A stretch of 64,000 nt of DNA from the human T2T-CHM13v2.0 reference genome, Homo sapiens, in NCBI RefSeq assembly GCF_009914755.1, contig NC_060945.1, one strand, 5' to 3'. The position numbers and the translations under genes are program-made. Shown in pieces: positions 1-64,000 of the stretch. The notes under the pieces were generated by a model, which was not told the DNA's origin, made no database searches, and saw nothing but the letters and a program-made list of their open reading frames with translations. How positions within the stretch are numbered: position 1 is the stretch's first letter; every line of letters starts with the position of its first letter.

Positions 1-291
1 AACTGATGGATTTTGTGGGGCATCCCAAGTCTAGGGCCACATCTAGAAGGACCTAGGAACTCTTCCCCAACAAAATATTCTCGTCCAAAAATATGGCTGT
101 GGGTATTTCACCCATCGACTGAATTCCATATCAGAGCAAAAGACTGCACAGTTCACAGCGCTTGGCGCAGTCCAGGAGCGTCACTCCTCCAGGCCAGCTG
201 TGAGTCCGCGATGAACATGAACATGCACTTTGTTGTTCTCAGAGTTATCCTGACACTCTGGGCTCATTAGACAATTAGAAAATATGGGTCA

Positions 292-580
292 GCTGGGCAT
301 GGTGGATCACACCTGTAATCCGAGCACTCCGGGAAGCCAAGGCGGGCAGATCACCTGAGGTCAGGAGTTCAAGACCAGCCTGGCCAACATGGTGAGACCC
401 CCGTCTCTACTAAAAATACAAAAATTAGCTGGGCATGGTGGCGTGCACCTGTAATCCCAGCTATTCAGGAGGCTGAGGCAGGATAATCACTTGAACCTGG
501 GAGGCAGAGGTTGCAGTGAGCCGAGATCACACCACTGCGCTCCAGCCTGGGTGACAGAGTGAGACTCCATCTCAGAAAAA

Positions 581-610
<30 letters not shown>
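292..610 (+). mobile_element. AluS with TSD (AAAATATGGGTCA)
   Basis: Full dimer, poly-A tail, flanking direct repeat. Confidence 0.93.
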
Positions 611-612
<2 letters not shown>

Positions 613-1528
613 ATATGGGTCATTCCCACTGTTTTAAGGGATAGTTTTGAAAGATAATATAATATTTTTCTTATTGAATTAAGAAAAAATCCATGGGGGC
701 AGAATTTAATCTAATTGAGTGATTAAAAATAACACAAATTGCTCAAGGGCAGAGATGGGTATATAATTTCACTGTGGAGCAAAGCACTCTAAAATTGTTA
801 CTTTAACAATCTCGTAACAATTAGCATTCAATAAAGGTTTTAAAAGAAACACACTGCACACACAGAGCCATATGCCCAACACAGCACACGGGAAAGGTCA
901 GGCAGCATGACAAGGAGAATCCCAGGTCCCCTTTTCATTTGAGGTTCCACCAGAACTCTGTTGCACAGACCACCACTACCGTTAAGACTGTTTTTATCTG
1001 GGGCAGGCTCTTTGTTACCCAGAGATCTGTATTGTGCTAATACTTCCTATAATAGGTTTTAAATTAAGTCAAGCTAGTTCTCTTTGGCAGCAAACATAAA
1101 CACAAGAACATTATTTACATATCCGGGGACCTGATCAGCAGCTGTTTACTTGGCAGCTACAGTGAAGTGTTAAGGAACAGCAAGCTGATTTCCAGAGATT
1201 CTTTAAAATCAAACTTTCTGTTGGTGCAACTGTTTGCCAAGAAAATGTTTCCTTAATCCTTTTACCATCAAAAACCACCATATGCTGAACTATGGCGACA
1301 TAACCACTTTCTGGAGACTCTCAGAATGTTCCACCGTCTTCTCAGAGCACTTAAGGAAAAGCAGCTTGCCCATATAAAAATTCTACTGTGTCCTGCACAA
1401 AAATAACTACAAATGCAGCAGTTTTCAAGGATAACTGAGACAACTTTAGAAGTGCTTTTGGGAGCTGTTATCACACTCCCAGGAACAAAAGTAGGTGAAG
1501 GAAAGATAAAATTCCACAAAAAGGTATA

Positions 1529-1739
1529 CGGTAAGTCCTCACTTAATGTAGTCAGTAAGTTCTTGGAAACTGCAACTTTATGCAAAATGACATACAATGA
1601 AACCAATTTTTTTCCTCATCAACATTATAACAAAATGATGTTGAACAAAATGACATTAGTTGGGAACCTGCTGTACATCGTGTCACTTAAAAGTCACAGT
1701 TTCCAAGAACCTGTCGACAACGTGAAGTGAGGACTTAGT
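1529..1739. mobile_element. MER6-family (TcMar-Tigger) MITE, MER6B-like
   Basis: ~65-nt terminal inverted repeats (AAGTCCTCACTT...TTCTTGGAAACTG), TA flanks. Confidence 0.8.
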
Positions 1740-1913
1740 TATGAAGTGTGGTAGGTTATAATCGAAATTAAAGAAAAACAGAAATAAAGCAGGGAATTTC
1801 TAAACCCCCTACGTTTTTACATAACTGCAAAATGACCCATCAATTCTGGCCCCAAATAGCAAGGTAAAACTTTCATTACAAGAAAATTGACAAAACCATT
1901 AATTCAAGATATT

Positions 1914-2529
<616 letters not shown>

Positions 2530-2639
2530 CTATCTGGCAACCAATGACTCTTAGATTTCTGCCCAAAAGCCCCCAACCACTGTCAGCCACACAACTGACA
2601 AGCAACACACCCCCACCTCCACATCCTCAGAGGCCTTAC

Positions 2640-2748
2640 CTTTCACCAGGACCTTGGGAACTTTTGTGTGGCTGGCGCAGAAGGCACTGTAGAGCTTGAA
2701 GCGGTCAGCATAATACAGGAATGATCCCCCCAGAGAGAACAGCACTTT
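2640..2748 (-). CDS. TIAM1: TIAM1 coding exon, DH domain ([37 protein letters not shown]), 109 nt, phase 0-1
   Basis: Overlaps ORF 2551..2745; acceptor atccag|AAA, donor AAAG|gtaagg; next exon lies outside the window. Confidence 0.96.
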
Positions 2749-3375
2749 CTGGATTTGACGAGAAAAGGCACAGTTGGTTGTTTCCTTCCTCCACTGGAAA
2801 TATCAGCAGGTTATGGCAGGGAGCTCACATCTGCCTGGCCCACCCCACAAATCAACATCTTCCGTGCCTGTCAGAGCCTTTCTTTGCTATCAAATGCCCT
2901 AAAATTGCCCATTACAAAGTATGTGCTTGTACAAGTTTGTGTAAAAGGTGTTGGACTTTTTGTCTTCTTAGTATTTATAGGGTAGATGTCCCTGGTTTTC
3001 CAGGTCTGTGTCTTTTAATAACCTATCCGGGCTGTTTGAATGTTGATGAGAAAGTATATACTTTGGAAAAGTCAGAAATCTCAATTCTCTCATTAGCTCC
3101 TGTTGGCAAACTAAATAAAGGCAGGAAATGCTCATACCTCCCGCCCCCGAAGCAGAAAACATGTTCCTCTGATCACTATCTTCATGCCTTCCAAAACCAC
3201 CTTCTCCTCTAGCAACTAAGAACATAAGCAATATTAAAGGAAGAAACACGCTCAACTATGGAAGTCAGGTATCATCTCCCCAGCCTCTCTGCCCTGTCCC
3301 AGTAGGATCACAACTGGGTAGAGGCCTTCTCATTAAGATTTTACTATGCCTGAGAAGATACTTTGTATCCCACAC

Positions 3376-3550
3376 ATTATATATAGAGATATGTTATATG
3401 TAAATATATAATATATAGATATATATAAATATATATTCTATAAAATATATATTTTATATAATATATAAAATATATAATATATAAAAATATATAATATATA
3501 ATTAATATATTATATTAATATATTATATTAAAATATATATATATATATAT
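3376..3550. repeat. AT-rich (TA)n low-complexity tract
   Basis: Nearly pure A/T, mostly alternating. Confidence 0.92.
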
Positions 3551-3952
3551 GGCCTCAGAAAAACACCTTCTGTTTCACACTGAAAGAGTCTTGTTTAGAG
3601 AGGGACCTTATTTAGCTTATTGAGGCTTAGAATTAAAAGGCAGGGTTCAAGCAAAGAAATAAGGTTTTGAATTTGAGTAACAAACTAGGTTCCCCAAAGT
3701 GCAATTTATCTAATGAACAATGCAGAGGATTCTGAGTCTGTCCATGACCAAAAAAAAAAAAAAAAAAAAAAAAGGTTTATTTTAAACCATACATAATTGG
3801 TAATTAGATGCCTCACTACTCTTCTTACGTGTTCTCCTTTTCCTCCTTTACTTTCCAAGCCCTCCGCAAATCTCCACCCTGGCTTGGAGGGTGTCAGCAG
3901 GAGTACCCTGGGTACTGCCATCGGACTCTGTGAGGGAGTTATCCTTGGAGCC

Positions 3953-4283
3953 TGATATGGTTTGGCTGTGTCCTCACTCAAATCTCACCTTGAATTGTAG
4001 CTCCCATAATCCCCATATGTTGTGAGAGGTAACTGAATAATGGAGGCAGGTTTTTCCTGTGCTGTTCTCATGATAGCGAATAAGTCTCAGGAGATCTGAT
4101 GGTTTTTATAAAGGGCGGTTCCCCTGCACACGCTCTCTTGCCTGCCGCCATGTAAGATGTGACTTTGCTCCTCCTGAGGCCTCCCCAGCCATGAGGGACT
4201 GTGAGTCCATTAAACCTCTTTTTCTTTACAAATTACCCAATCTCAGGTATTTCTTCATAGCAATGTGAAAATGAACTAATACA
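3953..4283 (+). mobile_element. THE1-type MaLR solo LTR (THE1B-like), antisense to TIAM1
   Basis: Starts TGATATGGTTTGGCTGTGTCC, ends CTAATACA; 5-bp TSD GAGCC/GAGTC. Confidence 0.9.
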
Positions 4284-4974
4284 GAGTCATACCCAAGAAT
4301 TAAGCAAAAAAAGTTGTGGAAGAAAATGTGCTAAATGTAACCCCTCCCTTTAGCCATCCTAAAGCCATTCATTTATTTAACTTAATATTTACTGTTTATT
4401 TACCCTACCATAACCACAGATGAAACACTAAGGTATTCACTTATTCCTCCCGCCTTAAAAATTGATTCTCAGGGAACAATGTGCACACAAATATGAGGGT
4501 TTATACACAAAGACTCCACTTCCCCAATGTTTCTGTTCTGTAGGACTTCAGAACGCTTCTCACAGGCTGACGTACATTGCAAATTTCCAAATGAAAATTT
4601 TATCAAAACTTATTTGACATCAGAACTAATTATTTCCTTCTGATACTACCTTGAGACTAGTGCTCTATGCAACACAGTTTGAAGATTTTAACAAGTTTTT
4701 CTTTTTCTTTTTTTTTTGGTCAAATATACAATGAGGAGTTTAAAAAGAGCAGCAATTGTGGAAATCAGCAGCAACAGGTTTGGGAGCAAATCTGGAAACC
4801 AACTCAGAGAGCCTGGAGAGAATCCTGCAGGCAGGCACACTAGTGTTCATGAGCCATCTCACCTTACAGATGGAATGGAGACAATCAGATTGTGCCATAA
4901 ACAGCAAAGTGAAGGTATATGAAGAGGGTCCCACTTATGTGGAATTGAGAAGAGTGATGGTTGAGTATGGAAGT

Positions 4975-5205
4975 ACCGGTTTGGTATCCTTGATCCAAAA
5001 TACTTGTGACCAGAAGTACTTCAGATTTCATATTTTTTCATATTTGGGAATATCTGCATTATATTTACTGGTTGAGCATCAAAAATCGAAAATCCAGAAT
5101 GCTCCAATGGCCATTTCCTTAGAGCAACATGTTGGCACTCAAAAAGTTTCCAATTTTAGAGCAGTTTGGATTTCAGATTTTCAGATTTGAGATGCTCCAC
5201 CTGTC
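4975..5205. mobile_element. Tigger4/MER46-like MITE
   Basis: TATCC...GACCAGAAGT start, GATGCTCCACCTG end. Confidence 0.72.
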
Positions 5206-5619
5206 ACTAAAAGAAGCAATGTACCTGCCTCTCCCTAGAATAACACTGCTCTCAGTACACTCAAGTCTATATCAAAGTTCTGGTACCCAAAGTCTCCTTT
5301 TTGTGAATCTTTTTAGTGATTAACTGGACCCAAACTCAAAGAACCAGCCCCACAGCAAAAGACTTGTAAATGAATATAATGAATGTTAGCTACTTTAGGT
5401 TAAAACGTAGTATTTTAAAGTATGTCTATAACCATATTTTAACCAACCCTGGCCTCCAGAATATATCCATTTTTATTAAGCAGCTTTTTTGTTTATCTAA
5501 CTACCAGGCCACATTATGTGTTCTACTGTGCAAATTATCAATTTACTAATTTAGAAAACAGGTATCACTACAATGAACCTAACTTATTTCAAATGAAGAG
5601 CATAACCACCAACAAGCAA

Positions 5620-7495
5620 TTTTTGAACACAAAAATGAACTATATGGAGTATTTAGGGTGAAAGATATATTATTGTGCCTACAACTTTCTCTTAAATGGT
5701 TTTGGAAGAAAATATTTTATATGTACACATAGACACACCATACATGCATAATGTACACACATGCACATATGGATACATATACACATAGGAGACAGGGAGG
5801 GAAAGAAAGAATAAAGCAAATGTAGCCCAATGCTACCATTTGGGGAATCTAGATGAAGGGTATTCAGGAATTCTCTGCACTATTCTTGTAACTTTTCTGT
5901 AAGTCTGAAATTATACCCAAACAAAAATGAACACCTATAATATATACATATATATTCACATACTTATGTGTGTTTGTATGTAATTCTTAGTAGCTCCTGT
6001 TGCAGAGAGGCAATGTAAAGAGATAACACATACACAAAAAAACATATATTGAGGTAGAATATCGAGGTGAGGCAGTCTTTACCCCGGCTCCAAAACTTGT
6101 ACCCTAACATTACACAGCTAGATTCCTGCAAGTGTTAGAAGGCAGGCAAAGTGTATGGGGGCCTATACACATATGAACAGCTCATTCTTAACACAAATGC
6201 AAAAGAAATTGAGTGGAAAAAGGATCAAACGACAGCCATTGCAACAAACAGGATTAGAAAAATTGGATATTCATACACACACAAATTAACTTTGATTCCT
6301 ACATTAAACCATAACAAATTTAAGTTCAAATAGATCAGAAGTCTAAATGTAAAACTATAAAACTTCTAAGAGAAAACTACAAAACTTCTAAGAGTAAACA
6401 CAGGAAAAAATCTTTAGGCAAAGATTTCATAGATAAGACACCAAAAGTGTGATTCAAAAAGGGAAAATTTGAAAAACTGTACTTCATCAAAATTAAAAAC
6501 TTCTGCTCTGTGAAGGGCACTGTCAAGAAAATGAAAAGATGGGCCTCAAATACAGAAAAAAATATTTACAAATCATGTATCTGATAAAGGACTTATAAAG
6601 GATATACAAAGAACTCTCAAAACTCAATATTAGTAAACAAATAACCCAGTAAAATAAATGAGCAAATTATTTGAACAAACACTTCACCAAGGTGGATATA
6701 CTGAGGGCAAAAAACAAGCACATAACAGAAGACGCTCATCATCGTAAGTCATTAGGGAAATTAAAATTAGAACCATAATGAGCTGCTACTACACACCTGT
6801 TAGAATAGCTAAAAAGAGAAAGTGACTGTGACCTCAGCAGAACAATGAGGAGGAACTGCTGGAGGGAGCTGCAATGGTATAACCACTTTGTAAAACAGTT
6901 GAGCAGTTTCTTAAAAAGTTAAACATACCCTTACCATATGACCCAACCATTCCCTTCCTGGGTACTTAAGAGAAATGAGAGCATATATCCATACTAAAAC
7001 TTGTACACATATGTTCACAGCAGCTTTATTTGTAATTACCAAAAACTGGAAACAACCCAAATGCCCAAGAAAGGTGAATGGATAACAAAGTGTGGTCTAT
7101 CCATTCAATGGAAGACAATGCAGCAATGAAAAGGGATGAGCTCTTGATACACACAGCAATATGGACGGATCTCAGTACAACTACGCTGAGTGGAAGCAGC
7201 CCCAGAAAAACGGGTACTTGGTATGGGATTCCACCAATATAAAATTCCAGAATGCAAACATATTTAACATAACAGGGAGCAGAGCATGGAGCAGGGGTAG
7301 AGTGGGAGGGCAGTAAGAGGCAGAAGAGAAAAACCACAAAAGGGCAGGACAAGACTTTCAGGAGAAATGATTATGTGCATTGTCCTGATTGTGACGATGG
7401 TTTCATAGGGGTGTGTGTGTGTGAATTCATCAAATTCCACACTAAGTATATGCAGCATATTCTACTGCACAATTATACCCCAATTAATCTGTTAA
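5620..7495 (+). mobile_element. Old L1M (L1MC/ME-type) 3' fragments
   Basis: Degenerate ORF2 3' end/3'UTR motifs (AATTAAAAACTTCTGCTCTG, CCATATGACCCAAC, CTGGAAACAACCCAAATG). Confidence 0.8.
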
Positions 7496-7766
7496 AGCAC
7501 ATGAGGGTGACACGTAAGCCAACACATGAAGCAATGTGCTTTGTTAATTGGAGGTGCAACACAGGAAATCTGCAATAAAAGAAAGCCAAGCAGGGGAGAG
7601 GAAATAAGCATCCTTGCTAAGGCACTAGTCATAAATCCTCATTAGGCTGCAAGGACACCGTGTGCTGGAAGATTGTCTTTCCCCTGGATAATGATAAGCA
7701 TTTCCATTAAGCAAAGTTTCCCAGAACACGATAAATTAATTTGTTTACTGGGTAACCAGAAGTGCC

Positions 7767-8094
<328 letters not shown>

Positions 8095-8375
8095 TGATAG
8101 CTAAAGCATTAAAGGCCCCCACATAAACCAAACAAAAGGTCAAGGTTGGTACTTCTTCTCACGTAAAAGCCAGCAGCTGCACCAGTTTAATGCAAATTGA
8201 TGGCATTGGGCTTCCCTTAGCCAGACCAGCAAGACACACTCCATTCCCCTCCCTCTCAGACACCCTTAGGAACGGACCCCACTGTGGCCCTCCAATGAAG
8301 ACATCAACACGATCAGGGGATTCAACTTGAGCCACACTATAGCCCTGACGCTGGAGGCAGCTTTGCACTATTTAC

Positions 8376-8501
8376 CTTAAATTGATCAACCTTCTCAAGC
8401 TTTTCCAAATCAGGTACCAGTCTCACTCCATCTTCTAGAGTTTTAAGGAATTCTACTTGAAACTCTACCATTTCCGTTAAATTTCCAAAAAGCACGTCAA
8501 G
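8376..8501 (-). CDS. TIAM1: TIAM1 coding exon, DH domain (LDVLFGNLTEMVEFQVEFLKTLEDGVRLVPDLEKLEKVDQFK), 126 nt, phase 0-0
   Basis: Acceptor tttctag|CTT, donor AAG|gtaaat; DH LFGNL motif. Confidence 0.96.
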
Positions 8502-8805
8502 CTAGAAATAAAACAGAATTTAATGCACCTCATATCTCATTAGTCTTCCTAAACGTTATTTATATCTGATTACAAGGTTTTTCTATCAATTCTTATCAAT
8601 TAAGAGAATAATCCCACTACCAGAGAGCGGGGCAGTTTTTTACTCTTCATGAGCACACCAAAGCTTAGCAGGCAATAATTTCAGCTAGTTACAATTAAAT
8701 AAATTTAAAATGTTTTCAGTGTTCCGCATGTCCCCATTTTTCCTCTTTACCAACAAGTCAAACCACAGTATGATGGTCACAAAGTTGAAACCATTTCCAG
8801 CATAC

Positions 8806-8874
8806 CTCATCCTGGGTGAGAAAAGTTTCTTTTTGAAGAGGCTTTAGGTATCTCTCCATAAGACAGTTTAAATC
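8806..8874 (-). CDS. TIAM1: TIAM1 coding exon, DH domain (DLNCLMERYLKPLQKETFLTQDE), 69 nt, phase 0-0
   Basis: Acceptor tcttag|GAT, donor GAG|gtatgc. Confidence 0.96.
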
Positions 8875-9045
8875 CTAAGAATTGAAAAGAGAACTCATTA
8901 GCTTATGTGTTTTATTTTTTATATACCCTAGAACTTAAAGTATAAAGCATATGTTAATGTCTATAAAAGGATCTAGAAGAGAACAAACAGATCCTGTCCC
9001 GAAGGCTAACGTTAGAGACTTTAGGTCGTTAAGGTCCATTTCATG

Positions 9046-9250
9046 CAGGAGTAAGCCAACCTTTTCTGTCAATATTTTAGGCTTCGAGGACTAAAATACG
9101 GTCTCCATTGCAACTTCTTCAACTGTAGCACCCAAGCAGGCATAGACAATATGTCAAGGAATGAGCGTGGCTGTGTTCTCATCAAACTTTATTTGCGAAA
9201 ACAGGCAGCGAGCTGGATTTGACCTGAGAGCCGTCGTTTGCTAACCCCTG
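9046..9250. mobile_element. MER58-like hAT-Charlie MITE
   Basis: AAACTTTATTT..AAAACAGGC..GCTGGATTTG..TTTGCTAACCCCTG. Confidence 0.75.
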
Positions 9251-9518
9251 ATTTAAAAGACTAAGATATAGATACTTAAACAGATCACCCTGCTTTCGCA
9301 TAGGAAATGTGACCAGGTGTCAGAACAAGTGATAACACAAAGACAACAGACCTGGCAGTCTTCTGGCTAGATTCTAATTAGATTATGAAGATCATACCCT
9401 CAACTTTTAAAAAAATTAAATGTAGCTTTCTTATTAGGTCAACAACACATACATATATATATATATATATAAATGAATTGCCGTGAAAATCACTAGGCTT
9501 CCTTAAAAATCACAAGAA

Positions 9519-9822
9519 GGCTGGGCGTGGTAGCTCTCACGCCTATAGTCCCAGTACTTTGGGAGGCCAAGGTGGGAGGATCGCTTGAGCCCATGAGTTC
9601 GAAACCAGCATGGGCAACATGGTGAAACCTCCTCTCTACAAAAAAAAACAGAAAACGGGGCTGGGCATGGTGGCATGCACCTGTGGTCCCAGCTACTCAG
9701 GAGGCTGAGGAGGGAGGATTACTTGAGCGCAGGAAGTAAAGGCTGCAGTGAGCTATGATCACACCACTGTACTCCAGCCTGGCCAACAGAGTGAGACTAT
9801 CTTAAAAAAACAAAAAAAACAA
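9519..9822 (+). mobile_element. AluJ
   Basis: GGAGGATCGCTTGAGCCC diagnostic, diverged dimer. Confidence 0.9.
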
Positions 9823-9988
9823 CTCAAAACAAGCTTTTAACATTCAGAGTATAGGCAAAATTCCAGGAGAAACCAAGACGCTCTTCATGAACACAGTTTA
9901 AATCAGCTGTTAATGAAAACCAGCAGACACACCAACTTCACTCCTTTATGAGGCAGAGGGAGGGCAGGGGGAGAAAAAAGAAACATAC

Positions 9989-10168
9989 CTTCACGTAGGT
10001 GCGCTCCGTCTCCAGGAGCTCGCAGATCACCTTGCGCAGCTTATCTGCATCCGAGAGTTGTCTCATGGTCGCCAGCTGAGGCCCCGTGGAGTCCTGAGGA
10101 GATGGGCTCTGGTCAGAGGGGTTCATCTCATGCAAACTGCGGCAAAATGCGGCCACCTGTTCTGTACT
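9989..10168 (-). CDS. TIAM1: TIAM1 coding exon, start of DH domain (STEQVAAFCRSL...KLRKVICELLETERTYVK), 180 nt, phase 0-0
   Basis: Overlaps ORF 9938..10156; DH CR1 motif ELLETERTYV; acceptor ctccgaag|AGT, donor AAG|gtatgt. Confidence 0.96.
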
Positions 10169-10354
10169 CTTCGGAGCACAGGGGGGAAGGGAAGGCAGAG
10201 GTCATTATCCCTCATTAGACGCACCTGACACCTGGACCGCCTAGAGGTGTTCTCCCTGGTTAGTCAACTGTCACATATGAATGTCGTCTTGTGTTTCCAC
10301 AAATTGCTCCACATTTAGGAGAGCTTCTTGAATGCTCATAACAACCAGGATAAC

Positions 10355-10550
10355 AATTGCTAACATACACTCATCGCTTACCACACGCCTAGTGCCGGTC
10401 TAATGCATTTCATCTGCCCACACGGTAAGGACAACGGAAGCCCAGAGGGGTTAAGTAACTCATCCAAGATGATGCAGTACGTAAGTGGCAGAGCTGGGAT
10501 TTGAACCAGGCAATCTGGTTTCAAAGCCTATGGATCTTAACCACTCCCCA
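10355..10550 (-). mobile_element. MIR fragment
   Basis: GGTTAAGTAACT..CCAAG..GTAAGTGGCAGAGCTGGGATTTGAACC core. Confidence 0.75.
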
Positions 10551-11014
10551 AGCAAGAAGTCGATAAATCAGGAGACATAAAAGTTAGCTGCATTTCACCC
10601 AAGGTACAAGCCTCATTAATTATCAGACTCCCAGTTCAGTAAACTATCTACTTTGCAATGTTGCAAAGATGATTTTACAAGCTAAGGTTCTTCCTGTTAA
10701 AAATGGACACTGAGTCAACTTTCTAGATTAAGAAAGATACCCATACTTAAATAAAAGTTTCTCCCTCTCCAGCTTCTCCAAAGGCAAAAAGATACCACTC
10801 CCCTTTAAGAATAACGAGATTAGCCCTAAAATAGGCCTCAATGGGAGATCCCAGTCTCCACATCTACCAGGGATGAATCAGGTGTAGACCATAAAGGTTG
10901 CACACGTTTTGTCATCCATTTGAAACGTAGGATTCCAGGATTCTAAAATTCCAACTCTTCCAGTTACACAAACAGTTCTCCAAAGCAAGGGCTGCTGTAA
11001 AAACCCATGAGACC

Positions 11015-11155
11015 AGTAGTTTTCCAACTTGGCTGCTTATGAGAATCACTGGGGAGCTTTTCAACCTCCCGATGCCCATGCACACCAGAGATCAATTTCA
11101 TCAGAATCTCTGGGGTGGGATATGCAGATATCAATATGTTTTAAAGCTCTCTGTG
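11015..11155. mobile_element. MER5-like hAT fragment
   Basis: AGAATCACTGGGGAGCTT..ATCAGAATCTCTGGGGTGGG. Confidence 0.65.
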
Positions 11156-11193
11156 TAATTGCTCTAGAGGCTATGTAGTAGCACAAAATTTAA

Positions 11194-11576
<383 letters not shown>

Positions 11577-12740
11577 TCACGCTTCTCTCTCTGCTTCTAT
11601 TGTCTAATTCAACTCTAGGCACAAAGCATTTCCAGTAAATACCGGTGCAAATAAAGAATAACTTCTTCTATCACCCACCTACCTAGCAAGAACATGAGAA
11701 TACCCTCCCAAAAACAATCGTTGGTGCACAGAGCTAAAAGTCAAGGCTGCTGTTTTGTGTAGGTCAGAAAAGCTAAAATCAAGTGTATGCCATGGAGGAG
11801 TTTTAAACACAGAGGAAGGCAGCCAACACTGAAGAGCCTTTCCCTCATTAGCATATCCAAAAGGGAAGGAAGTCTGGAATAAAGATGAGGCAAGGACAGG
11901 GAAAATCAGAACCTAAGAAGGATGCATTAGCTGCAGTGGCATGACAGGACAGAGGAGAGCCAGGACCCACATCCACATAATTATTATTCTAATTCTCTTA
12001 CAATTACCACAGCTTATTCATTGCTAGCACTAACCCTGGTCTTATATGCCAGAAGGTGTCAGTCACCTGTCAGTGGCACTATTCAATGTTTTCTGTGGAA
12101 ATGCATGTTTCTGACACTGAGTAACCCCACAAACAATTTTCCCTTAGGTGACTGACTGGAAAAATTGACCAAAATGGGCTCAGCTCTATGGTATGTAAAT
12201 TATATCTCAACAAGGCTGTTAGAAAAGAAAAACTGTGTTTTTCATCAAAGCTTGTTTCAGTAGAAATAAACTAAACAATTTTATTTAGTTAGCTAGAATT
12301 TCACTAACTCAAAATCATCATTAAATATACAGTCAAGTAGGGCTTTGTCTTAAAAATTACAAAGGAACAAATACATCCATTTTAGCAAAAAATCTTCATG
12401 TGTCTTTTAGATGATCCAGTGATAACTGTAATAGAAAACTCATTATAACACAGTCATAATGAGAAAGAAAGCAAACCCTTGCCAAAATGAAAATCCATGG
12501 ACAGACAGTGATAACAGCTGACAACTAACTGTGCCCTGTCCCTGTCTTATCCCAAACTCTCCTTGGTTGCTTTGATTTGGTACCTGGCAAAGGCACCTAA
12601 CACAACAAATGTATAATTGGCACCTCGCTTTATACCATCCTTTTCTAAAGCTTCCAACAGTAACCACAGCTGTCTGTTTTTCACAGAATTAATAGGAAAG
12701 CTACTGCTCATAGCAAATATATTCTTCACTGCAGTCTATT

Positions 12741-13585
12741 ACAGTGAGTCCTCACTTAACATGGTTTATAGGTTCTTGGAAACTGACTTTAAGCTAAACG
12801 GCATAAAGAAACCATTTTTACTGTAGGCTAATTGATACAAACAAGTTAAGTTCCTACAGCACATTTCTGGTCAAAGAAAAAATCACCACGCTTCTAAATA
12901 AAGACCAAAAGACTTCTAATATTAAACACTGAAATAAATGTAAGCCAGATATCCATTTAAGTAAGATAAATAAAAACAAGTTAAGAGAACTATTTACCCA
13001 GCTTTTGGTGAACTGGTGAGTGACGGTGGTCATAGCGGTAGTGTGTTAAGTCAAGCAATAAATGTTTGCAAAGCAAAAATTGTTAAGGGGCACCTCCTAC
13101 CATCATGCAGTTCAAAAACTAGCAAGAACAACTTTGGCAGGATCTCTGAATACTTTTGTACTGCATAGTTTCCTGCTATGCATTTGTATGATTGTATACT
13201 TTACAAGTTTTTATTTTATAATGATTTGTATTCACTTATTCACTCATTTTCCAACCCACTTATTCCAGCTCAGGATCATGGGTGACTGGAGCCTATCTTG
13301 ACAGCTCAGGGTGCAAGGCAGAAACCAACCCTGAATAGAATGCCATTCCATCACAGGGTGCACACACATACACACTCACTCAGGGACCACTGAGACATGC
13401 CAATTCATCCCATGTGCGCGTTTTTGGGCTGTGAGAGCAAACCCGAGTACCCAGAGAAAACCCACGAAGACCTGGATTTAACATGCAAATTCCACGCAGA
13501 CAGTGGTCCTGGCTAGAAATCAATTTTTTTCACATAAACGTTATGATGAAATGATGTTGAACAAAACGTTATCTGAGGAACTGCC
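12741..13585. mobile_element. Long MER6-family Tigger element
   Basis: Same terminal sequence as the MITE at 1529 (GTCCTCACTTAAC..GGTTCTTGGAAACTG), with internal body. Confidence 0.75.
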
Positions 13586-16186
13586 ACAGAGGCAGAGCAC
13601 ACCTTTTATCATTTAGGCAAACTGTGTGAAATCGTGATTCACGAAAGGCAAACATGGGGATCTGACACATATCAAAGGCAGGAAATTCCAAAAGACAAAG
13701 GAACCTAACACATTCCTTTGTGCTTCCAATTCACACCTCACTACCTCTGGGTTTTCATTCCATCTGTTCTACCATAAATACTTTGAGAATTCCATTTTTA
13801 AGAGTGTGAACAGGGTTTCTGACTTGGTCTATGTAAGTTTACCACGCCTGAGGTTTGGCATCCTTAGTTTGAAGCAGGCCTGTGGGGTGAGCTCAGGTTA
13901 GTAGGATGCAGGCTAGGGCTTCAGTCCTCTAAATTCAGCTGTCTCCTAGGCCCAACCTCACCCTCAGACAGCCAGAGATAAGTTCTGGCTTATATTAGGA
14001 AACACCTTTAGCATCTCAGGGGACAGCTAAAATTCCCTTGGGTCCTCTTTGGACATTTCACAGCCTTAAGTATCCCTTCCTTATTAGGTACGACCTAGGC
14101 CTAGGATAGACTTAGCTGAGTGGTCTCTCAAGTTGAGCAAGGGGCAAAGCAGTTTCCCCACCGGCAACCCTACTCAATGAATCAAGGCACCAACCCTCAG
14201 GTGTAGCACAAGGAACTGAGTCCAGATGGATGTAATCTCTTTACTGTCAACTGCACGTTATTTGAATAAAGAATAAAAAGGTACCATATGCATCATTACA
14301 AGTTATAATGCACATACATGTTGTTAAGCGGTGTTATATACAAGCCTCTTAAAATTTGCTTGGAAACAAATTAAAAGGATGTCATCAAGTTTGAAAATTC
14401 TGTTTTATTAAAATAACACCCCCCCAAATTTTTTTTGGAAGGAATTATGAAATGCAGGTTTTCTTTAGAATACCTCTAAGCTAGAGATTTTTCCATACTG
14501 TGGGGCTCAGCTTTTAAATCCCCCTCCCTCTTTACTGTGGCCAAACTTCTTTACATCAAAATCCATCAGGCCCTTCTCCACGCAGCTTAGCCATGATGTG
14601 GAATATAGGAGGAGTTGGGTTCAAGGCTTTGCCCCGCTCCACCACTGAGTGTTACAGATGGCATCCTAGTCATTCCCACACCAAGCGCTGTAGCCACAAG
14701 TGCCAAGAAAGGTCGCCTCAATGGGAGCTTCTCAACACGCTCCCAAAAGCCAAGTATCCTGGATGTGGGACAAGCAGCTTAGGACTCCAGCAAGGGGAAG
14801 GCAGACCAGGTTTCTCCAGTGGGGAAAGTAAAAACCTCTCCCCTACTTGAGGACTGTAATCAGTCACCCTGGAAACCAAAAAAGTACTTACAGGCATTTT
14901 GAGAGTTTAAAACTGTTAAAGGGTAGCAGAGCTTTTCCACTGTCAGGACTAAGAATTATCCAACCAACATACAGACAAGGAGAGGACAATGGCAAGAGGA
15001 AATGGGCCACTTTACTGAGACCAGCGTGATGCTCAATGTTTATAATGCTGCTTTCCTCCTGTGGAAGATGAAAAGAAAGTACAAAAAGAGGGGGTAGACT
15101 TTTAAGTACACACTATCAACTCAAGCCACCCAGCTGTTTAAGCTCTTCCTGTTATGCAACCACCAAAGGCAATTTCTAACTCTAGATGAGTTCACAGTTC
15201 TAAAACTGTTCTTTGAGTCTGACCGATTTAACACATCCCACAGATTTAAAAGGGGCCAGAGTGGCCTAAAATCTTATAGCCTTTACTTAAGCTTTTTTTG
15301 GGGACAATGCGCTCCATAATTTCAGAGACACTATGTACAATGGTAATCCCTACAGTTCTCGATCACCTTTTCAGTTTCCTCTTGAACAAACTTCAAAGAA
15401 GAAATATCCAAGAAGGAAGAAGGCTTATTTGAGCAAATCAGGTGTACGCACTGTAGAAGTTTAAGTTTGATTAAATGACACAACATCTAATAGTCGACAG
15501 ACTGAGCTATTAATAATAAACTATTAAAAGGTTGAATCTGATTTTGCTAAATTATTTCTTGCCATTACCCCACTACACTTCCTCATTGGAGAGTGAATAT
15601 TTACTGTAGGAATAGACCTGTTCAAATAGGTCAGTTGCTGTCAAACCAGTAACACGTCCCCTGAGCCAACCCTTCTATATCTATCTCCTTCTCAAGGAAG
15701 CAGAAATAAAGTCAAAAACACCTCAAGCCTTATAAAAGGAAACAAGTTGAACATCCTATTTCCAGACCTCCCTGCCGATCACTCGGACAGCCCGTTCTGA
15801 GGGGGGATGGGAGATTCTCACCATGCACGTAACACAAAACACAATCAAAATCTCAATAACCAAAACAAAGGCAAAAAATGCAACTGACCATTAATTAAAC
15901 AAAAAAATGCAGATTACATCTTTCTGCCATTTAAGTATAAAAGAGTAGAAAAATGTAAAGATGCTAGGCAAATTCAACTCCATACCAACTCTGAACCTCC
16001 CCACGTCCCCCACCAAAAGCCACAATACAGACTTTATGAACAAGGGTATCCAGAGGGTAAAAGGACAGAATACGGGGAAATGGGAAAGGTGTAATCACTG
16101 TCATTCGGATTGAAAAACAACTGAGCTAGAAAGTCATAACACAATCAAACCTAGCAAGATAGGATTCAAACAGCAAAGGCGCTCAC

Positions 16187-16276
16187 CAGATGAAGTGTTC
16201 GATACATAGAGTCACCGGACTTGTCATTGTTTTCAATCCTGGGCTTGCGCTTTATTTTCCACAGTGCAGACATCAT
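16187..16276 (-). CDS. TIAM1: Candidate alternative first coding exon of a short TIAM1 isoform (MMSALWKIKRKPRIENNDKSGDSMYRTLHL)
   Basis: ATG-initiated 30 open codons ending at donor CTG|gtgagc in phase 0, in frame with the DH exon at 10168; in-frame TAA upstream at 16343-16345; non-repetitive sequence. Confidence 0.65.
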
Positions 16277-16299
16277 CAGGAATGTATTCTCATGGTAAT

Positions 16300-16776
16300 T
16301 AATTCTACCACCTGACGTGTTCAGCACGGAGACAGAAGTTTCTTAAAATATTCCCAGAGCACCAAACGCCTCCTAGCTCTGAAGAGAGCATCCTCTCATA
16401 TGGACGTCCCATGCTGGTTTTCCCATGAAAATCTACGGCCACGTCTCAACGCAGCAAGGACAGCGACGGTGAGACCCCGGAGCTGCACTCGCTTCCCACC
16501 AGTGCCCTCTGGGAAGCTGTCAAAGGCTAAACTGTGGACCAGAACTCAGGCTTTGATTTCACCTGGCTAAACAACAAAAGTTCCAGAAAGGGAGAGCTGA
16601 AACTGGCAAGAAAACAAAGCACAAAATGCCTCCCCGGGATGTAAGCGTCTCTGCCCTGCAGCCTGAGATCAGCTGATTGGCCAGCATCCTGCACTGCTCA
16701 GGAATATTAAACCTGCCCGGCTCCGACAACTTTCAAGGTATTCCACACTGAGTCAAGAGCAGGCAACTAAGAAAAG

Positions 16777-16824
<48 letters not shown>

Positions 16825-17230
16825 AACAGTTGATAATTTCACATTTTTCCACTCATGCTTTGTTATAAAAGCAGACATTTCTGAGACAAAAACAATATGG
16901 ATGAGAAAGAAAAAGTCATTCCTAATGGAAATGTCCTGAAAATTATTCTAATACATTTGCTAAATGGAAAACACAATCACAGCTGCCAGGCGGCCTGGAA
17001 TGCATGACACATGACCGCACTGCCCTGAAGCTAATTAGCATTCATCTCCAGAAACAAGAGTTTTCAATGAGAAGCAGAGAAAAAAGTAGCCAGTGATGAT
17101 GAGGCTTTTTGAGGTTGTCACCCACAGTCACAGGAGAGAGGAGGCGGCTCAGAAAGAGAAAGGCTGCTAGACTGTCCCTGCAGTGTGACATTCCCCTGCC
17201 CCTCCCCAGCGGCTGTGACATTCCAGTACC
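16300..17230 (-). promoter_or_regulatory. Candidate internal promoter/enhancer of TIAM1
   Basis: GGCCAATCAG CCAAT box on minus strand 16673-16682; AP-1 TGAGTCA 16749-16755; TEAD-type GGAATG/CATTCC at ~16997, 17189, 17219; CRE half-site TGACGT 16313-16318; locally raised CpG. Confidence 0.5.
16779..16822. repeat. (GT)22 microsatellite
   Basis: Perfect dinucleotide run read directly. Confidence 0.97.
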
Positions 17231-17819
17231 ACCACGCTCAACAACAAGCATACAATTATTTACTTGCTCAACTCTAAAAGGCCACACATAGCAAAAACTG
17301 CTATTCAGTACAAGTGCAAAACATACAGAACTCCAACATGCTTTTTCTTTATGCTGACCGATATCATGTAAAACAGTCCATTTAGAAAGAAACCAAGAAT
17401 ATTACACAAAATCAACAGCTCTAACATATTCAGCTGGAATAAAAAGTGATTATTTGTTTCTGTTTATTTAGTTATTTACACATTTACATCTCTACACTCA
17501 GCCTCGTGCATTCAGACAAGGCTAAATCATGCTTCCGAGTTTAGACAGCTAACGATTGAAAAATTAATTTTCAGCTTATTCTCAAGAAAAGCTTCACACT
17601 TATATAGGAGACGCATCAAAAAATATTTAGCCTTGATCAAGAAACTTCAGGTGTTTTCTTGCTCTTACTTTAAATCATAAAAAGAGACACACAGAAACAT
17701 TAAGCATTAGGAAAAAATTTAAGTGGTTTATGGCTGTATATATAAATGGCCTACAGCACCACTAATAAATTAATTCCTTCTTTTTATGAAACCCAGTATT
17801 TAAAACCAGATGTTAACAA

Positions 17820-18085
17820 TCTGGACACAAGGTAGTTTTAACATAGCCACTAACAAGACAAGACCTGGAGCCAAACCAGGTTTGCATCCTGGTTTTGTCA
17901 TCACAGAGCTGTGTGACCTTCAGCAAGTCGCTTAACCTCTCTGTTCCAGTGCCCTCATCTATAAAATAGGGCAGATAATAGTATCTCCCTCAAGAGTGTT
18001 GTGAGGCTAAGATGAGTTAATATGGAACAGTGCCTAATATATACAAGACCTTAAATAAGTATTACTTCTCATTTACTATTAATAA
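17820..18085 (+). mobile_element. MIR
   Basis: GCTGTGTGACCTT..CAAGTCGCTTAACCTCTCTG..CTCATCTATAAAAT core. Confidence 0.8.
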
Positions 18086-18227
18086 CACACAGTAGAACCC
18101 AGCCACCAAGAACTGCTCATTTAAGCTTTTTGCGTTCAAATACCCTAAGTGAGAAATTTAATTGACCAAAGGTTATTTTAGCTAACTAATTTGAGTTGCA
18201 TGACAAAATTTCAAATAGAGAAGATGA

Positions 18228-18524
<297 letters not shown>

Positions 18525-19852
18525 TAATTTTGAGAAAATTCTGTCCCTTTTTAGAAAGCCCACTAAGAATTTCTACAAGAAAATCTTTGAACAGCACCAT
18601 CTATTTCTATATTTGACCCTTCATGTTCCAGATAAGTTCAAGAGCCTTGTTCTCTGGAAAAAGAACCACGGAGTCAGAGCGACACATGGGACCAGTCAGC
18701 AAAGCCCTGGAGCCTCTTCCGTCCTCTCCACTGCCAGAACCTCATATTATACAGGACTCTGTTTATGACCTCATGACTCACTATATTTAACATGGAAACG
18801 ATCTCTCTCAAAATCCACAAGGAGATGAGAACACTGACCTATCAAAGTAAAGTAAAAATGACCTAATCATTTTGGATCCAATACTTTTTAAGTGTTCAGA
18901 AATAAATGTTTTAGATACAGGAAAAATAGCTATTTGCCTAAATCCAGTTAGAAATTGAAAATTAATATTTTTAGTTCTTATAATACTGTAACTTAATAGA
19001 TACCCTTCAAATTGTCTTACATCAGTATAGAAATATCTGTTTCTCCTGAGGACAACTGACCGACCCCACAAAAGTAAGTGGGTAAAAGAAATGTAAGGGT
19101 CACCTAAATAAAAAGGAACTTTAAGCAGTTGGTTTTTTAAATTTGCCTTAAAAGGAAACATGTGCATTTCCAATGATCTGCTTTTTAATTAACAACCAAC
19201 AACATAATGCCTTTCAGTCTATAAATATTAATGTTGCTTTCAAATATTAAATTTTATATTGTGCCCAACTTAAAAAGACACTGAGAATGAAGATCCTACA
19301 GTCAGGAAAGAGAAACAAATATGGATAAAAGATACTGAAGAATCAAATATGTGCACACAAGAAAGTCCTACAGAATATACACATACAGGGGGAATCAAAA
19401 CAGGAAATGTACAAACGTAGGTTTTCAAAATAATAGTTCATGTTTGAAAAGCATTTTTCCATTATCAATGTGCTTTCTCATAGTTATATTATTTGACCCA
19501 CCCAAAAATCCAATCTCCAAGCAAAGGTAAGAATCACCCTGATTTTGCAGATGAGAAAACAAAAGTATACAGTTATGTGATTTGCTTAGGTTAAGTGACT
19601 AGTAAGCGTCAAGCAAAAAAAAGAGAGATCGTAGAGAAATATACATATCTCAACAACATTATAGAAAAAGATGAATAAGTATGGAAACAAAATCACACGC
19701 AATTGCTTTTTTTGCGGGGGCAGTGTCGTTTGGATTCAGGTAACACAGAGGTTTTAAGTTGGGTTGTGTTTTGAAGACTGTGGTAAAAGAGGCTACTGAC
19801 CCATGGAACTCTTTATGAAGTGGAATAGAAGCATGATAAGTTATGGGCAACA

Positions 19853-20151
19853 GGCCGGGTGCAGTGGCTCACGCCTGTAATCCCAGCACTTTGGGAGGCC
19901 AAGGCGGGTGGATCACGAGGTCAGGAGATCGAGACCATCCTGGCTAACACGGTGAAACCCTGTCTCTACTAAAAATACAAAAAATTAGCAGGGCGTGGTG
20001 GCGGGTGCCTGTAGTCCTAGCTACTCGGGAGGCTGAGGCAGAAGAATGGCGTGAACCCGGGAGGCGGAGCTTGCAGTGAGCCGAGATCACGCCACTGCCC
20101 TCTAGCCTGGGCGACAGAGCGAGACTCCATCTCAAAAAAAAAAAAAAAAAA
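19853..20151 (+). mobile_element. AluY with TSD TTATGGGCAACA
   Basis: GATCGAGACCATCCTGGCTAACACGG and GGCGTGAACCCGGG diagnostics; perfect 12-bp TSD. Confidence 0.95.
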
Positions 20152-20705
20152 TTATGGGCAACAATTTCAGTGTCTTGCACCAAAAAGTCAGGAGAACTTT
20201 CTTACTATGTTCAACTAAGGGAAAGTGTATTTGGATTAATTTTAAAATATGGTTTCTTTCCCTTTAACATAAAAGTTGCTCACTTTTAACAAGAGCTGAA
20301 TGCAGGTAATTCAAAAGGAGTTCATTACAGAAACCCTAAGTAGCAAGAAAGCATAGCTGACTCAATCCCACATACTTTTGATGCTGTTTCATCCTACACA
20401 AATGAAGATGTAATAGGGAAATGGAATAAAATTATGGCATTAACTGGGAGCTCCAGCAGTGGCAGAAATTTAAGAAAAGGGATTTTATTTCATTACGAGT
20501 GATTTCTCCCCTATATTCTCACATACAGGTTTGTTACCAAGGCTATAATTTGGATTTCATTTCCTGCTATTCAGCAACATCTCAGAAGCAAAAACACTTC
20601 GTCCATGGAGAGGCCTGGTAACCACATACAGCTGTGTAGGTGACATTGTCAGCTGTGATTCTTCAGTGGTTCAAAGCATGGGATGTGAAAATGAAAATCT
20701 CTCAC

Positions 20706-20809
20706 CTTGCTGCTGTGATCAGTCTCATCTGAGGATTCCAAGTCTGGCCCCTCGGTCTCCTCTGGAGCGGTCTCAGCACTGCTGCCCTGCTCGCTGCAAA
20801 GGCTGTGCC
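20706..20809 (-). CDS. TIAM1: TIAM1 coding exon, acidic linker (G-HSLCSEQGSSAETAPEETEGPDLESSDETDHSSK), 104 nt, phase 1-0
   Basis: Acceptor tgacag|GG, donor AAG|gtgaga; phase bridges the flanking exons. Confidence 0.95.
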
Positions 20810-21030
20810 CTGTCAGATGAAATCAGAAGAAAATGTGGGTCAACATGGACAGTAATTGCTAAAAGCCACCCCTGTGTGAGGGGGACAAGGAATCTCGCTC
20901 ATGACATGTACATATACTGTAAGACCCTCCAAGTACAAGCTCCATCACCTGGGCTCAATCAAATTAAAATGATAGTTGTTACTGTTACTACTAGTATTAT
21001 TACTTTATATTTTTCATAATAAATAATAGT

Positions 21031-21408
21031 TGTTGTGGATTGAATGTCTTTGTCTCCCCCCATACAAATTCTTATGTTGAAGACCTACCCCTCAATGTAA
21101 TAGTAGTTAGAAGAGGGATGTTTGGGAAGTAATTAAGTTTAGATGAGGTCATGAGGGTGGGGTCCCCATGGATGAGATTAGTGTCATAAGAAGAGATAGA
21201 AACCAGAGTTCGTTTTCTCTCTACCATGTAAGGACACAGTAAAAAGGCAGCCGTCTGTAAGCCAGGAAAAGAGCCCTCACCAGGAAACTGAATTGGTTAG
21301 TACCCAGATGATGGGGCTTCCCAGGCTCTAAAACCATGAGAAATAAATGAGTGTTGTTTAAGCCACTCAGTTTATGGTATTTTGTTACAACAGCCTAAGT
21401 TAAGACAA
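21031..21408 (+). mobile_element. MLT1A-like MaLR solo LTR
   Basis: GATGAGGTCATGAGGGTGGGG..CCATGTAAGGACACAG..TTTAAGCCACTCAGTTTATGGTATTTTGTTA. Confidence 0.8.
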
Positions 21409-22832
21409 TAATAATTTATAATAAAAGAATATATATATTATATACTAAAAAATTAACTGATTTTGTTGATTTTACAATTAGCAAATTGATGAATTAATTC
21501 ATTAATTACTAAAATAATTAAATAAGCCATACTGAGAACAGTACAACAAAAAAAATGACTGTCCCATATCCATTACCTGAAAAATCCTGCAACGTCTGTT
21601 TTTGCCATGTCTGGCAAACTATAAACATCTTATAATACCTGCTCTTCCCATGATATTCTGTGCAAAAGTGCAAGCAACTTTCTTCCTTTGCTATTTACTG
21701 AGTGCCCACCACAGTGGTTCTCTATAGTGGTCCTCTGCGTTGAGAAGAGAATATGAGGATCACTTTCCCCTGGGGTGCTTCTCAAACTGACAGAGCATCT
21801 GGATCCCCAGGGGAACATGTTTAATGCAGATTCTCATTCAACAGGCATGGGGTTGGGCCTAAGACTGTGTGTTCCTTACTAGCTCCGAATGATACTAATC
21901 AAAACTGCAGGTCCATGGACCACACTTGGAATAGAAAGACTCTAGAACATTAAAAACCTTCTCTAATTGAATCTGAGAAGACAGTGGATTGAGTACCACT
22001 GTCCTAAAATATGAGGCACTGGATCACGGACTAGAGCACTATCAATATAACCAGACAAGAGAGAAGGAAAGAGAAGAAATGGGAGCAGAAGGAGCCCCTG
22101 ATGCTTTAGATGAAAGATTCCGTCTGCAAAGTGGCTACCTTGCTCCAATGACACCATTACAGCTGTAAGCTGCCTGGCAACACTTTCTATTCAGGTCCAA
22201 GCTGGCCAGGAAAGTTAGGGAGGAAGTGGACCCCTGAGCAAACTTGGCACCAATGCTGCCTCCTACCATCCCTTTCTTCTCTGGAATGAAGCACCAACTA
22301 AGTGAGTGTACCCTGAATGGCTTAGAGGTTTCTGTGTGTTTCCCCACCTTTTGGCTCTGGCTCTTGGATTTTCTTGTGTTACTTTTCAGTATTCAATCAC
22401 TCATTACTTGCTCTTAAGGTGGTAGTGGTCAAAGAAGGAAGCTCAGTTAACTTGGCAGATATCATCTATGGCAACTGCCATTGCCAAAGCAAAAGTGCTT
22501 GAATATTTTGCACAGGGGCAATGACCTAGGTACAGGTACTGATCCCTGATGTGGAACAGCTGACAAGCTCATCTGGGAACACAATGGCAACAGCACTCAG
22601 TGCTCTGATCACAGGAACCACAGCATCCTCAGTGGGACGTCCGGAGCAGCCAGGAGGCACGACTGACAGGGGCCCCCTTCACACTGTGGTCTGCAGAATC
22701 ACAACCTCCTGGAGTTGAACAACCCATATACACTGTGCAGAGAAATGCTGTAACCCTGCACATCCCATCGCTCACAATGCCTAGGATAGCTGATGCTCAT
22801 AAAATAGTGGGAAAGCAAATAAAAGGATTTCC

Positions 22833-23126
22833 TTTTTTTTTTTTTTTTTTTTGAGATGGAGTTTCACTCTTGTCACTCAGGCTGGAGTGCAGTGGTGCAA
22901 TCTCAGCTCACTTCAACCTCTGAGTCCTGGGTTCAAGTGATTCTCCTGCCTCAGCCTCCCCAGTAGCTGGGATTACAGGTGTGCACCACCATGTCCGGCT
23001 AACTTTTGTATTTTTAGTAGAGACAGGGTTTCACCATGTTGGTGAGGCTGGTTTTGAACTCCTGAATGCGCCCACCTCGGCCTCCCAAAGTGCTGGGATT
23101 ACAGGCATGAGCCACAGTGCCCGGCT
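22833..23126 (-). mobile_element. AluS
   Basis: Antisense Alu dimer. Confidence 0.9.
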
Positions 23127-23833
23127 GGATTTTCATTTTTAATAATACCGTTGAGAGCCAGGTTTCCTGAAGAGCAAACAAATAAATCTACAAAACACTT
23201 AGAAATGCTAAATAAAGTAAAACAAATGTCCTTTTTAAACAAAGCTGAGCTCCGAAAACTCTCCAAAGCCCAAATGAAGAAGATAAAGTTGATAAAGGAA
23301 GTGGGGTAGTGTCCATGCTATGGCAGCCTAAGTATATCCATCAATCCCCAAGCCCTAAAACGGCGTTTCCCACAGGGTGTGAGAACCTGTTGGTGTTAGC
23401 AGGGGGACAATTCTTTTGGGACAGAATTGTGCACTTCGTAGGTACACTTGGCACTAGGCTCCCTGGCTCCTGAGCACCAAACGATTAGGACTTGATTGCC
23501 ACTGTGACAATCAAAAATGTACCCACACATTTCCCAACAGCAGCACCACCCAGTTTGAGACCCACTCCCTGGAGCCTTCGGTTTTAACTGTAAGCCCATG
23601 ATACATGATACAGAAAACAGGGCTTGGGTCAGTACAACTTCAGGAGTTAGAAGTGAATGTCCCACATTCATATGGTTCCCCTGAGGGGCTACACCCCTCA
23701 GTCTAAAAAGACATAGACTAAAAGAGAAAAGTGCTCACTGGCAAAAGAAAAAGAGATGGAAAAAGAAATTCTGCCTATACTTTGGGGTAGGAGGGTGGAA
23801 AAGGAATACAGCAGGTTTCTTCCCTGAGATTCT

Positions 23834-24443
<610 letters not shown>

Positions 24444-24499
24444 CCCTGACATTCTAATCATAGGACTGACTTCATGTGTTTGTATTCCAAGGCATCTGG

Positions 24500-27369
<2,870 letters not shown>

Positions 27370-27370
<1 letters not shown>

Positions 27371-27835
27371 TTGTAGCAGATCATTTGCAAAGATGACAGT
27401 GATTATTTCTTTCATCTCTTTAAGCGCAGACTTTTATGTCTATTTCGCCACTCCATGAATTTGGGCTGGTGTTGTGATTTGCTTTGATAATATGTTAATT
27501 GTGATCCAAGGCCTCAAGTGACTTTGCAGTCTCTGGTCTTGCCCTGCTGGGAACTCTGAGCCCACCATACAAAGAAATCTCAAGCTAACCTCCCATGAGA
27601 GACCCCAAGGAGAGGAGGCCCAGCTGTTTAGTCACCATACGTGGGAGTGAGTAAGGCCATCTTAAACCCTCCAGCCCCAGTCAGACCACTGGATCACAGA
27701 GTCACATGAGTGACTCCAGGGAAGGTTAGCAGAACAACCAACCAGCTGAGTCTGGCCCAAACTGCTGAGCCACAGAACAGTGAGCAAGTAAAACAGTTGT
27801 TTCAGAGTGGTCTATTACGTGGTAGTAGATAACCA
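27370..27835 (+). mobile_element. Old MLT1-family LTR
   Basis: GGCCATCTT..CCAGCCCCAG..CAGAACAACC..CCCAAACTGCTGA..AGTAGATAAC end. Confidence 0.7.
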
Positions 27836-28462
27836 ATAAGTGGTGAGGGGGAATTTCATGATACCAGAAAGCCAGAAAGCAGGAGGTGACAGTGGTACGC
27901 TTCAAGGAAGCTGAGGAGAGACACCAGCATGGCAGGAAGAGGGAATTCAAGTGGGAAAGGGCATTGTTCTCACTCCCATACTTGAGGGCCTTCTCTAAAC
28001 ACTCCCAGCTTAAGAAGTGTAGACAACAACATGGTCAAGTTTGTTTGTTTTTTTTTTAATCCCATACAAACAGAGTTTTGCAATTTCCTACTCTAGCTTC
28101 CCCTGTGCTACTCACAATAGTAGTAGGTGAGCGGCTTTCCCCTAATGACAGAAATTGGAGGAATTATCCTCTTTGTTCTGGACATTCCTGTCCCCACCTA
28201 CTTACCAGGAAACAAAGCACGACAGCTCTGCTACCAATCAGAGAGAGAAGAAAGCTGAAGATAAGGCTCAGTCGTGGCTGGAGAAGCAGGATGCCCATCC
28301 ACATCCCAGTACTGAGCACACTGCCAGGCATGCAGCAGGGGACCGGGGGAGAGGAAGAGGGCTCGGTCTAGAGAGACAAAGTCTCAGGGAATGAAGAAGC
28401 CCAGAGCAGGACTGTGGACTCTCTCAGACAGGGATCATAGGCCAAATCAAAAGCTGCTATAG

Positions 28463-28633
28463 AGCCCGGCGCAGTGGCTCACAACTGTAATCCCAAACTC
28501 TTGAGAGGTTAGAGCAGGAGATCACTTGAGTCCAGGAGTTCAAGGCTGCAGTGAACCATGATTGTGACACTGCACTCTAGCATGGGTGACAGAGAGAAAC
28601 CCCAACTCTATTTGAAAGTAAGAAAAAAAAAAA
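28463..28633 (+). mobile_element. Alu monomer (FLAM/FAM-like)
   Basis: Single diverged monomer with A-rich tail. Confidence 0.75.
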
Positions 28634-29244
28634 CTGCGGTAACCCTGTAAATAGAATTGATTGTTGTGAACAGGTAAAATCAATGCTTTGCCTTTTAAGT
28701 TACCTACAATAATATTTTTGTGACTGCAAAAACGTTTGCAATCAGTACCTCTGACGCACCATCAACAGGACAGACAACGAGGAGATTTGGGGAAGTACAA
28801 ACATATTAGTGCAGTTTACATTGAGATTTACCTTTCATTTACCCAGATTACACACATCTACTTTGGTTTCATTCAAGTCCATGTGGGACTTAAGCTTAAG
28901 GAGGAAGAAAAAAAATTCTGGCCTCGTGAGATGTCTTAACAATGTGCTCTAAGCAGACCCTCCAATTCAAACATTGACAAAGAGAAACAATTACAACACG
29001 AAACTTTTAAAAGGTCTTTTTAATGCCTGAGTTTAAATCCCTGATGGAAAAAAAACGTTTGGGGGTGGGGGCAAAAGAAAGCTTAAACACTGTCAATAAA
29101 GATATTTAGCTGGAACTCAACTGTTAGGATATAATTTTATTTTGCGTTTCAGTCATTTTACTGTTATAAGATTTTAAGAATTCCATATAAATACCCATAA
29201 TAACATCAGCATAAACACTCACCCCTCCAACAAAGCTAAAAAAC

Positions 29245-29265
29245 AAAGCAAGAAAGAAAGAGAGA

Positions 29266-29297
<32 letters not shown>

Positions 29298-29318
29298 AGA
29301 AAAGAAAGAAAGAAAGGA
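29245..29318. repeat. (GA)n/(GAAA)n purine tract
   Basis: Read directly. Confidence 0.9.
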
Positions 29319-29343
29319 ATGTTACAATTTGAACTTGGTAGAC

Positions 29344-29516
29344 AAATAATAACTCCTTTTTAATCAAATGTCACAAAATCTCAGTTTTTGTTTCCTATAA
29401 AGAGAAATTTAAAATTCCATTAAAACTGTAGATTTAAAATAGTAACTTCTTTTTAGTCAAATGTCACAAAATCTCAGTCTTTGTTTCCTATAGAAATTTA
29501 AAAATCCATAAAAACT
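29344..29516. repeat. Two-copy tandem duplication, ~93-bp period
   Basis: TCAAATGTCACAAAATCTCAGT(T/C)TTTGTTTCCTATA occurs at ~29364 and ~29457. Confidence 0.9.
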
Positions 29517-30374
29517 TACTAATCCTGTTAGCTTGTTGTGAAAGTCAAATATACATTAACAATCTTTAAAAATATCAAAATAGAGCATCTCAGTCTCCGA
29601 AACATGTTTTTTCACACGCAGGATTTGACGGTGTCATCAGTCAAATCTCACTGGAAGTTACCCCGCCCCCGGCCATAGCAGGGCCCACGCAGGCAGGCCA
29701 TGTGCTGTGTGACAAGAAGCACAGCAGGCCGACAGTTTACGAGGCGCGCGTGTCTCCAAATGTTATCGACAAACAAACAGAGGACCATGTGCTGCCGGGT
29801 ATCTGTGAGACTTCAGAGAATCTGAAGCCCTGGACCATATTTGTTTGTGGGAAGAGAAATCTGTGCAGTTCCTCTTCCTTTGCCGCCCCTCCCTGCCGCC
29901 TGACTGTCTTCGGTTTTCAGAATCGAGCTCCAGGCCATCTCCATGGAACATCAGACCAAAATAGAACCTCACACTTCACGGGTACTGCACAGAGGCACGT
30001 CCTGCCCATGCAGACCAAGCGGCTGTCCGTGCTCAGCACTTGGCAATTCCTCTCTCTGAAGCAAGGTGCCTTCGACTTTCACGGCTATCACAGAGGCCTT
30101 TCCTGTTCAACAAACGCTGCTTAATCTACTTCCTGCAGGAGGGACACTGGTCTGGACTGCAGAGCACAAGCTTCCACTTGGCATCAGACAGACACGCCTG
30201 AGGTTTATCAAAGGATCTGACTCTGCAACTCCAGCGCTGGCCCTAATTGCCTTTAACATGCCATAGGCCTGCTGTTAGCCACACGCACTTGGCTTTCTCC
30301 AACACCACAGCAGGAATAACCATTTTTTGAACAAGAAGCAGCTCTTGGAACGCTGGAACTTTTATTATTTTTAA

Positions 30375-31728
<1,354 letters not shown>

Positions 31729-31757
31729 TGATAGAGCTATACCTTTTAATAAATTAG

Positions 31758-31955
31758 GCCAGTAGTTCTCAACTGGGTAAGATTTGGCTGCCCAGTGGCC
31801 TTTTGGCAATGTCTGAAGATATGTTTGATGGGCACAACTTGGGGAGGTGGCGTACTATTGTCTCGTAGTGGCTTGCAGGGGTACTGCTAAACATCAACAC
31901 ACAGGACAGCTCCCCACAGCAAAGCATTACCTAGCCCAGATTGTTAATATTGCTA
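31758..31955. mobile_element. MER20-like hAT MITE
   Basis: CAGTAGTTCTCAACTGGG..TTTGGCAATGTCTG..CAGGACAGCTCCCCACAGCAAAG. Confidence 0.75.
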
Positions 31956-32869
31956 GATAAGATCAGTATTCAAAATAAATCACACAAGAACACAAGAGAG
32001 ACTTTTTTGAAACCTCATACAAATACAGTTCTGCAACTTCCTATTCTAGCTTCCCCTTCACTGCTAAGATCTTTTTATAAAAACAGCCACTGAAGGAACT
32101 ATCTTTTTGTCCTAGACATCCTTCCCTTTTTTTCCTACCAATATGTATGAAAACAAATGCTTAAAAAAAAAACCAAAACAGATGAAAGTAGCTCCAGTAA
32201 GACTGCAACCAGAACTCAGGGATGGCAAACAGCCAAGGATAGGAAACTGAGTCTTACAGAGAACACTCAGCATAGACTCTCCTTATGCAGATCCTGGCTT
32301 TCTAAGCCAACGTGGCAACCCATTCAGCAGGCTTCCCTCGTAAACCAAGGAACGGGAGAATGGAGAATGTACTACAGGACCACCTAACAAATTTTCATTA
32401 CAAAAAAATCTCAATGAAGCAGATCACAAAATGTGATCAAGAAACTATAGAAGGTTTGCATGTCACCGTAAAATTCCAATTATCTTATGATTCCACCAAG
32501 ACAAGAAAAAGGACAGGGAGCAGTAACCAGGAAGAGTTGGTGACCTAAGGCAGTGGCTCCCAACCAGGGCTGGACATTAGAAGCAACCACCGGAACAAAT
32601 GCAGACCCAGACCCCATCCCACACTAGGTGACTCATGAGCTCTGAAAAAGGGCCCAGGAACCTCAGCATTCTAGACTACAGCATTCAGTTCTTTCTACTC
32701 GAGAAAGGAAAATATGAACAAGCTGTAATTCACAAACTTAGTTATCAGGTAATTCACCTGTTGCAGACTGAGGTGGCGTAGAAGGCAGGGAGAATACTGA
32801 AAAAGAGCAATCTCTGGTCATAGGCCAGGGAATCCTCATGTCCCCCATAAGAGAATGGCTTCAGGTACA

Positions 32870-33380
<511 letters not shown>

Positions 33381-33983
33381 CTAAGTTCCAAATAACTTGG
33401 TTCCAGGCCCTAATCTTCGCCACTAGGCTGTGATGCTTCTACATAGAAGAAACAAACCTCTCTATGAGAAAGCAGTTCAGAAATAATCCAACTTTGAAAG
33501 CTAATCCCATACTCACTCAGGGTCCTTAAGGGAGGACCTGGCCAAGTCTGACCACTTGAGTTTGTGAGACTGTGGAGCTCTGCAGGACAAGCCTCCAGCA
33601 GCCAGGTAGCAGCCAGCACTCACGTGGACCCCAAGGTCCCTGAGACCCAGCAAGGCTCTCTGTCGAGGACACCAATCATCCACCTTAACTTACTCCCATC
33701 AAACCTCAAACCTGCCACTCAGGATGTTTCCTATTTTTGTTACTTCTAAATTTAGACTAAGGCTGTAGTCCATCCTGCCCGTTGTACAAAATTTTCTCGG
33801 TTGTTTTCTATTTTAACTGCAGTGGTCTGCTGATACTGCTTTATCTCTGCCCCATCACAGAGCAATCTTTCAGTTATTTTATCCTGTTTATTTGCCTCCA
33901 CTTTTATCTTCCACTGTTAAGTGGGGACTAGGAAGCAGAAGCAATCAGAAGGCAGATAGGCAGAGACCCAGGTGGGGAAGTGA

Positions 33984-35997
<2,014 letters not shown>

Positions 35998-36044
35998 CTA
36001 TCCTTAAAAAAACAAATTGTGAGCAATCTCAGTCATACTTTACA

Positions 36045-36260
36045 TCAGGGACAGCGAATTTGATGTGTAAAGGGCCATAGAGTAAACACTTTTGGCTTTG
36101 TAGACCCTAAGTCCTTGTCACAACGACTCAACTCTGCCATTACAGAAGGAAAACAGCCAGAGACAAGGTGTAAATGAATGGCATGACTGTGTTCCAATAA
36201 AACTTTATTTACAAAAACAGGTGGTGGGCTGCTTTTAGCCTATGGATTATAGTTTACCCA
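36045..36260. mobile_element. MER58-like MITE
   Basis: GACTGTGTTCCAATAAAACTTTATTTACAAAAACAGG core. Confidence 0.75.
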
Positions 36261-37400
36261 CCTCTTTTTTTTTTTATATCTGTAACCCAGAAGAAGGGCT
36301 CAGACAGAAGAAAAAAATCCAAAGAAAGTTGAGTACACACTGTTGCTTATAGCACATATGTGCAAGCTTATAAAATCCTTTAAATAATCTAATCTAACAT
36401 AATATGTCTCATTCAAAGTCATATTCCAGAAACAACTCTATCTGTGAACCGTTTTATGGGATCGATCCTGCCATCTTGTGGTCACATGAAATAACAGCCT
36501 TTATAGTCTTCATTCTCCTTTACTAAGGGTACACAACTCACTGGAGCCACTTTTCAAAAATTTGATTGGGATGTGGGGACCACAATAACATAATGAGTCA
36601 AGGAAGTCAACTGTAACTGAGAGCAATCAATTTTCTGAAGCTTCAACTTGTCAAAATCTTCCAAGGAGCCAATGGACAAAAGAATGAGGGGTCCAACTTC
36701 CTTAGCAAGCCAAGCTTCAGAAAATGATTTGAAAAACAACAATAGCAGGGCAAGAATATCCAACTACCCAAGAGCCTTCCATTTCAGATTTTGAACAGAA
36801 CGCTCCTTTTGTATCCCAAGCTTTGAAAAGAGAAAATAATGACAAAACCCCAACTTACTAAATCAACCCAAACCCGAGAACCCGGTCATGGAGAAATAAA
36901 TGATAGTAATCTATGCTGTTCATCTGTTCCATCACTCACTCACTCTCTTGCTGAACAAGAAAGGGCCACCCATGTAGCAAACCACATGTAAAGAGCCGGG
37001 AAGACAAAAATGAGGAATATAAACCCAGTCTCAGGAAACACATTTAGGCGAAAAGAGAGACACAAGCAAGTAAGAATCGCATGATCTAATGAGGGCCCAT
37101 ATGGAAGTCAAATTTGCAGGGTTGTGGGGGCCCAGAGGAGAGAGCTAACTCTATGGGGTCCCAGGAAGACTTCGAAAGGCAGGTGGCACTCACGCTGCTT
37201 CTAGTAGAATGAGCACAGGTTGCCAGAAGGAGCGGGGAGAGGAAGGAAGGGCAGGGCAGGGGGGTCACTGAAGCGCTCGGGTTCAGTCTTCAGGTTGAAA
37301 AAGTCCAAAAGACAAACAGAGCTCTGCACACATTTCCACTCTGGGCCTCTCAGCATCTCAGCTCACGTCCTTCTCTCAGACAGCAGGAAAGCAGGGCTGA

Positions 37401-37803
<403 letters not shown>

Positions 37804-38140
37804 AATTCCCAACACTTCTGTGCCTCTGTATCTCTATCCACAGCAAAGTCTTCTAAATATTCACCTTTCCCCAAAATGAGAAACAGCAGAAGCATTATAA
37901 AGCTGCCCATGGGTGACAGGTGGATCTGTAGCAAAACAGTTCTATGAGAAAATAAAGTTCCCTGCGCCTTTGAAATTTCAACAGGAAATGCAGGGCCAGT
38001 CATCAGCCCATCTTGCACACACATTTTATACCACCTGCCAGACAGAGGCACTCACTGAAACACACAAGCCGCATGATAAACTCCCCGGGTCGTGGCACAA
38101 CGGAGTTCAGACTCGCCCCCAGCACCCTGCACAGCCATAC

Positions 38141-38365
38141 CTGGGTTGCTGGTGAGAAAGGCGAGGGGGCTCTCGCCAAGGTCGGCAGGGCCGTCCACTC
38201 GGTGGGGCGGGCTTTCCAGCAGCTCCACTCCTTCCTCCAGCTCGGGGTAGGTCCTCACCAGGAGGCCCAGCGAGGGCTGTGAGAGGAAATCTTTGAGCAT
38301 AGAAGAGTTCAGGGCGTCAGCAGCACGATTATTGATCTCAAGAATCTCATCTCCTGCTTTCAGGC
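38141..38365 (-). CDS. TIAM1: TIAM1 coding exon, PDZ C-terminal half and linker (G-LKAGDEILEINN...AFLTSNP-G), 225 nt, phase 1-1
   Basis: Inside ORF 38052..38465; PDZ GLKAGDEILEIN motif; acceptor ggcag|GC, donor CCAG|gtatgg. Confidence 0.97.
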
Positions 38366-39268
38366 CTGCCAACGCAAGATGGAAAATTTTTAATTTCACA
38401 CACATTATCAGAACACAACAGCTTAGGAGCTCTGCTATAAAGGGCACACCTGCTGTGGGTCTCACAGCCCCAGGTGCTGCTGCAGACAGGCTGCGGTGCT
38501 CGGGAGTGATCCTCAGGAGAGGACAGGGGCCTCAGGTTCTGAAGGTTCTAGATTTGCAGGTTACAACATGCCTAGCTGGTCCTTCATACATCAAGCAAAC
38601 AAACTTACTCCTTCATTAATTTGTGTGTTCCAAGCATCTGCAAATTTCTCACAAATGCTAATTAATTCCGGTTATCTTCCTACACTTTTGGGGCGGGGCG
38701 AGCGGGGAATGGCAGTGCTCTCTGATGACTGCCATCACTGTGTTTTGTACATGTTCATGCCTCAGTGCACACTTAAGTCACAGCCAGCTAATATCTATTG
38801 ATTATTTCCAAGGAACCAAAATGCAGGGCGTTCACTCTGGCTATGAGGACAGAAGTAAGAATGTCTCATTCCAAATACACTTAGAGATGACAGTTTCAAG
38901 AACCCAATGCAATCATTTTGTCCTTTTTTGTTTTGTTTTCAAACTACATCTGAACCTTGGGATGAATCTCTTTTGGTAGATCCCCAAAGGATCTGCTAGG
39001 GGAATTGCCAAAATTTGGGACCCAAGGGAACGACCATGAACAAGCCCAACCTAGAAGAACAGCAAGTTGAGACACCAAGGTGCAGTTCAAACTCGCACTG
39101 GAAGAACATTCCAGCAGCCTGAGAAATGGAGAGGGTGGGAAGAACATGAAAGAAAATAAAATAATCCTTTCAGCTAGGGAGAGAAAAGGAGCCCAATTTC
39201 TAATTTTATACACCAATATGGAAAAACCAACTTGAAAAAGGGAGTGAGCGAAGGGCAGGCAAAGATAA

Positions 39269-40222
<954 letters not shown>

Positions 40223-40965
40223 TCACTCTTGCATCTGTTGAGAACAGAGCAAGGGGGTTAGTACAGATGACCGTTCATCTTCATTTAACACCAGGGCTCT
40301 CAGATTCAAAGACCTAAAACAGGATGTGACTGAAACCAGAGCAGTAGATTCCCCACCCCCGTGCCACGCAAACCGGCACACTCGTTGTGATGAAAGAGAT
40401 AAAAATCAGTCTTTGGGCTTGAAGGGGAAGAAATCCTGTCATCTCTGCTCTTAGCTGAGATACAGCTCAGTGACTGGGTCAAACTCTGGCCCCAGGCTGC
40501 CTATGGCCTAGAAAGTATAGAAGGAACAAGAAGGAAAATGCTCCTCTGTGACAGTCAGCAGCAGATAAATTATCCTGACTTTATTTCTCACTCGTCACAC
40601 CTTTGCCTTTCCATGCATAGCCAAGTCCGCGGTTGTGCTTTTCCAGTGTTTACAGGACAGGTCAATATAACCTGCACAGGTAGCTTTGCAAGCCATGAAC
40701 TACCCAGAACTCAGCTGAACCAGGACAAAAAAGGCAGTGGCGAAGATCAGCACTCAATTTCCCTTCTCTGCTCCATTCAGCAGTAGTTAACACAACAGAT
40801 GCAAGGTAAGTACATCTAAGCACAGTTGATCTGGATGTGTTGATCTCTGACGTTCAATACATATTATTTTGCCACTTCTTGGATGAAACTACAAATCCCA
40901 TAGCAAGAAGAAAGAAACAAAGGTGGATTTCCAGCCCTACCTACCTGTCCCATTTATTTACAGCG

Positions 40966-41795
40966 AGTATAGTGGGTCGAATAGAGTCCCTGTCCACCTA
41001 GAATGTCAGAATGCAACCTTCTTTGGAAATAGGGATAGATATATATCACAGATGAAATTGTAATAATATAATCATTGTAATTATATAATAATTGCACATC
41101 ATAATTATATATAATTATGCTATATAATTATATATAATTATGTTATATAATTATATATAATTATATTAACGATTATTATATAATGTATTAATATATTCTA
41201 TATTTATATATTATATGCTTATATATTTATATATAATATGCTAATATAATATATTATGCCATTATATATTATATATTAATATAATATATTATATATTAAT
41301 ATAATATATTATATATCATATAGCTATATATTATATTAATATATTATATATCATTATATGATAATTATATTATAATAATTACAATATCATCATTATAATT
41401 ATATAATAATTACACATAATTATATACTATTACACACGAAAGTTACAATGAACTCACAATGATTTAGTGTAGGTCCTAAATCCAATGACTGGTGTTCTTA
41501 TAAGAAAGCCATGTTAATGACACAGAGACACACACAGGGCAGAAGCCATGTGACTTCAGGCAGAGATTGGAGTGATACAGCCATAAGCCACAGAATGCCA
41601 AGTGCTGCTTTCACACCAGAAACCAGAAGGAGGCATGAAGCCATTCTTCCCTCAGAGGCTTCAGAGAAATCAATCTTGCCAATACCTTAATTTCAGACTT
41701 CTGGCCTCCTAAACGGCGAGAGGATAAATTTCTGTTATTTTAAGCCACCCAGTGTGTAACAGTTTATTACAGTAGCTCTAAGAAATTAGCACTGT
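40966..41795 (+). mobile_element. MLT1B/C-like LTR containing a ~400-bp AT-rich expansion (41040-41435)
   Basis: TTTGGAAATAGGG..[AT tract]..CCTAAATCCAATGACTGGTGTTCTTATAAG..GGCAGAGATTGGAGTGAT..TTTTAAGCCACCCAGT. Confidence 0.82.
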
Positions 41796-42247
41796 GAGCA
41801 AATCATCTAGGTTGCAAAGACTTTCCAGGGGTAGAAAAAGGATGAAGAGTTGGGGTTCCCCAAGTAGCCCAAATGCATTATAGGCCATTTAAGGGCTAAA
41901 ATGAAACAGGCAGGATGTAGCGGGGAAGCGCTCTCTAAAGAAGGGGAGGGAGGCTGGATCTCAAATCCCTAGGTTCTCAACTTTCGCAGATTCTTCTATG
42001 AACGGAAGCAACAGAACAACTGGTTTGAAAGAGCTCTGCAGGCTCAGGCAATAGCCAATGTCAGCTTTGACCAGTGTGGACCAAAGTACAGAGGGGTCTT
42101 CCCCCATGCTCTGCTCCAGGAAGAACCCCCCCAGGATCCCCACACCATCCTAGAAGATGGAGAAGGACGACCACATGATTAGAATGGAATTTCCCACCAG
42201 CCCCAGGGTAATGGGCTCAATCAGTTTAAAATCCAAAAATGAGTGAC

Positions 42248-42525
42248 TTGAGAGGCTGAGACAGGAGGATCGCTTGAGCCCAGGAGCTCAAGAACAGCCG
42301 GGGCAACACAGCAAGACCCCTGACTCTGAAAAATAAATAAGTAAATAAATTAGTCAGGTGTGGTGGCATGCACCTGTACTCCCCTAGCGACCTGGGGGGC
42401 TGAGGTGAGAGGGTGGCTTGAGCCCAGGATTTCGATGCTACAGTGACCTATGATTGCGCCACTGGACTCCAGCCTGGGTGATAGAGCAAGACCTTGTCTC
42501 TAAAAATTAAAAAAAGAAAAAAAAA
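42248..42525 (+). mobile_element. AluJ, 5' truncated
   Basis: GGAGGATCGCTTGAGCCCAGGAG. Confidence 0.87.
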
Positions 42526-42720
42526 GTTCAAGAATATGACCTTTCTGGTACACTTAAGTTAATGGAATAAAATGCATATTCCCTGGAAGGGTTTTCAATG
42601 AGAAAATGTTCAAATACTTTCCACAAATGAATCCTTTGGGCATATCTTTCTCCTTCAAAAACTAGAGAAGCCCCAAAGGGCATTTAAGACAGACAGACCA
42701 GCCCTCCTTCACTGACTTAC

Positions 42721-42807
42721 CTTTCTTGGAAGCTAAACCGGTTTCCTTCACACTATTCACGTACAGCCTTCGAATACCATCTTCTTCCACAGAAGAAAGT
42801 GAAAACC
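42721..42807 (-). CDS. TIAM1: TIAM1 coding exon, PDZ domain (G-FSLSSVEEDGIRRLYVNSVKETGLASKK-G), 87 nt, phase 1-1
   Basis: Acceptor tttcacag|GG, donor AAAG|gtaagt; completes the PDZ YGFSL carboxylate-binding loop across the junction. Confidence 0.96.
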
Positions 42808-44288
42808 CTGTGAAACACAAAAAGACAGAATGGCAGGGCTCACACCTTCTGAATGTTTAGCAAACAACAGGAAGTGCCTGCTGTGAACTAGGTATGTTTC
42901 ATGTTTGTCATTATAGTTTGGACTGATTGTTTTTTCTTGTTTTACATAGCAGAAAAGTGTATTTTTAGATCACTCTGGAAGTCACTACTTGTAAAAATAA
43001 AGATTACTATGTACGTCTATCTTCATATTACCTACCAATCAACTCAAAGGAAAGCAAATTATTTTGTTTAATCTTGCTTCCTGGTAAACGCCATCATTTT
43101 TTCTTTTCCATACTCTCCTCCAAAGCAGAAAACAGAAAGATTAGCTTACCTCAAAGTCCCCAGACGTTTTTCATCAAATCTATGTCCTAGAATATGTTAA
43201 CAACTGTACTGTTGGAGGGTGTGTGTTCATCCATATGTATGACTATATGGACACTGCTTTAATACAATTCTGCAAACAGGAGCAAGATGCAACTCACATT
43301 ACGAATCTGTAATGTGAATTACACATTACAGAAACTGTACCTGATTTCACACTCTAGCAGTATCTGATCATAAGATTATCTTATACTTCTCTGGGCTCCC
43401 AGAGCTCAAAGCCAACTTGCTAATTAACCCTGGGCTCTGCTACATACTTCAGAGAGGAAAGCAGAGTGAGGCCGAGGTATTCTACGTGGCTTGAGGATCC
43501 TAGGTACTCAAAACTCTATGGTTACAAGTCCTGGTCACTCCTGTTTCCAGACCGCCTCATGTAAAACTCTTTCCTAATCAATTACTTTGAATGTCCACAG
43601 TGAATACCTACTTTGCTAAGGGAAAGAAATACCTTTGCAGATATTTCTAAAAAGGGCAAGGGGAACACATGTCATTGTATATATCTGCAATAATTTCAGC
43701 TCTGGGAAAAAAATCATCCCATAATATAGATACCCATCGTAATGCTGAGGGGAGAGCAGTGGTTGAAAAAAAAACAAGCAGGCAAATAGCAAAACAGAAT
43801 TTTGTAAGATTGGGTTCCAGGGAGTCATTGAGCCTTTTTAGGCCATGTCATGATGAACACATGGTTTTTTGTTTAGTTTACAGGACCAGGAAATGGATAA
43901 CCTCACATAGGCAAAAAGGCTAATTGCCATCGCCCTCTCAAGTACCGTAACACCCTCAGATAGGGAACAGCAGAGGGCCACCCGTGAGGACTTTCCAAAG
44001 TCTTCATTTCATTCTCTTATTTTAAATTCTCTTCTTTCAGCAACTTCTAACTTTCAGATTAAGTGTCAAGAAGCCCTGCTGAAATCAAAATATTTTTACA
44101 CAAGAACCATTTAAGTTACATTAGCCTTAACACAGGTGTATTTATCTGCATTTTAGTGGAAATTAAAAAAAAATCTATTAGGCGAGATAGAATCAAGGGC
44201 TACGTCATAGGAAAGAATGAATAGGATTCATCTAACTATTGGAATTTCCTTTTTGAAATGCCATCATTCTACTACATTCTGAGACCAA

Positions 44289-48375
<4,087 letters not shown>

Positions 48376-48384
48376 TTAAGCGAG

Positions 48385-48746
48385 CATATGAGGTAGTCTT
48401 TATGTCTTTCCACCGGGAACTTTGTTCTCCTTCTACCAAACAGTAGAATCACACTTCAGTGCTCCCTCGTAGGTAGGTATGGCTGTGTGACTTGCTTTGG
48501 CCAATGAATTGGGAGTGGGACAACACCTGCTTTCCCATCTCCCCTTCCCCCTCTGCAGAGTGACAAGCACTGTCCCAGGTGGCAGCTGCTCCAGACCTGG
48601 GTGTGGAATGAGGACAACGTATGGAGTCCCAGCCAACCCACAAGGGACGCGTGGTGAATGTGAGAAATAAATGTCACTGTTTCGAGCCACCGGGCTTTGG
48701 TGGCTGTCTGTTACCTCAGCTAACCTCGCCACTCCTGACTGATACA
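48385..48746 (+). mobile_element. MLT1J-like LTR
   Basis: TGTGACTTGCTTTGGCCAATGAA..GTGAGAAATAAA..CCTGACTGATACA. Confidence 0.75.
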
Positions 48747-48881
48747 GCACAGCATGGATTTTCCTCACTTAATTTACTCAGGCACCAACTCTGTTACTAT
48801 TCAAGCCATACAGTGTAATGCTAAGTAAAGAAGACTGGTCTTAAACATATGGAAAGGAATATATATTTAACTCCGCCAGAA

Positions 48882-50088
48882 TGTAGACAACCGCATAGGA
48901 AAGCGTTAACACAGCAGGCATGACTGCTATTCTTCGAAAGGCCCGCTTACAAATTTGAACCTTGGCTGGTATCCTGAGAACTTGGATTTTGGGAGGGTTC
49001 CCAACACCCTGAGTGGCTCACAGTGCCTAAACTGTGGTACAAACAATGGGATTTATGGTGAACGCCTACTTTCCTCCTGGGAGTCTGGAATTTTGGTGCA
49101 TGCTAGGCAGAGGGTGCCTAGGGAACCAGCCTCCCCAGAAAAGCCCTGGGCACTGACTCTCTAACCACCTTCCCTAGGAGAGAGCATTTCTCAGGTGTCC
49201 TCACAACTTGGTGCTGCAGGAGTTATCCTCATTCTACGTGACTCCACTGAAACAGGGCCCGCTGAAGCTCACACCTGGTTTCCCCTAGACTTCACTCCAT
49301 GCGCCTTTTCCCTTTGCTGATTTTGCTTTGTGTTGATACAGGAGTTAAGATGAAATGATTTAGGCAGAGAGCGAGGAGAAGAAAATCCTCAGTAACATTT
49401 TCCTTTTAATGAAAAGCAACCCCCAAATAATTTTTTTTTGTAACAAAAAGCAGCCTGTAAAATCAAGCTGCACACACAGACAAGCAAGCTGGAAGCTTAC
49501 ACCGGTGAGTGCCGGCAGTGTGAATCGGGAAAAGCTAGCTGGGACTAAGCATGTTCAAAATGGCGGCTCCATCCTCTCTTCTCTTTGTCAGCCATGCGTA
49601 CAGTAAGAAGCAGTGAACATGGCCCCCGCCAGGCAAAGACTCCATTTGCATAATAAAGATTAGGATAGGGCAGCCAGCTTCCATGCGTGCTGTGTAGACC
49701 TCACACCTGGTCCAAACAATCTGTGGGCCTTATGTAAATCAGACACCGCCTCCTCAAGCCTGGCTATACAAATCCAGTGCATTCCGCCGCTGGCCGGAAG
49801 ACCCACTCGGGCACCCCTCTCTCTCTGCAGGAGAGAGAGCTATTCTCCTTTCTCTTTTTTTTTGCCTGTTAAACCTCTACTCCTAAACCCACTTCTTGTG
49901 TGTCCGCATCCTCGATTCCCTTGGCATGAGACAACGAACCGTGGGTATTTACCCAAGACAACGAAGCCGCTTCAGTATAATTTGCTATTAAAAAAATCAT
50001 AGTTGTGAGTATGACCAGAGGCTGAGCTCTGTGGGTCTTCCTAGTGAATCAGCAAACCTAGGGATGGTCTTGGGGACCCCCCTACACA
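48882..50088 (+). mobile_element. MER77/MER21-group LTR split by a nested LTR
   Basis: GTTAACACAGCAGGCATGACTGCTAT..GGGAGTCTGGAATTTTGGT..GGTCTTGGGGACCCCC. Confidence 0.68.
49334..49974 (+). mobile_element. ERV1 solo LTR, LTR9/LTR9B-like, 641 bp
   Basis: TG...CA termini (TGATACAGGAGTTAAG ... GCCGCTTCA), 4-bp TSD GTGT/GTAT. Confidence 0.78.
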
Positions 50089-50240
50089 CCACCAAAATAG
50101 TTCCTTTAACATTATTTGTATGGGAAGGGAGGATAATGTAGGATAATGGCTTACTTATTTTGAGATTTCTCAAAATTTATAGTTTTCGGGAGGGGGTGTA
50201 AAAGAATAATTCCTACATTACTAAGGTACATCATAGTATA

Positions 50241-50683
50241 TGTTAAACAAAAATTATGGGAGGTCATTGTTGTGAACTGAGTTCCTGCATTATGCCCGAA
50301 AGGCCAGATCAAATAAAAATGGAATCACTCATGCTGGATGCCACATAATCAAACTAAAACTTTCAGGAAGCAAGTAGATCCCCAAACAGACCAGTTTTTC
50401 CTGAAAACATGAGATTCCGGTCTACCTGAGTCAACAAAATAAGTAGGTCCCCTCTGCTTTAACCCTTACAAAAAAGTAACCTGAAGTAAGCTAAGTTAAA
50501 CAATCAGTTTTCTTCTTCCACTGTTCTGTTTCCTTGTCGCCAACTTACAAACATCACTGTTCTGCCACTGCCCAGAGGGAGCTCTCATTCTATTTTGTAG
50601 AATGGAGGCTATCCCATGCATGAATCACAAATAAAAGCCAGTCAGATTTATAACTAAACTTGTTGTAATTTTATCTTTTGACA
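50241..50683 (+). mobile_element. ERV1/MER4-group solo LTR (LTR37-like; subfamily uncertain)
   Basis: TGTTAAA...TTTTGACA termini, TATA/TATA 4-bp TSD, AATAAA near the right end. Confidence 0.7.
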
Positions 50684-50944
50684 TATAAAATAAGCTACCC
50701 ACTTCCTTTTTAGGACAGTAGAATCCCAGTAATTAAAGTTATGAAATTTAACACCAAAGTCTACATCGTACCCAGAGTAAATATCCCTGTTATTCCCTAG
50801 TGTGGCTGCCCTCCACAGAGCAGGAGCCAGATATACTATCTGTTTTAGATAGGACTCAAAGGCATTTTGTTGAACTGTAAATAAATGCATGCTTACATAA
50901 GAAATACTTTACCTTAAAACACAAACAAAGAAAAATAAACTTAC

Positions 50945-51026
50945 CGTAAGTATCAGCAGCTGTATCTGACTTCTCAATGTGGATGCTCTGAGTGACTTTT
51001 GGACAGATTTCAATTTCTTTGTACAG
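50945..51026 (-). CDS. TIAM1: TIAM1 coding exon, RBD end/PDZ start (LYKEIEICPKVTQSIHIEKSDTAADTY-G), 82 nt, phase 0-1
   Basis: Acceptor ctttcag|CTG, donor TACG|gtaagt; frame continues from the previous exon. Confidence 0.96.
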
Positions 51027-51584
51027 CTGAAAGTTACAAAGGGGAATCTAATTAGAATTTCATTATAACTAACTTTTAAAAATGGTCATCATTTCATAAA
51101 TCTATTTTTTCACAATTGATACTTACGTGAATTTGCACTTCACAATCTTATCATTAAACGAAACTCATTAAAAGTAAAAAGTAAAAGTAAAAACTTCCAG
51201 CTGTCGTCCTCAAACATAGCCACAGTTTGGTTTCTAAGTAATTCCTCCACATCACTCTGTCTGTCTATTCCTACCCAATGTCTATCACAGACCTGAAAAA
51301 TAATGCTAAAGTAATGGAGATCTCTAGTTGTGGGGAGAAAAAGTTTATTAAAATCAAGAAGAGGTTATAAAGATCTTGGTATGGAATTCATGGAAATAAG
51401 ATAAATCTCTATGCTTCCATTCAAAAAGTTCATCATAGTACAAATAAGTAGAGACAAATGATAGCATTGAAACAGAAAACAAATTACGTAAAGGAGGATA
51501 TTCTTTTTTTTAGCCACTGAACTGTATCGAAATTAGCTAGAAAACTGAAGTACACAAATTAATCAGCCTTCTAAAAGCCCAAGA

Positions 51585-53000
<1,416 letters not shown>

Positions 53001-53061
53001 GCTGGAAAAAGAGCTTTGTACAAAGTCAAGATAAGAATGATGCAGAGTTCACACATCATAA

Positions 53062-53390
<329 letters not shown>

Positions 53391-54899
53391 GATATTTCGT
53401 TTTCTTATGTCAAGATCTATCATCAAGACAATAACTTACAGAGTTCTGACCATGTGTCACGCCTCTCACGCTAACTCCATGAGACAAGCGTGATGTCCAT
53501 TTTACAAATAAAGGCAAGAGCCTAAAGAGAAAGTACTTTCCTAAATTCAGAAGACCAGTTCATACACAGCTGGGATTATGAACCCAGGTCTCACTGGCTC
53601 TAGAGCCGCATTCTTTCCACTACACTACGATGCCTCCCAGATCAGCCTTCACTGGAACACAGGGTATGAACGCAAAGGGAACCTACCCTCTTAGGTCAGT
53701 CAAAGGTTCAAATCCAAAATTTATAATAAAAACTCACAAACAAATAGATGTGTCAAATGCTCATATAGATTTTTAAAATTATTACTCTATCTTAAAATGA
53801 AAACCAATTTTGAGCCAAGGTCAATAACAAAAAACGTGGCCGTTAGCACTAAAGAGAAGTCTTGATGATTATCTAAACTTGCCCGTATCCCTGACCACAC
53901 AGCCATTCGTCCAGAAACGATTTTATTCAGGCAGGTAGAAAAGAGTGGCCAGTTTCTTCTCTTTATTTGCTTGGGGCATTTGAAAGGTCAGCATAATACT
54001 TGTGACTCAGGAGCCTGAGAAAGCGTTTGCTATAATAGAATGCCAAGGAGTGTGGGGGATAGGAACGTGGACAGGACAGCTTGGATCCTTTTAAACACCT
54101 CAATTTAATGCAATTTCCACCAAATGCAACGTGTCAAGGGCATGACTGAATGTGGTTTCAGTGTTATACTTTAGAAATGTTTCATACTGATACATTTACA
54201 AATGAGAAGAAATCAGTTATACTACTTTTTCATTCAGAAAATAGCCACCAAAACTCTAAATACTAAATTCAATAAGGTTTACAATGTATAACCTAACACC
54301 ACAAAATGCTCAAGGAAATGTTATCAACTACGTTCACTTCAACTTATCAGGAGCCTTACTTTTATTTTTTAAAACTTTAAGAGCCAAACCCTTCCTCCAG
54401 GTGGCAGTATATAACTGTTTGTTTTAATCATTTCCACAGGATCTAGTGGGACTAGAGCTTTGTGCATAATCTTTCCTATATTTTCATAATACTACTTCCT
54501 AGTTTTCTTTGAAATTAGTGTGAATATCACTGTGTCTTTTGCTGGTCTCAGACAACAACTCAGTATCATAAGACAGGCCCGCTGGCCACAACATCCTTAG
54601 GCTGGTTGGACTAAAGCCAGGTTTAGTGAACAAAACTAAAACTATATCTCAAGAAGCGTTTGTACTTTAAAATATATTTTCAATGCAACCACGATATCTG
54701 GAACTAGAAATCTGGAAATTCAGTAGTTTTATACATAAATGCACTTAATGATGAAATAGCTCACATCTTCCCTTTCTTTTATTAAATCAATAATGTTGCA
54801 ACTTTCCCTGTTTTCAAAAACTGGATGAGAAGATCACCAGATTTTAAGAAAAAAATTGCTTACCTAGGGCTCTTGAGTTCTCACAAAATCAGGATCATT

Positions 54900-56120
<1,221 letters not shown>

Positions 56121-57971
56121 TTATCCTAAATGAATGTAGGCAACAAACATAGTAATAGTAGCAGTGCCTGTGACTCCGTCACGAATGGAAATCACAGTTA
56201 TTTTCATATCATGTTTTAGCTGCTGCTAGTGTCTCAAAATATTATTTATGCTCATCGTTACCTCAGAACAGTGGTAGCTATTAGATCTACTGCTAGGTCT
56301 TGTAATTTAATGGTCTAGCTATTAGGTCTATGTCTACCTATTAAGCCTTATAATTTAATAAGCTAATAAATAAGAACATATATTACCAATAATTCAAAAA
56401 ATATTTTTGAGAACTATTTCAATATATTTAGGGCACAGGTAAGCCTATGTATTCTATTTTACGCGATTGAAAATATCATTCTGAGAAGGGGTCTGGAGGC
56501 TCCACCAGGCTACCAAAAGTATCCAAAGGACAAAATAATTAAGAACCTTGGTTGAAACAGAGGTTTTGCAAGACTGTGGCATTTGCATCCTTACAGATCT
56601 ATGGGCTGGAGACCTTCTGCAACAGGCCAAGAAATAATACCATGGTCTCCCTGTACTTAAGATTCTTTTAAAATACATATATAGCTATCTGCATACAAAA
56701 ATTGTAGATCCAAACAGACTAAAGAGACCACACAATGGGCAAGGCTTAAAAATAATGAGTCCATACAATTTCAAAAACTATGTCTGAAGTACCTATACCT
56801 CTTATGTGAAAAATATGAGGAACATGGAACCTGGTTAGGCATGATCCCTATAATTCAGGATGCAAAATACTCATTAACCCCAAGATGCAAAATATATAAT
56901 CTAATAACTCTTCTAGTGTTAGCAGGAAAGCACTTCCCTTTTTTAAGTAAGAAAAAAGGGTTTTCTTTCCTTTACTCATACAGCAGCACCAAGACTGGCC
57001 TTTTCCCCAGGCCAGAAAAAGAATACATCAGCCCTCTCTGTTAAATGTACTGAACACAGAACAGTTACTGATTTAAGTGATAGTTGGAAAAGGGCTCATT
57101 ATTTTGATAATCTTCTATTGCATAACGTGCTATAAGTGTTACAAAAGCACACGCTCTCTTACATTTCCTTAAAAGCCCTTAAAGGGGCACAAGGTAACTT
57201 TTCAGATAACAGAAATGTTCCAAAGCATGATCACAGCAGTGGAAACAAGACTGTATACATTTGTCAAAACTCATTGGATTGTGTCCTTAAAGTTGGCAAG
57301 AGTTTCCTTAAATGTAAAGTATACCTCAATAAAGTTGACTAAAAACACAATTTCCTACTCATTTTTAAATCATGCTTCCCTTTTCCAAAAAGAGAATAAT
57401 ACTTGGGTTTAAATGTTCAGTTCCGCTTTCTGTGGTGAAACCCTCTCTGAAGTCACTGTTATTCACACATCCATGGCAAGCAGTCAGAGCCCCCAGAGGA
57501 ATGACTAAGAACAGAGAGAGCACAGGAACTCCAAAATAGAGGCGCCTTGCTCCCAAAATGTTTCTTTCCTGGAACTGACAAACGCACCACTTTGCTAAAG
57601 AGCAAAGAGCTTGTCACTGGGCTTACTGCAATAACAACCATTGTAATTTACCAAGTAAGCATATTATCTCTAATCTTTGTAAAATCCTAGAAATTAAGTA
57701 TTAGCATTTCATTTTTTTTTCTTGGCTAGTTCCATATGATTAGTAAGCAGGTCTGATTCAGAACCCCAGTCCCATAAGTATGTTCAAACTCAAATATATG
57801 TAAATGTCCCCGAGAAGCTATATAAATACAGTTCCAAAAGACTAGGACATAGATGGCAGCTTTTTTCACCCAACAAGATTTGATCCAGCAGTTTCAACAT
57901 GGCTACGGATGTCACACAAAATTAGAATTAGCACTGTTTTCTGTAACAACAACCAGCTGATTTTTAAGTCA

Positions 57972-58330
<359 letters not shown>

Positions 58331-58628
58331 AGATTGCCAATGCAAGGAAAGCTAGTATTATAATAATGACTAAAGTTCTATCTAAGAGATAGCTCTAGAT
58401 TTTGATTTGTCATGATAGCACTGCACTGCTTCGTGCGTAAACAAAGGTGATCATTCCACTCTGGAATACTGAGCTAAGTAGGGCCATCTCCACCAACTTA
58501 AGGGCTATGAATGAAGCTCATTTATTTTTGAACTCGTTCCACTCCACCAACTACAATTAACACGAGAACACTCATAATTTGAAGATAATCTCCCATAAAG
58601 TGTGCTTGGACAACAGTCATAACATTAC

Positions 58629-58733
58629 CAGCTCATAGATGTCTTCCTCGGGCTGTGGAACATAGAGCTGCATTTTGTTTTCTATTAGAAATTTCAGGCG
58701 CAGGTAATGAGCAGAATGATCCAGTTGATGTGT
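58629..58733 (-). CDS. TIAM1: TIAM1 coding exon, C-terminal part of Ras-binding domain (THQLDHSAHYLRLKFLIENKMQLYVPQPEEDIYEL), 105 nt, phase 0-0
   Basis: Manual translation matches recalled TIAM1 sequence; acceptor ...gtcccag|ACA, donor CTG|gtaatg. Confidence 0.96.
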
Positions 58734-58834
58734 CTGGGACAAAAAAGAAAGAAAGAAAGAAAATGTCTGTTCAATAGTAAATAGGCACAATTAGTTCTCC
58801 ACCAACATACGATGTATTCCTATGACCAATAGAG

Positions 58835-59143
<309 letters not shown>

Positions 59144-61404
59144 CAATAGAAATTTGATGCTGAATGGGGGTATAAAGTTTCTATACTTCTTAAAAAGTTT
59201 ACATCGTAAATGCAAAGTTTTAAAATAACTTTCATTGAACACACTGGTAACATTCCAAGGGTATCTTAGGATTCAATGGAAACAACTGACTCACATCTCC
59301 ACGCCTCCTTATTTGATTCATTGTGCTCTCTAACACTGGTAAAATTTTCAACACAACACAGCAGATCAAAAAGGTTCTTAAATATAACTTCATAGATAGG
59401 TGATTAAAGAAAAGGGTAACAAGAAAGGTAAGAAAATACTGTATTTACAATGAGAGAAAAAAGCTGTGCCCAGGCAAAGTTGTTTTTTTAACCACATAGG
59501 GACAGTGGGACAGTTGTTAACAGTTCATTTGCAAGCGAGTCAGTGTGAAGACAAGGCTTTTGGACTTCAATCTTATTTATATACTCCCCAAGTGAGACTC
59601 CCTCCAGGGGCAGTGCTAATAGGCGTGTGTCCAACTATGGAAACACACTGAATGACTCGCTCAAAGAAAACAATTCTAAAATTGAAATTTTCAAGGACCC
59701 TTTAGTCCAGGATGGAACAATAGATTTTTTCTTCCTGTCTAAAAAGTAATCTTTGAATTAATTTTGAGGAATAAGTAATAATACCAACATGGTTTTATAA
59801 ATCATTCTCAGTAGACAGTCAAGAGGATACAGGGAAAAAAAGAAAATGCTCTCCAAAAGTTACACAGCAACATGAAAATATATTGCTAGAGAGAAAATGT
59901 TTAAACCAAGTGATTTTTTTAAGCATCCTTATCTTTTAGGGGTACATCCTAAAGCGCTAATAGATAGAAATGATATAATGTCTGGAATTTGCTTCCAAAA
60001 CAAATAAGAGTTGGGGGTGGGAGTGAGTAAATCGATAAAACTTAATTTGATCATTACAGATGCTAGGTGATAGATACATGAGAATTTATTACATTGTTCC
60101 CTACTTTTATACAAATTGGACATTTTTCACAAAATAAATATAAAACCTCTTCACATTCAAAGCTCTGCAGGTGAGAATTATTTCAAAATAAATAAAGTTA
60201 ATTTTAACTGGTTCAGTACTCTTTCTACTTACCCCACCCTCAAAATAATATTTTTAAAGCCAAACTAACAGCATTCCAATAACCATTCCAGTAATATATA
60301 TTCAGTTACACTTAACGAACTCTTAGATACGCCAGACACCATGTGCAGTAGTGAGAATACAGAAACTAATACAACATAAATGCAGTCTTCAGGAGTGTCT
60401 GCAGCTGCAGGTAAAAGCTATGTAGATGTGGAAGGTGAGGCAGCAGTGGTTTAGCATTTTAAATAAATATGTACATGCAGGACAGGCAACCTGCATTCTT
60501 GTAAAAGCACATTTCCAGAAAGTGGAAATGAGTTCACTCTGAACACATAGCAGAAGGATAAAGTTTTCTATCAGTGATTCTTGGGAACCCCAACCTTTCT
60601 CCTCTCCTGAGTAATATGATAGTTTGCAGCCTGCTGTGCCAGACACAGATGCCATTCACCGAACATGTCCCAGTGCACCTGGCTTTTGTCCTTTCACTGC
60701 CTATATTTGAGACCAGATGCTCAATGTCTGACAGATCCAAGATTGTTGATGTCAAAGATAATAAGGCTGGAGGCGAAAGCCCAGGGAACATAAAACAGGA
60801 ACTTTTTAAGTGTGCTACTTACTGCTGGAGAATCATCAAGATAAATAAACAACAACAAAATACTAATATTTAGGGTGATGTGATGAGCAAGAAAAGTTTT
60901 CCTAAGAGAGATCGAAGCTGCAAATGTTTCCCACCTACCTGGGTCCTCACTGAAATCTTTAATTAGAAGCAAAAATTTTGGTTCACCATCTGTTTCCGAC
61001 TGAGGCGGAAGGGAAAGAAATGAAATTTCATGGGTTCTTAGTAACAGGAACAAATTCACTTGGAAACCTTATCATCATCATTAATAAACACTTTGTGGGC
61101 ACTCCTTAATGAGACTGCCACTGAAACAGACTGTCTTCCAGAAATCAGGCCAAAACAGCAACCTCACCCAAGAAGTTCTGGTTCCTGAAACTTCAGTGTG
61201 AGAGACAGCCCACTGTCAGGCACAAATAGCCTAAGGTGGTCCTGGTGTGGACTGCGGAGAACTGCAGCATCCCCTAAATGCTACAGTACTGAAAACATTT
61301 ATACAAACATGCAGAGAATGTCAAGGCACCTCACTTGAATTGTGTAATGCATTGCAGAGAACTAAAGAATGATAAATATAGCAATGGTAATAAGAATGAT
61401 TCTT

Positions 61405-61720
61405 GGCTGGGCATGGTGGCTCATGCCTGTAATCCCATCACTTTGGGAGGCCAAGGTGGGCTAGTTGCTTAAGCCCAGGAGTTTGACCAGCCTGGGTAAC
61501 ATGGTGAAACCCTGTCTGTATCAAAAATACAAAACTTAGCCACGCATGGTGGGGTGAGCCTGTAGTCCCTGTAGGCTACTCAGGAAGTTGAGGCGGGAGG
61601 ATTGCTTGAGCCTGGGAGGGCAAGGCTGCAGTGAGCTATGACTACACCACTGTACTTCAGCCGGGGGACAGAGTGAGACCCTGTCTCAAAAAAAATTAAT
61701 AAATAAGTAAAAGGAAAAAA
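61405..61720 (+). mobile_element. AluJ
   Basis: Diverged dimer. Confidence 0.88.
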
Positions 61721-63468
61721 AGATTATTGCCACAAACCATCATATTTTTCAAACTTCTTTAAGTTACAATAATGTCTTGATAACTTTAAAAAATAAAAAT
61801 CAGCACAAGCAGCAAACATGAAAATTATAATGGTCTTACTTGTAACTTAAGAGCCCTAATTTTGGTCAGTAAATAGTTACTCTCAAAACAGGACATTGGA
61901 TCAAAATATATACCAGTGTGTCTTACTATTTTGGTAAAAGTTTCTGAATTATGAGCCCTTGTTAATCACGGCTGGTCTAACATAAAAATAAAATCCTAAT
62001 GAATTAATTAAATCAGATCATCAGAACGATCAAGAAGAATTTTATGCTCCTTAGATACCTGTTAGTCAATATCAAAGCAAGTCAAACAACTAACCATGTT
62101 CAGAATACATCTTTGTGCAAAGGAATTTCAAATGTTAATGAATATTTAAACATAGTAATTCTAAATGTGTGGCCTTGCTTTAGACATAAAACATTCAAGT
62201 GAAAACTCAAAAGAAAATTGAGACTCGTAAAACATTCAAGGAAAATTCAGTTAGGAAAAAATTTAAATGGTATAAATTTGTTTTCCAATGTACATGTACT
62301 TAAGTTACTTAGCATTTGATGCATTTTGAGGCAATGCAGCCGCAAATTATACCCTAAGTATTATGGTACAACAATTTTTAGTTTAGTTGGCATAATTTTT
62401 TAAATTCGCATCTTACTATGACTATTTCAAAGGATGAAACAGCAAAACACAATGTAGATATTTTCAGTAAATAGTTTGCACCAATTAAAATAGATAACAT
62501 GTCTCAGAATTTACTGCCTTAGAGCTCCTAATCCATTATGTTTTGCTATTTTTCTTCATATTCTTCCATTTCAGTCAAACTTCTAGAAGACATACAAACA
62601 TGCAATTACTGCATACACAAATGCAAACATGTAGTCACTGCATACAGAAATATGTATACACACACACACACACAAAGTGCTATTGTAGAATTTCTAAAGA
62701 TATTTTCCCTCCCCTTCAAAGTAACCTTTTCTTTCTCTAAACGCCAATGGTTATAGCATATCCAAAGCCACAGAATGACGTAGTAAAAGCATGAAATAAA
62801 ACTGACACATGGTCACATGTGAATAATATCAGTAGGTATAAATGAATGAAAATATGTTGCAATTATTTTTGTAGTTGTAACGATCAGAATATATCCAAAA
62901 CCTACAGGGCAACATGGTTACCTGCTATATTTAGCAACAATCATTCCAGTAACATCTGTGACATGAATTGTATATGAAATGAAGATCTTGAAACATTTAC
63001 TATACCAGAACTTGACTGGTGCTCAGATGGCAGATGGCAAACTGATGTGAAATGATGTGGATCAGATAGAATAGGAAAGAGAATGAGCTGAATGCAAGAG
63101 ACAGAAGAAACAGATTGATTATTAAATATTAGAGAAAGCATCTATCACCAAACATTGAGAATAACAATAATGAAACAAAAGACAGGCATTTTTACAATCA
63201 TGTTTGTTTTCAATGAGGAAAAAAAAACCATTCGCCATTATATCAGATTGTTAATAACATGGGACACTGTTTTCCCCATTATCTCCTTCCCTCTTAAGAA
63301 TAAAATCAGATCCACTAATTACAATAAGGTGTTTTCCAAGGAAGAAACAAGCTTTAGAAGGCACCTGGCCCTGAGCATACTATATCACTTTTCCTACATG
63401 GGTGCTTTTCCAAAGACCATCAATTTCTGAAATGCACACACAAGTCTTCCAGTTTTAAACTCATGAGA

Positions 63469-63609
63469 TTTTTTATGTGTGTGTATTTTTAGTACAGATG
63501 GGGTTTTGCCATGTTGGCCAGGCTGCTCTCGAACTCCTGGCCTCAAGTGATCTGCCCTCCTCAGCCTCCCAAAGTACTGGGATTACAGGTGTGAGCCACC
63601 GTGCCCGGC
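63469..63609 (-). mobile_element. Alu left monomer (FLAM_C-like) with TSD TAAACTCATGAGAT
   Basis: Single monomer flanked by a 14-bp direct repeat. Confidence 0.85.
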
Positions 63610-64000
63610 ATAAACTCATGAGATAGAAGCTTGTTCCACATCACGTTGTTTTTGCTTTTATTTCTATGTCTTGGGAAAAAGACCTGAAGGCCCAGGGAAA
63701 ATTGGACAGGACTAACTTTTACTGTTGGAGAAAGGGATTTTGTACCTTAATGATGCCATCAGAAACCTTTCAGGTGACAGAAATAAACACTTTAAAGGGG
63801 ATCAGGTCCACTACATTATCTAGATATGGTCTCTAACTGTCAATGACAATACTATTCTTCATTCCCCTAGTTTCTTCCAAAGCAAAAGCTTGAAACATAC
63901 GTAAAGTGGGCCAATCATTCATTGCTTCACTCACTGATCAATCTTCCACCAATCAATGGTAATCGGAAAACTTTGGCTTAACCTTCGATTCCTGATCCAG

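What the first reader, a model, noticed from the sequence alone, without database searches (positions are those of the whole stretch)
16187..16276. Hidden alternative first coding exon giving a short, DH-PH-only TIAM1
Seen: in unique intronic sequence on the sense strand, ATG ATG TCT GCA CTG TGG AAA ATA AAG CGC AAG CCC AGG ... CAT CTG runs 30 open codons into a consensus donor CTG|gtgagc. It is in phase 0, matching the next exon (STEQVAAF..., 10168). An in-frame TAA lies upstream at 16343-16345 and no in-frame acceptor is evident, so it behaves like an initiating exon, not a cassette. It is too short for the ORF track. Known: the TIAM1 N-terminal region (PEST, PHn-CC-Ex, RBD, PDZ) controls localisation, stability and autoinhibition, and the paralog TIAM2 has a short isoform (TIAM2S) starting just before the DH domain. 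Inference: a product of roughly 620 aa (assuming the recalled 1591-aa full length) lacking all N-terminal control, with a new basic motif KIKRKPR that could be an NLS or membrane-binding patch. It may already be annotated as a minor transcript.
Basis: partly seen in the sequence, partly recalled or inferred. Interest (0 to 1): 0.8.

Follow-up and report, generated by a model that had tools for sequence, protein, structure and literature searches.

The report
Known short TIAM1 isoform's first exon
This stretch is the coding end of an already annotated and published alternative first exon of human TIAM1, which makes a 624-residue protein with only the catalytic DH-PH half; its 30-residue leader is conserved from fish to man.

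Summary
On the minus strand, ATGATG at 16276 opens 30 codons that end at a CTG|GTGAGC donor (exon end 16187). An in-frame TAA lies upstream, and the exon joins the exon at 10168 in phase 0. It is not hidden. The hub's RefSeq table lists exon 16187-16678 and the variant 9989-10093.

A 2021 JBC paper (PMC8551657) describes two N-terminally truncated TIAM1 isoforms, NP_001340613.1 and NP_001340614.1, of 71 and 68 kD with only DH and PH2. It detected the longer one by RT-PCR, Sanger sequencing and western blot in one patient's glioblastoma cells. Expressing it restored Lgl1 phosphorylation. The orang-utan orthologue carrying this leader is 624 aa and 70.98 kDa, or 68.25 kDa without the 25 residues skipped by the 10093 acceptor.

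New here: a homologous leader precedes the same exon in models from mammals, turtles, birds, paddlefish and teleosts, in 48 of 124 proteins held. It has a basic N-part and a nearly fixed [DE]-S-[ILV]-[YF]-x-[MT]-L-[HQY]-L end. The exon is therefore ancient and constrained.

The sequence pattern alone is not above chance. An NLS or membrane role for KIKRKPR is untested.

Verdict: real and correctly interpreted, but already known.

The parts
16187..16276 (-). Coding part of the alternative first exon: 30 codons, MMSALWKIKRKPRIENNDKSGDSMYRTLHL. There are two adjacent start codons (16276, 16273).
   Evidence: The same peptide heads the short TIAM1 models of orang-utan, macaque, titi monkey, ground squirrel and Mastomys.
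16277..16678 (-). 5' untranslated part of the annotated first exon (402 nt). It holds five upstream ATGs at 16426, 16412, 16399, 16391 and 16293. The last opens a 5-codon uORF whose TGA (16278-16276) overlaps the main ATG.
   Evidence: Exon limits come from the hub's RefSeq table; the uATG list comes. The ATG at 16412 has A at -3 and G at +4 and opens 35 codons.
16343..16345 (-). In-frame TAA upstream of the start codon. It closes the frame, so the 30 codons cannot be reached in frame from further upstream in the exon.
16181..16186 (-). Splice donor GTGAGC.
   Evidence: The exon end at 16187 equals the RefSeq exon end (hub table). Two models that read through the donor continue with Val-Ser, as GTGAGC would give (whale P0003 and unnamed P0007).
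16679..16760 (-). Presumed core promoter. It has a TATA-like TTTAATATT at 16711-16703 (-33 to -25 from the annotated start), CCAAT at 16680-16676, and no CpG island (CpG observed/expected 0.21 over 200 and 0.22 over 500 upstream bases).
   Evidence: and direct reading. Promoter activity was not tested. The motif names are recalled consensus sequences.
9989..10168 (-). Shared second exon (STEQVAAFCRSLHEM...), the phase-0 acceptor partner. The alternative acceptor at 10093 skips 25 codons (STEQ...SPSPQ) and gives the 599-aa form.
   Evidence: and the hub table (9989-10093). The same skip is seen in a bird model, P0024.

Best explanation
This is the 3' end of an alternative first exon (16678 to 16187, minus strand) of TIAM1. 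An internal, non-CpG, TATA-type promoter in the intron ahead of the DH-coding exons presumably drives it. The exon supplies a 402-nt leader and 30 codons, and is spliced in phase 0 to the exon at 10168, or to its inner acceptor at 10093.

The products are proteins of 624 or 599 residues: a 30-residue unique leader plus canonical residues 998-1591 (DH domain, second PH domain and C-terminal tail). They lack the myristoylation site, PEST, PHn-CC-Ex, RBD and PDZ. These are the isoforms that RefSeq lists as NP_001340613.1 and NP_001340614.1.

Shown by others: the longer isoform is made in glioblastoma cells, and expressing it promotes Lgl1 phosphorylation.

Inferred: it keeps Rac-GEF catalysis but loses both the N-terminal autoinhibition and the membrane and scaffold targeting. 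It therefore acts as a separately regulated, mostly non-membrane Rac activator. The conserved leader (a basic, probably disordered head and a [DE]S[ILV][YF]x[MT]L[HQY]L tail next to the first helix) probably adds some targeting or regulation of its own.
For: Anatomy:
- ORF, donor, upstream stop and phase are as described.
- The exon end at 16187 and a start at 16678 are in the hub's RefSeq table, as is 9989-10093.

Identity with the published isoforms:
- The orang-utan model P0004 begins with the same leader (29 of 30 residues identical to human) joined to STEQVAAF. It is 624 aa and 70.98 kDa, or 599 aa and 68.25 kDa without the 25 residues.
- PMC8551657 gives 71 and 68 kD for NP_001340613.1 and NP_001340614.1 and says they encode only DH and PH2 (passages read).
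- Pfam finds only RhoGEF and PH_Tiam1/PH in P0004.

Expression and activity (PMC8551657, passages):
- RT-PCR from the start site plus Sanger sequencing in PriGO9A cells.
- C-terminal antibody bands of the truncated size.
- The cloned cDNA gives the same doublet and promotes Lgl1 phosphorylation.

Conservation:
- All 7 hits and all 6 carry the peptide: primates, two squirrel-family rodents, a murid with one codex... corrected: one codon fewer in frame, a whale and one unnamed record.
- In one search, 533 proteins passed E <= 1e-20 and the best 120 were listed.
- Of the 124 proteins then held, 48 carry a homologous leader at the N-terminus directly before the STEQ exon: mammals, turtles, birds, paddlefish and many teleosts.
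- In those 48, the last nine leader positions are nearly fixed: S 48/48, L 48/48, L 47/48, D/E 46/48, Y/F 43/48.
Against: - I could not read the RefSeq records, so the link between this exon and the two NP accessions rests on exon coordinates, size, mass and domain content, not on a residue-by-residue match.
- The paper's TIAM1 primers are not in the text, and its supplements could not be read.
- The orthologous proteins are computed gene models. I could not see their transcript support.
- The 5' leader carries five upstream ATGs, one of them in strong context, and the first main ATG has C at -3. Translation from the full-length leader should therefore be inefficient.
- In marmot, the 22 codons upstream of the ATG are about as conserved (16/22) as the 30 codons (24/30). 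Within mammals, part of the conservation may thus be at the DNA level.
- TCGA exon counts in the paper suggest strong use of this isoform is uncommon: the difference between adjacent exons is less than 2-fold.
Confidence: 0.93

Rival explanations
1. The exon is transcribed, but the 30-codon frame is not the real start. The transcript is poorly translated or non-coding, or translation starts further down at Met45 (10126) or Met65 (10066) of the shared exon, so the leader peptide has no role.
For: - The leader has five upstream ATGs, and a uORF stop overlaps the main ATG.
- The first ATG has a weak context, TTCCTG|ATGA.
- Met45 has G at -3 and is the start of several database models beginning MNPSD.
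- Mammalian TIAM2S has no separate leader exon: its 5' region is contiguous with exon 16 (PMC6394906).
- The pattern alone is at chance level.
Against: - The leader's frame, start and tail are kept from teleosts to man, and length changes are in frame. Untranslated sequence is not expected to do this over that distance.
- The second ATG has A at -3.
- The published bands fit 71 kD (PMC8551657).
Confidence: 0.04
2. It is an internal cassette exon that inserts about 34 residues into full-length TIAM1, as the marmot and whale gene models read it.
For: - Marmot models P0001 and P0002 (1523 aa) and whale P0003 (807 aa) place the peptide inside or at the end of long proteins.
- One phase-0 AG lies at 16290-16289.
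Against: - The human in-frame TAA at 16345-16343 blocks any longer cassette.
- The one in-phase AG has a poor pyrimidine tract, 8/18.
- RefSeq draws the exon up to 16678, far beyond it.
- The marmot model also skips the STEQ exon, and the whale model runs into the intron. Both look like prediction errors.
- A ground squirrel model, P0008, starts with the peptide.
Confidence: 0.02
3. The ~70-kDa C-terminal TIAM1 species seen in cells come from proteolysis of the full-length protein, and this exon contributes little protein.
For: - The paper saw a doublet and a weak third band and put them down to post-translational modification (PMC8551657).
- Cleavage of TIAM1 by proteases is known to me from memory only. 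It was not checked here.
Against: In the same paper the short transcript was amplified and sequenced from the cells that show the bands. The cloned short cDNA alone reproduced the doublet.
Confidence: 0.01

Closest known systems
TIAM1 short isoforms NP_001340613.1 / NP_001340614.1 (RefSeq; Lorimer laboratory paper, J Biol Chem 2021, PMC8551657)
   Same: - N-terminally truncated, with DH and PH2 only.
- Masses of 71 and 68 kD, against 70.98 and 68.25 kDa computed for the orthologue with this leader.
- The two forms differ by a small in-frame piece, which fits the 75-nt difference between acceptors 10168 and 10093.
- The exon coordinates are in the RefSeq table for this window.
   Different: Nothing is known to differ; I take them to be the same thing. 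The paper calls them splice variants and does not discuss the separate promoter, the leader peptide or its conservation.
TIAM2S, the short isoform of the paralogue TIAM2 (PMC4799941; PMC6394906)
   Same: - Own transcription start in the intron just ahead of the DH-coding exons.
- About 626 aa in man, with DH-PH and the C-terminus only.
- Own promoter and its own, tissue-restricted expression.
- Functions distinct from, and even opposite to, the long form in mouse sperm.
   Different: - In mouse, the Tiam2s 5' region is contiguous with exon 16 and the ORF starts inside shared sequence (579 aa), so there is no separate leader exon.
- The TIAM2S core promoter is TATA-less and GC-box/Sp1 driven. 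Here the upstream sequence is CpG-poor with a TATA-like element.
- One unnamed TIAM2-type protein (P0136) does have a 37-residue leader ending VLYRLLFL, but homology to the TIAM1 leader is not significant.
Artificial truncations C580-Tiam1 and C682-Tiam1 (Michiels et al. 1997, PMC2139766; Mertens et al. 2005, PMC2171536)
   Same: The natural isoform carries the C-terminal 594 canonical residues, which lies between C580 and C682. The domain content is the same, DH-PHc.
   Different: - The constructs lack the 30-residue leader.
- They do not reach the plasma membrane, do not ruffle and do not activate JNK. A Src myristoylation-plus-basic tag rescues ruffling.
- C580 does not bind Par3.
- Whether the natural basic leader changes any of this is unknown.

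Membership tests
RefSeq-annotated alternative first exon of the TIAM1 short isoforms | Exon boundaries coincide with an annotated exon | tested here: met
   The hub table lists 16187-16678 among exons of other transcripts. The donor found puts the exon end at 16187.
RefSeq-annotated alternative first exon of the TIAM1 short isoforms | Predicted products of 71 and 68 kD containing only DH and PH2 | tested here: met
   The orthologue P0004 is 624 aa and 70.98 kDa, or 599 aa and 68.25 kDa without the 25 residues. Pfam finds RhoGEF plus PH_Tiam1/PH only.
RefSeq-annotated alternative first exon of the TIAM1 short isoforms | N-terminal residues of NP_001340613.1 identical to the 30 codons | not testable with these tools
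   The human RefSeq record cannot be read here. The cluster of 112 sequences around P0004 was not itemised.
RefSeq-annotated alternative first exon of the TIAM1 short isoforms | Spliced reads 16187->10168 and a transcription start near 16678 | not testable with these tools
   No RNA-seq, CAGE or long-read data are available. RT-PCR plus Sanger sequencing is reported in PMC8551657 without primer sequences, and its supplements are not readable.
Conserved protein-coding exon | Start codon, frame and exon-end kept in distant species, with in-frame length changes only | tested here: met
   48 of 124 held models, from mammals to teleosts, start with a homologous leader joined to the STEQ exon. The leader is 20-36 residues long. 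The last 9 residues are nearly fixed. Mastomys has one codon fewer. The test was at protein level only; no codon-level test was possible.
Classical monopartite nuclear localisation signal (K-K/R-X-K/R, recalled consensus) | Four-residue core K-[KR]-x-[KR] within KIKRKPR | tested here: not met
   By reading WKIKRKPR: K-I-K-R fails at position 2, K-R-K-P fails at position 4, and R-K-P-R does not start with K. The basic cluster is still NLS-like in a loose sense. Function was not tested.
TIAM2S-type leader shared between paralogues | Significant sequence similarity of the TIAM1 leader to a TIAM2-type leader at the same exon boundary | tested here: inconclusive
   - P0136 is TIAM2-type: 66% identical to TIAM2-like P0133 from residue 38 on, and P0133 matches the TIAM2 PHCCEx structure best.
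- P0136 has a 37-residue leader with a basic middle and the end VLYRLLFL.
- A leader-only HMM scores it 3.1 bits, and 80 of 2000 composition-matched shuffles do as well. It is not among the top hits in 149 proteins.

The most novel reading that the evidence does not exclude
The 30-residue leader is not a by-product of an internal promoter but an old functional module. It has a positively charged, disordered head and a nearly invariant [DE]-S-[ILV]-[YF]-x-[MT]-L-[HQY]-L tail abutting the first helix before the DH domain. It has been kept since the common ancestor of ray-finned fish and tetrapods, and possibly since before the TIAM1/TIAM2 split.

TIAM1-short would then be a physiological, separately targeted or regulated Rac activator in all bony vertebrates, rather than a tumour oddity. 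The leader would decide where or when the free DH-PH core is active. I found no paper that says this (searches).
Probability: 0.4. Interest if true: 0.45.

Novelty: already known. Interest (0 to 1): 0.2.

Why it matters
TIAM1 is a major Rac1 activator in polarity, migration, synapse formation and cancer, and nearly all work treats it as one 1591-residue protein. A natural isoform with only the catalytic half escapes the N-terminal autoinhibition, degradation signals and scaffold binding.

C-terminal antibodies, 3' siRNAs and most expression probes pick it up without distinguishing it. Knock-outs that target 5' exons would leave it intact.

Because the exon is annotated and one paper has shown the protein and an activity, the finding adds no new object. 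The deep conservation of the leader does argue that the isoform deserves isoform-specific study.

Tried and rejected
- Earlier findings of this scan were not open.
I re-sent it as a longer window reference that runs up to the in-frame stop.
- The supplements of PMC8551657 could not be read, so the RT-PCR primers could not be matched to the exon.
- Accession search: only the JBC paper and its preprint name NP_001340613/4. The two NM numbers I tried were guesses from memory and matched nothing.
- Further searches for another description of an internal TIAM1 promoter or first exon found nothing relevant in the listings.
- Homology of the TIAM1 leader to a TIAM2-type leader was tested with a leader-only HMM and shuffles. 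It was not significant (3.1 bits; 80 of 2000 shuffles as good), so it is kept only as a lead.
- AlphaFold2 on the 47-sequence alignment gave mean pLDDT 59.7. Residues 1-23 were below 50, there was a four-residue helix at 24-27, and a helix at 32-44. This is too weak to say how the leader sits on the DH domain, so no fold search was run.
- The phase labels printed for candidate acceptors were wrong because of my arithmetic. One search gives the correct ones.
- No mammalian genomic DNA, RNA-seq, CAGE, Ribo-seq or PhyloCSF data are reachable with these tools, so codon-level selection and expression could not be measured.
- Repeat status could not be tested: the window file is not soft-masked, and only the longest masked stretches are listed.

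Full report
**1. The observation**

Read on the minus strand, which is the TIAM1 sense strand, ATG ATG begins at 16276. Thirty codons (MMSALWKIKRKPRIENNDKSGDSMYRTLHL) run to 16187 and meet CTG|GTGAGC, with GT at 16186-16185. The frame is closed upstream by TAA at 16345-16343.

The next annotated exon starts at 10168 with AGT ACA GAA CAG (STEQ...) behind an AG. The five coding exons upstream of it in the window total 603 nt and read without a stop as ...DHSSK|STEQVAAF..., so that junction is phase 0 and matches the candidate exon.

Between the TAA and the ATG there are three AG dinucleotides. Only 16290-16289 is in phase 0, and only 8 of its 18 upstream bases are pyrimidines (the labels were wrong).

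**2. Is the pattern more than chance?**

By sequence alone, no. On the minus strand of the window there are 145 GTRAG sites, and 10 of them end an ATG-started open run of at least 30 codons in phase 0. With a G before the GT there are 23 sites, of which 3 do so. Block shuffles gave 1.28 +/- 1.13, with a maximum of 4, over 50 shuffles. The case rests on other evidence.

**3. What it is**

The hub's RefSeq table for this window lists 16187-16678 and 9989-10093 as exons of other TIAM1 transcripts.

The upstream 402 nt hold five ATGs:
- 16426.
- 16412, with A at -3 and G at +4, opening 35 codons.
- 16399.
- 16391.
- 16293, opening a 5-codon uORF whose TGA overlaps the main ATG.

The first main ATG has C at -3 and the second has A at -3.

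Upstream of 16678 the DNA is CpG-poor: observed/expected 0.21 over 200 bases and 0.22 over 500 bases. It carries TTTAATATT at -33 to -25 and CCAAT at the annotated start. This looks like a tissue-restricted, TATA-type internal promoter, but promoter activity was not tested and the motif names are recalled.

**4. Related proteins**

I searched with the window's translation from the in-frame stop to the donor. All 7 of 7 candidates carried the peptide:
- Short TIAM1 models of orang-utan (P0004, 624 aa, a cluster of 112 sequences), pig-tailed macaque and titi monkey.
- Two marmot models and a grey-whale model that read the peptide as an internal or terminal piece.
- One unnamed 103-aa record that reads through the donor.

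A second search with residues 1-40 of P0004 added a ground squirrel and the murid Mastomys (622 aa, a cluster of 76). Identity to the human 30 codons is 29, 29, 27, 24, 24, 23, 27 and 25 of 30. Mastomys lacks one codon in frame.

P0004 contains RhoGEF (77-265) and PH_Tiam1/PH (274-443) and no other Pfam domain. The leader is followed by 594 canonical residues, that is 998-1591 of the 1591-residue protein.

**5. Already in print**

PMC8551657 (J Biol Chem 2021; passages read) reports the following:
- Glioblastoma cells of one patient (PriGO9A) over-express a short TIAM1.
- PCR from the start site plus Sanger sequencing identified the longer one.
- A C-terminal antibody sees the short bands.
- The cloned cDNA gives the same doublet and promotes Lgl1 phosphorylation in PREX1-null cells.

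P0004 weighs 70.98 kDa. Without the 25 residues between acceptors 10168 and 10093 it weighs 68.25 kDa. I take the exon, the RefSeq isoforms and the published protein to be one and the same.

The residue-level match to the NP records could not be made here. The primers are not in the text, and the supplements could not be read. An accession search found only this paper and its preprint. Other searches found no further description of this promoter or exon.

**6. How it probably works**

Shown by others:
- The DH-PHc core is the Rac exchange unit.
- The artificial C682 and C580 proteins, which bracket the natural C594 core, are not at the plasma membrane, do not induce ruffles and do not activate JNK.
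- A Src myristoylation-plus-basic tag restores ruffling (PMC2139766).
- C580 does not co-precipitate Par3 (PMC2171536).
- One paper, now under an expression of concern, saw C580 in the nucleus (PMC3737373; PMC8153487, listing).

Inferred: the natural isoform is a Rac activator free of N-terminal autoinhibition and degradation signals, but also of membrane and scaffold targeting. Its output depends on its own promoter and, perhaps, on its leader. The authors of the JBC paper expect it to be constitutively active.

**7. What is new here**

A search with the whole of P0004 found 533 proteins at E <= 1e-20, and the best 120 were listed. Of the 124 proteins then held, 48 start with a homologous leader joined directly to the STEQ exon. 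They include:
- Turtles (MMSAFWRVKRKPRNKGMERSCDSLYHMLHL).
- Duck and songbirds (MSALWRGSRKLRSESADRDGDSLFRMLYL).
- Paddlefish.
- Zebrafish (MSVLKRSRHSKRSSDSIYDLLHL).
- Many other teleosts, of both TIAM1-like kinds.

The other 76 fall into several groups:
- Long or partial forms.
- Models starting at the internal Met (MNPSD...).
- Models with other short heads, as in frogs, lungfish and bichirs.
- Cases my pattern missed, such as the bird model P0024, which joins the leader to the inner acceptor.
- The four records that have no STEQ exon after the peptide.

In the 48, the last nine leader residues are almost fixed: D/E 46, S 48, I/L/V 46, Y/F 43, D/R 45, M/T 45, L 48, H/Q/Y 47 and L 47, each of 48. 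The head keeps a net charge of +2 to +6 but not its sequence. KIKRKPR is therefore the mammalian version of a conserved charge cluster, and the better conserved motif lies at the other end.

AlphaFold2 on a 47-row alignment gave low confidence overall (mean pLDDT 59.7). Residues 1-23 were below 50, with a short helix at 24-27 and a helix at 32-44.

These are computed gene models, and I could not see their transcript support. Within mammals the untranslated codons just upstream are about as conserved as the leader: marmot has 16/22 against 24/30.

**8. The paralogue**

Human TIAM2S is about 626 aa and has its own promoter (PMC4799941). Mouse Tiam2s starts in intron 15, contiguous with exon 16, and encodes 579 aa, so it has no separate leader exon (PMC6394906).

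In the representative library, one unnamed TIAM2-type protein (P0136, 685 aa) has a 37-residue head: MPVLR..., a basic middle, and the end VLYRLLFL before the homologous exon. From residue 38 on it is 66% identical to P0133, and P0133 matches the TIAM2 PHCCEx structure better than the TIAM1 one.

The likeness to the TIAM1 leader is suggestive, but a leader-only profile gives 3.1 bits and 80 of 2000 shuffles score as well. An origin before the TIAM1/TIAM2 split is a lead, not a result.

**9. Verdict**

The object is already annotated and has been shown experimentally, so its novelty is nil and its interest low. The deep conservation of the leader is a modest addition that I did not find in print.

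Noticed in passing
window 16207-16205 (minus strand), codon 24 of the leader: Human has Met (SMYRT) where orang-utan, macaque, titi monkey and Mastomys have Ile, and the squirrels, the whale and the unnamed record have Val. This adds an in-frame ATG in weak context (GACTCT|ATGT). I could not tell whether it is fixed in humans or an allele of this assembly.
   Followed up: partly
window 10126-10124 and 10066-10064 (minus strand): In-frame ATGs lie at codons 45 and 65 of the short isoform. Codon 45 is, by my arithmetic (1591 - 580 + 1 = 1012), where the artificial C580-Tiam1 begins, and several database models start there (MNPSD...). Leaky scanning past the weak first ATG could give a product about 5 kDa smaller. 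This might explain the doublet that PMC8551657 saw from a single cDNA and ascribed to modification.
   Followed up: no
window 16293-16276 (minus strand): A five-codon uORF (MRIHS) has a TGA that shares its A with the main ATG (TGATG). This arrangement allows termination-reinitiation. Its conservation could not be checked without DNA from other species.
   Followed up: no
window 10093 (minus strand) and protein P0024: The inner acceptor that skips 25 residues (STEQ...SPSPQ) is also used in a songbird short-isoform model: leader joined to DCAGPQ.... The 599-aa form may therefore be old too.
   Followed up: partly
window 16755-16749 (minus strand): TGACTCA, the recalled AP-1 consensus, lies about 75 bases upstream of the annotated exon start. 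A 7-mer like this is expected several times by chance in 64 kb. It was not tested.
   Followed up: no
proteins P0148, P0150, P0156, P0161, P0168 (unnamed long relatives): In distant long relatives of TIAM, the residues just before the ...AEQVT.FCR... segment read [ED]-Q/x-I-[ED]-x-L-L-K (for example SFEIENLLK). phmmer aligned these with the tail of the TIAM1 leader (SIYRTLHL). The leader tail may replace an ancestral helix extension that the canonical vertebrate upstream exon lacks. This is by eye only.
   Followed up: no
proteins P0021, P0026, P0032, P0047, P0055: Frog, paddlefish and bichir models have other very short heads (MILQK, MLAK, MEK, MTHEFKK) joined to the same exon. This suggests a second internal start in the same intron in some lineages.
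   Followed up: no
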